NCBI RefSeq assembly: GCF_036964565.1
Contig: NZ_JBALTN010000011.1
Location: 54,889-118,888 of the forward strand
Source: Parasphingorhabdus sp.
GTDB taxonomy: Bacteria > Pseudomonadota > Alphaproteobacteria > Sphingomonadales > Sphingomonadaceae
Reading direction: 5' to 3'
Length of the DNA: 64,000 nt
The notes beneath the pieces were generated by a model. The model was not told the DNA's origin. It was given only the letters and a program-made list of their open reading frames with translations, and did no database searches. Of the stretch, positions 1-64,000 are shown piece by piece (position 1 is the first letter of the stretch; the number at the start of each line of letters is the position of its first letter). The position numbers and the translations under genes are program-made.

Positions 1-192
1 TCCGATCGGCTGCTGGTAGAGACGGATGCTCCTTTCCTGGCACCGGTTCCGCATCGGGGCAAGACGGGGGAGCCGGCATTTGTAGCGGATACCACCCGCT
101 ATTTGGCCGAATTGCGCAATACGGAATATGACGAGCTATGTGAGACCACGAGCCGAAATTTCTACCGGCTTTTCTCCAAGGCACGACCCTGA
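1..192 (+). CDS. TatD-family metal-dependent hydrolase, C-terminal fragment (runs off the window start)
   Basis: Frame 1 is open from base 1 to TGA at 190-192. It translates as SDRLLVETDAPFLAPVPHRGK...NFYRLF, which is a typical TatD C-terminus. Confidence 0.6.
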   Translation, partial: SDRLLVETDAPFLAPVPHRGKTGEPAFVADTTRYLAELRNTEYDELCETTSRNFYRLFSKARP

Positions 193-194
193 AT

Positions 195-965
195 GTGGCT
201 TTGAAACTGACTTTATTGGGTTGCGGAACATCTTCCGGCGTGCCTCGGATCGGCAACGACTGGGGCGATTGCGACCCGGAGGAACCCAAGAACCGGCGGA
301 CCCGCGTTTCCATTCTCGTCGAAAGCCAGACAACCCGGATATTGGTCGATACCTCACCCGATTTGCGCAATCAGTTGCTGGACAATGACATCGCCGGTAT
401 CGACGCAGTAATCTGGACGCATGATCATGCGGACCATTGCCATGGGGTTGACGATCTGCGTGCCATCTTCCAGCAGACGCGGCAGACAATCCCCGCTTAC
501 GCGCGGCCGTTCGCGTTGGACAGCTTGCGCGCACGGTTTGCCTATGTCTTCGAGGGGCACGAATATTATCCGTCTATCTGCGATCCTATCGTGCTGGAAG
601 GCGATGTCGAGATCGGGGACATTGTCGTTCGCCATGTCGATCAGCCGCATGGCCCGATAACATCTGCCGGATTGCGATTCGAGCATCAGGGAAAATCTGT
701 TGTGTACGCGACCGATTTTGGCGAAGTCACAAGCGAAATGCGGGAACTCTATCGCGACTGCGACCTGTTTGTCGTGGATGCGTTGCGCGACAAGCCACAT
801 CCCACCCATGCCCATCTGGAGATGTCGCTGGCCCTGATCAGGGAGGCAGGACCGCGGCTCAGCCTGTTGACGCATATGGACAATTCGATGGACTATCGCC
901 ATCTTCTCACAACATTGCCGGACGATGTTCTGCCCGGCTTTGATGGCTATGAGAAAGAAATCTGA
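195..965 (+). CDS. MBL-fold metallo-hydrolase
   Basis: 256 aa ORF. It has the HxHxDH motif (WTHDHADH) and a GCGTSSGVP N-terminus. Confidence 0.75.
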   Translation: MALKLTLLGCGTSSGVPRIGNDWGDCDPEEPKNRRTRVSILVESQTTRILVDTSPDLRNQLLDNDIAGIDAVIWTHDHADHCHGVDDLRAIFQQTRQTIPAYARPFALDSLRARFAYVFEGHEYYPSICDPIVLEGDVEIGDIVVRHVDQPHGPITSAGLRFEHQGKSVVYATDFGEVTSEMRELYRDCDLFVVDALRDKPHPTHAHLEMSLALIREAGPRLSLLTHMDNSMDYRHLLTTLPDDVLPGFDGYEKEI

Positions 966-968
966 CCG

Positions 969-1589
969 TTGACCGAAGACCAGAATATCAATCTTGTGTT
1001 CGCCATCGGTGCTCTTGTTCTGGTGGCCAGCGCGCTGTTTTCGCGCCGTATCGGTTTCGGTGAAATCATGCGGAACATCCTGGCGTGGGTCGCGATTTTT
1101 GCGATATTCATCGTCGGTTTTTCCTACCAGCAGGAAATCAAAGCGGTCTGGAGCCGCGTCTCGGGAGAAATGGCCGGTGCGCACGACCAGATCGTGGAGG
1201 GCGAGACGTTGCGGATACGGCAGTCGGCAGATGGCCATTTCTGGGTGGATGGAAAGGTTAACGCGGTTCCGGTGCGGTTCCTGATCGACAGCGGGGCAAC
1301 CACCACGGCGATGTCGTTGCGAACGGCGCAGAATGCGGGTGTGGATATCAGTGAGAGTCCGTTCCCGGTGGTGCTGACGACAGCCAACGGAACGGTTCAG
1401 GCAAAGCGCGGAACGATCGGTTCGCTGCAGATCGGACCGATGCTGGTGGAGGAACTGCCGGTCGTGGTGGCGGCGGAATTCGGGGATTCGAACGTGATCG
1501 GGATGAATTTTTTATCAAGGTTGCGAAGTTGGCGCGTGGAGGGGGGTGAAATGGTGTTGGAACCGGGGGATTCCGGTGGCAGCAAATGA
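969..1589 (+). CDS. Membrane-anchored retropepsin-like (clan AA) aspartic protease
   Basis: 206 aa. The N-terminus has hydrophobic helices, followed by the D-S-G-A active-site motif (LIDSGATTTAM). Confidence 0.7.
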   Translation: MTEDQNINLVFAIGALVLVASALFSRRIGFGEIMRNILAWVAIFAIFIVGFSYQQEIKAVWSRVSGEMAGAHDQIVEGETLRIRQSADGHFWVDGKVNAVPVRFLIDSGATTTAMSLRTAQNAGVDISESPFPVVLTTANGTVQAKRGTIGSLQIGPMLVEELPVVVAAEFGDSNVIGMNFLSRLRSWRVEGGEMVLEPGDSGGSK

Positions 1590-1631
1590 TCTTTAATTTA
1601 ACATAATATATATTATCAACCTTAAATATCC

Positions 1632-2393
1632 ATGGAAACGAGAGCAGCCTTGATCGATCCCCTGCTAGAAATCATGCGGCGTCTGCGCGATCCGGACAGC
1701 GGCTGCGACTGGGACAAGGTCCAGACCTTCGGCACCATCGCACCCTATACGATCGAGGAAGCCTATGAAGTGGCCGATGCAATCGAACGTGATGATATGG
1801 TTGCACTCCAGGATGAACTGGGCGACCTTTTGCTGCAGGTGGTGTTCCACAGCCAGATCGCCGCCGACAACGGGCAATTCACCTTTGCCGACGTGGTCGC
1901 CGGGATTTGCGCCAAGATGACGCGCCGGCACCCGCATATCTTCGGCGATGCCGATGCAAGCCCCGGATGGGAACAACTGAAGGCCGACGAACGCGCGCAA
2001 TCCGGCAAGGCGAGCGCGCTGGACGGGGTGGCGCTGGCCCTGCCCGCCCTGCTCCGCGCCCAGAAAATCCAGAAGCGCGCCGCGCGCGTGGGTTTTGACT
2101 GGCCCGACAAGGAACCGGTCCGGGACAAGCTGCTGGAAGAACTGGACGAAGTTGCCAACGCCAGCACGGAAGCGGAAATCCATGAGGAGATCGGCGATCT
2201 GCTGTTCTCGGCGGTCAACCTGGCGCGCCACTACAAGGTCGATGCGGAGCGCGCCCTCGCTGATGCAACGAAGAAGTTTACCAAGAGATTCAATCAGATA
2301 GAATCCGCAATTGACAAAGACATGCAGGAAATGTCGATCGACGAGCTGGAGGCCGAATGGCAAAAGGCCAAGACCAGCCCGTCCAGCAGCTGA
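1632..2393 (+). CDS. mazG: Nucleoside triphosphate pyrophosphohydrolase MazG
   Basis: 253 aa with tandem MazG-type EExxE/D helices (EEAYEVADAIE; EELDEV..EEIGDLLF). Confidence 0.85.
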   Translation: METRAALIDPLLEIMRRLRDPDSGCDWDKVQTFGTIAPYTIEEAYEVADAIERDDMVALQDELGDLLLQVVFHSQIAADNGQFTFADVVAGICAKMTRRHPHIFGDADASPGWEQLKADERAQSGKASALDGVALALPALLRAQKIQKRAARVGFDWPDKEPVRDKLLEELDEVANASTEAEIHEEIGDLLFSAVNLARHYKVDAERALADATKKFTKRFNQIESAIDKDMQEMSIDELEAEWQKAKTSPSSS

Positions 2394-2397
2394 TCAT

Positions 2398-3696
2398 TCA
2401 ATCCAGCGCGAGATAACGCCCCCAGTTGCGGGGTGACATCTCGACCGTAAGTCGCAGATTGTCCGCATCCTGATCGCTGTCGAGAACGCGCCCGTTTTCA
2501 TGCAGCCAGGCGATGCGCTTGCCATCCCCCGCCGCGATGCTGATCTGCTCGGTCTTGTAGCCTTCCGACAAGGTCTTCGCGACAAGATTGACGAGCGTGT
2601 CGACGCCGGCGCCGGTTTGAGCGGAAATCGCGCAGACATTGGCCGGCAAGGGTGACGTGATCCGGGCATATTGCGGATCGTCCGGTCCGATCCGGTCAAT
2701 CTTGTTCCAGGCCTCGATCACCGGTGGCCCCTCTCCTGCTTCCTCCGAAACGCCCAGATCCGCCAGAATCTGACGCACATCCCGGGCCTGGGCATCGCTG
2801 GCTTCGTGCGAAATGTCGCGGACATGGATGACGATGTCGGCCGCCGTGACTTCTTCGAGCGTGGCGCGGAAGGCGGCGACCAGCTGCGTTGGCAGATCGG
2901 AGACGAATCCCACCGTATCCGACAGGATCGCCTTGTCGTAGCCCGGCAGCGAAATTTCGCGCATCGTCGGATCAAGCGTAGCGAACAGCAGGTCCTCGGC
3001 AAAGACATCGGCCCCGGTCAGACGGTTGAACAGGGTGGATTTGCCCGCGTTGGTGTAACCGACCAGGGCGATGACCGGCCACGGCGCACGCTGACGGCGG
3101 TCGCGGTGCAGAGCGCGGGTCTTGCGCAGATGGGCAAGGTCCTTGCGCAATTTGGCCATGCGGTCCCGGATCATCCGGCGATCCGATTCGATCTGGGTCT
3201 CACCGGGGCCGCCCAGAAAGCCAAAACCGCCCCGTTGCCGTTCAAGGTGGGTCCAGCTGCGGACCAGACGCCCGGCCTGATAATCGAGATGCGCGAGTTC
3301 GACCTGCAACCGGCCTTCGGCGGTGGCGGCGCGAGCGCCAAAAATCTCGAGAATCAGCCCGGTGCGGTCGATCACCTTGACCTTGAGCGTCTCCTCCAGA
3401 TTGCGCTGCTGAATAGCGCTCAGACTACCGTCAACGATCAATATCGTGGCCGAATTGTCGACCATCATCTTGCCAATCTGCTCGACCTGACCGGATCCGA
3501 ACAAAGTCGCCGGCTTGGCCTTGCGCACCGAAAAATAATGGGAAGCCGTTGCGACCAGGCCTATGGCCAGAGCCAGACCAACCGCCTCGGCCAGCCGATG
3601 CTCCAGCGCCGTCTGGCTGAGCGAAGCCATGTCGGGATGGACGATGACCGCCCGCCCGCTTTTGGAATCGATGTTTTCCTTCTCAAATGGAATCAA
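2398..3696 (-). CDS. hflX: GTPase HflX
   Basis: 432 aa. G1 motif is GYTNAGKST and G3 motif is DTVGF. It lies downstream of hfq, which is the conserved order. The start codon is uncertain: the track start is a TTG overlapping the hfq stop. Confidence 0.9.
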
Positions 3697-4187
3697 TGCG
3701 CACCGTCGTCGGCATTGTTATAATCGGCGAGATTCAGCGGACCGCCGGGCTGAACGGTGGATATTGCGTGCTTGTAGACCAGTTGCGACAGACCCTCCCG
3801 CTCGAGCAGGATGCAGAACAGGTCATAGGCCGCCACTTCACCCTGCAACATCACTCCGTTGACCAGAAACATGGTCACCGGATCACCGCTATCGCGCACG
3901 GCGGACAGGAACACTTCCTGCAGCACCCCAGCGCGGGACTTGGCGTTGTTCATGAGCTCGGCGAAAGGCTTGGTGTCCAGAGCTTCCGACGGCATGATCG
4001 TCGAAATGGCATGCTTGTAGACCAGCTGGGACTGTCCGTCGCGGCGGAGCAATACCGAAAAATTGTCGAACCAGGTGACAATGCCCTGAAGCTTGACGCC
4101 CTTGACCAGAAACATCGTTACGGGGGTTTTTGATTTCCGGAGGGAATTTAGGAATAAATCCTGTAAATTGTTTGATTTATCGGTCAT
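3693..4187 (-). CDS. hfq: RNA chaperone Hfq, tandem two-Sm-domain form
   Basis: 164 aa. There are two complete Hfq repeats, and each ends in the Sm2 motif YKHAIST (aa 57-63 and 138-144). Confidence 0.9.
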
Positions 4188-4323
4188 GTTTGACTCCTAT
4201 TATTGGCGATCTTGACGATCGCATTTTATGATTTGCCGATGCCATCCCGTGTCTGTCGTCGATGGCCTGCCCCGATATATATATGGGATTTGTATCTCAA
4301 CGACAACCGCTTAACCTTGTCCT

Positions 4324-5706
4324 TTATTCGCCGTCGGATTTCTTGCGACCCGCCAGGCCGAGTATCTTCAGTTTCCGGTGCAGCGCCGACCGTTCCATGC
4401 CGATGAAATTTGCGGTCTTGGAAATATTGCCGGAGAAGCGGCGGATCTGGACCTTCAGATATTCCCGTTCGAAACTCTCGCGGGCCTCGCGCAGGGGTGA
4501 ACCCATCAGCGATGCAACGCCCTGATCGAGATCGTCGTTGTTGCCAAGCACCTCGGGAGGCAGCATTTCGACCTCAATGCGGCTGAAATTTTCCTTCGGC
4601 GCCAGGATGATGGTCCGTTCGACCACATTGCGGAGCTGCCGGACATTGCCCGGCCAGTCGCATGCCTGAAGCGCTGCCATTGCTTCGTCCGAGATCTCGG
4701 GCGGCTGCAAGCGCTGTTCCGCGGCAAAGCGGGCGGCATAATGGTCAACCAGCACCGGGATATCCTCACGCCGCTGATTCAGCGGCGGCAGCACCACCGG
4801 GACGACGTTGAGCCGATAGAACAGGTCCTCACGAAACCGCTTCTCGCGGATCTCAACCTCGAGATCGCGCGAGGTGGCGGAGACCACCCGTACGTCGACG
4901 CTGACCTTTTGCGAGCCGCCGAGCCGGTTAAAGCTCTGCTCCGTCAGAACCCGCAATATCTTGCCCTGCGTGTCGAGCGGCATGTCGGCGACCTCGTCGA
5001 TGAACAGGGTCCCGCCATGGGCCTCTTCCATGAGGCCGGTTTTCTCGATCTTGCCGTCGCGTTCGGTCCCGAACAGCTCTTCCTCGACGCTTTCCGGGGA
5101 CAATCTGGCCGCGCTTATCGTGACGAAGGCCGCATCTGCGCGCGAGCTCCAGTTGTGCATCAGCCGGGCGGCGACCTCCTTGCCGACGCCTGCCGGGCCG
5201 GAGATCAGCAACCGGCTGCCGGTTCCGGCAACTCGCTTGAGGGTCGCCCGGACATTGTTCACCGCGGCGGAATTGCCGGTCAGTTCATCGGCAAACCCGA
5301 CCCGGGCCTTGAGGATCTCGTTTTCCCGGCGGAGCCGGTCGGTTTCGGTCGCACGGGCGACCAGATGCAGCAGATGTTCGGCCTCGAACGGCTTTTCGAT
5401 GAAGTCGACCGCGCCCTGGGAAATGGCGGCGACCGCCGTATCGATATTGCCATGGCCGGAGATCACGATGATCGGCATCTTGGCATCAAGCTGCTTCAGT
5501 TCGGTGAGCAGTTCCAGGCCATCGAGGCGCGAACCTCTCAGCCAGACATCGAGCAGGACCAGCGAGGGGCGCCGCTCGTTGACCGCCGCCAGCGTCTCGT
5601 CGCTGTTGGCGGCGACGCGGGTGGTGTAGCCCTCGTCTTCCAATACGCCGGATATCAGTTCACGAATATCGGGCTCGTCGTCGACTACCAGGATATCTAA
5701 CGCCAT
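4324..5706 (-). CDS. ntrX: Sigma-54-type AAA+ response regulator NtrX
   Basis: 460 aa with a receiver domain, a GPAGVGKE Walker A and a C-terminal HTH. It lies downstream of ntrY. Confidence 0.85.
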   Translation of the reverse strand: MALDILVVDDEPDIRELISGVLEDEGYTTRVAANSDETLAAVNERRPSLVLLDVWLRGSRLDGLELLTELKQLDAKMPIIVISGHGNIDTAVAAISQGAVDFIEKPFEAEHLLHLVARATETDRLRRENEILKARVGFADELTGNSAAVNNVRATLKRVAGTGSRLLISGPAGVGKEVAARLMHNWSSRADAAFVTISAARLSPESVEEELFGTERDGKIEKTGLMEEAHGGTLFIDEVADMPLDTQGKILRVLTEQSFNRLGGSQKVSVDVRVVSATSRDLEVEIREKRFREDLFYRLNVVPVVLPPLNQRREDIPVLVDHYAARFAAEQRLQPPEISDEAMAALQACDWPGNVRQLRNVVERTIILAPKENFSRIEVEMLPPEVLGNNDDLDQGVASLMGSPLREARESFEREYLKVQIRRFSGNISKTANFIGMERSALHRKLKILGLAGRKKSDGE

Positions 5707-5722
5707 GCTGGACCTCTAACTC

Positions 5723-8014
5723 TCACTTATCGATTTCTGCCATATGTTCATCTGCGCCGTCGTCGTCTGGTCGCGACGGCCCCGCTTCTGTCGCCGAATC
5801 ATGCGACAGCCGGGCCAGTTTCGCCGGATTGAGCCGGATCGTCACCCGCGTGCCGCCGTCCGCGGCGTCGCTGAATTTCATCTCCCCAAAATGTTCCTCG
5901 ACGATTTTCTTGACGATCGCCAGGCCAAGCCCGGTGCCGCTGGCCCGGGTCGTCATATAGGGTTCGACGATCCGATCCCGCTCGATCGGCAGGCCGATGC
6001 CGTTGTCGGTCAATTCGATGACGACAAACTGGTTCTCTGTCCGCACCGCCAGGTTGATGCTGCCATCCGATACGTGAAAGTCGCTGCTGCTTTCCGCTTT
6101 CTGCTGAATGGCTTCGGCGGCATTCTTGATGATGTTGGTCAGCGCCTGCCCCAGTTGCCGCCGGTCGCACACCAGCGAGATGGGCTGGTCGTCCGATTCG
6201 AAGTTGAACGTTATCGCGGACCATGCGACGTCCTGCATGAACAGGGCCTGCTTCAGAATGTCGTGGAGGTTCTCGTCGCGGAAAACCGGCTTGGGCATCC
6301 GCGCGAAGGACGAAAATTCGTCGACGATATTGCGCAGGTCACCCACCTGCCGGACGATCGTGTTGGTGAGATTCTGGAACACGTCGACATCGTCGCTTAT
6401 CCGCGGGCCAAAGCGGCGCTGCAGCCGTTCGGCGGCCAGCTGGATCGGGGTCAGCGGATTCTTGATTTCATGCGCGATCCGCCGCGCGACGTCCGACCAG
6501 GCCGCCCTGCGCTGGTCGAGCAATTGCTGGGTAATATCCTCGAAGGTGATGACGTGGCCGCTTGGCCCGCCGACGATCTTTACCGCCAGCGTCCGCATGT
6601 CGGAATCGGAGGCAAATTCGATGATGCTGTTCTCCACGCCCTCGGCGATCAGCGCCGCAAACTGGGGCGCCGCCTTGCCGATATCGGCTTCCAGAAGATC
6701 GTCGAGCGGTTTCGAAAGCAGCGACTGGGCCTGGGAATTGACCAGGCGGATCTCGCCCTTTTCATCGAGGCTGATGATCCCGGCGGTCACCGATTCGAGC
6801 ACCGCCTCGATAAAGGCGCGCCTGCTGCCCAGTTGCTCGTTTGCCGTGATCAGCGCGGTGGTCTGTGTTTCCAGCCGTTCGGTCATTCGGTTGAACGCGC
6901 GTCCGAGCGTCCCGATCTCGTCATTTTCAAAGGTGGTCGGTACGCGCGTCGCCAGATCGCCCTCCGTGACCCGCTTGGCCGCGTGCACGAGGTCGCTGAC
7001 CGGCCGCACCATGCGGTCCGCCACCAATAGCGCGATCCACAGGACCAGGCCGACAATCAGCAGCGAGATGACGAACAGGGCCACGTTGAACTGGAGCTGC
7101 AGGCTCCTGGAGCGGGAAAACAGCTCCTCATAGTCGGCGAGCACGGCCTGCGCGCGTTCCCACTGGCTGAGCGCCAGCATGTCGGAATCCCGCGCCGCGT
7201 ACAGGAAGATTCGCGAACTCAGATCCAGAGCGGTGACGGCCTCGATCTTGTTGGGCCGGGCCGTGACCACGTAATTCTGGCCTTTCTGAAGCTGTTGCAG
7301 GACGGCTTCGGTGATCTTGGGGCGCTGGTCCGCATTGTCGGGGTCGACGGCGGCCGCGGTTCGGGCCACGCCGTCGGCGCCGATCTCGATGATCGCCGAT
7401 TCGTTCAGCTTGCGCGACAACACCTGAAAGACATAGCCTTCGGCAAATTCCGGGCTTTCGAGATCCGCCTGCTGAAGATAGTTGCGCAGGTCGTTGGCCA
7501 TGGTGATCGTTTCTTCACCGACTTCCCGCTGATTCTGTTCGTAATAGCCGCGCGCCAGATCATTGGCATTTTCCAGCATCCCCCTCGCGCGATCGGAGAA
7601 CCAGAATTCCACGCCATATTGGAACAGCAGCGAGGCAAATATCACGACCAGCAGCATCGGTATGCTGGCGACCAGCGAGAACAGGGCGACCAAGCGGACG
7701 TGCAGCCGGCCCTTGCTGCCGATCGAGGACCGGGCTGCCCTGCCCTTTGCAATCCGCCGGCCGAACAGCACCAGCAGGGTCATCGCCGGGATCAGGTTGC
7801 CGACCAGCAGCGCTGCGGTCAGCGGCGGCGAGATGAAATCGGTCTGGTCGGACTGGCGGCTCAGCAGGAAATAGGTGCCGAGCATGATCGCGCCGAACAG
7901 CAGGATCACCACCCATTCCACCCGCCGCATCACGGCTTCCTTCTCCGCCATCAGCGACAGGCGTCGCAGCCAGTTGGGCACGCGCGGATCCGGGGGTTGG
8001 TTATACGCCGTCAT
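5723..8014 (-). CDS. ntrY: Sensor histidine kinase NtrY
   Basis: TM helices, HAMP, PAS, an H-box (HEIKNPLTPI) and an HATPase domain. I chose the start at internal ATG 8014; the ORF track extends to 8053. Confidence 0.85.
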   Translation of the reverse strand: MTAYNQPPDPRVPNWLRRLSLMAEKEAVMRRVEWVVILLFGAIMLGTYFLLSRQSDQTDFISPPLTAALLVGNLIPAMTLLVLFGRRIAKGRAARSSIGSKGRLHVRLVALFSLVASIPMLLVVIFASLLFQYGVEFWFSDRARGMLENANDLARGYYEQNQREVGEETITMANDLRNYLQQADLESPEFAEGYVFQVLSRKLNESAIIEIGADGVARTAAAVDPDNADQRPKITEAVLQQLQKGQNYVVTARPNKIEAVTALDLSSRIFLYAARDSDMLALSQWERAQAVLADYEELFSRSRSLQLQFNVALFVISLLIVGLVLWIALLVADRMVRPVSDLVHAAKRVTEGDLATRVPTTFENDEIGTLGRAFNRMTERLETQTTALITANEQLGSRRAFIEAVLESVTAGIISLDEKGEIRLVNSQAQSLLSKPLDDLLEADIGKAAPQFAALIAEGVENSIIEFASDSDMRTLAVKIVGGPSGHVITFEDITQQLLDQRRAAWSDVARRIAHEIKNPLTPIQLAAERLQRRFGPRISDDVDVFQNLTNTIVRQVGDLRNIVDEFSSFARMPKPVFRDENLHDILKQALFMQDVAWSAITFNFESDDQPISLVCDRRQLGQALTNIIKNAAEAIQQKAESSSDFHVSDGSINLAVRTENQFVVIELTDNGIGLPIERDRIVEPYMTTRASGTGLGLAIVKKIVEEHFGEMKFSDAADGGTRVTIRLNPAKLARLSHDSATEAGPSRPDDDGADEHMAEIDK

Positions 8015-8110
8015 TGTGCTTTCAATACAACAGTTTCGTTGCGGGAAAAGCACTTATATTGCAAAAATATCACGGTTCAGCCAACCAGACCGTCCGTTCA
8101 TCGCGCGCGT

Positions 8111-9532
<1,422 letters not shown>

Positions 9533-9547
9533 GCTGTTGTCCTGACG

Positions 9548-10621
9548 TCAGTTTTTCGGGGCTAGGGGGAGGAACAGGGTGAAGCGGCTGAGCTCCTCCT
9601 GGTTTTCGCGGTCGTAGCGGATGCGGCCGTTCATATCGCGCATCAGCTTCTTGACGAGGGCGAGGCCGAGGCCCTGCCCTTCCTTCTTGGTCGAGACGAA
9701 GGGCGAGAATATCTCGCGCTCGAGCTCGACCGGCACGCCGGGGCCATTGTCGCAGACCATCACCTGGATCGGCAGGCGGATCGCGGCATTCTCGCCCTGG
9801 GCGGAGAGCGAGGCGCCGAAGCTGTAGCGGGTGATGATGCGGATTTCCGGGTTGGCCAGATGGCGGGTGGCGTCGACGGCGTTGGCGAGCAGGTTGGTCA
9901 GCACCTGCATCATCGCGTCGGGGTCGATCAGCGCGTCGGGCAGCGACGGGTCGAACTTGTCGCGGATCCTGACCCGCTGGCCGCTCGCTGCCTCGGTCGA
10001 GCGGCGGGCGCGGTCGATCAGGCTGTGGATGTTGACGGCGCGGGTCTGGGCCGGCTGGGTCGAGGACAGGGTCTGCATGCGGTCGAGCAGGTTGACCACG
10101 CGCTCGACCTCGCCGGTGATCATCTGGGTCAGCGGCTTCTGCGATTCGTCGAGCTGCCGGTCGAGCAATTGCGCGGCGCCGCGGATCGCGGCGAGCGGAT
10201 TCTTGATCTCGTGGCTGAGGATGTCGGGCGCGCGGATCGCGAGATTGGAGGGATCGCCGGCGTCGCTTTCGAGGATCGGGCCGTCCTGCGGCAGCAGCGA
10301 CAGCGCGATCAGCCGCCAGGCGGAATCGGAGGCCAGCGGATGGATGTCGAAATCGGCGATGCCGAGCTTGCGCTCGTCGCTCGAGACGACGACGCTGCGG
10401 GCGGTGAGGCTGATTTCGGTGTCGGTCAGCGCGGCGTCCAGCCGCGGGTCGGAAAACTGCAATATCTCGCCGATCGGTCGCCCCACGAGATGCTTGGCGC
10501 TGGTCCCGAACAGCGCTTCGCCGGCAGGATTGACGCGGGTCACGCAATGCCGCGAATCGATGACGATCAGGGCGTGGCTGAGCCCGGCGAGGATCTGTTC
10601 TCCCGAAGGGATGCCGTCCAT
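9548..10621 (-). CDS. ntrB: Nitrogen regulation sensor kinase NtrB
   Basis: 357 aa with PAS, an H-box (HEIKNPL) and HATPase. It is directly upstream of ntrC. Confidence 0.85.
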   Translation of the reverse strand: MDGIPSGEQILAGLSHALIVIDSRHCVTRVNPAGEALFGTSAKHLVGRPIGEILQFSDPRLDAALTDTEISLTARSVVVSSDERKLGIADFDIHPLASDSAWRLIALSLLPQDGPILESDAGDPSNLAIRAPDILSHEIKNPLAAIRGAAQLLDRQLDESQKPLTQMITGEVERVVNLLDRMQTLSSTQPAQTRAVNIHSLIDRARRSTEAASGQRVRIRDKFDPSLPDALIDPDAMMQVLTNLLANAVDATRHLANPEIRIITRYSFGASLSAQGENAAIRLPIQVMVCDNGPGVPVELEREIFSPFVSTKKEGQGLGLALVKKLMRDMNGRIRYDRENQEELSRFTLFLPLAPKN

Positions 10622-11616
10622 CAGGCCGCCGCTTTGTTCAGCCAGGGCGCGTAGAATTCCTCGAGCATTTCCAGCACGACATGGGGATCGTTGACGCTGT
10701 TGGCGCGGTTGCGGAATTCCGCCGAGCCGGTCAGCCCCTTGGTGTACCAGCCGACATGCTTGCGTGCGACCTTGACCCCGACATCCTCGCCATAAAGCTT
10801 CATCATGTCCCGGTAATGCTCGTTGAGAATCGCATATTGGGTGGCGATGTCCGGATCGGGCAGCCGCTCGCCGGTCTTGAACCAGTGCATGAACTGGCCC
10901 AGCAGCCAGGGCTTGCCATAGGCACCGCGGCCGATCATCACGCCGTCGGCACCGCTCTGTTGCAGCGCCGTCTCGCCGTCCTCCAGCGTGCAGATGTCAC
11001 CATTGACGATCACCGGCAGCGACACCGCATCCTTGACCTTGCGGACAAAGGCCCAGTCGGCGCTGTCGCGGTACATCTGGCACCGGGTCCGGCCATGGAC
11101 GACAATCATCTTGGCGCCCAGATCCTCGGCAATATGGGCCAGTTCCGGCGCGTTCAGGCTCTGGTGGTCCCAGCCCATCCGCATCTTGACCGTGACCGGC
11201 ACCCCGACCGCCTCCACCGTCGCCTTGATCAGCGACGCGGCGAGCGGCAGATCGCGCATCAGCGCCGATCCGGCATCGCCATTGACCACCTTTTTCACCG
11301 GGCAGCCCATGTTGATGTCGATGATCTGCGCGCCGCGGTCCTCGTTGAGCCGCGCGGCCTCGGCCATGGTCACCGGATCGCAGCCGGCCAGCTGCATCGA
11401 CACCGGTTCCTCGCTCGGGTCCCAGGCGCATTTCTGCAGCGACTGCCGGGTTTCGCGGATCATCGCCTGGCTGGCGATCATTTCGGTGACGTTGAGGCCC
11501 GAGCCGAAGCGACGCACGAGCTTGCGGAACGGCAAGTCGGTCACGCCGGTCATCGGTGCCAGCAGCACCGGGCTGTCGATCTTCAGGTCGCCGATAAATA
11601 TGGGGTCAATTTTCAT
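10621..11616 (-). CDS. dusB: tRNA dihydrouridine synthase DusB
   Basis: 331 aa Dus-family TIM barrel ([18 protein letters not shown]). It shows the conserved dusB-ntrBC synteny. Confidence 0.85.
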
Positions 11617-11708
11617 AGATACTGCCTAAAATTTAAGCAGCCTCTATCGCCAAATCAATTGCGAGGCAAGAATTGCTTCATCTCCATTCTCGGCGTAGAT
11701 CGCGTGTC

Positions 11709-12887
11709 ATGGACGAAGCCCGCGATCCCTCCGAACAAAATCACGCGCTGATCGTGGCGGCAGGCGCTGGCGCCCGGGCCGGACTGGACCGGCCGAAGCA
11801 GTTTGAGCCGGTCGGCGGCAAGCCGATGGTCCGGCACAGCGTCGAGCGGCTTGCCTCCCATCCCCGCATCGATCAGCTGTGGGTGGTCATCGCCGAGGGA
11901 CAGGAGGATGAGGCCAGGGCCGCCCTGCCCCGTCATCCGACGCTCAACCTTGTCACCGGCGGGGCGACCCGCCGGCAGTCGGTCCGCAACGGCCTCGAGG
12001 CGATCCGGCGGGCTGGCGGCGCCAGAAATATTCTAATCCACGACGCGGCGCGGCCCTTTCTTTCCCCGCAGGTGATCAGCCGGCTCCTCGACCGGCTCGA
12101 ATCCGCATCGGCCGCGATCCCGGTGCTGCCGAGCGTCGACACGATGGTGCAACTGGCGGATGATCATGTGGAGCGCACGGTTGACCGAACCAGTGTCTGG
12201 CGCGTGCAAACGCCGCAGGCGTTCGATTTTCACAAGCTGCTGGCGGCGCATGATGCCTTTCCCACCGATCTGGATGCCACGGACGATGCGCAGATATTCC
12301 GGGCCGCCGGTCATGTGGTGACGGTGGTCGAGGGCGACGAAGCCTTGAAAAAATACACGCTGCCAGCCGATTTTGGCGGAAAAGGACCGGATAAAATGCG
12401 CGAGATACGCACGGGGATGGGATTTGATGTGCACCGGCTTGCCGCGGGCGAGGAATTGTGGCTTGGCGGCGTGAAGATCGAACATGATGCGGGGCTTGTC
12501 GGGCACAGTGATGCCGATGTGCTGCTGCACGCGCTGACCGACGCCTTGCTCGGCGCTGCCGCAGCCGGTGATATTGGCGACCATTTCCCGCCGTCCGATC
12601 CCCAGTGGCGCGGCGTCGCTTCAGCCCGGTTTGCGGAATTTGCCGTCTCGCTCATCCGCGAGAAAGGTGGCGTGATCCATAATGTGGACATGACCGTGAT
12701 TTGCGAGGCACCCAAGATCAAACCGCATCGCGATGCGATCTGCGCAACCGTGGCCGATATTCTGGCGATCGATCTCGATCGGGTCAGCATCAAGGCCACG
12801 ACGACCGAGCGGCTTGGATTTGCCGGTCGCGGCGAAGGCATCGCGGCACAGGCCATAGCCACCATCTCTCTGGAGCAAGAACAATGA
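11709..12887 (+). CDS. ispDF: Bifunctional IspD/IspF (MEP cytidylyltransferase / MEcPP synthase)
   Basis: IspD N-terminal motif AAGAGARAG and IspF motif GHSDADVLLHAL. I chose the start at ATG 11709; the track start is 11673. Confidence 0.9.
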   Translation: MDEARDPSEQNHALIVAAGAGARAGLDRPKQFEPVGGKPMVRHSVERLASHPRIDQLWVVIAEGQEDEARAALPRHPTLNLVTGGATRRQSVRNGLEAIRRAGGARNILIHDAARPFLSPQVISRLLDRLESASAAIPVLPSVDTMVQLADDHVERTVDRTSVWRVQTPQAFDFHKLLAAHDAFPTDLDATDDAQIFRAAGHVVTVVEGDEALKKYTLPADFGGKGPDKMREIRTGMGFDVHRLAAGEELWLGGVKIEHDAGLVGHSDADVLLHALTDALLGAAAAGDIGDHFPPSDPQWRGVASARFAEFAVSLIREKGGVIHNVDMTVICEAPKIKPHRDAICATVADILAIDLDRVSIKATTTERLGFAGRGEGIAAQAIATISLEQEQ

Positions 12888-13402
12888 AAACCCATTTCGC
12901 CATCGGTCTCGCCATGATCGGCCTGACCCAGTCCGCCGTGGCCCAATCCGCCGAAACCGCAGCCTGTCTCAGCGTCGTCCAGGCCGAAGCGCTGGTCACC
13001 TATCTTCTGCCCAAGGCGATTGATGCCAGCCGCACGAAATGCGCGGCCAGCCTGACCGCGACGTCGCCGCTGATGGTCCAGAATTCCCGTCGCCTCAGCG
13101 AATACCGGGCGGCTTCCGACACGGCATGGCCGCAGGCGAAGCAGGCGGTCAACGTGCTGGCGGGTGAGAGACTTCCTGCCAACATGGACGACGCAATGCT
13201 GCGACCGATCGCCGACGCGATGTTCACGCAGCTGATAGGCAATGAGATCAAGCCCAAGGATTGCTCGGTGATCGACAAGATATACGGCGATCTCGAACCG
13301 ATGCCCTCATCCAATGTGGCGAGCCTGTTGGTGACGATCGTCCAGGTTGCGGCGAAAGACGGCAAGAAGCAGAATATTCCCGTTTGCAAAGCACCAGCCT
13401 GA
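12884..13402 (+). CDS. Hypothetical secreted protein
   Basis: ATG 12884 overlaps the ispDF stop (ATGA). It has a signal peptide, MKTHFAIGLAMIGLTQSAVAQ. I recognise no family. Confidence 0.5.
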   Translation: MKTHFAIGLAMIGLTQSAVAQSAETAACLSVVQAEALVTYLLPKAIDASRTKCAASLTATSPLMVQNSRRLSEYRAASDTAWPQAKQAVNVLAGERLPANMDDAMLRPIADAMFTQLIGNEIKPKDCSVIDKIYGDLEPMPSSNVASLLVTIVQVAAKDGKKQNIPVCKAPA

Positions 13403-13421
13403 TACGCTAACGCGCGGGTCT

Positions 13422-13937
13422 ATGGAAAATCTCCTGCCCCGTGAAATCGTCGATCTGGCTGCAAAGGTGATCGAGAGGAATCGCGCCGCCGGCCGCCGGA
13501 TCACCGTTGCCGAAAGCTGCACCGGCGGGCTGGTCGCAGCGGCGCTGACCGAGGTTGCCGGCAGCAGCGATGTGTTCGATTGCGGCTTTGCCACCTATTC
13601 AAACGGCGCCAAGCAGAGCCTGCTCGGGGTCAGTGGCGACGTGCTGGAGACATTCGGCGCGGTATCGATCGCGGTGGCCTGGGAAATGGCCCAAGGCGCG
13701 CTGGCCAAATCCGGCTGCGATGTCGCGGTGGCGGTCACCGGTGTCGCCGGACCGGGCGGCGGAAGCGAAAAGAAGCCGGTCGGAACCGTGGTTTTTGCCA
13801 AGGCAGAAAAGAACAAGAGCGCCGAAGATGTGGTTGCCGACCGCAAGGTTTTCGGCGAGGACAAGAGCCGGGCCGAGATCCGCTATCAGGCGGTGCTGGT
13901 CGCGCTGGAATTGCTGCTGCCCGAGGACAGCGAGTAG
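13422..13937 (+). CDS. CinA-family nicotinamide-nucleotide amidohydrolase (PncC-like)
   Basis: 171 aa with the motif TVAESCTGG and a VTGVAGPGGG region typical of the CinA C-terminal domain. Confidence 0.8.
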   Translation: MENLLPREIVDLAAKVIERNRAAGRRITVAESCTGGLVAAALTEVAGSSDVFDCGFATYSNGAKQSLLGVSGDVLETFGAVSIAVAWEMAQGALAKSGCDVAVAVTGVAGPGGGSEKKPVGTVVFAKAEKNKSAEDVVADRKVFGEDKSRAEIRYQAVLVALELLLPEDSE

Positions 13938-14371
13938 CTGGTTCCGTAGATTTCCTCGGCGCGATCCACGAAGGCGCTGGTCATCTTGTGCAGCGCCTTG
14001 GCAAACATCTGGCCGGCCAGTTTTTCGAACATGCGGTTCTTGAACGTGAATTCGACGTAGAAATCGACATGACAGCCGCCGCCATCGCGGGCGCGGAAGC
14101 GCCATTCGTTGTGCAGCTGCTTGAGCGGGCCGTCGAGATAGTCGACGTCGATCGACTGGTCCTGCACCTTGAGGACGCGGGAGGAAAATTGCTCCCTCAA
14201 TCCCTTGAAGCCGACCAGAACGTCGGCCAGCATCTCGGTTTCGCTGTCCGAGCGAACCCGCGTGCCGACCACCCAGGGCAGAAATTCCTGGTAGCGACCG
14301 ACATCGGCCACCAGCGCGAACATCTGCGCAGCGCTGTACGGGAGGTCCCGGGTTTCCCTATGAACCGGCAT
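13886..14371 (-). CDS. SRPBCC/START-fold protein (RatA / COQ10-like)
   Basis: 161 aa. The N-terminus ([26 protein letters not shown]) is characteristic of the RatA/Coq10 family. It lies next to lipA. Confidence 0.75.
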
Positions 14372-15311
14372 TCAGGGCACCCGAACGCGCCAGCTTTTCT
14401 TCGCGCGCCTGCCGCATTTTCGCGAAATCCTCGCCGGCATGATAGCTGGAACGGGTCAGCGGACTCGACGCGACCAGCAGAAAGCCTTTTGCCCGGGCGA
14501 CCGAAGCATAGGCGTCAAAGGCCTGCGGCTTGACGAATTCGTCGACCTTCACATGCTTGGTCGTGGGTTGCAGATATTGGCCCATGGTCAGGAAATCGAC
14601 GTCGGCGCTGCGCATGTCGTCCATCACCTGATGCACTTCCAGGCGCTGTTCGCTGAGGCCGAGCATGATGCCGGACTTGGTGAAGATCGACGGATCCAGA
14701 CGCTTGACCTGTTCGAGCAGGCGCAGCGAGGCATAATAGCGCGCGCCGGGACGAATCGTCGGGTAGAGCCGGGGCACCGTTTCCAGATTATGATTGTAGA
14801 CGTCCGGGCGCGCCGCAACGATCGCCTCGACCGCCGCTTCCGTCTTGTTGCGGAAATCGGGGGTCAGGATCTCGATCGTGGTGTTCGGGGTGGTACGACG
14901 CAGCGCCTCAATCACCTTGACGAACTGGCTGGCCCCGCCATCGGCGAGATCATCGCGGTCGACCGAGGTTATCACGATATGCTCCAGCCCCAGCTTGGCG
15001 GCGGCGTCGGCCGTATGCTGCGGTTCCAGCGGATCGACGGGCATCGGCATGCCGGTCTTGACGTTGCAGAAGGCGCAGGCCCGGGTGCAGACGTCGCCGA
15101 GAATCATCACCGTGGCGTGTTTCTTGGTCCAGCATTCGCCGATGTTCGGACAGGCGGCTTCCTCGCACACGGTGTTGAGCTTGTGTTCGCGCATCAGGGC
15201 GCGGGTTTTTTCAAACTCGGTCCCCATTGGCGCCTTGACCCGGATCCAGTCCGGCTTGCGCAGGCGTTCGGGTGGGCTGTCGGGCGGTGCAATTCTGGTG
15301 ATTTCGTTCAT
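14358..15311 (-). CDS. lipA: Lipoyl synthase
   Basis: Radical-SAM CxxxCxxC motif (CTRACAFC) plus an N-terminal Cys cluster ([12 protein letters not shown]). I chose the start at ATG 15311. Confidence 0.9.
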
Positions 15312-15375
15312 GCCTGCCAAATAGGGTAAGAAAACCACTCTTGCCACCCCCAAAGTCGATGATAAGAACGCAAGC

Positions 15376-16017
15376 ATGACAAAATTCTCCGACCTGCTCG
15401 ACGGCTATCGCCGCTTCCGTTCCTCCCAGTGGCAGACCCAGCGCGCGCGCTGGGACGAACTGAAGGAAGGCCAGAGTCCCAAGGTGATGATCATCGCCTG
15501 CAGTGACAGCCGCGTCGATCCGACGCAGATTTTTGATACCAACCCCGGCGAGACCTTCATCGTCCGCAACGTGGCGGCGCTGGTGCCGCCGTTCGAGACG
15601 ACGCCAGGCCAGCATGGCGTCTCGGCGGCGCTGGAATTTGCCGTCCAGTTTCTCAAGGTCGACGAGGTCGTCGTCATGGGCCATGGCAGTTGCGGCGGTT
15701 GCCAGGCGGCGCTGTCCGAGCAGATGAAGGACATGCCGCACGGCAAGGGCGGCTTTATCGCCGACTGGATCACCCTGCTCGACGATGCCCGCGCCAAGGT
15801 CGCGCACGACCATGGCGACCTGAGCGGTCCCGCGGCGCAACTGGCGATGGAACATGAAGGCGTCCGCACCAGCCTGGCCAATCTGCGAACCTTCCCGTGC
15901 ATTCAGGAAAAGGAAGCCAGTGGCTCGATTCGCCTGATCGGGGCCTGGTTCGCGATTGCCGAGGGCCGGCTGCACGTGCTTGACGAGGCCACCGATGCCT
16001 TTTCCGTCGTGGAGTGA
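15376..16017 (+). CDS. Beta-class carbonic anhydrase
   Basis: 213 aa with the zinc ligand motifs CSDSR and HGSCGG. Confidence 0.85.
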
Positions 16018-16640
16018 CCGGAATCACGGACGATCCTTTTTTCAATGACTTGAATCTTTCTCTTGAGGAAGCATGGAAATTGTTGCGCGAGGGGGCGAGC
16101 GACCGCCATTCGCCGCTGCACACCCCTTCGGTCGCAACCGTGACCGGCGACGGCGTCCCGAGCCAGCGGGTGATGGTGATGCGTGCGGTCGATCAGCCCG
16201 GCCGCCTCCTGCGGTTCAACTGCGATTCGCGCGGTTCCAAAGTCGCCGAAATATCCCGGAAACCGGCCGTGTCCGTGCTCGGCTATCACCCGCAAGCCAA
16301 GGTCCAGCTCCGCCTGTCGGGGACAGGCCGGATCCAGTCGTCGGGGCCCGAGGCGGATTCGGCCTGGGAGCAGGCCTCGCTCTATGGCCAGCGCTGCTAT
16401 CTCGCCGACCCGGCCCCGGGCAGTCCGGTGGCGGCGCCGACCTCGGGCCTTGATCCCGCCATGGAAGGCGTGAAGCCGACTCCGGAGCAGGTTGCCCCTG
16501 CCCGTACCCATTTTGCCATATTGCAGATCGCTGTGGACAAGATCGAATGGCTCTATCTCGCCCATAGCGGACACAGGCGGGCGCTGTTCGAATGGAACGG
16601 GACCGCGAATCACTGGCACGGGCGCTGGCTGGTCCCCTAG
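16014..16640 (+). CDS. Pyridoxamine 5'-phosphate oxidase-like FMN-binding protein
   Basis: 208 aa. The GTG start overlaps the carbonic anhydrase stop. It looks like a PNPOx-like split-barrel sequence. The assignment is by resemblance only. Confidence 0.6.
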   Translation: MTGITDDPFFNDLNLSLEEAWKLLREGASDRHSPLHTPSVATVTGDGVPSQRVMVMRAVDQPGRLLRFNCDSRGSKVAEISRKPAVSVLGYHPQAKVQLRLSGTGRIQSSGPEADSAWEQASLYGQRCYLADPAPGSPVAAPTSGLDPAMEGVKPTPEQVAPARTHFAILQIAVDKIEWLYLAHSGHRRALFEWNGTANHWHGRWLVP

Positions 16641-16725
16641 CGCGCCTGGCGGCGACCGGGTCACCGTCGTGCGCGGCGCGCGATTTCCGCTTGAACACCT
16701 TCCGCTGTCGGTCCATCTACGCGCG

Positions 16726-17487
16726 ATGAACCAGAATAATGACAATATCGCCCTGCTGATCGATTCCGACAATGCCAGCCACAACGGGATCGACCCGGTG
16801 CTGACCGCGCTGGCCGAACTCGGCACCGTCAATATCCGCCGCGCCTATGGCAACTGGCGCAAGCAGTCGCTGAAGGGCTGGGTCGACATCCTGCACAAAT
16901 ATGGCATCGAGCCGCAGCAGCAGTTCGACCTGACCAAGGGCAAGAATGCCACCGACATGAAGATGACGATCGACGCCATGGACCTGCTGTTCCGGGGCAA
17001 TGTCGGCGGCTTCGGCATCATGTCGAGCGACAGCGACTTCATGCCGCTGGCGATGCGGATCCGGCAGGAGGGCCTGCCGGTCTACGGCTTTGGCAGCGCC
17101 AAGACGCCGGAAGGATTCAAGCAGGCGTGCAGCCGCTTCATCGACGTCGACGCGCTGATCCAGGCGGACAAGCGCAACCGCGGCGGCGGCAAGAGTGACG
17201 TCAAGGCGGCATCCCGGCCGGAAAGTTCCGGCAACGGCAATGGCGACAGCCGCGGCAAGGTCGACGACGAACTGCTCAACCTGCTGATCGACGCCTATCA
17301 GGCGACGAAACGCGACGCGGAGGGCTATGCCAGCCTCAGCGAGGTCGGCAAGATCGCCGGCAACCGGTCGAGCTTCGATGTCCGCAACTATGGTTTCTCC
17401 CGGCTGTCCGAGATGTTCGAGACGGTGCCGAATTTCCAGACCAAGCGCGACGACCACGGGCATCTGTTCGTGAAGCGGTTGCGGTAG
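16726..17487 (+). CDS. NYN-domain (LabA-like) protein with C-terminal OST-HTH/LOTUS-like domain
   Basis: 253 aa starting at ATG 16726. The N-terminus reads IALLIDSDNAS...YGNW...SSDSDF (NYN/PIN-like acidic residues). A Gly/Ser linker follows, then a helical C-terminal domain. Confidence 0.7.
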   Translation: MNQNNDNIALLIDSDNASHNGIDPVLTALAELGTVNIRRAYGNWRKQSLKGWVDILHKYGIEPQQQFDLTKGKNATDMKMTIDAMDLLFRGNVGGFGIMSSDSDFMPLAMRIRQEGLPVYGFGSAKTPEGFKQACSRFIDVDALIQADKRNRGGGKSDVKAASRPESSGNGNGDSRGKVDDELLNLLIDAYQATKRDAEGYASLSEVGKIAGNRSSFDVRNYGFSRLSEMFETVPNFQTKRDDHGHLFVKRLR

Positions 17488-17545
17488 GTTTTTTCTTCTC
17501 CCGTGCGGGAGCCTGGATTGAAGAAGCAGCGTTCCATCGTTCGAG

Positions 17546-17708
17546 CCTTCTCCCTTGAGGGAGAAGGACGCGCAGACTTGGCAGCTTGCTGCCTGGTCGT
17601 AGCTGGATGAGGGTGTCCTGTGCTTCGGGGTGCGGAACACCCTCATCCAAGCGCGGCTAATTCGCTACGCTCATAAGCCTCCCTATCCTTCTCCCTCACG
17701 GGAGAAGG
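17546..17708 (+). repeat. Copy A of an intergenic element of about 165-190 bp with hairpins at both ends
   Basis: Starts CCTTCTCCCttgaGGGAGAAGG and ends CCTTCTCCCtcacGGGAGAAGG. Internal hairpins are GGCAGcttgCTGCC and GATGAGGGTG...CACCCTCATC. It is about 80% identical by eye to copies at 19914 and 20438. Confidence 0.8.
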
Positions 17709-17733
17709 GGCATGCGGCAACATCACAGCTCTG

Positions 17734-17815
17734 CGTCATTGCGAGCGCAGCGAAGCAATCCAGGGCGGCGAGCGACGCTCTGGATTGCCGCGTCGCTTCG
17801 CTCCTCGCAATGACG
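17734..17815. repeat. Long imperfect palindrome (second repeat type)
   Basis: Arms are CGTCATTGCGAGCGCAGCGAAGCAATCCAG and CTGGATTGCCGCGTCGCTTCGCTCCTCGCAATGACG, around a spacer of about 16 nt. Confidence 0.65.
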
Positions 17816-17923
17816 GCGGAAAACGGTGCCTCCCCTTTCATTGCTGCCGAGCGCAGGTCGTTCGATTTTCCTGTCAGAAAACGCAAAAGGTGACTCGCGC
17901 GCCAAAATCGCTATGTATGCCGG

Positions 17924-19399
17924 ATGCAGACCGGAGCCCTGATTTCACTCGCCCTTTATTTCATCCTGATGCTGGCCATCGGCTTTTACGCCTGGCGCAA
18001 GTCGACCGACAGCAGCGAAGGCTATCTTCTGGGGGGCAGGAACCTCCATCCGGCGGTGGCGGCGCTGTCCGCCGGCGCTTCCGACATGTCGGGCTGGCTG
18101 CTGCTCGGCCTGCCGGGCGCGCTCTATGCGGCGGGGCTGGTCGAGGTGTGGATCGGGATCGGGCTGTTTCTCGGCGCGCTGGTCAACTGGATCGTGGTGG
18201 CGCCGCGGCTGCGCGAGCAGACCGAACGGATGGGCAACGCGCTGACCATCCCGCAATTTCTGGCCAACCGCTTTCCCGACCGGGCGCTGGCGCTGCGGGT
18301 GACCTCGGCGATCATCATCGTCCTGTTCTTCGCGGTCTATACCGCGGCCGGCCTGGTCGGCGGCGGCAAATTGTTCGAGACCAGCTTTGCCGGGCTGTTC
18401 GGCGATACCGGGATGAGCGACTATATGACCGGCATCTGGATGACCGCGGGTGTGGTTCTGGCCTATACGATGGTTGGCGGGTTTCTGGCCGTCAGCCTGA
18501 CCGACTTTGTCCAGGGCTGCATCATGGTGGTGGCGCTGGTGCTGATGCCGATCGTGGTGCTGACCGACGACGGCGGGGCAAGCGCGGTGGCGGCGACGCT
18601 GGCCGCGGTCGATCCCGATTTTCTCAGCCTGACCGCGGGGATGTCGGCGATCGGCTTTCTGTCCGCGATCACCTGGGGGCTCGGCTATTTCGGGCAGCCG
18701 CACATTATCGTCCGGTTCATGGCGATCCGCTCGGTACCGCAGGTGGCGACGGCGCGCAATATCGGGATGAGCTGGATGGGCGTGGCGCTGCTCGGGGCGA
18801 TCGGCGTCGGCATCACCGGCCGCGCCTATGTCGAGCGCAACGGGCCGGTGCTCGAGGATCCGGAGACGATCTTCATCCTGCTCGCCAATGCATTGTTCCA
18901 TCCGCTGATCACCGGATTTCTGCTGGCGGCGCTGCTGGCCGCGATCATGAGCACGATCAGCTCGCAGTTGCTGGTCTCGTCGAGCTCGCTGACCGAGGAT
19001 TTCTACCGGCTGTTCCTGCGCAAGCAGGCGAGCGAGCGGGAGCTGGTTAATGTCGGGCGGGTCGCCGTCGGTCTGGTGGCGCTGGTCGCGATCTATATCG
19101 CGCGCGATCCGGACAGCCAGGTGCTGGGGCTGGTGAGCAACGCCTGGGCCGGCTTTGGCGCCGCCTTCGGGCCGCTGATCCTGCTGTCGCTGACCTGGCC
19201 GCGGATGACCGGCACCGGCGCGGTCGCCGGGCTGGTGACCGGGGCCGGCGTGGTGATATTCTGGATTACGATGGGCTGGAACAGCAGCTTCCTGGGCGGG
19301 CCCGGGGTCTACGAGATCATTCCGGGCTTCATCGCGGCGATGGCCGCGATTGTCGGGGTCAGCCTGGCGGGCAAGGAATCGCCGACCTACCAGGCCTGA
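17924..19399 (+). CDS. putP: Sodium/proline symporter
   Basis: 491 aa polytopic SSS-family transporter with a PutP-like sequence throughout. Confidence 0.85.
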   Translation: MQTGALISLALYFILMLAIGFYAWRKSTDSSEGYLLGGRNLHPAVAALSAGASDMSGWLLLGLPGALYAAGLVEVWIGIGLFLGALVNWIVVAPRLREQTERMGNALTIPQFLANRFPDRALALRVTSAIIIVLFFAVYTAAGLVGGGKLFETSFAGLFGDTGMSDYMTGIWMTAGVVLAYTMVGGFLAVSLTDFVQGCIMVVALVLMPIVVLTDDGGASAVAATLAAVDPDFLSLTAGMSAIGFLSAITWGLGYFGQPHIIVRFMAIRSVPQVATARNIGMSWMGVALLGAIGVGITGRAYVERNGPVLEDPETIFILLANALFHPLITGFLLAALLAAIMSTISSQLLVSSSSLTEDFYRLFLRKQASERELVNVGRVAVGLVALVAIYIARDPDSQVLGLVSNAWAGFGAAFGPLILLSLTWPRMTGTGAVAGLVTGAGVVIFWITMGWNSSFLGGPGVYEIIPGFIAAMAAIVGVSLAGKESPTYQA

Positions 19400-19414
19400 T
19401 CCGCCCCGGCGCCT

Positions 19415-19810
19415 TCAGTCCTCGACGCTGTCCTCGATCGCGTGCATGTCGGCATCGCTGAGCCCGAAATGATGGCCGACCTCGTGGATCACGACATGGC
19501 GGATCAGTGCGTCGAGCGTGACGCCGGTCTGCGCCATCTCGGCGAGCAGCGGCCGGCGGTAGAGCGTGATCGTGTCCCCCTCCCCGCTCGGCGGCGCCCA
19601 TTGCGATTTTTCCCCGATCGGTATGCCCTGATAGAGGCCGGTCAATTGATAGGGACTGGTCATTTCGAAATGGTCCAGGATCTCCAGCGCCGGCCAGTCC
19701 TCGATCCGCAGCACGATGTCGCCGAGATGCCCGGCGAACGGCGCCGGGATGGTTTCAAACACGCGCCGGGCGATGGTTTCGAAATCGGTGATGGTGGGTG
19801 GGTTGGTCAT
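19415..19810 (-). CDS. Small zinc metallopeptidase-like protein
   Basis: 131 aa from ATG 19810, with an HEVGHHFG zincin motif near the C-terminus. Confidence 0.7.
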   Translation of the reverse strand: MTNPPTITDFETIARRVFETIPAPFAGHLGDIVLRIEDWPALEILDHFEMTSPYQLTGLYQGIPIGEKSQWAPPSGEGDTITLYRRPLLAEMAQTGVTLDALIRHVVIHEVGHHFGLSDADMHAIEDSVED

Positions 19811-19913
19811 GGTCCTGATATAGGGGTTGTGCTGCTCCGGGAAAAGGGCGGGTTTGGCCTCTTGGAAGCTTGATAGCATCGGACTCTGATCCGAGAAATT
19901 ATTGCACCCCTGT

Positions 19914-20075
19914 CCTTCTCCCCTGAGGGAGAAGGATGCGAAGACTTGGCAATTTATTGCCTAGTCGCAGCTGGATGAGGGTGTTCTGCGCTTCAGAGTT
20001 CAGAACACCCTCATCCAACGCCGCCTAATCGCTAAAGCGATAAGGCTCTGTATCCTTCTCCCTCACGGGAGAAGG
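19914..20075 (+). repeat. Copy B of the hairpin-terminated element
   Basis: Same architecture and orientation as copy A. It ends 14 bp before the DUF559 start codon. Confidence 0.8.
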
Positions 20076-20089
20076 CGAAGGAGGGAGCA

Positions 20090-20437
20090 GTGGGAGAAAA
20101 ACGGCTGACCCAGCGAGCCCGCACTCTGCGCCGTGATATGACCGAGGCCGAGCGTGTGCTCTGGTCCCGTCTGCGCAACCGGCAGCTGGAAAATGTGAAA
20201 TTCCTCAAACAATTTCCCATTGGCTCTTATGTCGCCGACTTTGCCGCGCGGAGTCTCAGGTTGATTATCGAACTCGATGGCGGGCAGCATAGTGAGGCCA
20301 AGGATGCCACCCGCACCCGGGTCATCGAGGAGCACGGCTATCGGGTCATCCGGTTCTGGAACAATGAAGTGATGGAGAATATCGACGGCGTGCTGGAAGT
20401 TATGATCCGGGAAATAAGAATAGCTCGCGGTGAATAG
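20090..20437 (+). CDS. DUF559 / Vsr-like endonuclease-domain protein
   Basis: 115 aa. Characteristic DUF559 features are RARTLRRDMTEAERVLWSRLRNRQ, IELDGGQH and IRFWNNEV. The start is GTG. Confidence 0.8.
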   Translation: MGEKRLTQRARTLRRDMTEAERVLWSRLRNRQLENVKFLKQFPIGSYVADFAARSLRLIIELDGGQHSEAKDATRTRVIEEHGYRVIRFWNNEVMENIDGVLEVMIREIRIARGE

Positions 20438-20629
20438 CCCCTCTCCCTCAAGGGAGAGGGTTGCGCAGACTTGGCAGCTTGCTGCCTAGTCGCAGCTGGG
20501 TGAGGGTTTACTGCTGCTAAGGATGCGCGCCAAACTACGCTCAGAACACCCTCATCCAACTCCGGCTAATGCCCCCGGACCAAGTCCGGGGTCATAAGCC
20601 TGCGTATCCTTCTCCCTCACGGGAGAAGG
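20438..20629 (+). repeat. Copy C of the hairpin-terminated element (longer central segment)
   Basis: Begins at the base after the DUF559 stop codon (TAG 20435-20437). It has the same terminal hairpins and the same GGCAGCTTGCTGCC and CACCCTCATCCAAC blocks. Confidence 0.8.
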
Positions 20630-20635
20630 AGCGTA

Positions 20636-22315
20636 TTACCTGGTCAGCTTCTTATAAGCCACCCGTGTCGGCCGATCCGCGGCATCGCCCAGACGCCGCC
20701 TTTTGTCCTCTTCATAGCTCTCGAAATTGCCTTCGAACCATTCGACATGGCTGTCGCCTTCGAACGCCAGGATATGCGTTGCCAGCCGATCGAGGAAGAA
20801 GCGGTCATGGGAGATGACCACGGCGCAGCCGGCGAAGCTTTCGAGGGCGTCTTCGAGCGCGCGGAGGGTTTCGACGTCGAGATCGTTGGTCGGTTCGTCG
20901 AGCAGCAGCACGTTGCCGCCCTCCTTCAGCATCTTGGCGAGATGGACGCGGTTGCGTTCGCCGCCGGACAGCTGGCCGACCTTCTTCTGCTGGTCGACAC
21001 CCTTGAAGTTGAACGCGCCAACATAGGCGCGGGTCTGGACCTCGTTCTTGCCGAAGGTGAAGAAGTCGTGGCCGCCGGAAATTTCTTCCCAGATATTCTT
21101 GGATGCGTCGAGCGTGTCGCGGCTCTGGTCGACATAGCCGAGCTTGACCGTTTCGCCGAGTTCGAGCGAACCGCTGTCGGGGGTTTCCTGGCCGGTGATG
21201 ATGCGGAACAGGGTGGTCTTGCCGGCGCCGTTGGCGCCGATGATGCCGACGATGCCGCCCGGTGGCAGCGAGAATTCGAGGTCCTCGAACAACAGCTTGT
21301 CGCCATAGGCCTTGGTCAGGCCCTTGGCCTCGATCACCTTCGATCCGAGCCGTTCGGGCGTCTGGATCAGGATCTGTGCCTTGCCGATCACGCGGTTTTC
21401 CTGCGAGGCGACGAGATCGTCGAACGACTTGATACGCGCCTTTGACTTGGTCTGCCGCGCCTTCGGACTCTGCCGCATCCACTGCAGTTCGTTTTCGATC
21501 GCCTTCTGGCGGCTCTTGTCCTCGCGTTCTTCCTGCTCCATCCGCTTGGCCTTGGCTTCCAGCCAGTTGGAATAATTGCCTTCGAACGGCAGGCCCTTGC
21601 CGCGGTCGATTTCGAGCACCCAGTTGACGACATTGTCGAGGAAGTAGCGGTCATGGGTCACGAGTATGACATTGCCGGCATAGTCGATCAGATGCTTTTC
21701 GAGCCAGGCGACGCTTTCCGCATCGAGATGGTTGGTCGGTTCGTCGAGCATGAGGATTTCCGGCTTGTCGAGCAGCAGCCGGCACAAGGCCACCCGGCGC
21801 TTCTCGCCGCCTGACAGGTCGGTCACCGGGCTGTCGCCGGGCGGGCAGCGCAAGGCCTCCATCGCGATTTCCAGCTGGTTGTCGAGGGTCCAGCCATCGA
21901 CGGCATCGATCTTTTCCTGCAGCGTGCCCATTTCCTCCATCAGCGCTTCAAAATCGACGTCTTCCGGCGGATCGCCCATGATGTTCGAGATTTCGTTGAA
22001 GCGGTCGACGAGGTCGGCGACGTCGCGGACGCCGTCCATGACATTTTCCTTGACCGTCTTGCTCTCGTCGAGCTGGGGTTCCTGTGCCAGATAGCCGACG
22101 CGAATGCCCTCGCCTGCCCAGGCTTCGCCCTGAAACTCGTCATCCTGACCGGCCATGATCTTCATCAGCGTCGACTTACCGGCGCCGTTCTTGCCGATGA
22201 TGGCGATCTTCGTGCCAGGCAGGAACTGCAGGTGGATATTGTCGAGCACCGGCTTGGGGGCTCCGGGGAAGGTCTTGGTCAGACCCTTCATGACATAGCT
22301 ATATTGGACGGCCAT
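20636..22315 (-). CDS. ettA: ABC-F translational throttle ATPase EttA
   Basis: 559 aa from ATG 22315 (MAVQYSYVMKG...). It has two Walker A motifs (GKNGAGKST and GANGAGKTT) and two LSGGE signatures. Confidence 0.9.
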   Translation of the reverse strand: MAVQYSYVMKGLTKTFPGAPKPVLDNIHLQFLPGTKIAIIGKNGAGKSTLMKIMAGQDDEFQGEAWAGEGIRVGYLAQEPQLDESKTVKENVMDGVRDVADLVDRFNEISNIMGDPPEDVDFEALMEEMGTLQEKIDAVDGWTLDNQLEIAMEALRCPPGDSPVTDLSGGEKRRVALCRLLLDKPEILMLDEPTNHLDAESVAWLEKHLIDYAGNVILVTHDRYFLDNVVNWVLEIDRGKGLPFEGNYSNWLEAKAKRMEQEEREDKSRQKAIENELQWMRQSPKARQTKSKARIKSFDDLVASQENRVIGKAQILIQTPERLGSKVIEAKGLTKAYGDKLLFEDLEFSLPPGGIVGIIGANGAGKTTLFRIITGQETPDSGSLELGETVKLGYVDQSRDTLDASKNIWEEISGGHDFFTFGKNEVQTRAYVGAFNFKGVDQQKKVGQLSGGERNRVHLAKMLKEGGNVLLLDEPTNDLDVETLRALEDALESFAGCAVVISHDRFFLDRLATHILAFEGDSHVEWFEGNFESYEEDKRRRLGDAADRPTRVAYKKLTR

Positions 22316-22501
22316 AGATTCTGCTTTCTTGTCTTGTTGCGCGAGCCCTGAACCTGTCGAAGGGCGCGGTTTGCGGAACCGGCCTCGACAAGCGCAGCAT
22401 TCACGGAAAATGGGGCTTGTTTGATGGTCCATGTAGCTATTCCGCCCGCCACCCGCAAGAGACCATTGGCAAAGCGCAAAAGGCGGGTTAGTCACTTGAT
22501 C

Positions 22502-23878
22502 ATGAGAAAAACATCCCAACTGCTCGCTGGCGCGACCGCGCTGTTTCTGTCCACCTCGGCCCTGGCCAATGATCATGATCCGGCCGCGCTGCAGGCCAAG
22601 GCACTGCAGGACGATATCGCCTGGGATATCACCGAGGGCCTGACGACCGAAATCGGGCCCCGCCAGGCCGGAACCGAGGCAGAAGCGCGGGCGAGAGCCT
22701 GGGCGGTTGCCAAGCTGAACCGGCTGGGCTTCAGTAATGTGCGCAACGAGCCCTATATGATGCCGACCTGGGTCCGCGGACAGGAAACGGCGGTGGTGAC
22801 CAGTCCGTTTCCGCAAAAGCTGGCGGTGACCGCGCTCGGCAACAGCGCCAGCACCGGCGACAAGGGGCTGACCGCCGAGGTCGCCTATTTCCCGACCCTG
22901 CAGGACCTGATCGCGGCGCCGGACGGCAGCCTGGCTGGCAAGATCGCCTTTGTCAGTCATGCGATGAAGCCGACACAGGACGGATCGAGCTACGGTGCCT
23001 TTGGCTCCGCCCGGTTTGTCGGACCGAATATTGCCGCGAAAAAGGGCGCTGCGGCGATCGTCATCCGCTCTGCCGGAACCGATTATCATCGCAATCCGCA
23101 CACCGGCAACACCAATTTCGACGAAGGCGTGACGCCGATTCCGGCGGGCGCGCTATCGATCCCCGATGCGGAAAATCTGGAGCGGATGATCGAGCGCGGC
23201 CAGCCGGTCCAGCTCAAGCTGGTGTTGACGCCGAAGAATATCGGCCAGCAGGAATCGGGCAATGTCATCGCCGAACTGCCCGGCAGCGACCCTTCGCTGG
23301 GCATGATCGTGATCGCCTGTCATCTCGACAGCTGGGACCTGGGTACCGGCGCGATCGACGACGCGTCGGGCTGCGGGATCATCACCGCGGCGGCGAAACA
23401 TATCATGACGGCCGGGCAGCCGAAGCGGACCATCCGGTTGCTCTGGGCGGGCGCCGAGGAGGTCGGCATCTGGGGCGGCAAGGCCTATGGCGAGGCGCGC
23501 AAGGGCGATCATCATGCGCTGGCGATGGAATCGGATTTCGGCGCGGGCCGGATCTGGCGCGTCGAGTTCAACCTGCCGGAAGCCGCCACGCCGCTGGCGG
23601 ACGAGATCGCGCAGGCGCTGCAGCCGCTCGGCATCGGACGCGGCCAGCAAAAAGCGGGCGGCGGCGCGGATGTGCAGGCGATCATCAAGAACAACAATCT
23701 GGCGATCATCGACCTGCAGCAGGACGGCAGTCGCTATTTCGACCTCCACCACACGCCCGATGACACGCTGGACAAGGTCGATCCGGAAGAATTGCGCCAG
23801 AATGTCGCGGCCTGGACCACGGTGCTGTCGATTGTCGGCAATGATGACAGCGACCTGAGCATGCCGGCCCCGGAATGA
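22502..23878 (+). CDS. Secreted M28-family aminopeptidase
   Basis: Signal peptide MRKTSQLLAGATALFLSTSALA. It has a PA-like insert and M28 metal-ligand regions (HLDSWD..GAIDDASG). Confidence 0.75.
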   Translation: MRKTSQLLAGATALFLSTSALANDHDPAALQAKALQDDIAWDITEGLTTEIGPRQAGTEAEARARAWAVAKLNRLGFSNVRNEPYMMPTWVRGQETAVVTSPFPQKLAVTALGNSASTGDKGLTAEVAYFPTLQDLIAAPDGSLAGKIAFVSHAMKPTQDGSSYGAFGSARFVGPNIAAKKGAAAIVIRSAGTDYHRNPHTGNTNFDEGVTPIPAGALSIPDAENLERMIERGQPVQLKLVLTPKNIGQQESGNVIAELPGSDPSLGMIVIACHLDSWDLGTGAIDDASGCGIITAAAKHIMTAGQPKRTIRLLWAGAEEVGIWGGKAYGEARKGDHHALAMESDFGAGRIWRVEFNLPEAATPLADEIAQALQPLGIGRGQQKAGGGADVQAIIKNNNLAIIDLQQDGSRYFDLHHTPDDTLDKVDPEELRQNVAAWTTVLSIVGNDDSDLSMPAPE

Positions 23879-24117
23879 GGATCGCCGCCCTTTTTGCGCC
23901 GCTTGCGCTGATCGTAGCGGGCTGTTCGGAAACCCCTGTCGAGGAGAAGGGCGAAGAGGCGATCGCGGCGCACGAGGAGCAGATCGAGGCAGACGCGCGT
24001 ACGATGGAGGAGGTCGCTGACGAGGCGGTCAGGGCGCGGGAAGCGGACATCGACGCCGAACTGGCCGCCGATGGCGTCGGCGTACCGGTGGCGGCGCCGG
24101 CAAAGGACGAAAACTAG
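23875..24117 (+). CDS. Small acidic lipoprotein
   Basis: 80 aa. The ATG overlaps the upstream stop. It has a lipobox (LIVAGC) and an acidic mature part. Confidence 0.5.
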   Translation: MRIAALFAPLALIVAGCSETPVEEKGEEAIAAHEEQIEADARTMEEVADEAVRAREADIDAELAADGVGVPVAAPAKDEN

Positions 24118-25517
24118 CCCGCGGGCAATACCAGCGTAGCGCGCAAGCCTCCGCCTGCCCGGTTCTTCAGGATGATATCCCCGCCATGGTCGCGCGCGAT
24201 GGCGCGAGCCAGCGTCAGGCCGAGGCCGGAACCGCCGGTTGCCCGGTTGCGCGAGGCCTCGCCGCGCAGAAATGGTTCGAACATCGATTCGATGGTCGCT
24301 TCGGGAATGCCCGGCCCGCTGTCGTCGATATGTATCATCAGCCTGTCACCGGAGTTTTCCACAGAGATATCCGCAGCCTTGCCATATAGCGTGGCGTTTC
24401 CGACCAGGTTGCGCAATGCGCGCCGAACCAGCGTCTCGCGTACCAGGGCGCGTTGCTTGTCGCCGCGCTGATAGCGGACGATGTGCCCGAGATCGGTGAA
24501 TTCATCGACGACGGTTTCGATCAGCGAGCGGATGTCGACCGGCTCGGCCTGGTCCTGTGACCGTCCGAGACGGGCCAGCGAGAGAATGTCGTCCAGCATA
24601 TGGTCGATATCCTCGATGCCAGCGATCATGCGCTCGCGTTCGGTGGCGTCCTCGACATTCTCGACGCGGACGCGCAGCGCCGCCAGCGGCGTCCGCAGGT
24701 CGTGACCGATCGCGCCAAGCATGACATCCTTTTCGCTGATCATCGTGCTGACGCGCGCGCCCATCGCGTTGAACGCGCGGATCAGGTCGCGGGTGTCCGG
24801 CGGGCCCTGCTCGGGCAGCGCCGGGGTTTCTCCCGGCCGGAAATCGAGGGCCGTGGCGGTCAGCGATTTCAGCGGGCGGGACACGTAGCGGCCGAGCAGG
24901 AACAGCGGGATCAGCATCAGCAGATAGATCATGACCGTCTGGAGCAAGAGCGTCCGCACCATCAGCGGCGAGCGGCCGCGAACGGTGGAGGCGATGCTGA
25001 CCCATTGACCGTCGGCTTGCCGCGCGGAGATGATCACATAGCCGCGGATTGCGCGCGGTTCGAGCCGACCGCCCATCGAGCGGTTGATCGGACCCTTGCG
25101 CCATTCGCCCCGGTTGGCACCGATCAGGTGGCCGGCCATTGCCGGGTCGAGATCGCGGTTGAAGCTCGCCCGGATTTCGGAAAAACCGGTGCCCATATTG
25201 GCGAAGGCCTGACCGGCACGGCTTTCCAGCTCAGGCAGGCGCTGCATGTCATCGGTGACGGCGCTTTCGGCGCTGTATTTGAGCTGGCCCCAGCGCCGCG
25301 CCCGCATCGAGCCAGCGCGGCGAGCCGGTCGGTCGCTGGCCTGGCGCTCGAGTCCGAAGGCGATCCGGGCAACGGCACCGGTCGAGGCCTCGACCAGATT
25401 CTGGGTCTGGGCACCCCGATAGAGGAGAAAGCTGTTGATCGCCTGCGCCAGCAACAGCATCAGCGCGACGAGCAGCAACAATTGGCCGACCAGGCTGCGG
25501 GGCCACAGGCGCTTCAC
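24114..25517 (-). CDS. Two-component sensor histidine kinase (TM-HAMP-HisKA-HATPase)
   Basis: 467 aa from GTG 25517, which forms a GTGA overlap with the response regulator stop. The H-box is GHDLRTPL and the G-box is GGSGLGL. Confidence 0.8.
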   Translation of the reverse strand: MKRLWPRSLVGQLLLLVALMLLLAQAINSFLLYRGAQTQNLVEASTGAVARIAFGLERQASDRPARRAGSMRARRWGQLKYSAESAVTDDMQRLPELESRAGQAFANMGTGFSEIRASFNRDLDPAMAGHLIGANRGEWRKGPINRSMGGRLEPRAIRGYVIISARQADGQWVSIASTVRGRSPLMVRTLLLQTVMIYLLMLIPLFLLGRYVSRPLKSLTATALDFRPGETPALPEQGPPDTRDLIRAFNAMGARVSTMISEKDVMLGAIGHDLRTPLAALRVRVENVEDATERERMIAGIEDIDHMLDDILSLARLGRSQDQAEPVDIRSLIETVVDEFTDLGHIVRYQRGDKQRALVRETLVRRALRNLVGNATLYGKAADISVENSGDRLMIHIDDSGPGIPEATIESMFEPFLRGEASRNRATGGSGLGLTLARAIARDHGGDIILKNRAGGGLRATLVLPAG

Positions 25518-26233
25518 AGCGACAGGACCTCGCCGGCCAGCACATAGCCGCCGCCCCACACCGTCTTGATGATCTCGGGGTTTTTCGGATCCGCCTCGAT
25601 CTTGCGGCGCAGGCGGCTGATCTGGTTGTCGACGGCGCGGTCGAAGGCATGGGCCTCGCGCCCCTGGGTGATGTCGAGCAGCTGATCGCGGTTGAGCACC
25701 TTGCCGGCGCGCGAAACCAGCGCCAGCAGCATCTGATATTCGCCGGTGGACAGCGAGATGGTATCGCCATCCGCGTCGACCAGGCTGCGCTTGTCGCATT
25801 TCAGCGTCCAGCCGGAAAAGCGGTAGCCGCCCTCCGAGGTGCCGACCTGCCGCGGCGCGCCCTTCTCGGCTCGGCGCAGGACCACCTTGATCCGCGCCAC
25901 CAGTTCGCGCGGGCTGAACGGCTTGGTGACATAGTCGTCGGCACCGAGTTCCAGACCGATGATCCGTTCGGTTTCCTCGGTCCGGGCGCTGATGAAGATC
26001 ACGGGGATCTCGGTCTTGTCGGTGACATGACGGCAAAAACTCAGGCCATCCTCGCCTGGCATCATGATGTCGAGCAGGATGATGTCGAAATCATAGGCGT
26101 TGAGCAGTGACCGGGCGACGCTGGCGTCGCTTGCCTGCTGGACCTTGTAACCCTGCTTGACGAGATAGTCCGCCAGCGGCTCGCGCAGCGAGGCTTCGTC
26201 ATCGACCAGCAATATGTGAATCTTGTGCGTCAT
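25514..26233 (-). CDS. OmpR/PhoB-family response regulator
   Basis: 239 aa with a receiver domain (ILLVDDE..DIILLDIMMPG) and a winged-helix C-terminus (TVWGGGY). Confidence 0.85.
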   Translation of the reverse strand: MTHKIHILLVDDEASLREPLADYLVKQGYKVQQASDASVARSLLNAYDFDIILLDIMMPGEDGLSFCRHVTDKTEIPVIFISARTEETERIIGLELGADDYVTKPFSPRELVARIKVVLRRAEKGAPRQVGTSEGGYRFSGWTLKCDKRSLVDADGDTISLSTGEYQMLLALVSRAGKVLNRDQLLDITQGREAHAFDRAVDNQISRLRRKIEADPKNPEIIKTVWGGGYVLAGEVLSL

Positions 26234-26342
26234 CCGTTCGCCCTATCACAGGAATTCCAAAAAGAAACGGACCGCCAGCCATCGGGAGGGAGGGGAATGG
26301 CTGACGATCCGTTCGCAAAACAGGGGATTCAGGGATTGGCCC

Positions 26343-26930
26343 CTATTTTTTCCACTGGGCGCGCATCGCCTTCCAGGCCGCCTGACGCTCTTCGCTGGTC
26401 AGCTTGCCGTCCTTGTTGGCATCGGCCTGGTCGAAGCGGGCGGTCGCCATCGATGTGAATTCGGCCTTGCTGATCTTCTGGTCGCCATTGCTATCGGCCT
26501 TGGCCAGCATTGCCATGCCGCGACCACCGCGGTGTCCGCGCATGCCCTTGCCTTTGCCCTTCTTTGCCATGGCTTCTTCCTGGCTCAGCGTGCCGTTGCC
26601 ATCCTTGTCGCGACGCTCGAAATGGCGGGCCTCGCGGGCGGCGCGAGCGGCATCCATCTCGGCTTGCGAGACCTGGCCGTCGCCGTTGCTGTCCATCTTG
26701 GCGAAACGCTCGGCCTGCTTCGCTTCACGATCTTCCTTGGACAGGAAGCCGTCGCCGTTGACGTCCATGCGGGCGAAGCGCTGGTCGAGCGACTGGGTCA
26801 GTTCCGAGCGGCTGACCGCGCCGTCGCCATTGGTGTCGGCGCGCATGCCGCGGTCGCCGGGAGCGGCAACGGCGATGCCGCCGGCCATCAGCATGGCGGT
26901 GGCGGTGGAGAATAGGATTGTCTTTTTCAT
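26343..26930 (-). CDS. Secreted protein with six EF-hand calcium-binding loops
   Basis: 195 aa. It has a signal peptide and six DxNxDGxhSxxE-type loops: DTNGDGAVS, DVNGDGFLS, DSNGDGQVS, DKDGNGTLS, DSNGDQKIS and DANKDGKLT. Confidence 0.8.
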   Translation of the reverse strand: MKKTILFSTATAMLMAGGIAVAAPGDRGMRADTNGDGAVSRSELTQSLDQRFARMDVNGDGFLSKEDREAKQAERFAKMDSNGDGQVSQAEMDAARAAREARHFERRDKDGNGTLSQEEAMAKKGKGKGMRGHRGGRGMAMLAKADSNGDQKISKAEFTSMATARFDQADANKDGKLTSEERQAAWKAMRAQWKK

Positions 26931-27025
26931 GTCTGTGTTCCTCTTGGTTCAGGCAGACGGTCTTTTTTCCGTCCTGGATGTCCTTCTAGTGGCGACTTGT
27001 CGCTGAACTTTGTCAGAACGGCCGA

Positions 27026-27042
27026 AAATTGTCGCAAATTGT
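27026..27042. promoter_or_regulatory. Direct repeat AAATTGT-N3-AAATTGT (10-bp phasing) upstream of the EF-hand gene
   Basis: AAATTGT occurs at 27026-27032 and at 27036-27042, about 95-110 bp upstream of the 26930 start. The geometry fits a winged-helix regulator site. This is speculative. Confidence 0.25.
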
Positions 27043-27130
27043 AACGGACGGGCGCGGCGGTTCATGCGCATGACAGGCCGGGGCCGGTGCGGAGTGGCGT
27101 GGCGGGCGGGACGGGCGCGGGAATGATATT

Positions 27131-27893
27131 GTTCTTGTTTGCCGTCCCCTCCTGTCCGCGATCTCTGGCGGCGATGGCGTTGCGCGGGGCGAACGGCCCG
27201 ACAGGAGGGGGCCGGCCGGCATTGATCTAGGCGAAATACCGGATGGCAGGCTTGTTGTCTGCCGGCAAAACGCGGGCCGGACAAGAACGCTGCCGTTCGC
27301 TGGCTGCACTGCGCATTTCGGCGGGATAGCGCGGAAATATGGGGTTGAGGCGAAACAAGAAAGCTGTGGTCTACCGGACTGGGCGGGGCTTATGTCGCTG
27401 CGCCGGTGGCGAAATTGGCGGAGCGGCCGACATGGCTGCGGCGGAACAAGAACGTCCCTGTTCTGCTGCCGGTTTCGGCTTGCGACGGGCTGCCAGGGAG
27501 GTGTTTTGAGCCGTCCCGGTATCTCGTCGCGAGCGTCGATCACGGGGGAACATGGCCAGGCGCACGCTGACGGGCGGAATCCGGAACAAGAAGCCTGCCG
27601 TCCGGGAACAGCAGCTTTGCGGTTCAGGCGGCCTGGCGACCTGCGGGGTGGCGGACGCGCTTGTCCGGGCCGAGCTGGAGGGCCATGGCGATCTGGATGG
27701 CGCGGCCCCTGCTGCCCGCCGGGTCCGGATGGAGGGATGGCAAGCCGCTCCCCAAGGGTCCCCGAAAAGCGCAGAAAACTGCGGGTAGTAGCGGTGCTGG
27801 CGTCATGATTGCGAGCCGGATGCCGGGCGTTCGTGGCGAGACAAGAGTTTTGCCATTGCCCGCAATGGGACGCGAACAGCAGAATTCTTGTTT
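27131..27893. repeat. Dispersed short-motif cluster (G[GA]AACAAGAA and GAACAGCAG) in a non-coding tract
   Basis: Direct copies occur at about 27279, 27352, 27443, 27583 and 27838. Inverted copies occur at 27131, 27251 and 27884. The related GAACAGCAG motif occurs at 27460 (reverse complement), 27605 and 27874. Most copies are preceded by GGCG. Confidence 0.45.
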
Positions 27894-28303
27894 GGCTTGG
27901 CGGTGCCGGTGCGGGTTCGTGGAAGCGCACCTGGCAGATGCCAGCGGCATTTTTGGCGGATTTGAGCCATTGTGGTTCCCGAACGCCGGGAATCGACGTC
28001 GACGGCCCTGGCCGGAGCGTCATGGCCGCATGACGTCACTATGCGCGGGCAAATGGGGGGCCGGGGGCCCTGTCCGGCGGGCTCGAGATCGTGCCGGGCG
28101 GCGGGTGAGTGGATGGAGGTCATGCCGGCTGGTGACAATCATACCGGCGGGTCTTCAATATTATATCGCAAATATTACAGATAATATCGCGAATACAACA
28201 GGTTGAAAGAGATTAATAATATTTAATCCGAATTCATTGCCTAGGGTGTTTTGAGCTGACGTATCCGCCATATTCTGACGCCAGACCAGCTCCTTAGCGG
28301 CTG

Positions 28304-28319
28304 TTAATCAGTTTTTAAC
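28304..28319. promoter_or_regulatory. TTAA-N7-TTAAC (CtrA-box-like) upstream of the PAS kinase
   Basis: TTAAtcagtttTTAAC reads exactly at 28304-28319, about 170 bp upstream of ATG 28491. The region is AT-rich, so a chance match is plausible. Confidence 0.25.
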
Positions 28320-28490
28320 GGAGGATATGGGGCTATTGCAGTATGATCCCTGCCCGCAATCATGTCGCGGTCTGCCTCAGCGGGCGCGCGGTCTCCGCCA
28401 CTGCGCCCTGCCCTCAGGCCTCTATTAACCCAATGGAATATTGTTATAATTCATGATAGCGGTGACGAATCACGCGAAGAAAGAATCCCG

Positions 28491-29963
28491 ATGTCGAAAT
28501 TGCAGTCCGGTGAACAGGCACCGGATTATGGGTCAGATCCCCTGATTTTCAAGGAAATGGCCAATAATCTGCCGGTGCTGTGCTGGATGGCGGACAGCGA
28601 TGGCTATATCACATGGTATAACGAGCGCTGGCACCGCTATTGCGGGACGACGCCCGCCGAGATGGAGGGATGGGGCTGGCAATCGGTCCATGATCCGCAG
28701 CGTCTGCCGCATGTCATGGAGGCCTGGACCGGTTCGATCGCGTCGGGAGAGGCGTTCGATATGACCTTCCCGCTGCGCGGCGCGGATGGCGTCTATCGCC
28801 CTTTCCTCACCCGCATCACGCCATATCGCGATGCCACAGGCGAGATCACCCACTGGTTCGGCATCAACATCGATGTTACGGAACAGGACGAGACCGCCAG
28901 GCGCCTGAAGATAAAAAGCTATGCGCTGGAGCGTGTTCTGGCCGAACGGCAGGCGATCCTGGACCAGCTCGGCGAAGGCGTGATCATCACCGATGCGGGA
29001 GGCGAAATCGTCTACATGAACGAACGCGCCCAGATCCTGCACGGGCAGGAACAGCTGGGCGTGTCGCCGGATGACTATACCGCGGCGTTCCAGCTGCTGA
29101 CGGTGGACCGGGAGCCCTATCCGGTCAATGACCTGCCGCTGACCCGTGCCGTGCGGGACAATGTCACCACGGCCGACAGCGAATGGGTCATCCGTCGCGG
29201 GGACGGCTCGGAAATATTGGCAAAGGGCAATGCCAAGCCGGTCTATGACGACAACGGCGAGAAAATCGCGGCGGTGCTGACGATTCGCGACGTCACCAAG
29301 AACCGGGCCAACGAGCGCGCGCTAAAGGAAGCGCTCGAAGCGAAGGAAATGCTGCTTTACGAGGTCAACCACCGGGTCAAGAACAGCCTCCAACTGGTAA
29401 CCTCGCTGTTGTCGCTGCAATCCGGACAGGGTTCGCCAGAGCTGCAGAAGAGCCTGGAGAATGCCCGGGCCCGGATCGGCGTCGTGGCGCGGCTGCACGG
29501 CCAGCTCTATCTTACCAGCAGCCATGACCGGATCGCCGCGGGCGCATTTCTCGAAAGCCTGGTCACGGAGACCGTCGATGCGCTGAAACCGAGTGACGGG
29601 GTGCGCTGCCACACCGACATTGTTGATGAAGTGGTTCTGCTGCTGGATCAGGCGATACCGCTGGCGATCGTGGTCAGCGAACTGGTTACCAATGCGCTGA
29701 AATATGCCTTTGACGAAAAAGCGGAAGGAACCGTCTCGTTATCAGTGCGTAGAATGGATGATGGAAAGATCAGGATCGAGATTGCGGACGACGGCCACGG
29801 GTTGCCTTCCGGCTTTGATCCGGCCGCTTCGTCCGGCTTGGGAATGCGCGTTTCCTACGCGCTCGTCCAGCAATTGAGAGGGGAATTGACCTTCTCCTCG
29901 TCGGATCAGGGCACGATCTTCTCGATCATGTTTGAACCGATGCCGTTAAAGGCGGAACAGTAA
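28491..29963 (+). CDS. PAS-domain sensor histidine kinase, HisKA_2/HWE-type
   Basis: 490 aa from ATG 28491. It has two PAS-like segments and the H-box EVNHRVKNSLQLV that is typical of HisKA_2 kinases, followed by an HATPase domain. Confidence 0.8.
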   Translation: MSKLQSGEQAPDYGSDPLIFKEMANNLPVLCWMADSDGYITWYNERWHRYCGTTPAEMEGWGWQSVHDPQRLPHVMEAWTGSIASGEAFDMTFPLRGADGVYRPFLTRITPYRDATGEITHWFGINIDVTEQDETARRLKIKSYALERVLAERQAILDQLGEGVIITDAGGEIVYMNERAQILHGQEQLGVSPDDYTAAFQLLTVDREPYPVNDLPLTRAVRDNVTTADSEWVIRRGDGSEILAKGNAKPVYDDNGEKIAAVLTIRDVTKNRANERALKEALEAKEMLLYEVNHRVKNSLQLVTSLLSLQSGQGSPELQKSLENARARIGVVARLHGQLYLTSSHDRIAAGAFLESLVTETVDALKPSDGVRCHTDIVDEVVLLLDQAIPLAIVVSELVTNALKYAFDEKAEGTVSLSVRRMDDGKIRIEIADDGHGLPSGFDPAASSGLGMRVSYALVQQLRGELTFSSSDQGTIFSIMFEPMPLKAEQ

Positions 29964-29982
29964 ATTGAGTTGGTGTAATACT

Positions 29983-30375
29983 ATGCGTGTCCTGATTGTA
30001 GAAGACGAGTTTCTGGTTGCGATGGAAATGGAATCCATCCTCAAAAGCAATGGAATTGCGGTTTCCGGATGTGCCAGCAACATATCCGAAGCGCAGCGAA
30101 TCGTCCGCGAACAGGAGTGCAATTTTGCCCTCGTCGACATCAATCTAGCAGACGGTGACAGCGGTCTTTCGCTATCGCAATGGCTGGCGGAACAGAAGAT
30201 ACCCTCGCTTCACGTCAGCGGCAATTGCCCGGCTGACCGGGACGCCACGGCAGCGGTAGGATGCCTCAGAAAGCCATTCAGCCCGCACGATCTTATCGGA
30301 TCGCTCAAAGCCGTACAGGCCGTGCTCGTCGATACGCCTCCCAAGACCCTGCCTTCCGGCCTAGCGCTGTTTTAA
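29983..30375 (+). CDS. Single-domain response regulator (receiver only)
   Basis: 130 aa. MRVLIVEDE..., an ALVDINLAD acceptor region and a conserved K (LRKPF). There is no output domain. Confidence 0.8.
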   Translation: MRVLIVEDEFLVAMEMESILKSNGIAVSGCASNISEAQRIVREQECNFALVDINLADGDSGLSLSQWLAEQKIPSLHVSGNCPADRDATAAVGCLRKPFSPHDLIGSLKAVQAVLVDTPPKTLPSGLALF

Positions 30376-30460
30376 TCTTAATCAGTCAACGCACGTGAGC
30401 CGCCGAACCGCTGTTGCGGTGGTCGGCCGCAGGGTACTGCCAAAGAATGGCAGCTTGTCC

Positions 30461-31546
30461 TCAACCAGGAATGATCGACCGGACCACAGAGGCAATCTGC
30501 GACTGGCGGTTGCAACCCATTTTCGAAGTGATCTGCTTGAGCTGAGTGCGAATGGTTGACAGGGACACCTGACGCGCCTCCGCAAGCTCCTGCAGCGACC
30601 TATCGCCACCAATGCCGGCAGCAATTTCGGCTTCGGCAGGGGTAAGTCCAAACAGGCTCGACAATCTTTGCACGAGAACCTTGTCGGGCGGGCGATTCAC
30701 CCTGAGAAGAAGCATCGCGGCGCGCGTCCCGTTGGGCAGCTTGAGTGGCGATACGGTCGCAATCGCCGGACGGCCGTCGTGATAACCCAATATTATCGCG
30801 TCCGCACTCGGCGAGCTTCCTGCCGCTGACGCCAATGCGATTCTCAGCTGCTTTGTCGCCGTTCCCACTGCCTCGATCCGACCATGGGAATGGACGAGCA
30901 GCCGATTCTGCCGGATGTAATTTTCCGCGGCAGCATTCATCTGGAGAACGCGGCCTTCTCCGGATACCAAAAGGGCGGCATCTGCCATGGCGTCGATCAT
31001 GCCCTGCAGAGTCAGGTTTTCACGCTCGAAAGAGGAGAAGCGACCCTGAATTGAAAGCATTCTCCGCAGATGAACGGCATAGTCATCGAGGGCTGCGACA
31101 TTCGATTCTTCGAAACGATCCTGTGATAGGCCACGATGGACAACCGCCATTCCTGTCCCCCAGGCCGTCTGTATCCGAACACCGACCCCGCGACATGTAT
31201 CGTCGCCGGACGACCGGATAAAATCATTATAATAGGCTGATTTCTGGTAGGTTTCCAAGGACACGAGATTTTCCATATCCATCGCTGAATTGACGGGCTG
31301 GCGCGTCTCTGCAGCCTTGATCCACGGGTCGACCGGAGCGAATTCGGTCGCATAGGCCATCAGTTGCTGATCGGAAAAATAGCCGCAATGCGTAAGCACC
31401 TGCATGGATCCGTCATTATGTTGCCACTGGACAAGAGCGGAGCGACCGCCGAGCGCTTCTGCCAAGCGCCGGGGCAATCCTGCCAGGCTTTCGGAATCCA
31501 GTGCCGCATCGTAAATTTCTTCGGTACAAAAACCGCGATTTTCCAT
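30461..31546 (-). CDS. LuxR-family transcriptional regulator with N-terminal sensory (PAS-like) region
   Basis: 361 aa. The C-terminal HTH reads LTPAEAEIAAGIGGDRSLQELAEARQVSLSTIRTQLKQITSKMG. Confidence 0.8.
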   Translation of the reverse strand: MENRGFCTEEIYDAALDSESLAGLPRRLAEALGGRSALVQWQHNDGSMQVLTHCGYFSDQQLMAYATEFAPVDPWIKAAETRQPVNSAMDMENLVSLETYQKSAYYNDFIRSSGDDTCRGVGVRIQTAWGTGMAVVHRGLSQDRFEESNVAALDDYAVHLRRMLSIQGRFSSFERENLTLQGMIDAMADAALLVSGEGRVLQMNAAAENYIRQNRLLVHSHGRIEAVGTATKQLRIALASAAGSSPSADAIILGYHDGRPAIATVSPLKLPNGTRAAMLLLRVNRPPDKVLVQRLSSLFGLTPAEAEIAAGIGGDRSLQELAEARQVSLSTIRTQLKQITSKMGCNRQSQIASVVRSIIPG

Positions 31547-31974
31547 GAATGCCCCCCTGCATGGTTCATCGGTCGGTACACAAACCGCACAGGGTTCCTG
31601 CCTGCTAATAGAGACAGTATCCGGATCAGACTGCGCATCACCCGCCTACCCCAAATGGGGGATGCGAATCGAGATAAAAGCTTTAAAGTCAGGTCACTAG
31701 AAGTCAATTAAGCCATTCCCGAAACAGGAAGATACCAGAGCAGCCGCGGCGATTTGTCGCGCGCGATTGCTGTGGCGTGGGACGTTTCGGGAGCGGATTG
31801 GTCAGGCTGACGGTCAATATCTTCGGGCAATTTTATACTTCAAGGGACAGATTTTGATGAGCGTGACGGGCATCACGGGTGATGAGCCAGAAGGTGCCGC
31901 ATTGAAGATCTGCAATTGGGGCCTTCGCTTTATCTAACGAACGCGCGGAACAAAGCGCAATTTGGGGAAAAATT

Positions 31975-32097
31975 ATGAAAAAAATGAATCTGATCGCAGT
32001 CGCTGTTCCAGCGTTGCTGCTCGCTGGTTGTGCAACCATGCCTGCCATGCAGAATGTTGCGACCGTCACGGATCCGGTCGCCAGAGAAGCGGCATAA
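31975..32097 (+). CDS. Candidate 40-aa lipoprotein (below the ORF-track size cutoff)
   Basis: ATG 31975 is preceded by a GGGGA Shine-Dalgarno-like sequence. The translation is MKKMNLIAVAVPALLLAGCATMPAMQNVATVTDPVAREAA, with a perfect lipobox (LLAGC). Confidence 0.5.
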   Translation: MKKMNLIAVAVPALLLAGCATMPAMQNVATVTDPVAREAA

Positions 32098-32980
32098 CCC
32101 AGGCAAACCGCTCCGCGATTGCATCTCGCTGCCCCCTGTCCGGCTTCCATTTTTTCTGGATGAACAGCGCCTGGAGGGTCGGCTTGATAATTTCGCTAAA
32201 TTTCAAGCTGCTGGGGTTTAGATATTCGTTTCCACAACCGATTTTAGCAGCAGCTTGCCCTGGCGAAGGATCGATCGTTTCTTTCTCGCTCAGCTGCTGC
32301 AAAACAAGCGATACAATATCATCATCGAGGAGAGCCATAACACCCCGTCCGGATGTTTTTATAACGGGATGATCGAGCAATGCCGCTCGATCGTGCGCCT
32401 CTGCAAATCCGCGCAACTTTTGGTAGCGCGCATCGCCAAGGATTGTCTGGTTGTGAGATATACCGAGTTCATCCAGTGCATCTATTGCATCAGACAAGCT
32501 GACGCTCATTGGCGTAACCATGATCTCAAGTGTTTTGATCAACCGCATAAAATCGGCATCTGACCAGCTATCGTCAATTACGGATTCGACGATTTCTGCT
32601 TCAATCCCTATTGCATCATGCGGCACCTGCCGGAGGATCCGGTAAGCTGCTGCCATTATTTTATGCAGAGATGGTGGAGTTAAGGTGCTTCCTATTGGAG
32701 AATCTTTATGAGCGGTCGCGTGCGCCAGTTCTTCTTTGAGAGCATTTTTGAAGATTGCTTCGCGCTCTTCGATCGTCAATGTGCCGCGCTGGAAATTTGA
32801 TTGCATGTCCATTTCTGTCTCATCCCATATCACGGCAAGCCGGCTGGCAAGACGGCGCGCCTCGCCTGGATCCGCTGTGCCCAGTGTTATGCTTATAGGA
32901 CGTATGGACAGTTTTGATTCACAACGCCGACGAAAATGATATCTCGCGCCCTTTCGGATCAGATAGGTCTGCTTACGCAT
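32066..32980 (-). CDS. Integrase-like N-terminal fragment (DUF6538-like arm/core-binding region; the catalytic domain is absent)
   Basis: 304 aa from ATG 32980. The N-terminus YLIRKGARYHFRRR resembles the arm-type domain of tRNA-associated tyrosine integrases. I saw no R..HxxR..Y catalytic region. It is adjacent to tRNA-Gly and has low GC. Confidence 0.45.
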   Translation of the reverse strand: MRKQTYLIRKGARYHFRRRCESKLSIRPISITLGTADPGEARRLASRLAVIWDETEMDMQSNFQRGTLTIEEREAIFKNALKEELAHATAHKDSPIGSTLTPPSLHKIMAAAYRILRQVPHDAIGIEAEIVESVIDDSWSDADFMRLIKTLEIMVTPMSVSLSDAIDALDELGISHNQTILGDARYQKLRGFAEAHDRAALLDHPVIKTSGRGVMALLDDDIVSLVLQQLSEKETIDPSPGQAAAKIGCGNEYLNPSSLKFSEIIKPTLQALFIQKKWKPDRGQRDAIAERFAWVMPLLWRPDP

Positions 32981-33113
32981 CTCCCCGTCCTGCATAATGA
33001 ACGCGACCAGTGAACGCACCAAACACGGGGTATTGGATGTGTGAGAAGCTATGGAATACGTCATCGCGAGGCCGCCTTAAAAGTAGCGGTTTTCTGCGGC
33101 TAATTGAAAAATG

Positions 33114-33187
33114 TGGAGCGGGTGAAGGGAATCGAACCCTCGTCGTAAGCTTGGAAGGCTTCTGCTCTACCATTGAGCTACACCCGC
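33114..33187 (-). tRNA. tRNA-Gly (anticodon UCC)
   Basis: The reverse complement GCGGGTGTAGCTCAATGGTAGAGCAGAAGCCTTCCAAGCTTACGACGAGGGTTCGATTCCCTTCACCCGCTCCA folds as a cloverleaf. It has a 7-bp acceptor stem, a CTTCCAA anticodon loop, a TTCGATT T-loop and an encoded CCA. Confidence 0.9.
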
Positions 33188-33242
33188 ATGTCCGGCATCG
33201 ACCGGATGGGCCGCTATTGCCACCGCTTTTGCGGCTCGTCAA

Positions 33243-34754
33243 TCAGGAAAGGTCGCGGCCGGGCGTGTTGTGCTGTTCAAGCCATGTCGCGACATCCTGC
33301 TGCTCGGCATCGCTCATGTGCAGACCCAGCTTCGAGCGCCGCCATAGGATATCTTCGGCGCTACGGGCGAATTCATGTTCGATCAGCCAGCCTATCTCGA
33401 TTTCATGGAGACCGGCGCCAAAGCACCGGCCGAGGTCGGCAAGATTTCGTGCCCCGTCCAGCATGATCGCCGTGTCGGTGCCGTAGGCGCGGACCAGGCG
33501 ATGGATGAGCGGGCGATCGAGAAACGTCCACCGGCCCGCATATTCGTCGACCAGCGCCGCGAAGCCGCCGGGCGCAAAATCACCGCCCGGCAGATGCGCG
33601 TCCCTGGTCCAGTCGTCGCCGTCGATGGCGAGCGCGTCGGACAAGGTCCGCATCGCCTGCAGCGCCAGCACCCGATAGGTGGTGATCTTGCCGCCGAAGA
33701 TCGACAGCACCGGGGCACCCTTATCATGGTCATAGTCGAAGACGAAGTCGCGGGTGACGGTGGCGGCGCTGCGGCTGTGGTCGTCGAACAGCGGGCGGAC
33801 GCCGGAATAGGTCCATTCGACATCGTCCGGGGTGACGGCCACATCGAAATATTCGCTAGCGGCGTCGCACAGATAGCGGATTTCGCCGTCGCTGATCCGT
33901 GCGTCGCCTTCGGCATAGCTCCTCGGCTCGTCGGTGGTGCCGATCAGGGTATGATCGCCTTCGTAGGGGATGGCGAAGATGATCCGGCCGTCGCGGTTCT
34001 GGAAGATATAGCTGTGGTCGCCCTCATATTTGCGCTTCACGACGATATGGCTGCCCTTGACCAGGCGCAGCTTGGCCGCGTTGCTGCTGCGGTCATAGAG
34101 GGCCGTCACCGGGTCGACCCAGGGGCCGGCGGCGTTGACCAGCACCCTCGCCTGCTCGGTCTGCTGCCGGCCATGCTGGCGGATGTGCAGGTCCCAGTGG
34201 GCGTCGGCGCGGTCCAGCCCGGTGCATTCGGCGCGGGTCCGGATATCGGCCCCGCGGATGGCGGCGTCGCGGGCGGTCAGCGAGACGAGGCGGGCATCCT
34301 CGACCCAGCAATCGGAATAGGCGAAGCCCTTTTTCAGCCGCTTCTGCAGCGGGTCGCCGCGCGGATCGCCTAGCAGATCGACGCTCTTGGTGCCGGGCAG
34401 GATATCGCGCCCCCCGAGATGATCGTAGAGGAACAGGCCGAGCCGCAGCAGCCAGGCCGGGCGCATGCCCTCGTCCACCGGCAACACGAAGCGCATCGGC
34501 CAGATGATATGCGGGGCGGCGCGCAGCAGCACCTCGCGCTCCTTGAGCGCCTTGCGCACGAGATTGAACTCATAATGCTCGAGATAGCGCAGGCCGCCGT
34601 GGACCAGCTTGGTGCTGGCGGAAGAGGTGTGGGAAGCGAGGTCGTCGCGCTCGACCAGCAGGACCTTGAGCCCCCTGCCCGCCGCATCGCGCGCAATTCC
34701 GACGCCATTGATGCCGCCGCCGATTATCGCCAGATCATACATGGCCGCTGTCAT
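33243..34754 (-). CDS. glpD: Aerobic glycerol-3-phosphate dehydrogenase
   Basis: FAD-binding N-terminus DLAIIGGGINGVGIARDAAGRG. I chose the start at ATG 34754; ATG 34742 is also possible. Confidence 0.9.
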   Translation of the reverse strand: MTAAMYDLAIIGGGINGVGIARDAAGRGLKVLLVERDDLASHTSSASTKLVHGGLRYLEHYEFNLVRKALKEREVLLRAAPHIIWPMRFVLPVDEGMRPAWLLRLGLFLYDHLGGRDILPGTKSVDLLGDPRGDPLQKRLKKGFAYSDCWVEDARLVSLTARDAAIRGADIRTRAECTGLDRADAHWDLHIRQHGRQQTEQARVLVNAAGPWVDPVTALYDRSSNAAKLRLVKGSHIVVKRKYEGDHSYIFQNRDGRIIFAIPYEGDHTLIGTTDEPRSYAEGDARISDGEIRYLCDAASEYFDVAVTPDDVEWTYSGVRPLFDDHSRSAATVTRDFVFDYDHDKGAPVLSIFGGKITTYRVLALQAMRTLSDALAIDGDDWTRDAHLPGGDFAPGGFAALVDEYAGRWTFLDRPLIHRLVRAYGTDTAIMLDGARNLADLGRCFGAGLHEIEIGWLIEHEFARSAEDILWRRSKLGLHMSDAEQQDVATWLEQHNTPGRDLS

Positions 34755-34869
34755 AAGCCGTCCGGCGATTTGCGCAATGCTGCAATGCAATATAAATGGC
34801 TTTCGCTTGCCTTTTCGAAGCGAGCTTTTAGCGTGACTTGCAGGAAACAGGCGGGGCGGGAGCAGGACC

Positions 34870-36339
34870 ATGGCGCAGAATATACTGGTGATCGACGAGG
34901 GCACGACCTCCACCCGCGCGATGCTGTTCGACCGGCACGGCAAGCTGCACGGATCGCAGCAGGAAGCCTTGCGGCAATATTATCCGGCCCCGGGGCTGGT
35001 CGAGCATGATGCCGCGGAAATCTGGGACAAGACCCTGCGGTGCTGCCAGAAAATGATCGAAAAGGCCGGCGGTGCCGACAAGATCGCGGCGATCGGGATC
35101 ACCAACCAGCGCGAGACGGTGGTGGCCTGGGACAAGCGCAATGGCGAACCGCTGGCCAAGGCGATTGTCTGGCAGGACCGGCGAACGGCGGCCAAATGTG
35201 AGGCCCTGAAAGCGGATGGGCTGGAGCCGATGGTGCAGGCCAAGACCGGATTGCTGCTCGACCCCTATTTTTCCGGCAGCAAGATCGGCTGGATGCTGGA
35301 AAATTGTCCCGAAGTTCGCGCGGCCGGCGACAATCTGGCGTTCGGCACGATTGAATCCTACCTGATCTACCGGCTAACCGGCGGCCAGCATGTCACCGAC
35401 GCCAGCAATGCCAGCCGAACGATGCTGATGGCGCTCGATGCCGAGGACTGGGACGACGAGCTGCTGGTGCTGTTCGATATACCAAGAACGACCCTGCCGG
35501 CCATCGTCGATTGCGCCGGAGCGCTGGGCGAGACGGCCGCCGGCCTATTTGGCAGCGCCATTCCGATCTCCGGTTCTGCCGGAGACCAGCAGGCGGCCAC
35601 CCTCGGCCAGGCCTGCCTGTCGGTCGGGGAAACGAAGGCGACCTTCGGCACCGGTGCCTTCATCCTGACCAATAGCGGCGAGACAGCACCCCGGTCGGAG
35701 AACCGGTTGCTCGCGACCGTGCTCTATCAGCATGCCGGCAAGCGCGTCTATGCGCTGGAGGGGTCGGTGTTCGTGGCCGGCAGCCTGATGCAATGGCTGC
35801 GCGACGATATCGGCCTGCTGGAATTTGCAGGCGAGAGCGAGGAACTGGCGCGCTCGGTCGATGACAATGGCGGCGTCTATCTGGTCCCCGCCCTTTCGGG
35901 CCTAGGGGCACCCCACTGGCGCGCCGAGGCGACGGCGAGCATTCTCGGGCTCAGCTTTTCGTCGAAGAAGGCGCATATCGCCCGGGCGGCGCTGGAATCC
36001 ATGGCCTATCAGTGCCAAGATCTGAAGACCGCCTTTTCCGCCGACGGCATCGACTGGCAGAAACTGCGGATCGATGGCGGCATGGTGGCCAATGACTGGA
36101 TGGTGCAGGATCTGGCCAATATCCTGGATATCCCCGTCGAACGGCCGGAATTTTTCGAGACCACGGCTCTCGGCGCGGCGATGCTGGCGGCGGTGGGAGC
36201 CGGTATCTATCCGTCGCTCGAGGCGGCGTCGGTGATGCTGTCCGAACTGGATGCCTATCATCCGGACATCGATCCCGAGGTCAGGTCCGCAAGACTGGCG
36301 GGGTGGAAGGCCGCCATCGACTCCGTCCTTTCCCGCTAG
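34870..36339 (+). CDS. glpK: Glycerol kinase
   Basis: 489 aa with an FGGY-family N-terminus (LVIDEGTTSTRAMLFD) and GlpK-like sequence throughout. It is divergent from glpD. Confidence 0.95.
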   Translation: MAQNILVIDEGTTSTRAMLFDRHGKLHGSQQEALRQYYPAPGLVEHDAAEIWDKTLRCCQKMIEKAGGADKIAAIGITNQRETVVAWDKRNGEPLAKAIVWQDRRTAAKCEALKADGLEPMVQAKTGLLLDPYFSGSKIGWMLENCPEVRAAGDNLAFGTIESYLIYRLTGGQHVTDASNASRTMLMALDAEDWDDELLVLFDIPRTTLPAIVDCAGALGETAAGLFGSAIPISGSAGDQQAATLGQACLSVGETKATFGTGAFILTNSGETAPRSENRLLATVLYQHAGKRVYALEGSVFVAGSLMQWLRDDIGLLEFAGESEELARSVDDNGGVYLVPALSGLGAPHWRAEATASILGLSFSSKKAHIARAALESMAYQCQDLKTAFSADGIDWQKLRIDGGMVANDWMVQDLANILDIPVERPEFFETTALGAAMLAAVGAGIYPSLEAASVMLSELDAYHPDIDPEVRSARLAGWKAAIDSVLSR

Positions 36340-36353
36340 AGCACGGCCAGACG

Positions 36354-36381
36354 AAAAAAAGCCCGCGAGAGGCGGGCTTTT
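36354..36381. terminator. Bidirectional rho-independent terminator between glpK and petC
   Basis: AAAAAAA-GCCCGC-gagag-GCGGGC-TTTT. It is flanked by an A-run and a T-run, between convergent genes. Confidence 0.6.
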
Positions 36382-36408
36382 CAATTCGCTGAAAACAGGC
36401 AAGCCGGA

Positions 36409-37263
36409 CTAGGCGGCCTTCTTTTTCTTCTCGGCCTTCACGTCGGCCCAGATCGTCCGGTAGGACAGATAGGCTAGGATCGTCGCGATCAGCAGGAAGG
36501 CGAGTACAGCCCAGCCAGCCTGATGCCGTTCTTCCAGTTTCGGCTCCGCGGTCCAGATCAGGAAGGCGGATACGTCCTTGGCCATCTGGTCGATGCTGGC
36601 CTTTGTGCCATCGGAGTAGGCTACCTGGTCGTCCACTGCCAACGGCGGCGCCATCGCCAGGTTCAGGTTAGCAAAATAGGGGTTATAGTGCAGCCCCGGA
36701 CCAGGCTGGCTGGCTTCGGGGAGGTCGGCTGGCGGATTGGTATAGCCGGTCAGCAGCGAGTAGACATAGGGTGCGCCACCTTCGCGCGCCTTGGTCATCA
36801 ACGAGAGATCCGGCGGGATCGCGTTGTTGTTGGCAGCGCGGGCAGCAATATCGTTGGCGAACGGCTTCGGGAACTTGTCCGCAGCCAAGCCGGGCCGCGT
36901 GGTCATTTCGCCGGTATTGGGGTCGGCATCGGGAACGCCGATTGGCCAGTTGGCAGCAATCGCCTTTACCTCGTCCTCGTTATAGCCGATTTCTTCCAGA
37001 TTGCGGAAAGCAACCAGCCGGATCGAATGGCAGGCGGCACAAACTTCCTTGTAGACCTGGAAGCCGCGCTGCAGCTGCTGGCGGTCGAACTTGCCGAGCG
37101 GGCCGTCAGACGTAAACGACACGTCCTTGGGTTCCTCGTGGAACGCATATTCCACCGGTTTCACCGGAGGGTTGGTGGCATATTCAACCGCGCCCATTCC
37201 GAATGAGATCAGGAGCCAGCCCGAAAAGAACAGGCCAATCAAGATTCCGATAATTCTTACCAT
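36409..37263 (-). CDS. petC: Cytochrome c1
   Basis: 284 aa with the haem motif CAACHS and a C-terminal TM anchor. It is the last gene of the petABC order. Confidence 0.9.
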   Translation of the reverse strand: MVRIIGILIGLFFSGWLLISFGMGAVEYATNPPVKPVEYAFHEEPKDVSFTSDGPLGKFDRQQLQRGFQVYKEVCAACHSIRLVAFRNLEEIGYNEDEVKAIAANWPIGVPDADPNTGEMTTRPGLAADKFPKPFANDIAARAANNNAIPPDLSLMTKAREGGAPYVYSLLTGYTNPPADLPEASQPGPGLHYNPYFANLNLAMAPPLAVDDQVAYSDGTKASIDQMAKDVSAFLIWTAEPKLEERHQAGWAVLAFLLIATILAYLSYRTIWADVKAEKKKKAA

Positions 37264-37282
37264 TACGACGGGTCCCTAATTC

Positions 37283-38551
37283 TTAGCTGGCAGTTGTTAG
37301 TGGCTTGCCGGTCACGGATTCCGTGATGCTGTTCGGCAGCGGCTCTGGTTTTTCCAACCGCGACAGCAGGGGCAAGATGATGAGGAAATGCGCAAAATAG
37401 TAGGCCGACGCCACCTGGCTGATCATCACGAACGGCTCCTCAGCCGGCGCGCCGCCGCAATATCCGAGGATCAGGACGTCAAGAACCAGGATGCCGAAGA
37501 AGATCTTGAACTTGGGGCGGAACAGACCCGAGCGGACCGGTGACTTGTCGAGCCAAGGCAGGAAGAACCAGACCAGGATCGCCGAGAACATCGCCAGCAC
37601 GCCGAGCAGTTTTGCCGGAACGAAGAAGAAGTCGACGGTGAAGGCGCGCAGGATCGCGTACCAGGGCCAGAAATACCATTCCGGAACGATATGGGCCGGG
37701 GTCGAAAGCGGGTTGGCGGGAATATAATTGTCCGCGTGGCCGAGTGCGTTTGGCAGGAAGAACATCATTGCGGTGAAGAAGATCAGCGCAACGCCCAGCG
37801 TCCAGCCATCCTTGGCGGTGTAATAGGGGTGGAAGGGAACGGTGTCCTGTGGGCCCTTTACGTCCACGCCGGTTGGGTTGTTTGAACCCGGGATATGCAG
37901 CGCCCAGATGTGCATGATGATCACGCCGGCAATCACGAACGGCAGCAGATAGTGAAGCGAGAAGAAACGGTTCAAAGCCGCGTTGTCAGGAGCAAAGCCG
38001 CCGAGCAGCAGTTCCTGGATCGGCTTGCCGACCAGCGGGATTGCCTCGAACAGGCCGGTAATGACCTTGGCGCCCCAGAAGCTCATCTGGCCCCATGGCA
38101 GCACATAGCCCATGAACGCGGTTGCCATGGCGAGCAGATAAATGACCACGCCGAGCAGCCAGATCATTTCGCGTGGCGCCTTGTAGGAGCCATAAAACAG
38201 GCCGCGGCCGATATGAAGATAGATGGCGATGAAGAAGAAGCTTGCGCCATTGGCATGGGCATAACGGATCATCCAGCCGCTGTTGACGTCGCGCATGATA
38301 TGCTCGACCGAGTCAAAGGCAATATTGGCGTTGGCGGCATAATGCATCGCCAAGATGATACCGGTAACGATCTGCACGACCAGGAAGATGCCGGCCAGCG
38401 AACCGAAGTTCCACATGTAGTTCAGATTGCGCGGGGTAGGATAACCGGCACCGAGGCTGTTGTAGACGAGACGCGGGACGGGAAGTTTTTCGTCCATCCA
38501 GCGGCCAAATTCGGTGGTTGGCGCATATTGGTTTGCCCAAGGAAAGCTCAT
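37283..38551 (-). CDS. petB: Cytochrome b
   Basis: 422 aa polytopic protein with conserved cytochrome b sequence ([20 protein letters not shown]). Confidence 0.9.
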
Positions 38552-38564
38552 ATTCTTCTGCCCT

Positions 38565-39128
38565 TTAGCCGATTTTCACGACGGTATCTGATAGAAATTC
38601 ATATTCCGGAACATCGAGGTTCCGAGGCGCCGGGCCCTTGCGGATCCGGGCTGCCGTATCATAATGCGAACCGTGGCAAGGGCAGAAATAACCGCCGAAC
38701 TCGCCCTTGTTCTCGCCTTCGGCCGCGCCGAGCGGAACACAGCCAAGATGGGTGCAGACGCCCATGGTGATCAGCCAGTTTTCTTTCCCGATGGCAGTGC
38801 GTTCCGCCAGGGTCTGCGGGTCGCGCAGGGCGGCAGCATCGACCGCATTGGCTTCGCTGATTTCCTTGTCGGTGAGGTTGCGGACAAATACCGGCTGCTT
38901 GCGCCACAGGATCTTGATCGCCTGACCGCGCTCGATCGCCGCAACATCGACATCAACCGATGCGAGCGCGAGCACGTCGGCGCTGGGATTCATCTGGTTG
39001 ACCAGCGGGAAGACCGTTGCCACCGCCCCTGCACCAGCGAAGCTCACCGCCGCGATATTGATAAAGTCCCGGCGGCGAACGCCGCTTTCTTCTGCGACTG
39101 CCGTTTCAGCTGTTTCAACCGTTGCCAT
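38565..39128 (-). CDS. petA: Ubiquinol-cytochrome c reductase Rieske iron-sulfur subunit
   Basis: 187 aa from ATG 39128. It has a Tat-like RRRDFI motif and the Rieske boxes CTHLGC and CPCHGS. Confidence 0.9.
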
Positions 39129-39303
39129 GCAAACAAGCCCTATAGAATAGTTAGACCCCTGCACTGCCCGGATGTTCTGAACTGCTTGCCAACAGCCTGA
39201 ACGGGCAGTGATTTGCGCGCCTGATAGCCGCGAAGGACAGGGTTTGCCAACAGGGAATTTTCGATTGACCAAACATTCACTTCCCGCGCATGGTGACGAG
39301 CCC

Positions 39304-39762
39304 ATGAGGATAGCATTGTATCAACCCGAGATAGCGGGAAATTTAGGAACGATATTAAGGACTTGTGCCTGTCTGGATGTCGAAGTTGATATCATCGAAC
39401 CGTGCGGATTTCCGTTCAGCGACCGCAGTCTGAAACGCGCGGGGATGGATTATTTCGAGCATGTTCGCTATACCCGTCACGCCGACTGGGATGCGTTTCG
39501 TGCAACCTGCGATTCCCGCAAGGCGCGGATCATCCTGCTGTCCAGCAAGGCCGATCAGCCACATTATGGATTCGGCTATCGGGCCGACGATATCCTGCTG
39601 TTCGGCTCGGAGGGATCAGGAGTTCCCCTTACTGTACATAACCAGTGCGATGGCAGAATCACCATCCCCATGAGGCCCGGCATGCGCAGCTTGAATCTCG
39701 CGGTTTCCGCTGGCATGGCCCTGGGCGAGGCGCTTAGACAGACAGGACAATTTCCAGAATGA
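39304..39762 (+). CDS. trmL: SpoU-family tRNA (cytidine/uridine-2'-O)-methyltransferase TrmL
   Basis: 152 aa from ATG 39304. MRIALYQPEIAGNLGTILRTC... is a SPOUT-fold signature. Confidence 0.8.
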   Translation: MRIALYQPEIAGNLGTILRTCACLDVEVDIIEPCGFPFSDRSLKRAGMDYFEHVRYTRHADWDAFRATCDSRKARIILLSSKADQPHYGFGYRADDILLFGSEGSGVPLTVHNQCDGRITIPMRPGMRSLNLAVSAGMALGEALRQTGQFPE

Positions 39763-40616
39763 CGAAAATATTGGACGACCAGCAGCAGACCGCCCAGACA
39801 TGGTTCCAGCAAATGCGCGACGACATCTGCGCTGAATTCGAGGCGATCGAGACGGAAGCGGGCAGCGAAGCCAGGTTCGACTATATCCCCTGGGATCGCG
39901 AGAATCCGGATGGCAGCCCTGGCGGCGGCGGCGTCCAGGGCCTGATGAAGGGCAAGATATTCGAGAAGGTCGGCGTCAACATCTCCACCGTCGACGGCAC
40001 GTTTAGCGAGGAATTCCGGGCGCAGATCAACGGCGCTGCCGAGGATCCCCGGTTTTTCGCGACCGGGATCAGTCTGGTCGCGCACATGGCCAACCCGCAT
40101 GTCCCGAACGTCCATATGAACACCCGGTTCCTGTGCACGACCAAGCGATGGTTCGGCGGCGGTGCGGATCTCAACCCGGCGCTGCCCTATGACGAAGACA
40201 CCGAGGCGTTTCACGCCCGCTTCCGTTCGGCCTGCGCGCCGCACAACCCGGAATATTATCCCCGGTTCAAGAAATGGGCGGATGACTATTTCTATATTCC
40301 GCATCGCAAGGTGCACCGGGGTGTCGGTGGAATCTTCTATGATCATCTCGAACTCGACAAGGAATCCGACTTTGATCGCCATTTTGCCTTCACCCAGGAC
40401 GTCGGGCGGGCGTTTCTGGACATATTCCCGCAGCTCGTCCGCAAGCGGATGGCCACCGAATGGAGCGCGGAAGACAAGCAGCAGCAGCTGGAATGGCGCG
40501 GCCGCTACGCCGAGTTCAATCTGGTCTATGACCGGGGCACGACCTTCGGCCTGAAAACCGGAGGCAATGTCGACGCGATCCTGATGAGCCTGCCGCCCGA
40601 GGCCAAATGGGTCTAG
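39759..40616 (+). CDS. hemF: Oxygen-dependent coproporphyrinogen III oxidase
   Basis: 285 aa with typical HemF blocks (GGGADLNP, YRGRYAEFNLVYDRGT.FGL). Confidence 0.9.
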   Translation: MTKILDDQQQTAQTWFQQMRDDICAEFEAIETEAGSEARFDYIPWDRENPDGSPGGGGVQGLMKGKIFEKVGVNISTVDGTFSEEFRAQINGAAEDPRFFATGISLVAHMANPHVPNVHMNTRFLCTTKRWFGGGADLNPALPYDEDTEAFHARFRSACAPHNPEYYPRFKKWADDYFYIPHRKVHRGVGGIFYDHLELDKESDFDRHFAFTQDVGRAFLDIFPQLVRKRMATEWSAEDKQQQLEWRGRYAEFNLVYDRGTTFGLKTGGNVDAILMSLPPEAKWV

Positions 40617-41206
40617 GCCGCCCGGAGATGTCGGTGGAGGATGTGCCCAAGGGGAAGGTCGCGACGATCATCACCCATCTGGAAATGCGGGAGAGGCCGC
40701 AGCTGCCGGACACCCGCTGCGATTTGGAGCTTACCCGCTGGCGCGATCCGTCAACCGCGGAATATCGAGCCCTGTTCCGGCAAGTCGGCGAACCGTGGCT
40801 GTGGATTTCGCGGCTGCTGATGGCGGAGGAGGAGCTTCAGGCGATCCTGGAGCATCCTGCCGTCGAGATATCGGTCGTCCGGGACAAGCAGCAGCCGGCC
40901 GGATTTATCGAACTCGACTTTCGGGTGCCGGGCGAATGCGAGATCGCCTTTTTCGGACTGGTGCCGGAGCAGAACGGCAAGGGCCGGGGGCGCTGGCTGA
41001 TGGCCGAGGCCCTGAAAATGGCCTGGCGCGACGGGGTCGAGCGCGTGTGGCTGCACACCTGCACCCAGGACTCGCCGCGTGCCCTGCCCTTCTACCAGCG
41101 GTGCGGTTTTCGCATTTTCCGGCAGCAAAGCGGCCAGATGGACGATCCGCGCCTTTCCGGTCACCTGCCGCGGACCGCCGCCCCGCATATCCCGATACTC
41201 AGCTGA
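40607..41206 (+). CDS. GNAT-family N-acetyltransferase
   Basis: 199 aa with an acetyl-CoA motif region ([11 protein letters not shown]). The start is uncertain; ATG 40628 is an alternative. Confidence 0.7.
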
Positions 41207-41951
41207 AGACGTTGCTGACGTCGCTATTCTTGCCGGTGAGCGCGATATAGAGCGAAACGATCACCGCAATCAGCACCAGCTGAAACGCCGTGCCGGTAAA
41301 CGATGCGACGAGATTCTCGATAAACGGCCAACCCGCTCCGCCGGTGGCGAGGCCGGTGATGACACCGGTTACCGTTTCCAGCACGCCGATGGTGATGATC
41401 CCGACAATGCCGATCATCAGCAGGAACAGCAGGATGGCGAAGCCGTTGCCCCTGGTCAGCGACCAGCTGTTGCGGAGCAGATCCACCACGTTCCGTTCGC
41501 CTTCATCGGCGATCAGCGCCGGCACCAGAATCAGCCGGCTGGTGATATAGAAGCCGGGGATCACAAACAGCAGGAAGCCCGGCAAGGCGACCAGCCCGCT
41601 CAACAGCTGGGCCAGCAGATAGACGAGAAACAGTTTCAGCGCCGCGGTCAGATCCTCGGCGACGGTAGAATGGCGGGACGGGGCCAGGGCAAAGTAAATG
41701 GCGAGGCTGCCGAAGCTCATCACCAGATTGGACGCCAGAATCGCGATCGCATTGTCGTTGAAATAGGCGGAATAGACGGCCAGCACGGCATTGCCGTCCT
41801 CGTCGCCGGTGAGAACCGGCGGGGTGACGAACTGGGCGAACAGCAGCGTCGGCAGAAAGACGAATACGCCGGCGATCGCGATAACGGCTTCCTTGTTGGC
41901 CAGAAGCAGGGCCATCGCGCGATTCCAGCTTTGCATGTAGTTCAGCTTCAT
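41199..41951 (-). CDS. Polytopic membrane protein of unknown function
   Basis: 250 aa from ATG 41951 ([13 protein letters not shown]...), with about 6 hydrophobic helices. It is embedded in a spurious 869-aa track ORF. Confidence 0.6.
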
Positions 41952-42023
41952 ATTTTCGGTTCCGGATCGGTTTCTGTCCCGCAAGCCCTTGCCACCCGGC
42001 CGGCAAAAGTGCACGAAATTTCT

Positions 42024-42689
42024 ATGAACAGTCCGAATGACATCGAATGGCGAATTTCCAACGGGCAGGTCGCCTATCCAGAAGCGCTGGCCGAGATGGA
42101 ACGGCGCAATGCGGCGGTTCAGGGCGGCGAGGCGAAGGAGCTGATCTGGCTGCTCGAGCACCCGCCGCTCTATACCGCCGGCACCAGCTCCGATCCTGCG
42201 GAACTGCTCAGCCGGGACTTTCCGGTCTATGAGACGGGGCGCGGCGGTCGGCATACCTATCATGGTCCCGGGCAACGCGTCGGCTATGTCATCCTCAACC
42301 TCCGCAAGCGCAATGCCGACGTCCGCGGATTTGTCCATGCCCTGGAAGACTGGGTGATCGCGGCGCTCGCCGAATTTGGCGTGGCCGGGCGCGCAGTGGA
42401 CGGGCGGGTCGGCATCTGGTGCGACACGCCGAGCGGGCAGGAGGCAAAGATCGGCGCGATCGGCATCCGGATCCGCAAATGGGTGACGATGCACGGTTTT
42501 TCGGTCAACATCGATCCGAACCTCAGCCATTTTGGCGGCATCATCCCCTGCGGCATCAGCGAATATCCGGTGACCAGCCTGGCGCAGATGGGGATCGCGG
42601 CGACGCTGGCGCAATTTGACGAAGCGTTGCAAAAAACCGCCGGGCATTTCCTGAAAGCGATTGATCCCGATCCGGCGGGGTCTATGTAG
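42024..42689 (+). CDS. lipB: Octanoyltransferase LipB
   Basis: 221 aa from ATG 42024. It contains [12 protein letters not shown] and a KIGAIGIR active-site region. Confidence 0.9.
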
Positions 42690-42723
42690 GTCCGATCCGA
42701 CCGTGACGAGAAGAGGACAAGAC

Positions 42724-42996
42724 ATGATCAAATTTTCCACAATCGCCGCCGCCGCGCTGATCGCCTCTAGCGTTGCCGGCTGTTCCGGAAACGAAGCCCC
42801 GGATTCCGAAGACGTGACCGAGACCCGCATGGATGACGTCGATGTCATCGATGGCACGATCAGCGACGACATGGTCGATGTCGACACGATCCAGCAGACC
42901 GATCCCACCGGGACCGAAGAAGCGGAAAAGGCAGATGCCGAGAAGGAAGCTGGTGGGGGCGAAGCCGCCGAGCCGGCAGAACCACCGGCGGAATAA
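42724..42996 (+). CDS. Small highly acidic lipoprotein
   Basis: 90 aa with a lipobox (SVAGC) and a D/E-rich mature sequence. Confidence 0.55.
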   Translation: MIKFSTIAAAALIASSVAGCSGNEAPDSEDVTETRMDDVDVIDGTISDDMVDVDTIQQTDPTGTEEAEKADAEKEAGGGEAAEPAEPPAE

Positions 42997-43000
42997 CCGG

Positions 43001-43645
43001 TCAGGCGAGCCCGAGAATCTTGTGAGTCTGTAGTGACAGGCGCCATTTCGGATGGGCCTGGACAAAGCCGATGGCGGATTCGAGATGCGCCTGGCTGGCG
43101 GCCTGATCGCTGATCGCATCCTTGGGCTGCAGCAGCAAATGGGCGAAGTCCCAGCCCTGCATGGCCTGCCAGTCGCTGCCGTCCTGTGGCCAGACCAGCT
43201 TGAGCTCGTCCCCGGATCGCTGGACAGTTTCGCTCCGCGCCTTGGGGCTGATGCAGATCCAGTCGATCGCGCGGGGCACGGCCAGCGTCCCGTTGGATTC
43301 GATGGCAATGAAAAAGCCCTGGTCGTGCAGCGCCTGGATCAGCGCCTCGTCGACCTGCAGCATCGGCTCGCCGCCGGTCAGCACCACGAAGCGGGACTCC
43401 CGGTCGCCGGCCCAGACGGTGGCGGCTGCCTCGGCCAGAGCGGCAGCGGTCCGGAAGCGGCCACCCCCCTCGCCATCCATGCCGATAAAGTCGGTATCGC
43501 AAAACCGGCATATCGCGGTGGAGCGGTCCCGTTCCAGCCCGGACCAGAGATTGCAGCCGGCGAAGCGGACAAATACCGCGCGTCGGCCCGCGTGCACCCC
43601 CTCCCCCTGCAGGGTCAGGAACATCTCCTTGACCGCGTAGCTCAT
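43001..43645 (-). CDS. queE: 7-carboxy-7-deazaguanine synthase QueE
   Basis: 214 aa. It reads FLTLQGEG and has a Cx14CxxC radical-SAM cluster (CNLWSGLERDRSTAICRFC). Confidence 0.85.
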   Translation of the reverse strand: MSYAVKEMFLTLQGEGVHAGRRAVFVRFAGCNLWSGLERDRSTAICRFCDTDFIGMDGEGGGRFRTAAALAEAAATVWAGDRESRFVVLTGGEPMLQVDEALIQALHDQGFFIAIESNGTLAVPRAIDWICISPKARSETVQRSGDELKLVWPQDGSDWQAMQGWDFAHLLLQPKDAISDQAASQAHLESAIGFVQAHPKWRLSLQTHKILGLA

Positions 43646-44328
43646 GGGATCGCGTAGGGCGTCGGGTCGGTAATACCCGCCTCGGCAAAGCCCTTCTGCC
43701 GCAGCCGGCAGCTGTCGCAGAGACCGCAGGCCAGTTCGCCGTCGACCGGATCGTAACAGGACCAGCTCCATGCAGGATCGAGTCCGAGGCGGATGGCCTC
43801 TTTGGCAATGTCGGCCTTGGTCATGTCCTGCAAGGGCGTGCGGATCCGAAATCCGCTGCCCTGATCGCCGGCCTTGGTCGCAAGATCAGCCAGCCGTTCG
43901 AAGCCCTGGATGAATTCCGGGCGGCAATCCGGATAGCCGGAATAGTCGAGCGCATTGACGCCGATGAATATGTCGCGCGCGTCCCTCGCCTCGGCCAGCC
44001 CCAGGGTCAGGGACAGAAAGATCAGATTGCGGGCGGGCACGTAGGTCACCGGAATATCGTCGCCGACACCGGTCTTGGGGACGTCGATGTCGTCCGTCAG
44101 CGCCGAACCGCCGAAACGGCTGAGGTCGAGCGGCAATATGATATGCTCGGCGACATCAAGACGGGCGGCGATCCTCGCGGCAGACTGCAGCTCGACCTTG
44201 TGCCGCTGGTTGTAGTCGATGGTCAGCGCGATCAGCCGATAGCCCTGCTCCGCGGCGATTGCCGCGGACACCATGGAGTCCAGCCCGCCGGACAATAAGA
44301 TGATCGCTGATCGTGATTCGGATGTCAT
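43642..44328 (-). CDS. queC: 7-cyano-7-deazaguanine synthase QueC
   Basis: SGGLDS PP-loop and a C-terminal zinc Cys cluster (CGLCDSC). It overlaps the queE start by 4 nt. Confidence 0.9.
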   Translation of the reverse strand: MTSESRSAIILLSGGLDSMVSAAIAAEQGYRLIALTIDYNQRHKVELQSAARIAARLDVAEHIILPLDLSRFGGSALTDDIDVPKTGVGDDIPVTYVPARNLIFLSLTLGLAEARDARDIFIGVNALDYSGYPDCRPEFIQGFERLADLATKAGDQGSGFRIRTPLQDMTKADIAKEAIRLGLDPAWSWSCYDPVDGELACGLCDSCRLRQKGFAEAGITDPTPYAIP

Positions 44329-44385
44329 GGTGCGTCCCGCTAATCGCGTTCGAGCCACGGCGCAAGTTTTGCGGCTATGTCAGGC

Positions 44386-44793
44386 CTAGCAGCTGCCCGT
44401 CCGGCGACCTTCCATCTGCAGAGAAAATGGCGCGTTGTTGCGAATTCCCTGCGTCGAGATCTGGATGAGGCTGCTCGACTCCTTCTTGATCTCGGTGACG
44501 CCCTGGCCACTGCGGCCACATTTGTAGCTGACCCGCAACTTATTCGGGCTATTTTCAATGACGTAGCGCGTGCACGCGGAACCGCCGTGCTGGATTTGCA
44601 GCAAAAGCTCGGGATTGCCCAGACATATCTTTTGGCCCGGCTCGTTGGCGCCGCGTTCACGCAGCGTCCATTCGCCAGACGACAGTCCGTTCAGCAGCAG
44701 CATCCCGGGAGTCTGTGCCGGGGCGGCAATCGCAAATCCCGACAGGACTGCGGCCGTTGCGCTGACAAATTTGATCAGTTTCAAGCCTTTCAT
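44386..44793 (-). CDS. Hypothetical secreted protein
   Basis: 135 aa from ATG 44793. It has a signal peptide, MKGLKLIKFVSATAAVLSGFAIAAPAQ. I recognise no family. Confidence 0.5.
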   Translation of the reverse strand: MKGLKLIKFVSATAAVLSGFAIAAPAQTPGMLLLNGLSSGEWTLRERGANEPGQKICLGNPELLLQIQHGGSACTRYVIENSPNKLRVSYKCGRSGQGVTEIKKESSSLIQISTQGIRNNAPFSLQMEGRRTGSC

Positions 44794-44937
44794 TGATGGG
44801 TCCTGTCTCGTTGGTGGCCGGAATGGCAGTGTGAGAATAACTTCTAGTCTTGAATGATGGCGATTATTGTCGCCAAATGCGGCAATCGATAGGAAATATT
44901 CGACGTTTTCGCCGATCTGCCCCATTTCCAACAGAAT

Positions 44938-45840
44938 TCAATTGTTGAGGCTGGTGCCTGTAATCGTGAACGTCTTGCTGCAAAAGGCGCAGTCAATGGC
45001 GATATTTCCGTCTTCGTTGACCATATCTTCCTTGTCTTCCTTCGGGAAGCGGGCGATCACGTCCCGAATATGGTCTTCATTACATCGGCATCCCTTAACG
45101 CACGGTTTACCGCTCAGAACCCTCACTTCGTCGCTCTCGCTGAACAGCCGCCACAATATGTCTTCCAGCGGCAACGCACTGTCCGTCAGCTCCTCTGGAG
45201 TGATGGTGCCGCCCATGATCTCGACATGTTCCCATTCCGGATGATCCAGCTGGACATGCAGCCGTTCCCGGCCCTGCTCACCCTCGGGAAGATGCTGGAC
45301 GAGCAGGCCACCCGCCGAAATGCCGCCGGCAGACTGCTCGATGGCAACCCGGATCAGCGTGGGAATCTGTTCCGACTGGAAGAAATAATTCTGGACCGCT
45401 TCGGCCAGGCTGGCGCCTTCCAGCGGCACGATGCCCTGATTGCGGCCGCGCGGGGCCGGCTGGTCAAAGGTAATGGCGAGATATCCCTTGCCGAACAGCG
45501 CCATAAGACTGGGGGCAACGGGCTGGGACAGCAGCCGCTCGCGATCGAAATCGACATAGCCGCGCAGCGCCCCGTCCCGATAGTCGCAGGCAAGCAGATT
45601 GATGACCCCTGCTTCGGTCTGGGCCTGCAGGGTAAGCTGCGAGCCTTCGTCCTTCAAGAGCGCGCCGAGCATCGCGGTAAGGCAGACCGCTTCCGCCAGT
45701 ATCTCGCGGATGAGCGGAGGGTAATCATGCGATGCCAGGATATCGTCGAGCGCGGGGCCCAGACGAACGACGCGGCCGCGGCAATGCTTCCCGGGAATGG
45801 CAAAGGACATGATGCTGTCGGTCAGGGAGACGTCCACCAT
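44938..45840 (-). CDS. hslO: Redox-regulated chaperone Hsp33
   Basis: 300 aa from ATG 45840. The C-terminal zinc centre is CxC...CxxC (GCRCN...CAFC). Confidence 0.85.
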   Translation of the reverse strand: MVDVSLTDSIMSFAIPGKHCRGRVVRLGPALDDILASHDYPPLIREILAEAVCLTAMLGALLKDEGSQLTLQAQTEAGVINLLACDYRDGALRGYVDFDRERLLSQPVAPSLMALFGKGYLAITFDQPAPRGRNQGIVPLEGASLAEAVQNYFFQSEQIPTLIRVAIEQSAGGISAGGLLVQHLPEGEQGRERLHVQLDHPEWEHVEIMGGTITPEELTDSALPLEDILWRLFSESDEVRVLSGKPCVKGCRCNEDHIRDVIARFPKEDKEDMVNEDGNIAIDCAFCSKTFTITGTSLNN

Positions 45841-46766
45841 CAGATCTGGCCGAAACACCAGCGCAGCACGGATTTCTGAGCATGGATCCGGTTCTCGGCC
45901 TCGTCCCAGATGACCGACTGCGGACCATCGATTACCGATGGCATGACTTCTTCGCCGCGATGGGCGGGCAGGCAATGGAGGAACAGCGCATCGGGTTTCG
46001 CCTGTTCCATCAACGTATCGTTGACCTGATAGGGCATCATGGCCGCCAGCTTGTTGTGGACATGCTCCTGACCCATCGACACCCAGGTGTCGGTGACAAC
46101 GACATCGGCTCCGGCGACCGCTTCATTCTCGTCGCGATGGACCGAAATCCCAGCGCCACCAGCCTGGGCCGTGCGGATGAAGTCAGGGTCGGGATCATAA
46201 CCCTGAGGACAGCCAATGCGCACGTTGAATTTCATCAGGCCCGCTGCTTCGACCAACGAATTGAGAACATTGTTGCCATCGCCGAGCCAGGCAACCTGAA
46301 GCCCGGGAAGCGACTTGCCATGCTCGACCAGGGTGAGCAGGTCTGCGACAATCTGGCAGGGATGGGACAGGTCGGTCAGCCCGTTGATCACGGGTACCGT
46401 GGCATTTGCAGCCATTTCCTCTATTTTCGCATGATCGTCGGTGCGGATCATGATCGCGTCGACCATCCGGGACAGCACCTGCGCGGTGTCGGCAACCGTT
46501 TCGCCCCGGCCCAGTTGCATCGACCCGCTGTCCATTACGATACTGGCCCCGCCTAGCTGGCGAATCCCGATATCGAAGGATACGCGGGTGCGGGTGCTGC
46601 TCTTGTCAAAGATCATTGCCAGCACGTGATCGGCCAGCGGTCGGTCGGCATCGGGTCTGGCCTTGGGCCAGTCGAGCCGTGCCGCCTTCCGGTCGATCGC
46701 GTCGGCGATCATCGCGGCGATCGCATCTCCGCCGGCATCGGCGAGATTGAGAAAATGCCGGGTCAT
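45840..46766 (-). CDS. argF: Ornithine carbamoyltransferase
   Basis: 308 aa with the STRTR carbamoyl-phosphate motif and [10 protein letters not shown]. Confidence 0.9.
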
Positions 46767-47947
46767 GACGCGGGCGCCTGATAATCGGCAGCGCCGGCCG
46801 ACAGCTTTTCGATGAAGGTGGCGATATGGCTGTCGTCGATATTCAGCGGCGGCAGCACCCGCAGCGTATTGTCTCCGGCGGCAACGGTCAGCAGGCCGCG
46901 GTTGTCGCGCAGATGGGCGACGAAGGACCGGGTTTCCTGGGTCATCATCAGGCCGAGCATCAGGCCCTTGCCGCGGACGCCGATGAAGAGGTCGGGATAA
47001 TTTCCGATGAACTGCTCGATCGCCGCGCGCAGCTTGTCGCCAGTGTCGCGGACTTGCTCGAGAAACTCATCGTTGGCGACCACATCCCAGACGGCGCTGC
47101 CAGCGGCCATCGCCAGCGGGTTGCCGCCATAGGTGGAACCGTGAGTGCCGGGCACCATGCCGCGTGCGGCTTCCTCGGTTGCCAGACACGCGCCGAGCGG
47201 GAAGCCGCCGCCGATGCCCTTTGCCGAGGCCATGACGTCTGGCTTCACGCCGTAAAGTTCATGCGCATAGAGCGCGCCGGTGCGGGCGACGCCGCACTGC
47301 ACCTCGTCAAGGACAAGCAGGATGCCATGCTCGTCGGCCAGTTCGCGCAGTCCCTGCATGAATTCCTGCGACGCAGGCCGTACGCCGCCTTCGCCCTGGA
47401 TCGGTTCGACCAGAAATGCCGCTGTCTTGTCGCTGATCGCGGCCTTCGCGCCCGCGAGATCGTCGAAATCGACATATTTGAATCCGGCGAGCAGCGGCGA
47501 GAAGCCGTGGTGCATCTTTTCCTGGTTGGAGGCGGAAATCGTCGCCATCGTCCGCCCGTGGAACGCATTTTTGAAGGTGATGATCTCGAAGCGGTCGCTG
47601 CCGGCGGACTGGTGATAGGCGCGCGCGGTCTTGATCGCGCATTCCACCGCTTCGGCTCCGCTATTGGTGAAGAAGACAGTATCCGCGAAGGTGGTGTCGA
47701 CCAGCCGCTGGGCAAAGCTCTCGCCCTGCGGGCTGCCGTAGAGATTGGAGACGTGCATCAGGGTTGCTGCCTGCTCCTGGATCGCCTTGGTCAGATGCGG
47801 ATGGCCGTGCCCGAGAAGGTTGACGGCGATGCCGCTGGCGAAGTCCAGCGCCCGCGATCCGTCTTCCGAAATCAGCCAGGCGCCCTCGCCTCGCACCGGA
47901 CGAAAACCACAACGCGGATAAACGGGCATCAATGGTGTAATCGTCAT
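46763..47947 (-). CDS. argD: Acetylornithine aminotransferase
   Basis: 394 aa class-III aminotransferase ([15 protein letters not shown]). It overlaps the argF start by 4 nt. Confidence 0.9.
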
Positions 47948-48150
47948 GGTCGGCTTCCTTTCGCGGAAAACAGAAAAGGCGACCCGAGTGGCCGCCTCTT
48001 GAATGGAGGCTTCTTATATGCGGGATGATCAGGGTGGTCAATCATGCTGAATTTCCAGTCGATTCTGCCCTTCTCGACGGGAACTGATTGACCGAGTTGG
48101 TCACAGAGACAGGGTAAATTCGTTTATTCAGGGGCAGAATTGGGCTATAA

Positions 48151-50409
<2,259 letters not shown>

Positions 50410-50435
50410 CCGCTGGCCATTATAATTTGCGCAGG

Positions 50436-50469
50436 AACGGCCCGCAGGAGAAATTCGGCGGGCCGTTTT
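50436..50469. terminator. Rho-independent terminator after katG
   Basis: A 10-bp perfect stem, AACGGCCCGC / GCGGGCCGTT, with a 12-nt loop, followed by TTTT. Confidence 0.65.
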
Positions 50470-50490
50470 CGTGGCGAAATCGGGCCATGT

Positions 50491-50865
50491 CTAGGACAGC
50501 GCGGCCCTGGCCTTTTCCCAGTTCTGGCCGTCAAATCTCGTGATTCGGGGATCGAGGCCATGGCCATCATCCAGACAATTATAGTTCACGCTCCAGCTGT
50601 CGGGGTGGGATCGCGGCTGATAGAAGCTTTTGACGCCGCAGTGGCGGCAGAACAGATGCTCGGCCTGGCCGCTGCCAAAGCGATAGCGCGTCAGATAATC
50701 ACCGCCCTGCACCAGCGTAAAATCCACGTGGTCCATGATCAGGTGCAGGAAGCCGGTCCGCCGGCAGATCGAGCAATTGCAGTCCAGCAGTTCGGGTGCG
50801 TCGACCGCCTCCGCCCGGAAGCGCACGGCACCGCAATGACAGCCGCCCTTGACGATGACCTTCAC
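50491..50865 (-). CDS. GFA/CENP-V-family zinc protein
   Basis: 124 aa from GTG 50865, which forms a GTGA overlap with the upstream stop. Cys motifs are CHCGAV, CNCSIC and CRHCG. Confidence 0.75.
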   Translation of the reverse strand: MKVIVKGGCHCGAVRFRAEAVDAPELLDCNCSICRRTGFLHLIMDHVDFTLVQGGDYLTRYRFGSGQAEHLFCRHCGVKSFYQPRSHPDSWSVNYNCLDDGHGLDPRITRFDGQNWEKARAALS

Positions 50866-51404
50866 TCTGCCTCCACCCGCACGCTGCCTTGCGGCACGCG
50901 CCGCCGAAAGGTCAGTGATTGCGGCGTGATGAACCCGGAGCGGTTGATCCGGATGCGGACGATGCCCTGCCATCTCGGATCCTGCAACCTGGCCTGATAG
51001 TCCACGGCATCTCGCTGGGGCACGTAAATCCGGTCGCGGACCAGGCCATCGGCGCCTTCTTCGCTCCAAGGGTTGGGCTTTGCCACGGCATCGCAGCGGC
51101 CTGGCGAAGAACGGCCCGGCCGGAGGACTGCCACCCGGTCGACCCTGGGTGCGGTGCCGATGAGGCACAGGCTGGCTCGGGTGCCGGGCCAGGAGGAGAT
51201 ATTGCCCTCGACCGGGGTCGGCCAATCGTAGCGAAACTGTACATAATGCCCGCGCAGCAGGTCACGCGGATCATAGCCGGTGACCGGGACGTTCCACTCG
51301 GTTCCTTCCCGCGATTCCGCCTCTGTCCATATCCACGTCAGGCAAAGCCCGGCCAGCGGCAGAGCCAGCGCAAGGGGAAGGACAAGGCGGCGATAGCCGG
51401 TCAT
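50862..51404 (-). CDS. GDYXXLXY-domain-like protein
   Basis: 180 aa with an N-terminal TM/signal segment. The motif GYDPRDLLRGHYVQFRY resembles the GDYxxLxY signature. Confidence 0.6.
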   Translation of the reverse strand: MTGYRRLVLPLALALPLAGLCLTWIWTEAESREGTEWNVPVTGYDPRDLLRGHYVQFRYDWPTPVEGNISSWPGTRASLCLIGTAPRVDRVAVLRPGRSSPGRCDAVAKPNPWSEEGADGLVRDRIYVPQRDAVDYQARLQDPRWQGIVRIRINRSGFITPQSLTFRRRVPQGSVRVEAE

Positions 51405-52570
51405 GGTTCGCCGTCCGGTTCGACTGGATCAGCGGTTGCCGACCTGGCGGGCGCAAAAGCGCGGGAAAAGCGATAGGCGACGACAGAAATGCCGATGGTG
51501 ATCACCCCGGCCACGATCAGCCCGAGGCCGCTGTTCAGCAGGTTGGATGCCAGTTCCAGGCTCAGCGCGATAAGGCGCAGCGCAATGATCGCGACAACCA
51601 CCTGGAAGACGTTCCGCCAGCCGGAATAGATCGCGCTCCAGCCAATCGCGGCCCAGAAGGCCATGAACAATATCGCCCCTGCCAGGGGTTCCGTAAACGG
51701 GCCGATGCTGCCGAGAAAATTCGCGCAGGCGGCAGCCGCCAGAATGGCTGTGATACTGGTCCCGGTGGCGGAGCGGTCGAGACGGTAAGCGGCCGATGCC
51801 GCGGCCGCCCATATCACTAGTTGCATGATCGCGATTTTTCCGGCGTCGGCTTGCGCACCGAACGGGTTACCGTTCGACACGCCGTCGGCGATCAGCTTCA
51901 GCGAAACGCCGGCGACAAATGAGGCCAGCGCAAATTGCCCGATCTGCGTCCAGAACGGCTCGCGCGAACTGTTTCCGCGACAAGCCAGGGCGGAAAGCAG
52001 CGCGACCAGGGGGATGCTGGTGACCAACGCGATATACAGGGATGGCGGAGCGTCACCCTGTTCGGCCAACCAGCCCCAATGGGCAATCGCCGTGCCGAGC
52101 AGCGCGACGACCCACAGCAGCGAGATCAGCCAGCCCCTTCCCGCGAGCAGCAACAGCGGGGAAAACAGCACCAGCCAGATTGCCATTGGCTGCCAGATCG
52201 GCGAGCTGGTCTGGTAGACCTGGCCGAGATGGCCGAAAAACGTGGCGCCGAGAATGGCGAGGATGAACAGCAGCACATCCTTGAGATAGAGGCCGAGAAA
52301 ACCGTTGTGCGGGCGGAGGACGAAAATGGCCGCCGAAATCGCTGCGATCGTCAGGATGTGGACCGCGAGGCGAACGGTTCCGGGAATGGCGTCCCAGTTG
52401 GCCGCGACCAGCGAGATGATGCCGAGACCGATCGCCAGGGTGCCAAGACCGATCAGCGACCACAGGCCGAGGGGCCGGGACTGGTCGGCCTCATAGGCGC
52501 GCAGGCGCTCGGCTGTATCGGAATCGATCAGCCCCGCATTCACCCAGTGGTTTATTTTCCTGTCAGACAA
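51401..52570 (-). CDS. Polytopic membrane protein (DUF2157-like)
   Basis: 389 aa. A soluble N-terminal helix (INHWVNAGLIDSDTAERLRAY) is followed by about 10 TM helices. Its stop overlaps the next gene's start (ATGA). Confidence 0.55.
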   Translation of the reverse strand: MSDRKINHWVNAGLIDSDTAERLRAYEADQSRPLGLWSLIGLGTLAIGLGIISLVAANWDAIPGTVRLAVHILTIAAISAAIFVLRPHNGFLGLYLKDVLLFILAILGATFFGHLGQVYQTSSPIWQPMAIWLVLFSPLLLLAGRGWLISLLWVVALLGTAIAHWGWLAEQGDAPPSLYIALVTSIPLVALLSALACRGNSSREPFWTQIGQFALASFVAGVSLKLIADGVSNGNPFGAQADAGKIAIMQLVIWAAAASAAYRLDRSATGTSITAILAAAACANFLGSIGPFTEPLAGAILFMAFWAAIGWSAIYSGWRNVFQVVVAIIALRLIALSLELASNLLNSGLGLIVAGVITIGISVVAYRFSRAFAPARSATADPVEPDGEP

Positions 52571-52660
52571 ATGCGCATCCCGGTTGGAGCAGAAAAGCTA
52601 CGCGAGACCGGCGCGCATGGCAAGCGCTGCACGGGCAGCGTCGATCCCCGATCGAGTGGC

Positions 52661-53101
52661 CTAGGCCCGCACCTCGGTGGTGTGAATGTCGATCCGGTTT
52701 TCCAGCGTCCTGTGAACCGGACATTTCTCGGCGATCTCGATCAGTTTCCGGCGCTGCTCGGCGGTCAGGTCCCCCTCCATGATGATCGACCGGTCGATCA
52801 CGTCGATGCGGTTGTCCTCGTTGTTGCAGGTGCGGCAGTCCTCGACATGTTCGCGGCTATGCTCGAGCAGGATATGCACGCCGGTCAGCGGAATGCCCTT
52901 GCGATCGGCGTACATTTTCATGGTCATCGACGTGCAGCTGCCGAGAGCCGCCAGCAGCAGGTCATAGGGCGAAGGACCGCTGTCCGTGCCGCCGAACGAT
53001 TCCGGTTCGTCGGCAAGGAACATGTGCTTGCCGACCCGCACCGTCTGCTGGAACTTGCCCGATGCGGTTTCGACAGAGACGAGCGACGGGTTGGTGGCCA
53101 T
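52661..53101 (-). CDS. OsmC-family peroxiredoxin-like protein
   Basis: 146 aa with the OsmC pattern, including conserved Cys residues (LGSCTSM, AEKCPV). Confidence 0.8.
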   Translation of the reverse strand: MATNPSLVSVETASGKFQQTVRVGKHMFLADEPESFGGTDSGPSPYDLLLAALGSCTSMTMKMYADRKGIPLTGVHILLEHSREHVEDCRTCNNEDNRIDVIDRSIIMEGDLTAEQRRKLIEIAEKCPVHRTLENRIDIHTTEVRA

Positions 53102-53103
53102 GT

Positions 53104-54927
<1,824 letters not shown>

Positions 54928-55042
54928 GATTTTCAGGTCTTTCGATTCTATAGTAAAACGGTTAGGCGCGTTGCCGGCAGATTGGCAAGGTTGCCCTCGC
55001 TATTCCGGACAATCGGGATGGGATCATTCATCCGGAATTCCG

Positions 55043-55684
55043 TCAATAGTCGAGTGGGATGATATCGCCGGCCTTCTCGGCATAGCGTTCGGCCTTGTCA
55101 TAGCTGATCGGCACGACAGCGGGGTCGTCGCAGCGGTGCCGGGCGACCACGTCTTCTCCCTTGCGCACGAAAACGCCGTCTTCCATCGCCGGATCATTTG
55201 GTTCGCCGGCGGTGAAATTGGTGCGGATGACCCGGCTGTAGACGACATATTGATTGTCGCCCCGCCGGAATTGCAACTGGGCCTCACCGCCACCCGAATA
55301 GGGGACGGAGGCAAAGGCCAGCCGGTCGGCGCTGTCGGTGTTCGGCCAGCTGAGTTCGGGTTTCTGCCCCGCCGCGCCGTAGCGATATTGCGCGACCGTG
55401 ACGCCTACGGGGTTCTTGACCCCGCAGACCGACGCAATCTTCCGGTTTTCGAGCTGGCAGGAAAACACGACGTCCTCCTGAGCGGTGCATAATCCGGTGC
55501 CCGCAGGCGCGGCAGCGCCGTCCTTCTGCGGACCCGGTGCGGCCGGTGATACTGACGCCAACTGCTTTGAAGCGGGAGCAAGCTCGGCGTCGGAGCGCGC
55601 CGGATCGGGGGCCGGTTGACTGTCACATCCTGTCAGCAGCAGGGCCGCTGCTGTGGCCGCACCGAGCGCAAACTTGGGGGTCAT
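55043..55684 (-). CDS. Hypothetical lipoprotein
   Basis: 213 aa from ATG 55684, which overlaps the glmU stop (ATGA). It has a lipobox (LLLTGC) and a Pro/Ala-rich linker. Confidence 0.55.
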   Translation of the reverse strand: MTPKFALGAATAAALLLTGCDSQPAPDPARSDAELAPASKQLASVSPAAPGPQKDGAAAPAGTGLCTAQEDVVFSCQLENRKIASVCGVKNPVGVTVAQYRYGAAGQKPELSWPNTDSADRLAFASVPYSGGGEAQLQFRRGDNQYVVYSRVIRTNFTAGEPNDPAMEDGVFVRKGEDVVARHRCDDPAVVPISYDKAERYAEKAGDIIPLDY

Positions 55685-57039
55685 GTCCGTTTCTCCCCGG
55701 CTTTCTTTTTCTGCATGGCCTCGCGAAATTTCTTTGCCCACCCCGGCTTCGCCTTCTGGTCCGCCCGGACCAGCGCAAGATCGTCAGCTGCGACATCCCT
55801 GGTCAGCGTGGCACCGGCGCCTACAATCGCGCCATCCCCGATGGTGACGGGCGCGACAAGGGCGCTGTTCGATCCAATGAACGCGCCCTTGCCAATCACC
55901 GTCTTGTGCTTGAAATAGCCGTCATAATTGCAGGTGATGGTGCCCGCGCCGATATTGGCCCCCTCGCCCACCTCGGCGTCGCCGAGATAGGTCAGATGAT
56001 TGGCCTTTGCGCCCTTGCCCAAGATGGTTTTCTTCATCTCGACGAAGTTGCCGACCTTCGAACCCTCTTCCATCACCGCGCCGGGACGCAGCCGGGCGAA
56101 CGGGCCAACCTTGACGTCCGCGCCGATGGTAGCACCCTCGATATGGCTGTGGCCATGGATGGTGGTGCCGCTGGCAATGGAGACGCCGGGGCCGAAAATC
56201 ACGTTGGGTTCTATCACAACGTCTGAAGCAATTTCCGTATCATGCGAAAACCAGACGGTCCCGGGCGCAATCAGGCTGACACCAGCGGCCATCGCCCGGT
56301 CGCGGCGTCGGGCCTGCCATTCGCCCTCGACGGCGGCCAACTCGGCCCGACTGTTGACTCCAGCAACCTCGGCCGGATCATCGACCTCGATCACCGCGCT
56401 TTTCTGACCCGGCAACATGACGATGTCGGGCAGATAATATTCGCCGGCGGCATTGTCGTTGCTGATCTGGTCGAGCAGGATGAACAGGTCGGTCGAGCGC
56501 GCCGCCATCAGGCCGCTGTTGCACAAAGTGACCTGGCGTTCGGCATCGCTGGCGTCCTTATATTCGACCATTTTCTCGATTTCGCCCTGCTCGTCGGCGA
56601 TGATCCGGCCATAGGCGCCAGCGTTGTCGGGGCGGAAACCGAGGATGACGGCGCGCGGATCGCTGCCGTTGTTGAGCCGAAAGATCATGTCGCGCATGGT
56701 GTCAGCGCTGACCATCGGAACATCGCCATAAAGGATCAGCACATCGCCGGCGAAGCCTTTCAGCGCGTCATGCGCCTGGGCCACGGCGTGACCGGTGCCG
56801 AGCTGGTCATCCTGCACCGCGATCGCCACGTTGCGGCCCGCGACGCTGGCCTCGATCTGCTCCCGGCGCGCGCCGACGACGACGACGGTGCGTTCGACAC
56901 CGATCGAATCGACGGTGTCGAGCAAATGGTGCAGCATCGGCTTGCCGGCGATCGGGTGCAGCACCTTGTGCGTCTCCGACTTCATCCTGGTGCCCTGTCC
57001 GGCGGCCAGGATGATTGCGGCGAGCGGGCGATCTGTCAT
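55681..57039 (-). CDS. glmU: Bifunctional GlcNAc-1-P uridyltransferase / GlcN-1-P acetyltransferase
   Basis: LAAGQGTRM N-terminus and C-terminal left-handed beta-helix hexapeptide repeats. The start is at ATG 57039. Confidence 0.9.
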   Translation of the reverse strand: MTDRPLAAIILAAGQGTRMKSETHKVLHPIAGKPMLHHLLDTVDSIGVERTVVVVGARREQIEASVAGRNVAIAVQDDQLGTGHAVAQAHDALKGFAGDVLILYGDVPMVSADTMRDMIFRLNNGSDPRAVILGFRPDNAGAYGRIIADEQGEIEKMVEYKDASDAERQVTLCNSGLMAARSTDLFILLDQISNDNAAGEYYLPDIVMLPGQKSAVIEVDDPAEVAGVNSRAELAAVEGEWQARRRDRAMAAGVSLIAPGTVWFSHDTEIASDVVIEPNVIFGPGVSIASGTTIHGHSHIEGATIGADVKVGPFARLRPGAVMEEGSKVGNFVEMKKTILGKGAKANHLTYLGDAEVGEGANIGAGTITCNYDGYFKHKTVIGKGAFIGSNSALVAPVTIGDGAIVGAGATLTRDVAADDLALVRADQKAKPGWAKKFREAMQKKKAGEKRT

Positions 57040-57151
57040 CGGGTTACTCCAGAACAAATTGGGTCATTCGGGCCGTGGTCCGGCCATTTGCAGCGGCTAA
57101 TGCCATGCGAAGCGCGCCGAGGCCAGCCTGTTTGTCGGCGCGCGGCACGCA

Positions 57152-58186
57152 TCATTTTGCCGCTTTGCTGCCTTTGCGCCATTTGGTCCACAAATGCCGG
57201 GCCAGCATGAGCGGCGGCATCCGCAGCCAGTGGGAGCGGACGTAGAAGGCAAAGCGGGTGAGCTTGCGGGTTTCCCGGCCGAAGCCGTCGCGCGCGAGCA
57301 TCCGCCGGGCATAAAGATAATCGGCAAATTCGGTCTGGCCGGCCCGATATTTGTAGACCGGTGTATGGTAGAGGCGTGCCGCAAGCCGCAACGCGCGCTC
57401 CATTTCGCGAACCAGACCATGGGTTTTGGCGCGCACGGCCAGCTCCGTCCAGAATTCCTCGTCGGCTTCGGAAAATTCCCGGATCAGCCGGTCGATGTCC
57501 CACAGGTTGCGCAATCCGCCTGCGAGGTCGCCGTCAGCAAACAGGTGCGCGATCGAATGCAGGACCATGTCGGTCGGGGCCATGACGTGCAGGCCGCTGT
57601 CCAGCGCAACGGCATTGTTGAGCATCGCCTGCGCATCCGGGTCCGGGCGCGCCGTCAGCGGCAATATCGTGTGATGCACGTCGATCATCCGGTCCCGCTC
57701 CCGGTGGATCATCGGCGGCAGTTCATGCATATGCTGGCGATAATATTCGTCGTCATAGGGGTCGGGCTTGACCCATTCCCATCCGGCATCGAGCAAAGCC
57801 GTCTCGACGGCGGGCAGGTCGTCGCGGTCCACCATGATATCCAAATCGCCGATGCTTCGCCCCACGCCGGCGGAGAGATTCGCTGCAACATAGGCGGTGC
57901 CTTTCATCAGCACGATCTTGCCCGGATAGCCGGCCAGTGCACGGCGAGCGCAATCGGCTTCCCACAGGGCTTGCCGGCGGGCCAGGTCGTGGGCACCGAC
58001 CGCGTCCTGCAGAACCGCGCGCACCCGATCCGGAACCGCGACATACTGCAGCCGGTGGGCCAGCGCTCCGATCAGCGATTCGGCGCGGGCGATGCTGATC
58101 AGTTCGGACCACTGGTGGCTTGCCAGCGTCGCGACGCTGGCCGGATCACGCAGTGCATCAACCAATATCCGCGCATCGTGCATCAT
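57152..58186 (-). CDS. Uncharacterised nucleotidyltransferase-family protein
   Basis: 344 aa. GDLDIMV resembles the GS/GD...D.D pol-beta-type NTase motif. Its start overlaps the kinase-like gene's stop by 4 nt. Confidence 0.55.
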   Translation of the reverse strand: MMHDARILVDALRDPASVATLASHQWSELISIARAESLIGALAHRLQYVAVPDRVRAVLQDAVGAHDLARRQALWEADCARRALAGYPGKIVLMKGTAYVAANLSAGVGRSIGDLDIMVDRDDLPAVETALLDAGWEWVKPDPYDDEYYRQHMHELPPMIHRERDRMIDVHHTILPLTARPDPDAQAMLNNAVALDSGLHVMAPTDMVLHSIAHLFADGDLAGGLRNLWDIDRLIREFSEADEEFWTELAVRAKTHGLVREMERALRLAARLYHTPVYKYRAGQTEFADYLYARRMLARDGFGRETRKLTRFAFYVRSHWLRMPPLMLARHLWTKWRKGSKAAK

Positions 58187-59055
58187 GGCGCCTCGCTCCA
58201 GAGGGCCTGGATCAGCTCTTCCGCCTGTTCGGTGGACTGGTAATCCATCGCCTTGACCGGAACCGTGCCGACAAATCGCGTCAGCGCACGAAAGCCGGGC
58301 TCGCCCAGCGCAACATAATTGGTCGAGGCCTGAGTCAGTCGCACGAATATTTCGGACTGTCCCATGTCCCGCAAGGCAGGTGCGTAACCGAAGCGGGGAA
58401 ACAGCAGCAGCGCCGGGCGGGCGGACTGGTCCATCCGTTCGATCGCGCCCAGAGGCGGTACCAGATGGCGGATATCGCCCTTGGGCGTCTGCTTCATATC
58501 CGGACCGAAACGGTCGGCGGATACAACCGCCTGCATGGCGGCAATCGCCTGATTCTTAAGGCTGATCAGACGGGGAAAGGGAAATATGTCGCCGGTATCA
58601 AGGCTGAGCAGGGCAAATTCGTCACCCATGAAGCGCCATCCGCGTTCCGCCAGCATCGCGGACAGGGTCGACTTGCCCGATCCCGACAGGCCGGTCATGA
58701 CCAGTGCCCTGCCGTCCTTTTCGACGCTGCTGGCATGGAGCAGGAGATGCCGGCGCCAGCCGAGCGCCATTTGCAGGTTCATCCCCATCTCGGCGGCCAG
58801 TAGTCCCTGCGCGAGTGGCAGCGGCGCGGCGTCGGGCAGCCAGAAATCGCCACCAATATGGACGGAGGGACGGATATGGCGGCGCCAGGGCTTTTCCGGT
58901 TCCAGCCGCACCGTGAAGTCGACGATGTCGTCCGGTGGTGCCGGATATTGCGCATATAGCGCGGCCAGTTGATCGAGCGGCTGCTGCCAGGCGGACGCGA
59001 TCCGGAAGGCCGCCGGTCCGATTTTCAGCGAGATCTGATTCAGGCCGGGCATCAT
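58183..59055 (-). CDS. HPr kinase/phosphorylase-related P-loop protein
   Basis: 290 aa. The P-loop GLSGSGKST (nt 58666-58692) matches the GxSGxGKS signature of HPr kinases. There is no N-terminal HprK domain. Confidence 0.65.
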   Translation of the reverse strand: MMPGLNQISLKIGPAAFRIASAWQQPLDQLAALYAQYPAPPDDIVDFTVRLEPEKPWRRHIRPSVHIGGDFWLPDAAPLPLAQGLLAAEMGMNLQMALGWRRHLLLHASSVEKDGRALVMTGLSGSGKSTLSAMLAERGWRFMGDEFALLSLDTGDIFPFPRLISLKNQAIAAMQAVVSADRFGPDMKQTPKGDIRHLVPPLGAIERMDQSARPALLLFPRFGYAPALRDMGQSEIFVRLTQASTNYVALGEPGFRALTRFVGTVPVKAMDYQSTEQAEELIQALWSEAP

Positions 59056-59336
59056 CCCGTGATCCTCGAGACCAGTCCCAGCGCGGACAATTCTTCCAGC
59101 CGCGCGAGGACAATGGTCTCCGTGTCGGTCGCCAGCTCGACATCATATTCGGTCGCGAGGAATGCAGCAATTTCGGGTGCCGACATCGCGCGGTCTGCCA
59201 TCACGTCCAGGATCGCTGGGGCAGGATCCGCGAGCATATGGGTGATCCCGGAGGTGCGATGAAACAGCAAGGTCATGCTGTCCAGCTCGTGCCAGATCAG
59301 ATCATCCGCGGCAGCGGCCCGATATTTAGGGGTCAT
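59052..59336 (-). CDS. PqqD-like small protein (putative peptide-binding / RRE-type)
   Basis: 94 aa. The size and pattern (LFHRTSGITHMLADPAPAILD...EIAAFL) resemble the PqqD family. Its stop overlaps the kinase-like start by 4 nt. Confidence 0.6.
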   Translation of the reverse strand: MTPKYRAAAADDLIWHELDSMTLLFHRTSGITHMLADPAPAILDVMADRAMSAPEIAAFLATEYDVELATDTETIVLARLEELSALGLVSRITG

Positions 59337-59408
59337 GGCATATTACCTGCGATTCTGGTCCGACATGCCGGCCTGATAGCAGGGAAATGTTAAAATAGGC
59401 TGGTAATA

Positions 59409-59825
59409 TCAGCGCGGCATTTGCAGCGAGGCGTAGCAGGTAAAGCCGCTCTGCCCCGCCTGCAGACGCCGGATGTAGTTGACATAGGCCTGGGACTGAT
59501 CGGGCGCGGTGCCCGGCAGCGTCCGTCCGTTCATCGCCCGACGCACCTCCTCGCCGGTGAAGTTGCGACCGGCAGGCGGAAACGCGCCCGGTGTGTCCGC
59601 CGAGACAATCGAACCGTCCGCGCCAATATAGCCACCGGCGGCGTTGTTGCTGGGAACCGGGATTTCGCAATTGAGCACGGAGCCCGCGGTTTGCGCCAAG
59701 GCCGGCTTGATGCTGACCACCGCCGAAGCGGTTATGGCGCCCATCATCAGCGCGCGACGGCGGGTTACCACGCCGGATGCCTGCGGGCCAGCGGCTGCCG
59801 ATTCCGGTTGAATTTGGTCTGTCAT
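59409..59825 (-). CDS. Hypothetical Tat-signal secreted protein
   Basis: 138 aa from ATG 59825. It has the twin-arginine motif TRRRALMMG followed by a hydrophobic region and ALAQ. The mature part is about 94 aa with 2 Cys. Confidence 0.55.
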   Translation of the reverse strand: MTDQIQPESAAAGPQASGVVTRRRALMMGAITASAVVSIKPALAQTAGSVLNCEIPVPSNNAAGGYIGADGSIVSADTPGAFPPAGRNFTGEEVRRAMNGRTLPGTAPDQSQAYVNYIRRLQAGQSGFTCYASLQMPR

Positions 59826-60062
59826 CAAGCTCGGGTCCGTGGTTTTCCTAGTTTCAGTTTTCGACGCATAAGCAGAAATCTCGCAAAAAGCGAGCAATCA
59901 GTCGCCGCCGGAAGAAGGCGTCTCCTATCGGGACATAGACATGAAAATTGTTAACATCGCCTATACGCGGTGCTGGTTGGTGCAGCGTCCGGCAATATTC
60001 CGTTTGCCGATCCGGCCCGGGTCCGCCTAAATGCCGCCCATGAATATGTCAGAATCGGCCAG

Positions 60063-61334
60063 ATGACCGCGATTTCCCCCCTTCGGCTGCTGGTTGCGCT
60101 AGCATTCCTGGTCGGTGGCGCAATTCTCGCCGGACAAATGTCGCAGCCCGGCCAGCAGTTTATCGTGATCATCGCGAGCGGCGCCATCGCCCTGTTCACG
60201 GCGCTACAGGACCCCCCTGCCCCTCCCTTGCCCGATCCCGCGACGCTGGAACGCCAGCGCAAGCAGATATTGTATCAGGGACGGTCCGAGGCCTATCAGG
60301 ATGTCATCGATCCGCTGACCGATCCGATATTGCTGGTGCGCAATGCCAAGGTGGCCGCTGCGAATCCGGCTGCTGCAAAAGTGCTCGGCAACCATATTGT
60401 CGGCGAGGATGTGCGGATTGCCATTCGCCATCCGGCTGCGGCCGACCGTCTCTCCAACCCCGAGGCGCGGCACACCGGCGAGCCGATCCTGCTGGTGGGG
60501 GTCGGGAGCACCGACCAGCGCTGGGAGCTGCGGATCAATACGCTGCAAGACGGTCTGAAGCTGGTCCAGCTTTCGGATCGCAGCAGCCGCTATGCCGCCG
60601 AGCGCATGCGCACCGATTTCGTCGCCAATGCCAGTCACGAGCTGCGAACGCCGCTGGCTGCGATCAAGGGCTTTCTCGAAACACTGGAGGATCCGGAGGC
60701 CGGCAAGGACGACGCGACCCGCGCCCGCTTCCTGAAGATCATGTACACCGAAGCCGATCGCATGCAGCGCCTGGTCGAGGACCTGATGTCGCTTTCCCGG
60801 ATCGAAGCGGAAAAGTTCGAACTGCCGTCCGAGCAGATCGACCTCAGCGAACTGGTCACCGAAGCGAGAGACTTTTACATCAACAGCCGCGGCAAGAAGG
60901 AAACCGAGATCGTGGTCAATCAGCCGGTCAATATCCCGCTGATCCGGGGGGACCGGGCGCAATTGTCGCAGGTCGTGAACAATTTGCTCAGCAACGCATT
61001 CAAATATGGCAAGAAGGGTACGCCGGTCACGATAGATCTGGCGCCGAACAGAACCGGGACGATGCTTTGTCTGGCGATCCGGGACCAGGGCGACGGCATT
61101 GCCTCCGAACATATTCCCCGCCTGACCGAACGCTTCTACCGGGTGGACAAGGGGCGCAGCAAGTCGATCGGCGGGACGGGCCTCGGCCTGTCGATCGTCA
61201 AGCATATTTCCGAACGGCACGGCGGGCGCATGGAGATTGCCAGCGAAGTCGGCGTCGGCACGACCGTGTCGATCCTGCTGCCGATCGCAAGCAATTCTCT
61301 TGCCGGGGAAGATAGCCAGAATGCTCCGGTCTAG
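60063..61334 (+). CDS. phoR: Phosphate regulon sensor kinase PhoR
   Basis: TM, PAS, H-box (HELRTPLAAI) and HATPase. It is adjacent to pstSC. The start is at ATG 60063. Confidence 0.8.
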   Translation: MTAISPLRLLVALAFLVGGAILAGQMSQPGQQFIVIIASGAIALFTALQDPPAPPLPDPATLERQRKQILYQGRSEAYQDVIDPLTDPILLVRNAKVAAANPAAAKVLGNHIVGEDVRIAIRHPAAADRLSNPEARHTGEPILLVGVGSTDQRWELRINTLQDGLKLVQLSDRSSRYAAERMRTDFVANASHELRTPLAAIKGFLETLEDPEAGKDDATRARFLKIMYTEADRMQRLVEDLMSLSRIEAEKFELPSEQIDLSELVTEARDFYINSRGKKETEIVVNQPVNIPLIRGDRAQLSQVVNNLLSNAFKYGKKGTPVTIDLAPNRTGTMLCLAIRDQGDGIASEHIPRLTERFYRVDKGRSKSIGGTGLGLSIVKHISERHGGRMEIASEVGVGTTVSILLPIASNSLAGEDSQNAPV

Positions 61335-61382
61335 AGGCCCGATCCCGGTCGCCCTGCCGGCCGGGTACCGCAACTTCCGGCC

Positions 61383-61411
61383 TCGTCACATATCTGTAAC
61401 ATATCTGTAAT
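61383..61411 (+). promoter_or_regulatory. Pho box (three 7-bp direct repeats at 11-bp phasing)
   Basis: TCGTCAC-atat-CTGTAAC-atat-CTGTAAT. Compare the enterobacterial Pho box CTGTCAT-N4-CTGTCAY. It lies about 105 bp upstream of pstS. Confidence 0.6.
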
Positions 61412-61516
61412 GATCAGGACATTGCCTCTGCCTAGAAGCCACCGCATCGAGCCTGTTAAACGGGACCATGGCAGCTCTTGCCACGGACCCAACGCAGAGA
61501 AACTGGGGATTTTTTC

Positions 61517-62560
61517 ATGACAGCACGACTCGCAATATTTGCGACCGCCTGCCTTGTCCTGTCCGCCTGCCAGGATCAGGCTTCCGGGGGCCAGGGTGGC
61601 ACCAGAAGCGAGATCCGTATCGTCGGTTCGTCAACCGTTTTCCCCTTTGCGAAAGCCGTGGCCGAACAGTTCAGCATCAACGGTTCCAATCCCTCTCCCA
61701 TTCTCGAGTCGACCGGCACCGGCGCCGGGATGAACCTGTTCTGCTCCGGTGTCGGTGCCGATACACCCGATATCGAGAATGCGTCGCGCCGGATAAAGGC
61801 TTCCGAACTGGAATTGTGCCAGAGCAATGGCGTCAACGATGTGGTCGAGGTGCAGATCGGCATCGATGGAATTGCCGTTGCCCAGGCCAATGAAGGGCCG
61901 TCCTATTCCCTGACCCCGGTGCAGATTTACCGGGCGATTGCTGAGCGGCCGTTCGGCAAGGAGAACAACGCCCGGAAATGGTCGGACATCGACGCCGCGC
62001 TGCCGGACCTTCCGATCAGCGTCTACGGCCCGCCATCCACATCGGGGACGCGCGATGCGCTCACCGAGCTGATCATGGAAGTCGGCTGTCTCACCGATCC
62101 GGCTATCAAGGTGCTGAAGGACAGCGACAAGGCCCTGTTTGACGCGGTGTGCCACGAAATCAGGGCCGACGGCGCCTATATCGACGCGGGCGAGAATGAC
62201 AATCTCATCGTCCAGAAGCTGAAGGCCAATCCCAACAGCGTCGGCATTTTCGGCTTCAGCTTTCTCGAGGAAAATCTCGACAGCGTGCGCGGCATCCCGG
62301 TTTCCGGGGTCGGCCCGACCTATGATGCGATCGCCTCGGGCGAATATCCCGGAGCGCGGCCCTTGTATATCTATGTCAAGAAGCAGCATGTCGGGGTCAT
62401 TCCAGGCCTGAAGGACTATCTGATGGAATTTCTCGATGGCGGGAAGCCGGAAGGCTATCTGGTCAAGGTCGGCCTGATCGCCTCTCCGGACGCGGTGCGG
62501 GAAAAGATGATCGGGGTGGTGAGCAACATGACCCCGCTTGCCGTCGGTGACCTCAAGTAA
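61517..62560 (+). CDS. pstS: Phosphate ABC transporter substrate-binding lipoprotein PstS
   Basis: 347 aa from ATG 61517, with a lipobox (VLSAC). It contains GSSTVFPF and STSGTRD, which are PstS-family motifs. Confidence 0.85.
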   Translation: MTARLAIFATACLVLSACQDQASGGQGGTRSEIRIVGSSTVFPFAKAVAEQFSINGSNPSPILESTGTGAGMNLFCSGVGADTPDIENASRRIKASELELCQSNGVNDVVEVQIGIDGIAVAQANEGPSYSLTPVQIYRAIAERPFGKENNARKWSDIDAALPDLPISVYGPPSTSGTRDALTELIMEVGCLTDPAIKVLKDSDKALFDAVCHEIRADGAYIDAGENDNLIVQKLKANPNSVGIFGFSFLEENLDSVRGIPVSGVGPTYDAIASGEYPGARPLYIYVKKQHVGVIPGLKDYLMEFLDGGKPEGYLVKVGLIASPDAVREKMIGVVSNMTPLAVGDLK

Positions 62561-62619
62561 TCGCGCCGTAACCGGCATTTTTTACAGATGATTTTGATAC
62601 AAGGGCGGAACCAGATATA

Positions 62620-64000
62620 GTGACAAGCGCGACGCTTCTTTTTCTCGTGATCGGCCTCGGCCTGGTGGCATGGTTTTTCGGTCGCCTGAAGGCTGCCGGA
62701 ATGCAGTCCGCCGGCAAGAAATCCCGTTCGGTGCTGCACAGCCTGCCGAATTATCATGGCTGGTATGTGGCGCTGTGGGCAATTATCCCGGCGATCATCT
62801 TCCTTACGTTCTGGAATGTCGTCAGCCCGGCGCTGATCACAGACGCTGCGCTGACCAGCCCGGCTGCCGCGGCCCTGCCGCAGGACGGCTTTGCCCGCGC
62901 GGCGATCCTGTCGGAGGCCCGCGCGATTGCCTATGGCAACCAGGTCAACGCGTTCAACCCGCTGTCCCAGTCGATGGTCGAACCCTATCGCGACGCGATT
63001 GCCTATTATCAGATGATCGGCGCGGTCGCCGCGCTGCTGCTGGTCTTCGCCTGCGGGGTGTATGCGTGGCTACAGATCAAACCTGACCTCAGGGCCCGGA
63101 CCAAGATCGAACGGGTCACGATGCTGCTGTTGCTGCTCGCCTCGCTGATCGCGATCATCACCACTGTCGGCATTTTCCTGTCGCTTGTCTTTGAATCCGT
63201 GCGCTTCTTTTCCATGGTGTCGCCGATCGATTTCCTCTTCGGTACCGAGTGGAATCCGAAAGCCGTCGCCGGGCCGAGGGGCGAAACCGGCTTTGGCGCC
63301 ATCCCGCTGTTCTGGGGTACGGTGTTTATCGGCGCGATCATCGCGATGATCGTCGCCATCCCGTTGGGTCTGATGAGCGCGATCTATCTCACCCAATATG
63401 CCCCGGCCAAGTTCCGCTCCTGGATGAAACCGATTCTGGAGGTGCTCGCCGGCGTACCGACGGTGGTTTACGGCTATTTTGCCGCGCTGACCGTGGCGCC
63501 GGCGCTGCGCGACTTTGCTGTCTCTATCGGCATCTCCAACGCATCGTCGGAATCCGCGCTGGCCGCCGGCGTGGTGATGGGGATCATGATCATCCCGTTC
63601 GTCTCGTCGATGGCCGATGACAGCATCGCCGCCGTGCCGAGCGCAATGCGCGACGGCTCGCTGGCGATGGGCGCGACCCACAGCGAAACGATCAAGAAAG
63701 TCCTGATCCCCGCGGCCCTGCCGGGCGTTGTCGGCGGCGTCCTGCTGGCTGTCAGCCGCGCGATCGGCGAGACGATGATCGTCGTCATGGCCGCCGGTCT
63801 CGCTGCAAACATGACCGCCAACCCCTTCTCCAGCGTGACGACCGTGACCACTCAGATCGTCCAGCTGCTGACCGGCGACCAGGAGTTCGACAGCCCCAAG
63901 ACGCTCGCTGCATTCGCCCTTGGCCTGGTGCTGTTCATCGTCACCCTGCTGCTCAATCTGATCGCCCTGCGCGTCGTCAAAAAATATCGGGAAGCATATG
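62620..64000 (+). CDS. pstC: Phosphate ABC transporter permease PstC (long form; the 3' end runs off the window)
   Basis: The frame is open from GTG 62620 to the window end, so it is absent from the ORF track. The translation contains EWNP, GAIPLFWGT and the EAA-type loop SRAIGETM. Confidence 0.85.
   Translation, partial: MTSATLLFLVIGLGLVAWFFGRLKAAGMQSAGKKSRSVLHSLPNYHGWYVALWAIIPAIIFLTFWNVVSPALITDAALTSPAAAALPQDGFARAAILSEARAIAYGNQVNAFNPLSQSMVEPYRDAIAYYQMIGAVAALLLVFACGVYAWLQIKPDLRARTKIERVTMLLLLLASLIAIITTVGIFLSLVFESVRFFSMVSPIDFLFGTEWNPKAVAGPRGETGFGAIPLFWGTVFIGAIIAMIVAIPLGLMSAIYLTQYAPAKFRSWMKPILEVLAGVPTVVYGYFAALTVAPALRDFAVSIGISNASSESALAAGVVMGIMIIPFVSSMADDSIAAVPSAMRDGSLAMGATHSETIKKVLIPAALPGVVGGVLLAVSRAIGETMIVVMAAGLAANMTANPFSSVTTVTTQIVQLLTGDQEFDSPKTLAAFALGLVLFIVTLLLNLIALRVVKKYREAY

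Follow-up and report, generated by a model that had tools for sequence, protein, structure and literature searches.

The tract at 27086-28140 of the window (the whole 64-kb stretch of DNA analysed here, from a marine Parasphingorhabdus-like sphingomonad) is non-coding, lineage-restricted and fast-diverging, and the repetition of a short motif within it is non-random. Our preferred reading, which we hold tentatively and with less than even confidence, is that it is a fast-evolving upstream spacer with a distal array of half-sites for the adjacent OmpR-like regulator. Among the roles considered in an earlier note on this DNA, a binding array for a regulator survives as the best supported, given that the motif is non-random, recurs in other spacers and resembles the half-sites of the neighbouring promoter; one of the regulators proposed there, a LuxR protein, cannot account for the motif beyond this genome.

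Place, composition and turnover of the tract

The earlier note had treated 26931-28140 as one anomalous region. The larger part, 27086-28140, is indeed anomalous, whereas 26931-27085 is the conserved promoter and 5'UTR of the EF-hand gene. The locus comprises:

25514-26233, minus strand: OmpR-like response regulator (Response_reg + Trans_reg_C), the proposed binder of the motif
26343-26930, minus strand: secreted EF-hand calcium-binding protein, whose upstream region holds the tract
26931-27085, minus strand: EF-hand gene promoter and 5'UTR, 155 nt, conserved in 24 of 24 relatives
27086-28140, no strand assigned: anomalous tract, 1055 nt, 66% GC, G-skew +0.18, non-coding, lineage-specific
28141-28490, no strand assigned: AT-rich segment, 46-55% GC, upstream of the PAS/HisKA_2 kinase gene
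33114-33187, minus strand: tRNA-Gly(TCC), which anchors the hypervariable slot

The GC content of the tract exceeds that of the whole window (66% vs 61.5%) and its G-over-C skew (0.184) is the strongest among the 1-kb windows of the 64 kb (mean 0.024, sd 0.044). The lack of coding signal reported from the first reading of the letters is confirmed: codon-position GC is flat across 26980-28180 (max-min 0.01-0.19, compared with 0.3-0.47 in the adjoining genes), Pfam returned only noise and no domain on the seven longest ORFs of the tract, and neither the 336-aa ORF nor the other five frames had a protein homologue at E<=0.1 among 5.8 billion proteins, in a six-frame search in which the 8000 best word-sharing candidates were scored. 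A tblastx comparison of the tract with all fetched loci gave just compositional matches to a high-GC Rhodospirillaceae contig. The suggestion that the tract is a heavily decayed gene finds no support for the same reasons, as no residual codon periodicity, six-frame homologue or Pfam match was detected.

The slot between tRNA-Gly(TCC) and the cluster formed by the EF-hand gene, the OmpR-like regulator and an EnvZ-like kinase is hypervariable and holds at least six unrelated fillers among 24 relatives. What these 24 related genomes conserve upstream of the EF-hand gene is limited to the proximal 155 nt (26931-27085); none of them contains the tract, nor the AT-rich segment. The tract is nevertheless carried by very close relatives, namely some metagenome contigs and one isolate-like organism (organism A), so that the absence contemplated by the earlier note holds for the 24 genomes and not for the closest relatives. 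In the L013, L016 and L018 lineages the tRNA-Gly lies 180-320 nt from the EF-hand gene; since lineages with so little upstream sequence do without the array, the array is dispensable. Where the tract is present, its divergence is fast and clustered. In the close relative X7 it is 93.6% identical, compared with ~99% for the kinase gene, which amounts to a roughly six-fold faster divergence than that of adjacent coding DNA within the same population, and in organism A its identity falls below 80%, compared with 87-94% in the flanks. A metagenome scan with a 21-mer from the tract gave no match, and one with the EF-hand protein recovered just two relatives, both at 72% identity and both without the tract; no EF-hand homologues between 72% and 100% identity were found. 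A scan of viral contigs with an 18-mer conserved in organism A gave a single chance match, and no relevant literature was found.

The main rival, which has appreciable weight although we regard it as doubtful, is a neutral origin: the tract would be a scar or junk spacer at a hot spot of integration and recombination. Foreign or scrambled DNA would have become caught between the EF-hand promoter on one side and the tRNA-Gly island on the other. It would then have grown as a ~25-nt seed, perhaps the ancestral element at 27117-27144, was copied locally in direct and inverted orientation, with the array as a functionless by-product. The hypervariability of the slot, the lineages without any filler and the rapid divergence just described all point in this direction, and the atypical GC and G-skew would fit a foreign origin. 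Moreover, the tRNA is adjoined by a 332-aa ORF that we take to be a truncated integrase, DUF6538 being the sole domain detected in it, so that it probably has no catalytic domain. Yet the length of the tract is kept in organism A despite the heavy divergence (429 vs 440 nt between anchors), searches of plasmid, phage, genome and metagenome collections yielded no donor, and no target-site or att duplication was seen.

The motif array within and beyond the tract

The sequence AACAAGAA occurs five times in the tract where 0.011 occurrences are expected (Poisson p ~1e-12), and none of 300 dinucleotide shuffles contained any 8-mer as extreme; the motif count, which might have been at the level expected by chance, is thus far above it. 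All five exact copies in the 64-kb window lie inside the tract, no exact AACAAGAA or TTCTTGTT was found outside it in the window, and no motif copies lie upstream of other genes within the 64 kb. When up to one mismatch is allowed, GRAACAAGAA has 11 matches in the window (3.7 expected), five of which are in the tract. A ~25-nt motif, GGCGG-AACAAGAA-NN-CTGCCGTTC, is present in nine copies in the tract, in both orientations. Its core is RRACAAGAA, often extended to AACAAGAAC-N6-GTTC. The copies are irregularly spaced (73-255 nt: 73, 91, 140, 255) and the array spans 760 nt:

27117-27144, minus strand: copy 1, CGGCAAACAAGAACAATATCATTCCCGC, the copy closest to the promoter
27237-27264, minus strand: copy 2, degenerate, CGGCAGACAACAAGCCTGCCATCCGGTA
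27275-27302, plus strand: copy 3, GGCCGGACAAGAACGCTGCCGTTCGCTG, with the palindrome GAAC-N6-GTTC at 27285-27298
27349-27376, plus strand: copy 4, GGCGAAACAAGAAAGCTGTGGTCTACCG, with a core G>C change at 27359 in the close relative X6
27440-27467, plus strand: copy 5, GGCGGAACAAGAACGTCCCTGTTCTGCT, with GAAC-N6-GTTC at 27450-27463, and which reads as GAACA-N10-TGTTC
27580-27607, plus strand: copy 6, TCCGGAACAAGAAGCCTGCCGTCCGGGA, then GAACAGCAG at 27606
27643-27670, minus strand: copy 7, degenerate, GCCCGGACAAGCGCGTCCGCCACCCCGC
27835-27862, plus strand: copy 8, GGCGAGACAAGAGTTTTGCCATTGCCCG, overlapping the palindrome CCATTGC-cc-GCAATGG
27870-27897, minus strand: copy 9, AGCCAAACAAGAATTCTGCTGTTCGCGT, whose plus strand GCAGAATTCTTGTTTGG resembles GCAGAATGTTATTGTTTGC of the L020 lineage

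The motif coordinates listed in the earlier note proved exact: the direct copies are GGACAAGAACGC (27279), GAAACAAGAAAGC (27352), GGAACAAGAACG (27443), GGAACAAGAAGC (27583) and GAGACAAGAG (27838), the inverted copy TTCTTGTTTG stands at 27132 and again at 27885, two palindromes start at 27853 and 28018, and the related sequence GCGGAACAAAGCGC is at 31945. The partner motif fared less well. Its reverse complement had been placed at 27460, where the letters are CTGTTCTGCTGCC and the match to GAACAGCAG is not exact; GAACAGCAG/CTGCTGTTC is found 13 times in the window and is consequently weak evidence by itself. Copies 2 and 3 can be read as a 60-nt imperfect hairpin or as an inverted pair. A position weight matrix built from the nine copies was overfitted and gained little outside the window.

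The individual copies differ in how far they can be followed in other genomes. Copy 1 is kept in organism A up to 27138 and resembles the GGGCAAATAATAATGTTATCATTCATCG elements of L021 and L022, which lie 355 and 322 nt upstream of the respective EF-hand start codons, compared with 187-214 nt for copy 1; its 13-mer AATGATATTGTTC is also found in a different L022 element, ~840 nt upstream. Copy 5 shows no change in either variant, X2 or X7. In copy 6, the 20-mer at 27579-27598 is identical in organism A amid surroundings less than 80% identical, which could be a chance run, as we estimate that ~0.8 such runs are expected per 1 kb. In relatives at 90-94% identity there are ~3 changes in ~60 covered motif-core positions, compared with 7.5% overall, and one of the core changes in relatives turns ACAAGAA into ACAACAA. 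From these alignments the cores do not appear clearly better conserved than the rest, and a core conservation that is not measurably above background is what a neutral scar would leave. The enrichment within the tract could be created by internal duplication alone.

Once defined on the window by itself, the motif was sought in spacers of other lineages that occupy the same position but are independent of the tract and cannot be aligned with it. The L019 spacer has six matches (1.1 expected) and the L020 spacer five (1.6 expected); when these two are pooled with L007, the related motif has 13 matches where 3.7 are expected, a total that none of 500 shuffles reached. This cross-lineage enrichment is carried mainly by L019 and L020. 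Motif density is 5.6 per kb in the tract compared with 0.74 per kb elsewhere in the loci. The top 8-mers common to six spacers are variants of TTATTGTT/ATATTGTT, with totals of 33-35 against a maximum of 26 in 20 shuffled sets. The likeness across lineages extends to longer copies: apart from copy 9 and its L020 counterpart and the 13-mer of copy 1 in L022, the L019 spacer carries CGAACAACAAGGTTGCTGTTCG. Pure neutrality does not predict that a related motif should be enriched in independent fillers, and this is a further point against a neutral scar. The LuxR protein (30461-31546), which the earlier note had named as a candidate regulator, cannot be responsible for the motif of the other lineages: among the genomes compared, this one alone carries its gene.

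Integration, replicon, repeat and RNA readings

The recurrence of the motif in the different fillers could also be explained by successive island integrations and excisions at the tRNA-Gly. In that case, the copies would be sites for a recombinase or an accessory protein, arm-type sites or att remnants left behind by those events. Arm-type sites of lambda-type integrases are short repeats in mixed orientation, as are the copies in the tract; the locus adjoins tRNA-Gly(TCC) and the presumed integrase remnant, and the fillers differ by lineage while having a short motif in common in both orientations. Nevertheless, we consider this scenario unlikely. Neither the tract nor the island is bounded by a long direct repeat, an att-like repeat or a duplicate of the tRNA 3' end, and no match of more than 9 nt to the tRNA region exists within 26000-33080. 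The 760 nt over which the copies extend are much wider than known att arms, and the copies are found towards the EF-hand gene, with 5 kb separating them from the tRNA and the presumed integrase and none near the tRNA. Furthermore, the motif-bearing L020, L019 and L007 have no similarity to the DUF6538 ORF of the window, which itself probably has no catalytic domain.

Iterons or a centromere left over from the replication or partition region of a plasmid or ICE, a reading taken together with the decayed gene discussed above, are highly improbable. Such remnants would account for a GC content near that of coding DNA and for the presence of short repeats, and the likeness to plasmid iterons goes as far as a short motif repeated in non-coding DNA near an integrated-element hot spot. 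The repeats, however, are neither tandem (TRF found none in the tract), phased nor of a single orientation; the array is irregular, with no internal AT-rich unwinding element, no rep or par gene was found nearby, and blastn in distant mode detected no plasmid or phage similarity. The iteron or centromere option of the earlier note is therefore unsupported, given the mixed orientation, the 73-255 nt spacing and the lack of such genes and similarities. The tract units also resemble REP/BIME elements in being 25-30 nt long, imperfectly palindromic and of alternating orientation, with some pairs able to form long hairpins. Yet a genome carries REPs in hundreds of scattered copies, whereas no tract-motif copy is found elsewhere in the 64-kb window and no RAYT transposase accompanies the array.

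Alternatively, the tract could encode one or more unannotated ncRNAs on its G-rich plus strand, with the motif and its partner forming hairpins (for example 27438-27470 and 27240-27299), a reading that we judge very unlikely. An excess of G over C is typical of the sense strand of structural RNAs, which makes the skew of 0.18 suggestive, and some local folding windows beat their shuffles (z = -2.4 to -3.9; 27380-27560, z = -2.8; 27200-27400, z = -2.4). Against this, the mean folding z-score of the tract (-0.93 on the plus strand, -0.21 on the minus strand) is the same as that of adjoining coding DNA in windowed controls, and Rfam covariance models gave no match on the tract at the gathering score, nor at E<=5 with permissive filters; on the spacers of eight relatives they recovered tRNAs only. 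The 11-nt inverted repeat CCCCTCCTGTC (27146) / GACAGGAGGGG (27200) is present as described earlier, but in a close relative, among the few homologues compared, one arm is destroyed without compensation. Promoter-like sites (two, 0.6 expected, both outside the tract) and terminator-like sites (two, 2.7 expected) give no sign of an sRNA gene in the tract. As for transcripts, no RNA run with the sequence was found, and one low-coverage metatranscriptome from a sample with the carrier population gave no trace of it. The fast and clustered divergence is a further argument against an RNA. The large structured or multi-unit ncRNA of the earlier note thus finds no backing in Rfam, in folding or in gene-like signals. 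Taken together, the testable alternatives that involve no protein binding (protein, RNA, tandem repeat and folding searches) all came up empty.

Several known site types were compared with the copies and rejected. The alphaproteobacterial LexA box GTTC-N7-GTTC has the wrong spacing for copies that read GAAC-N2-GAAC or GAAC-N6-GTTC; the sole GTTC-N7-GTTC at the locus is in the conserved promoter (27005-27019), and its two matches in the window are at chance level (1.8 expected). EcfG-type promoters (GGAAC-N16-17-CGTT) also have the wrong spacing, the XerD arm of Xer dif is unmatched, and integron attC, Hin-type hix sites and Fur or Zur boxes were dismissed by inspection.

The EF-hand promoter and the neighbouring regulator

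The conserved 155 nt next to the EF-hand gene contain:

within 26931-27085, minus strand: promoter element CTGTC-N6-ATGAAC, from the alignment of the relatives
26956-26973: hairpin GACGG...CCGTC in the 5'UTR of the EF-hand gene
27005-27019: promoter element GTTCTGACAAAGTTC of the EF-hand promoter
27026-27045: conserved tandem site of the EF-hand promoter, GTTACAATTT and GCGACAATTT in tandem
within 26931-27085: -10-like TAGAA of the EF-hand promoter

The tandem site is made up of two 10-nt units of the form NNNACAATTT and is invariant in the relatives; in our reading of the alignment, it would stand directly upstream of a -35-like hexamer, CTGACA. The tract motif resembles the half-sites of this tandem, with which its core NNNACAAGAA has ACAA in common. 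Tandem half-sites at 10-11 bp spacing are found solely in this promoter element: by inspection, each of the nine tract copies lacks a partner unit 10-11 nt away, and these units are at best lone half-sites. A regulator of the appropriate family is encoded nearby, at 25514-26233, beside the locus in all relatives (87-93% identical), and no other DNA-binding protein is encoded next to the locus throughout the lineages. Among the NCBIfam models OmpR fits it best, but as the 246 bits obtained are below the equivalog cut-off of 331 the regulator is not an OmpR ortholog; the best match of the kinase is EnvZ.

Under the preferred reading, the tract would be a lineage-specific, rapidly evolving non-coding spacer in a recombination-prone slot that extends from tRNA-Gly(TCC) to the conserved, operon-like EF-hand cluster, and its functional content would be the array of about nine short sites with the RRACAAGAA core. 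These would serve as distal half-sites of the adjacent OmpR-like regulator, whose primary site would be the conserved tandem of the EF-hand promoter. Low-affinity binding at the distal copies may add to the action of the phosphorylated regulator at that proximal site, or titrate it, and would thereby tune how strongly the EF-hand gene is expressed, possibly along with the divergent PAS/HisKA_2 kinase gene. We infer the binding of protein at the sites, the identity of the regulator as the binder and the regulatory effect of the binding. A binding-site array leaves the high GC and the strong G-skew of the tract unexplained.

The closest parallel is provided by ompF and ompC of E. coli, in which tandem 10-bp OmpR half-sites (F1-F3/C1-C3) are combined with a distal F4 site ~360 bp upstream. 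The points of likeness are that OmpR and EnvZ are the best matches of the neighbouring regulator and kinase, that the putative promoter-proximal site is built of two tandem 10-nt units, which have ACA at positions 4-6 and end in a T-rich tail, and abuts the putative hexamer CTGACA, and that further related sites lie far upstream, in the tract, as F4 does in E. coli. The differences are that the regulator falls short of the equivalog cut-off (246 vs 331 bits), that the distal copies are single, about nine over 760 nt, instead of tandem pairs, that the tail of the tract unit is GAA and not T-rich, and that the sites here are putative, read from the sequence. The tract can also be compared to transcription factor site clusters and decoy arrays, with which it has in common the many copies of a short motif in one non-coding region, a candidate cognate regulator gene adjoining it and flanking sequence that drifts freely; it departs from them in being unusually GC-rich and G-skewed, and its array is dispensable in sister lineages. 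A bolder version of the preferred reading, which we find unlikely, is that the Parasphingorhabdus slot keeps a kilobase-scale array of lone half-sites while the DNA that carries it turns over completely, base composition included (from 43% to 66% GC). Selection could then act on the array as a 'site sponge' or a distal enhancer, through which the dose-response of a two-component system for calcium or envelope sensing would be set, and local duplication in a recombination hot spot would rebuild it time and again.

If the array does bind the regulator, it would be a clear natural bacterial case of a distal or decoy site cluster conserved in kind and not in sequence, and the motif and the candidate protein would provide a handle on an uncharacterised EnvZ/OmpR-like system of marine sphingomonads that would control a secreted EF-hand protein. 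Otherwise, the tract would be a well-documented example of fast-evolving filler in a tRNA-linked hot spot, and would illustrate that a motif can become strongly enriched at one place without serving a function. On either reading, the practical value is modest and confined to this group of organisms. On the far side of the tract, the AT-rich segment contains two tandem 21-nt units at 28160-28201, ATTATATCGCAAATATTACAG and ATAATATCGCGAATACAACAG, which have TCGCRAAT in common with the EF-hand promoter site.

The promoter block and the variable slot

The earlier note had treated window positions 26931-28140 as a single anomalous region. Orthologous loci were collected using the neighbouring kinase as a query and one genome per species, which yielded 22 loci (74-82% identical), all from Parasphingorhabdus, Sphingorhabdus or unclassified Sphingomonadales in marine and other aquatic samples; a metagenome scan provided two further related loci. 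The proximal 155 nt (26931-27085) are almost invariant across the 24 relatives compared (loci L001-L022, L042 and L043) and are the only part that can be aligned in every lineage. For this reason, the first 155 nt are best read as an ordinary, well-conserved promoter, and the anomaly is reduced to 27086-28140 (the tract) and the AT-rich 28141-28490. The relevant features are:

26343-26930, minus strand: EF-hand protein gene, whose start bounds 26931-28140 on one side
in 26931-27085, minus strand: conserved promoter element CTGTC-N6-ATGAAC
27026-27045, minus strand: conserved tandem promoter element GTTACAATTT / GCGACAATTT
27005-27019, minus strand: conserved promoter element GTTCTGACAAAGTTC
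in 26931-27085, minus strand: conserved -10-like promoter element TAGAA
just ahead of the Shine-Dalgarno sequence, minus strand: conserved 5'UTR hairpin CATGACGG-loop-CCGTCTCC
28141-28490: AT-rich segment, which bounds 26931-28140 on the other side and precedes the PAS/HisKA_2 histidine-kinase gene

The conserved promoter element GTTCTGACAAAGTTCAGCGACAA includes GTTC-N7-GTTC, the layout of the LexA box in alphaproteobacteria. In the distant locus L023, a diverged version of the promoter (GATACACTTTGCGACAAAG...CTGACAAAGTGCTGCGACA) can still be recognised. In NCBIfam, the EF-hand protein scores below threshold against the XopAW family of calcium-binding effectors (89 bits) and against lanmodulin (59 bits); it is a secreted multi-EF-hand protein, with calcium or lanthanides as possible ligands.

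The conserved backbone of the locus is made up of GlpD, tRNA-Gly(TCC), a variable slot, the EF-hand protein, an OmpR-like regulator and an EnvZ-like kinase. The slot (27086-33113) is hypervariable in the 24 relatives, being empty, occupied by a PAS-kinase/regulator pair or filled by one of at least six unrelated sequences. Only 180-320 nt separate the tRNA from the EF-hand gene in L013, L016 and L018; the slot consists of the PAS kinase and the single-domain regulator in eight loci (L001, L002, L008, L009, L011, L012, L042 and L043), with only ~270 nt from the kinase to the EF-hand gene; in the remaining lineages the slot is filled by unrelated sequence of ~0.3-5 kb, in some cases partly coding. 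No counterpart of 27086-28140 or of 28141-28490 was found in the 24 relatives, plasmids or phages. The feature is a stretch of intergenic regulatory or filler DNA that holds a cluster of binding-site-like motifs and is confined to a narrow lineage. Such regions are of an already known kind, and the present one is a new instance of modest interest.

Other parts of the slot deserve mention. Upstream of the PAS kinase, the AT-rich region holds two tandem 21-nt units (28160-28201; ATTATATCGCAAATATTACAG / ATAATATCGCGAATACAACAG). TCGCRAAT is common to these units and the conserved EF-hand promoter site, and their 12-mer AATATCGCGAAT is also present in the L019 filler. The 361-aa protein at 30461-31546 (minus strand), taken for a LuxR regulator in the earlier note, resembles a GerE/LuxR helix-turn-helix at its C-terminus by eye only; searches of Pfam and NCBIfam gave no match at E<=0.001, and none of the related loci has a counterpart. 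Within 25000-30000, some sequence occurs chiefly in human-derived sequencing runs; since 26300-28900 has none, it lies in 25000-26300 or 28900-30000, and may reflect a related bacterium contaminating human-sample runs.

Composition and motif array of the tract

The absence of coding signal in 26931-28140 was borne out. Codon-position GC is flat over ~26980-28180 (maximum minus minimum 0.01-0.19 vs 0.3-0.47 in the flanking genes), the mechanical ORFs give R/P/G/S/C/W-rich translations without Pfam match, and a search of 5.8 billion proteins returned no homologue at E<=0.1 for either the 336-aa ORF or the other five frames joined. None of the tests supports a decayed gene or a replicon remnant, a reading that is very improbable. 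The tract has 66% GC vs 61.5% for the whole window, and its G-over-C skew (0.184; mean 0.024, sd 0.044) is the strongest among the 1-kb windows of the 64 kb. None of the readings considered here accounts for this high GC and G-skew. The second-highest skew region is 600-2000 (0.14-0.16 over 1-kb windows), and the sole canonical G-quadruplex motif on the plus strand of the 64 kb, GGGCGGGACGGGCGCGGG, lies at 27104-27121.

The recurrent motif is real. Over 1065 nt, AACAAGAA is present in five copies vs 0.011 expected, and none of 300 dinucleotide-preserving shuffles produced an equally surprising 8-mer. Anchored on ACAAG, nine copies are found, five on the plus and four on the minus strand, with a consensus of approximately GGCGG-AACAAGAA-NN-CTGCCGTTC. 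The core is a tandem pair of GAAC-like hexamers, several copies include the palindrome GAAC-N6-GTTC (27285, 27450), and inverted copies form long imperfect hairpins (e.g. 27240-27299). The earlier observation was confirmed as a whole, with all its coordinates correct. Two details fared less well: the claimed reverse-complement GAACAGCAG at 27460 is inexact and this 9-mer is common in the window, and the 11-nt inverted repeat 27146/27200 is exact here, with one arm broken in a close relative. Exact copies of AACAAGAA/TTCTTGTT in the 64-kb window all lie inside the tract; the lack of copies elsewhere counts against a REP-like family of dispersed repeats. Iterons or a centromere-like remnant also find no support, as there is no tandem array, spacing is irregular, orientations are mixed and no rep/par gene is present.

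Recombinase arm-type sites or att remnants are an unlikely origin of the array. Their context would be the tRNA and the adjoining 332-aa ORF (32066-33064, minus strand), in which only DUF6538, an N-terminal domain of integrases, was recognised, with neither a catalytic integrase domain nor an NCBIfam match. This ORF is probably a truncated integrase, which would imply a degraded island; yet the copies spread over 760 nt far from the tRNA, and the region is not flanked by a copy of the tRNA 3' end or by any other att-like repeat. An unannotated ncRNA on the G-rich strand is less probable still: the G-skew and two local windows that fold well as hairpins are all that speaks for it. The structured or multi-unit RNA once suggested finds no Rfam match at E<=5, mean windowed folding z-scores (-0.93 on the plus and -0.21 on the minus strand) resemble neighbouring coding DNA (-0.9, -0.6, -1.0, -1.1), and sRNA-gene signals are lacking, the two promoter-like sites (0.6 expected) both lying outside the tract and the two terminator-like sites (2.7 expected) being at chance level. 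No tract RNA appeared in one metatranscriptome, of low coverage, from a sample with a carrier population.

Divergence of the tract and recurrence of the motif

Portions of the tract are matched at 88-94% identity by short contigs in public metagenome assemblies:

27103-27189: contig from assembly X1
27358-27505: contig from assembly X2
27280-27430 and 27652-27802: contigs from assembly X6
27444-27741: contig from assembly X7

Short X7 contigs that lie on the kinase gene match the window at ~99% identity. Assuming that kinase and tract contigs come from the same population, the lower identity of the tract indicates that it diverges several-fold faster than coding DNA. In organism A, an isolate-like relative (runs X8-X11), the EF-hand region is ~94% and the kinase ~87% identical, and the tract is of near-equal length (429 vs 440 nt between two anchors) and <80% identical outside two stretches. 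One reaches as far as 27138, where it stops within the first motif copy; the other, an exact 20-mer (27579-27598), is a further copy. This coincidence is suggestive, not significant, an exact run of this kind being expected by chance about once in 1 kb by our estimate. In the 90-94% relatives, motif cores show ~3 changes in ~60 covered positions vs 7.5% overall.

A neutral hot-spot scar grown by local duplication is a serious, if doubtful, possibility: the tract diverges fast, the array is dispensable in sister lineages, motif cores lack measurable conservation and base composition is odd. Nevertheless, such a scar does not predict a motif shared across lineages. Although the tract and the fillers of other lineages are not alignable, a related repeated motif is present in these fillers:

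L020 filler: related copies GCAGAATGTTATTGTTTGCAG, GCAGAATGTTATTGTCTGACG, GCATAATGTTATTGTTCATCG
L007 filler: related copies CAGCAATGTTACTGTTTGCAG, GACAATATTCTTGTTCGTTCGG, AAGGTTATTGTTCATCC
L019 filler: related copies CGAACAACAAGGTTGCTGTTCG, GAAGAACAAGCTTGCGGTTTCC, ATAATGTTATTGTTCATTC
L022: 13-mer AATGATATTGTTC, common to window 27123-27135

In a directed test, in which a single 8-mer came from the window alone and at most one mismatch was allowed, L019 had 6 copies vs 1.1 expected and L020 5 vs 1.6; pooled with L007, the 13 observed (3.7 expected) were reached in none of 500 shuffles. The density of this 8-mer is 5.6 per kb in the tract vs 0.74 per kb elsewhere in the loci. An undirected 8-mer search over six fillers placed TTATTGTT/ATATTGTT variants at the top, exceeding 20 of 20 shuffled sets, L020, L021 and L022 being partly homologous to each other.

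The neighbouring OmpR-like regulator as candidate binder

The motif core NNNACAAGAA shares ACAA with each of the two 10-nt units, NNNACAATTT, that form the invariant promoter element. In both units of this tandem element, positions 4-6 read ACA and the tail is T-rich, and the element lies directly upstream of a -35-like hexamer, CTGACA. E. coli OmpR sites have the same architecture, both in their tandem 10-nt units and in their placement directly upstream of the -35; ompF has, in addition, a distal site, several hundred bp upstream. Of the DNA-binding proteins encoded next to the locus, the response regulator at 25514-26233 (minus strand; receiver and winged-helix Trans_reg_C domains) is the only one shared by every lineage (87-93% identical). 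Its best match is OmpR, followed by TorR, ArcA and VirG, all below equivalog cut-offs, and the best match of the adjacent kinase is EnvZ.

Considering the presence of this regulator in every lineage, the OmpR/EnvZ-like scores and the OmpR-like tandem site, we propose that 27026-27045 would be its primary site and the tract a spacer loaded with lone, lower-affinity half-sites, which could serve the EF-hand promoter, and perhaps also the divergent PAS-kinase promoter, as distal auxiliary sites or by titrating the regulator like a sponge. Among the roles put forward in the earlier note, only the binding array finds support, and an array of putative distal half-sites for the neighbouring regulator is our tentative preference, plausible though short of probable. 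The analysis shows that the motif is non-random, recurs across lineages and resembles the conserved site, and that every lineage has the regulator; that a protein binds these sites, which protein it is and whether expression responds are inferences.

For the PAS/HisKA_2 kinase, whose mechanical ORF begins at 28362, the alignment with relatives points to the ATG at 28491 (MSKLQSGEQ...) as the true start. This kinase and the next single-domain regulator are similar to general-stress-response partners of the PhyK/LovK type (NCBIfam PhyK, 105 bits, below cut-off).

Follow-up and report, generated by a model that had tools for sequence, protein, structure and literature searches.

How three translationally coupled genes that resemble the tailoring enzymes of modified peptides might be used in a genome where the usual partners of such enzymes are missing from the neighborhood is the question raised by a locus of Parasphingorhabdus sp. 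(GCF_036964565.1). It lies in a window of 64,000 nucleotides (NZ_JBALTN010000011.1:54889-118888), the whole stretch of DNA that was analyzed. A preliminary description had proposed that a PqqD-like protein, a protein with an HPr-kinase-like P-loop and a nucleotidyltransferase (NTase) form a peptide- or protein-modification system, with an adjacent Tat-signal protein as the only candidate substrate in cis.

Operon layout and family membership of the enzymes

The ORF coordinates, both 4-nt overlaps, the motifs and the 72-bp spacer with its 7-codon ORF were all confirmed on the sequence (Table 1), and the start codon of the upstream gene (ATG at 59825) agrees with the starts of its orthologues. 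The operon consisting of the genes for the PqqD-like protein, the kinase, the NTase and the neighboring, presumably secreted protein is therefore taken as real. The spacer contains no terminator and no significant structure (z = -0.78), and its 7-codon ORF (ATGTCGGACCAGAATCGCAGGTAA) is probably a chance occurrence. As had been described, the usual RiPP partners are absent: no radical SAM enzyme, cyclodehydratase, lasso cyclase, leader protease or ABC exporter is encoded within +/-10 kb of the operon in 84%-identical syntenic relatives, where pstSCAB are the only ABC genes. PADLOC models of anti-phage defense, searched against all four proteins, returned just a P-loop-only match (E 0.0014).

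Table 1. Features of the operon, in window coordinates
Feature	Position	Strand	Details
NTP_transf_5 (Pol-beta-type) nucleotidyltransferase gene	57152..58186	-	344 aa; PF14907
NTase catalytic motif GDLDIMV	57830..57850	-	residues 113-119; D114, D116
ATGA overlap, kinase stop / NTase start	58183..58186	-	4 nt; read from sequence
HprK-related kinase A gene	58183..59055	-	290 aa; PEPCK/HprK-fold P-loop kinase (predicted)
Walker-A P-loop GLSGSGKST	58666..58692	-	kinase residues 122-130
ATGA overlap, PqqD stop / kinase start	59052..59055	-	4 nt; read from sequence
PqqD-family RiPP recognition element (RRE) gene	59052..59336	-	94 aa; ORF and TIGR04353 match
Spacer, precursor gene to PqqD gene	59337..59408	-	72 nt
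Candidate precursor/substrate gene	59409..59825	-	138 aa; twin-arginine leader, small domain, invariant C-terminal tail
C-terminal tail SGFTCYASLQMPR	59412..59450	-	precursor residues 126-138
Leader-core junction QTAGSVLNC	59667..59693	-	precursor residues 45-53; candidate modification site T46, S49; conserved C53
Leader	59694..59825	-	precursor residues 1-44; variable polar N-region, RRR (22-24), h-region ALMMGAITASAVVSI, c-region KPALA with A-x-A
Twin-arginine motif TRRRALMMG	59739..59765	-	precursor residues 21-29

All three family assignments were recovered by profile searches. The PqqD-like protein scores 57.8 bits against NCBIfam TIGR04353 (PqqD_rel_X, 'HPr-rel-A system PqqD family peptide chaperone'; cut-off 35), and the Pfam PqqD model reaches 19.8, under its gathering threshold of 23.4. 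The kinase matches TIGR04352 (HprK_rel_A) over its full length (2-280/280) with 237.2 bits, above the equivalog cut-off of 200, and its family carries the precomputed Pfam assignment PF27840. Membership of the HPr-rel-A system is further indicated by the adjacency of a PqqD-family protein above the TIGR04353 equivalog cut-off, encoded by a gene that overlaps the kinase gene by 4 nt. The name 'HprK-related kinase A', mentioned in the preliminary description together with a PqqD partner, was right, as NCBI gives it to a protein of 100% identity from Parasphingorhabdus sp. (P0001). The NTase matches PF14907 (NTP_transf_5) with 166 bits (cut-off 31.2; E 1.5e-48). Natural fusions join the PqqD domain to the kinase (P0165, P0207, L082) and the kinase to the NTase (P0167, P0228, P0236).

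The kinase shares with HprK/P and ATP-dependent PEP carboxykinase (PEPCK) the P-loop G-x-S-G-x-G-K-[ST] within an H...G.SG.GKS...RG.RL..D[DE] core, whereas it lacks the HprK N-terminal domain and any HPr/ptsH context and has other partner genes. Its identification as a canonical HPr kinase/phosphorylase was rejected, in line with the earlier reading of the P-loop, since TIGR00679, which describes bona fide HprK/P, gives 16.2 bits against a cut-off of 240 and neither Hpr_kinase_C nor Hpr_kinase_N of Pfam matches at E <= 0.01. The kinase profile finds the HprK structures 1KO7, 1JB1, 2QMH and 1KNX in the PDB at E of about 1e-3. In Foldseek searches with its AF2 model (pLDDT 96.7), the best agreement was with PEPCK (E 1e-7), which aligns over both domains (TM 0.55-0.61), followed by HprK/P (E 4e-4), which aligns over the nucleotide-binding domain. 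On this predicted structure, the kinase is a member of the PEPCK/HprK P-loop fold. The confident fold and the invariance of H107, G125, G127, K128, T130, D145, E146 and K167 make it look active. The NTase likewise looks active from the invariance of D114, D116 and D169: across 122 sequences, conservation reaches 98-100% at these residues and at K95, G96 and six His. No relative of the NTase was found in the PDB by sequence.

A fourth gene and its shared leader

More than 150 loci show this arrangement, far beyond what chance would produce. Kinase is followed by NTase in nearly all loci of Alpha-, Beta- and Gammaproteobacteria and Gemmatimonadota, synteny of the trio holds far beyond Sphingomonadales, and thousands of homologues lie above the equivalog cut-offs. 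Throughout Sphingomonadales the operon occupies one chromosomal position, with intact reading frames and translational coupling. Of 54 Sphingomonadales loci, about 50 carry a precursor gene on the same strand immediately before that for the PqqD protein, and the upstream slot holds one in 17/17 evaluable distant genome loci and in all 52 independent metagenome loci whose upstream sequence extends for 1 kb or more. A leader HMM built from 13 genome loci reached at least 12 bits in about 40 slots; no off-slot match at that level appeared among 6,389 independent six-frame fragments or among 20,765 fragments of the genome loci. When the search was reversed and started from the precursor profile, three of four matches were followed by a 90-96-aa ORF, PF27840 and PF14907. 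One precursor copy, in Nitrotoga, stands without the trio, and four Sphingopyxis-like loci keep the trio with MarR and a TonB-dependent receptor where the precursor would adjoin. Judged from these sequence comparisons, the upstream Tat-signal-like protein is a conserved fourth component and no bystander, which strengthens its earlier designation as the only in-cis candidate and makes it the best substrate candidate.

The precursor family comprises 3,247 homologues, all of them annotated 'hypothetical' and lacking any Pfam domain. The proteins encoded in the slot of about 50 Sphingomonadales loci are 52-84% identical and conserved better than the PqqD protein. Across the whole set, precursors span 83-276 aa and combine a conserved twin-arginine leader and a Cys/Ser/Thr-rich junction with a non-homologous body; only the leader aligns between the Sphingomonadales family and the other precursor family (hhalign, 25 columns, E 8.5e-5). 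The leader consensus reads RR-x-[FL]-x-K...[P/G]VLLTLxSRPxLA, with the start S-R-R-R-[FL]-x-K in the distant clade; its T is 95% and its S 82% conserved, and R-P is kept in the c-region. In the window the leader reads TRRRALMMG...SIKPALA|Q, with cleavage predicted after A44. R23 is invariant and RR is kept in every orthologue of this precursor, as it is in all members of a 25-member distant family. Of the leader motif of the Bacillota LPP peptides (see below), the P-x-hydrophobic part is present in about 45% of leaders; the Y/W of the canonical RRE-binding [Y/W]xxP motif is absent from them.

Tat features were recognized by inspection and alignment as a twin-arginine motif, a mildly hydrophobic h-region, a basic c-region and an A-x-A site. 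The label rests on this inspection because no match at E <= 1 to a curated Tat-signal profile (Pfam TAT_signal, PF10518; TIGR01409) occurs in either set of precursors (0/25 and 0/37); there is no NCBIfam match, and UCR_Fe-S_N is matched weakly by 2/37. Given that Tat-signal profiles are short, insensitive models, this result weakens the Tat label without excluding it.

Behind the leader, Q45, G48, S49, N52 and C53 are invariant among orthologues of the window precursor, and Ser occupies the equivalent junction position in 86% of Sphingomonadales precursors. At the position matching Ser3 of the Bacillota peptides discussed below, Ser is found in Sphingomonadales and several Gammaproteobacteria, and usually Cys in the Betaproteobacterial clade. 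A Cys lies at most 10 residues from the cleavage site in 51/59 distant precursors (86%, vs 22% expected), and Ser/Thr are enriched at the junction (25% vs 16%). By analogy, the T46/S49 junction would most likely be the phospho-acceptor region. The C-terminal tail, with S126 and S133, would be the alternative, since lasso-type HprK-like kinases phosphorylate a C-terminal Ser; residues S126-R138 are almost all invariant, yet predicted to be unstructured (pLDDT 45-57). A C-terminal [SC]xxS motif was also considered as a site and failed, being found in 1/52 of an independent set.

Relation to characterized systems

Among characterized systems, the Linear Polyphosphorylated Peptide (LPP) pathway found in Bacillota comes closest; its LppA/B/K/N/S/D clusters encode an RRE together with a kinase resembling HprK, an NTP-transferase, a protease similar to signal peptidase I and an ABC exporter, and no lasso cyclase (Popov et al., Nat Commun 2026, PMC13381572). 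LppK polyphosphorylates Ser3 of the core, the NTase LppN showed no detectable activity, and the distribution of the clusters is described as restricted to Bacillota, patchy and driven by HGT (PMC13381572). Like these clusters, with LppK and LppN compared by description, the HPr-rel-A operon combines a linear precursor with a stand-alone RRE of the PqqD type, a kinase resembling HprK and an NTP-transferase. LPP precursors of 35 to ~200 aa share the architecture of a conserved N-terminal leader and a hypervariable rest; their phospho-acceptor is a hydroxyl residue shortly after the point where the leader is cleaved, as for the candidate site here; leader removal by signal-peptidase-I-type chemistry is likewise proposed here; and both kinds of cluster often lie within polysaccharide loci. 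In contrast, the SipW/SpI-like peptidase through which the LPP family is defined has no counterpart here (+/-10 kb in syntenic relatives and ORFs around the window locus), nor has the MsbA-like ABC exporter (+/-10 kb in syntenic relatives). The LPP leader YxxPxVLxHQxIxFETxxS is replaced by one resembling a twin-arginine signal, host organisms come from Pseudomonadota and some further Gram-negative phyla instead of Bacillota, and in Sphingomonadales the operon belongs to the vertically inherited core genome, unlike the patchy, horizontally spread LPP clusters.

A second precedent is offered by phosphorylated lasso peptides. In the paeninodin type an HprK-like kinase phosphorylates the C-terminal Ser, in pseudomycoidin the phosphate receives hexose(s) from an NTase, and one lasso cluster described from Sphingobium yanoikuyae also contains an HprK-like kinase (PMC8498205). 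These clusters (PadeK, ThcoK, SyanK, PsmK/PsmN) likewise combine a B1 PqqD-like RRE, an HPr-kinase homologue and an NTase, and their kinases phosphorylate the precursor Ser ahead of further processing, the order proposed here. They differ in having a cyclase (C), a B2 protease and a short precursor, whereas Asn-synthetase-like C and transglutaminase-like B2 are absent here within +/-10 kb, and in placing the phosphate on the very C-terminal Ser, a residue with which no precursor here ends. LPP and lasso kinases are of the Hpr_kinase_C type and the kinase here is of TIGR04352/PF27840, so that transfer of function is remote. Of the 'undescribed chemistry and target' suggested for the trio, the chemistry is not wholly new, as the combination of RRE, HprK-like kinase and NTase has already been studied experimentally in lasso and LPP pathways. 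An analogous trio is thus tied to characterized pathways, but for the HPr-rel-A family itself the searchable literature describes no substrate or product.

Export signals as leaders have parallels elsewhere. TorD/DmsD-type chaperones are small cytoplasmic proteins that bind Tat signal peptides and hold the substrate until its cytoplasmic maturation is complete, the role proposed for the PqqD protein; TorD is all-helical and serves cofactor insertion, whereas the PqqD RRE is a winged helix and the maturation here would be covalent phosphorylation or nucleotidylation. Bufferin-type systems reportedly pair Sec-type signals with MNIO (DUF692) enzymes and a DUF2063 partner for Cys chemistry. In bufferins and other MNIO products, a general-secretion signal peptide reportedly replaces the dedicated RiPP leader, peptidase and exporter, and a partner recognizes the precursor (Leprevost et al. 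2024, PMC11626156). The operon here instead pairs a Tat-like signal with a kinase and an NTase.

Proposed pathway, alternatives and meaning

It is somewhat probable that the PqqD-like protein, kinase and NTase modify the neighboring secreted protein before its export, as a proteobacterial counterpart of the LPP and phosphorylated-lasso tailoring module. The conserved leader and syntenic enzymes support a leader-guided modification module, as had been suggested. The 138-aa precursor, made with its 44-residue twin-arginine leader, would be bound by the RRE at the beta-strand-prone h-region [P/G/S]-V-hydrophobic-hydrophobic-[T/S]-[L/I] and presented to the enzymes; this step is suggested by what RREs do, by the conservation of the leader and by the fusions of PqqD with the kinase. 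The kinase may then phosphorylate Ser/Thr, possibly several times, at T46/S49 of QTAGS or at S126/S133, the precedents being LppK, which acts on Ser3, and PadeK/ThcoK, which act on the C-terminal Ser. The NTP_transf_5 enzyme could extend the phosphate with a nucleotidyl or sugar(-phosphate) group and, in some lineages, extra glycosyltransferases would act, as suggested by the PsmN precedent and by GT4 insertions (a GT4 gene lies within the operon in three Sphingobium species and adjoins the precursor in Thiospirillum). Modification is presumably cytoplasmic because none of the three enzymes has a signal peptide and all of them require NTPs. The modified, folded protein might finally leave via Tat, with signal peptidase I cutting the leader after A-L-A and the conserved C53 and C130 free to pair as a periplasmic disulfide. 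The Tat-type leader would thereby stand in for the YxxP leader, dedicated SpI-like peptidase and ABC exporter of Bacillota LPP. Only tentatively can this be extended to an RRE recruited as a Tat-signal-peptide chaperone, which would hold the folded substrate in the cytoplasm until the kinase and NTP_transf_5 enzyme have attached a nucleotide or sugar, linked through (poly)phosphate, close to the cleavage site, and then release it to Tat.

The same enzymology could operate on an RR-leader that is a dedicated RRE-binding leader without a working Tat function, the product being released or processed otherwise, for instance by a secreted Trypsin_2 protease, or staying cell-associated. The 0/62 matches to TAT_signal agree with this, and the leader is conserved across phyla far more than ordinary Tat signals, a hint that a specific partner recognizes it. 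Near 9/21 well-covered loci a Trypsin_2 peptidase is encoded, but its own signal peptide implies action after export. Many leaders are near-perfect S-R-R-x-F-L-K sequences (SRRRFAKA, GRRQFLKK, GRRSFLKR) with the other Tat features, the Sphingomonadales operon encodes no dedicated exporter or leader peptidase, and a VKOR-DsbA fusion in a remote variant of the system points to a periplasmic, disulfide-bonded product. A leader without Tat function is thus rather unlikely, and RRE binding and Tat signaling are compatible roles.

Quite unlikely is that the upstream protein is a mere co-regulated partner and the trio acts on a peptide encoded elsewhere or on a sugar or lipid intermediate of envelope polysaccharides. 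In favor of this are the Sphingopyxis-like loci, which keep the trio; moreover, the best structural match of the kinase, PEPCK, belongs to the small-molecule kinases, LppN activity was never shown on a peptide (PMC13381572), and the system borders EPS/PEP-CTERM loci (with Poly_export, Wzz, Wzy and PEP-CTERM genes as neighbors) and, in Sphingomonadales, glmU-glmS. The PqqD-family RRE is, however, a peptide-binding adaptor, homologous or analogous kinase-NTase-RRE sets act on peptides in three characterized systems, and in more than 120 loci from different classes the precursor lies next to the trio. That otherwise unrelated upstream proteins share just a 25-30-residue leader is hard to explain unless a component of the operon reads it. 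The Sphingopyxis-like loci, which lack an adjacent precursor, can be explained by a distal one, since stand-alone copies exist. Descent from a phosphorylated lasso cluster, with B1, K and N left as a decayed, non-functional remnant after loss of A, B2, C and D, would account for a tailoring set of the paeninodin/pseudomycoidin type, and both the S. yanoikuyae cluster and a locus of Sphingomonas in which an Asn-synthase-like gene adjoins that of an HprK-like kinase (L083) are in its favor. It is nevertheless highly improbable in view of the order-wide conservation, intact coupled frames, invariant catalytic residues, thousands of homologues above equivalog cut-offs and a conserved cognate precursor family, with no B2 or C gene within +/-10 kb.

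Under the preferred reading of modification before export, the probable place of action of the product is the cell envelope or the matrix of exopolysaccharide; the GT4 genes and the Poly_export, Wzz, Wzy and PEP-CTERM neighbors provide a link to glycosylation and the envelope. If the RRE indeed serves as a Tat-signal-peptide chaperone, a widespread class of Tat-exported phospho(glyco)proteins following RiPP logic would exist in thousands of genomes, belonging to the core genome of Sphingomonadales and, in Beta- and Gammaproteobacteria, lying at the border of exosortase/PEP-CTERM exopolysaccharide loci. RiPP leader recognition would then be merged with Tat proofreading in the making of a previously unrecognized envelope or matrix component.

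The cassette and its enzymes

The layout reported in the preliminary description, with three minus-strand reading frames joined by 4-nt overlaps, their motifs, an upstream open reading frame (ORF) and a 7-codon ORF in the spacer, was confirmed from the sequence. The spacer between the upstream gene, hereafter the precursor gene, and the PqqD gene spans 72 nt; neither an attenuator nor a terminator was found in it (folding z = -0.78), and no support was obtained for its 7-codon ORF as a real element. GC content is uniform across the operon region, which has no Rfam match.

Features of the operon
Feature	Position	Strand	Remarks
Precursor ORF	ATG at 59825	minus	138 aa, with TRRRALMMG; same strand, upstream of the trio
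PqqD-like ORF	59052-59336	minus	94 aa
Kinase ORF	58183-59055	minus	290 aa
NTase ORF	57152-58186	minus	344 aa
ATGA start/stop overlaps	59052-59055 and 58183-58186	minus	join the three ORFs
P-loop GLSGSGKST	58666-58692	minus	kinase residues 122-130
GDLDIMV	57830-57850	minus	nucleotidyltransferase residues 113-119

Profile searches assigned all three products as expected: the PqqD-like protein, a RiPP recognition element (RRE), to TIGR04353 ("HPr-rel-A system PqqD family peptide chaperone"; 57.8 bits, cut-off 35), the kinase to TIGR04352 ("HprK-related kinase A"; 237 bits, cut-off 200) and the nucleotidyltransferase (NTase) to PF14907 (NTP_transf_5; E 1.5e-48). The kinase had been considered a non-canonical HprK, in agreement with its score of only 16 bits against TIGR00679, whose cut-off is 240; it is 100% identical to an NCBI protein of Parasphingorhabdus sp. 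Clustering of its family gives at least 4,911 clusters when set at 90% identity, and 194 at 50% identity (E <= 1e-30). The order kinase then NTase is kept in every class sampled, that is, Sphingomonadales, other Alphaproteobacteria, Chromatiales, Methylococcales, Rhodocyclales/Nitrosomonadales/Burkholderiales and a Gemmatimonadota metagenome-assembled genome (MAG). Natural fusions join the kinase to the NTase in proteins of about 700 aa (P0167, P0228, P0236) and the PqqD protein to the kinase in proteins of 420-434 aa (P0165, P0207; also at locus L082). The trio constitutes one machine. Its membership in a defence system was rejected after a defence-model search.

Judged from their sequences, both kinase and NTase look catalytically competent. 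The invariant residues of the kinase include H107, G125, G127, K128, T130, D145, E146 and K167, and K95, G96, D114, D116, D169 and six histidines of the NTase are 98-100% conserved among 122 sequences. For a very confident AlphaFold model of the kinase (53 sequences, pLDDT 96.7), the match to ATP-dependent PEP carboxykinase covers both domains (E about 1e-7, TM 0.55-0.61), and that to HprK/P covers the nucleotide-binding domain (E about 4e-4); HprK structures are also reached by the kinase sequence profile at E about 1e-3. The NTase sequence has no match in the PDB.

A conserved fourth gene upstream of the PqqD gene

The fourth gene conserved beside the trio is that of the Tat-signal protein singled out in the preliminary description. 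The order phoR / precursor / PqqD / kinase / NTase is found in about 50 of the 54 Sphingomonadales species loci, and among these orthologues the precursor is better conserved (52-84% identity) than the PqqD protein (33-69%). Outside Sphingomonadales, the window precursor has no homologue by BLAST. This silence does not amount to absence, since direct reading of the slot, the same-strand gene position directly upstream of the PqqD gene, reveals leader-bearing ORFs with unrelated bodies: it is always occupied by an ORF on the same strand, 83-276 aa long, whose N-terminus is of the type RRRLIRGALGVAPMVLTLRSGTLAA. Two apparent exceptions, L061 and L067, were found to contain slot ORFs on re-reading.

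A leader HMM built from 13 non-Sphingomonadales loci matched slot ORFs only among 20,765 six-frame fragments of the genome loci. An independent test employed 80 metagenome loci, retrieved with an alignment of kinases that had the non-Sphingomonadales clade as its anchor. All leader matches of at least 12 bits (about 40) fell in an ORF on the plus strand whose end is 220-516 nt upstream of the kinase, and none was off-slot among 6,389 fragments. Of the metagenome loci, 52 extend at least 1 kb upstream, and all 52 contain a slot ORF; a simple regular expression recovered the RR leader in 48 of them, and in at least three of the other four the script had chosen the wrong ORF. In the reverse test, three of four hits of the profile of A5, a Betaproteobacterial precursor family of ~200 aa, had downstream of them a 90-96-aa ORF and then the genes of a PF27840 kinase and a PF14907 NTase, the fourth being a stand-alone copy. 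The two precursor families, A3 of Sphingomonadales (3,247 members) and A5 (at least 665), are unannotated: all members are called "hypothetical protein" and none has a Pfam domain. Neither the window precursor nor the precursors from 11 clades match anything in Pfam or NCBIfam. The upstream protein is thus a conserved fourth component.

It could still be asked whether this protein is the substrate, since the trio might act on something else. True exceptions to the gene order are four Sphingopyxis-like loci, where the PqqD gene comes after those of a MarR regulator and a TonB-dependent receptor. Set beside the tests of slot and leader, the view that the upstream protein is not the substrate appears quite improbable. 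The same Sphingopyxis-like loci (L042, L047, L048 and L051, about 9260-9725 and 7090-9240) keep the trio, with the precursor and the phoR/pst context replaced. In Candidatus Nitrotoga, a lone precursor-family gene (L167:6001-6651) has no PqqD, kinase or NTase gene within 6 kb; a precursor copy need not, therefore, lie next to the enzyme genes.

Leader, junction and tail of the precursors

The anchored leader consensus is RR-x-[FL]-x-K-x-G-x-G-A-A-[P/G]-V-L-L-T(95%)-L-x-S(82%)-R-P-x-L-A(71%), and the Sphingomonadales leader, two residues shorter, reads ...ASAVVSI[KR]PALA|QT. When the A3 and A5 profiles are compared, the leader alone aligns (25 columns, E 8.5e-5). Its RR is invariant, many members closely fit the Tat consensus S-R-R-x-F-L-K, and the c-region has a basic residue and an A-x-A end; the h-region is mildly hydrophobic only. 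Because the curated Pfam TAT_signal model matches 0/62 precursors at E <= 1, the label "Tat" is to be read as feature-based. That the leader is no real Tat signal and serves purely as an RRE handle, with the same enzymology, is unlikely.

Downstream of the leader, 51/59 non-Sphingomonadales precursors have a Cys among the first 10 residues that follow the predicted cleavage site (22% expected), and Ser/Thr are enriched at the leader-core junction (25% vs 16%), with p-values that are inflated because the sequences are related. The window junction QTAGSVLNC has invariant Q45, G48, S49, N52 and C53, and in the Betaproteobacterial family the junction C-x-[ST]-P-S-G-x-x-S-G contains two nearly invariant Ser. 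An AF2 model of the window precursor, moderately confident overall (pLDDT 60.5), predicts a small domain in the mature body (pLDDT 70-86 at residues 63-125) and a disordered tail, SGFTCYASLQMPR, which is invariant; the model has no fold match in the PDB. Inspection by eye of the window and about 12 genome loci had suggested a universal C-terminal motif, [SC]-x-x-S-hydrophobic; it was abandoned because it occurred in only 1/52 of the independent metagenome set. It gives way to the weaker statement that each clade has its own conserved C-terminus. Likewise, a strict rule taken from the Linear Polyphosphorylated Peptide (LPP) system of Bacillota, with Ser at +15 relative to the leader Pro, was rejected, as that position is mostly Cys in the Betaproteobacterial clade. 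Ser occupies it in Sphingomonadales (86%) and in several Gammaproteobacteria, where it is a candidate modification site only.

Known systems, genomic context and proposed mode of action

The preliminary description had proposed an undescribed chemistry. Its system and candidate substrate now stand on much stronger support; the chemistry is not wholly undescribed, the same enzyme combination being known from paeninodin-type lasso, pseudomycoidin and LPP systems. In paeninodin-type lasso clusters, one of them from Sphingobium yanoikuyae, the C-terminal precursor Ser is phosphorylated by an HPr-kinase homologue, and in pseudomycoidin the nucleotidyltransferase of the cluster puts hexose(s) on that phosphate (PMC8498205). 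LPPs, described as restricted to Bacillota and located in capsule loci, rely on LppB as a discrete RRE, on the HprK-like kinase LppK and the NTP-transferase LppN, on LppS, a SipW-like signal peptidase I, and on LppD, an MsbA-like exporter (Popov et al., Nat Commun 2026; PMC13381572). Their precursors of 35-200 aa combine a conserved leader, YxxPxVLxHQxIxFETxxS, with hypervariable C-termini; core Ser3 receives 1-4 phosphates from LppK, LppS requires LppB, and LppN showed no activity in a heterologous host (PMC13381572). The operon resembles LPP clusters in its RRE, HprK-like kinase and NTase with a linear precursor, but it misses three of their defining features: the SpI-like peptidase, the ABC exporter and the YxxP leader. 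A decayed lasso remnant, which shared enzymology might bring to mind, was rejected on neighbourhood content and conserved operon order, and is extremely improbable. Nothing was found in the searchable literature on TIGR04352 or TIGR04353, or on a precursor of Tat type for such a system.

At the level of context, three Sphingobium species (L009:8486-9646 (+), L011:8520-9602, L013:8340-9491) have a GT4 glycosyltransferase gene inside the operon, between precursor and PqqD on the same strand (PF00534, E 3e-29; 'GT4-conflict' also matched), and in Thiospirillum the gene of an 800-aa double-GT4 protein adjoins the precursor divergently (L058:6608-9010 (-)). A recurring order is Trypsin_2 protease - Poly_export - precursor - PqqD - kinase - NTase, and PEP-CTERM, Wzz and Wzy genes are also neighbours; a secreted Trypsin_2 peptidase lies near 9/21 well-covered loci. 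In Beta- and Gammaproteobacteria, exopolysaccharide/exosortase loci border the operon (L092, L121, L124, L141, L143, about 1.2-3.0 kb upstream of the kinase; L164-L166), much as LPP and paeninodin clusters are reported to lie in capsule loci. A Poly_export/SLBB gene sits directly upstream of the precursor there, with PEP-CTERM proteins, Wzz, Wzy_C and GDP-mannose pyrophosphorylase near. A remote variant in a Phycisphaeraceae MAG (L077:5767-10606) comprises an NTP_transf_5-SET-domain fusion, an 84-aa ORF with a weak leader-HMM match, a VKOR-DsbA fusion (a disulfide-forming enzyme) and an HprK-like kinase. Together, the GT4 genes, the exopolysaccharide/PEP-CTERM neighbours and the VKOR-DsbA variant suggest a link to glycosylation and the envelope.

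Other observations concern the surroundings. A Sphingomonas locus (L083:6088-12566) encodes an Asn_synthase-like protein, a sugar-transfer ATP-grasp protein, a 164-aa ORF, an HprK-like kinase matching Pfam Hpr_kinase_C above cut-off, a 76-aa ORF and a 2OG-Fe(II) oxygenase; it is possibly a RiPP cluster, of lasso-like or other type, that relies on the other kinase subfamily. In the window, NTase and glmU are 94 nt apart on the same strand; in most other Sphingomonadales an opposite-strand HAD-family phosphatase gene separates them (e.g. L016:11869-12822 (-), L014:11843-12517 (-)), joined in Sphingomonas cavernae by a BTLCP transglutaminase-like cysteine peptidase gene. The tight spacing is therefore lineage-specific and the adjacency probably plain synteny, and glmU/glmS were rejected as functional partners. 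Beyond glmU, a 232-aa ORF at 55043-55741 (-), which matches no family and begins like a lipoprotein (…LLLTGCDSQ), overlaps, as listed, the 3' end of glmU (55681-57057); a later start codon is likely, since relatives have a 214-aa protein without Pfam domain in the same place (L001:13369-14013). Upstream of the precursor ATG, in the divergent phoR-precursor intergenic region, a 5-bp GC-rich hairpin is followed by a T-run (CTCGCTTTTTGCGAG ATTTCTGCTT; 59880-59894 (-)), the terminator-like sites of the region (3 found, 1.9 expected) being not above chance. The sole Rfam match in the 64-kb window is a single tRNA gene (33117-33187 (-)).

The simplest reading would be that a Tat-type leader takes the place of the YxxP leader, the peptidase and the exporter, supplying recognition handle, export route and cleavage by housekeeping signal peptidase I. 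Kinase and NTase would act in the cytoplasm ahead of export, as is required of NTP-dependent, cytoplasmic enzymes without signal peptides. Use of Tat has a rationale, because Tat tolerates folded and bulky cargo and Sec threading is incompatible with bulky cytoplasmic modifications. The phospho-acceptor, the NTase product and the dependence on Tat are all what we infer. A more novel reading, also plausible, is that the RRE acts as a Tat-signal chaperone.

A testable substrate is now proposed for the large catalogued cassette TIGR04352/TIGR04353/PF14907, and the logic of RRE, HprK-like kinase and NTase acting on a linear precursor is extended from Bacillota to Pseudomonadota, with a solution for leader removal and export different from that of the LPP system. 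If the leader is a Tat signal, this would be, within the searchable literature, the first RiPP-type recognition element reading a Tat signal peptide. Vertical conservation in Sphingomonadales and the repeated exopolysaccharide, PEP-CTERM and glycosyltransferase neighbours point to a housekeeping role in envelope or biofilm rather than an antibiotic one, and the operon may help to explain the function of LPPs and phosphorylated lasso peptides.
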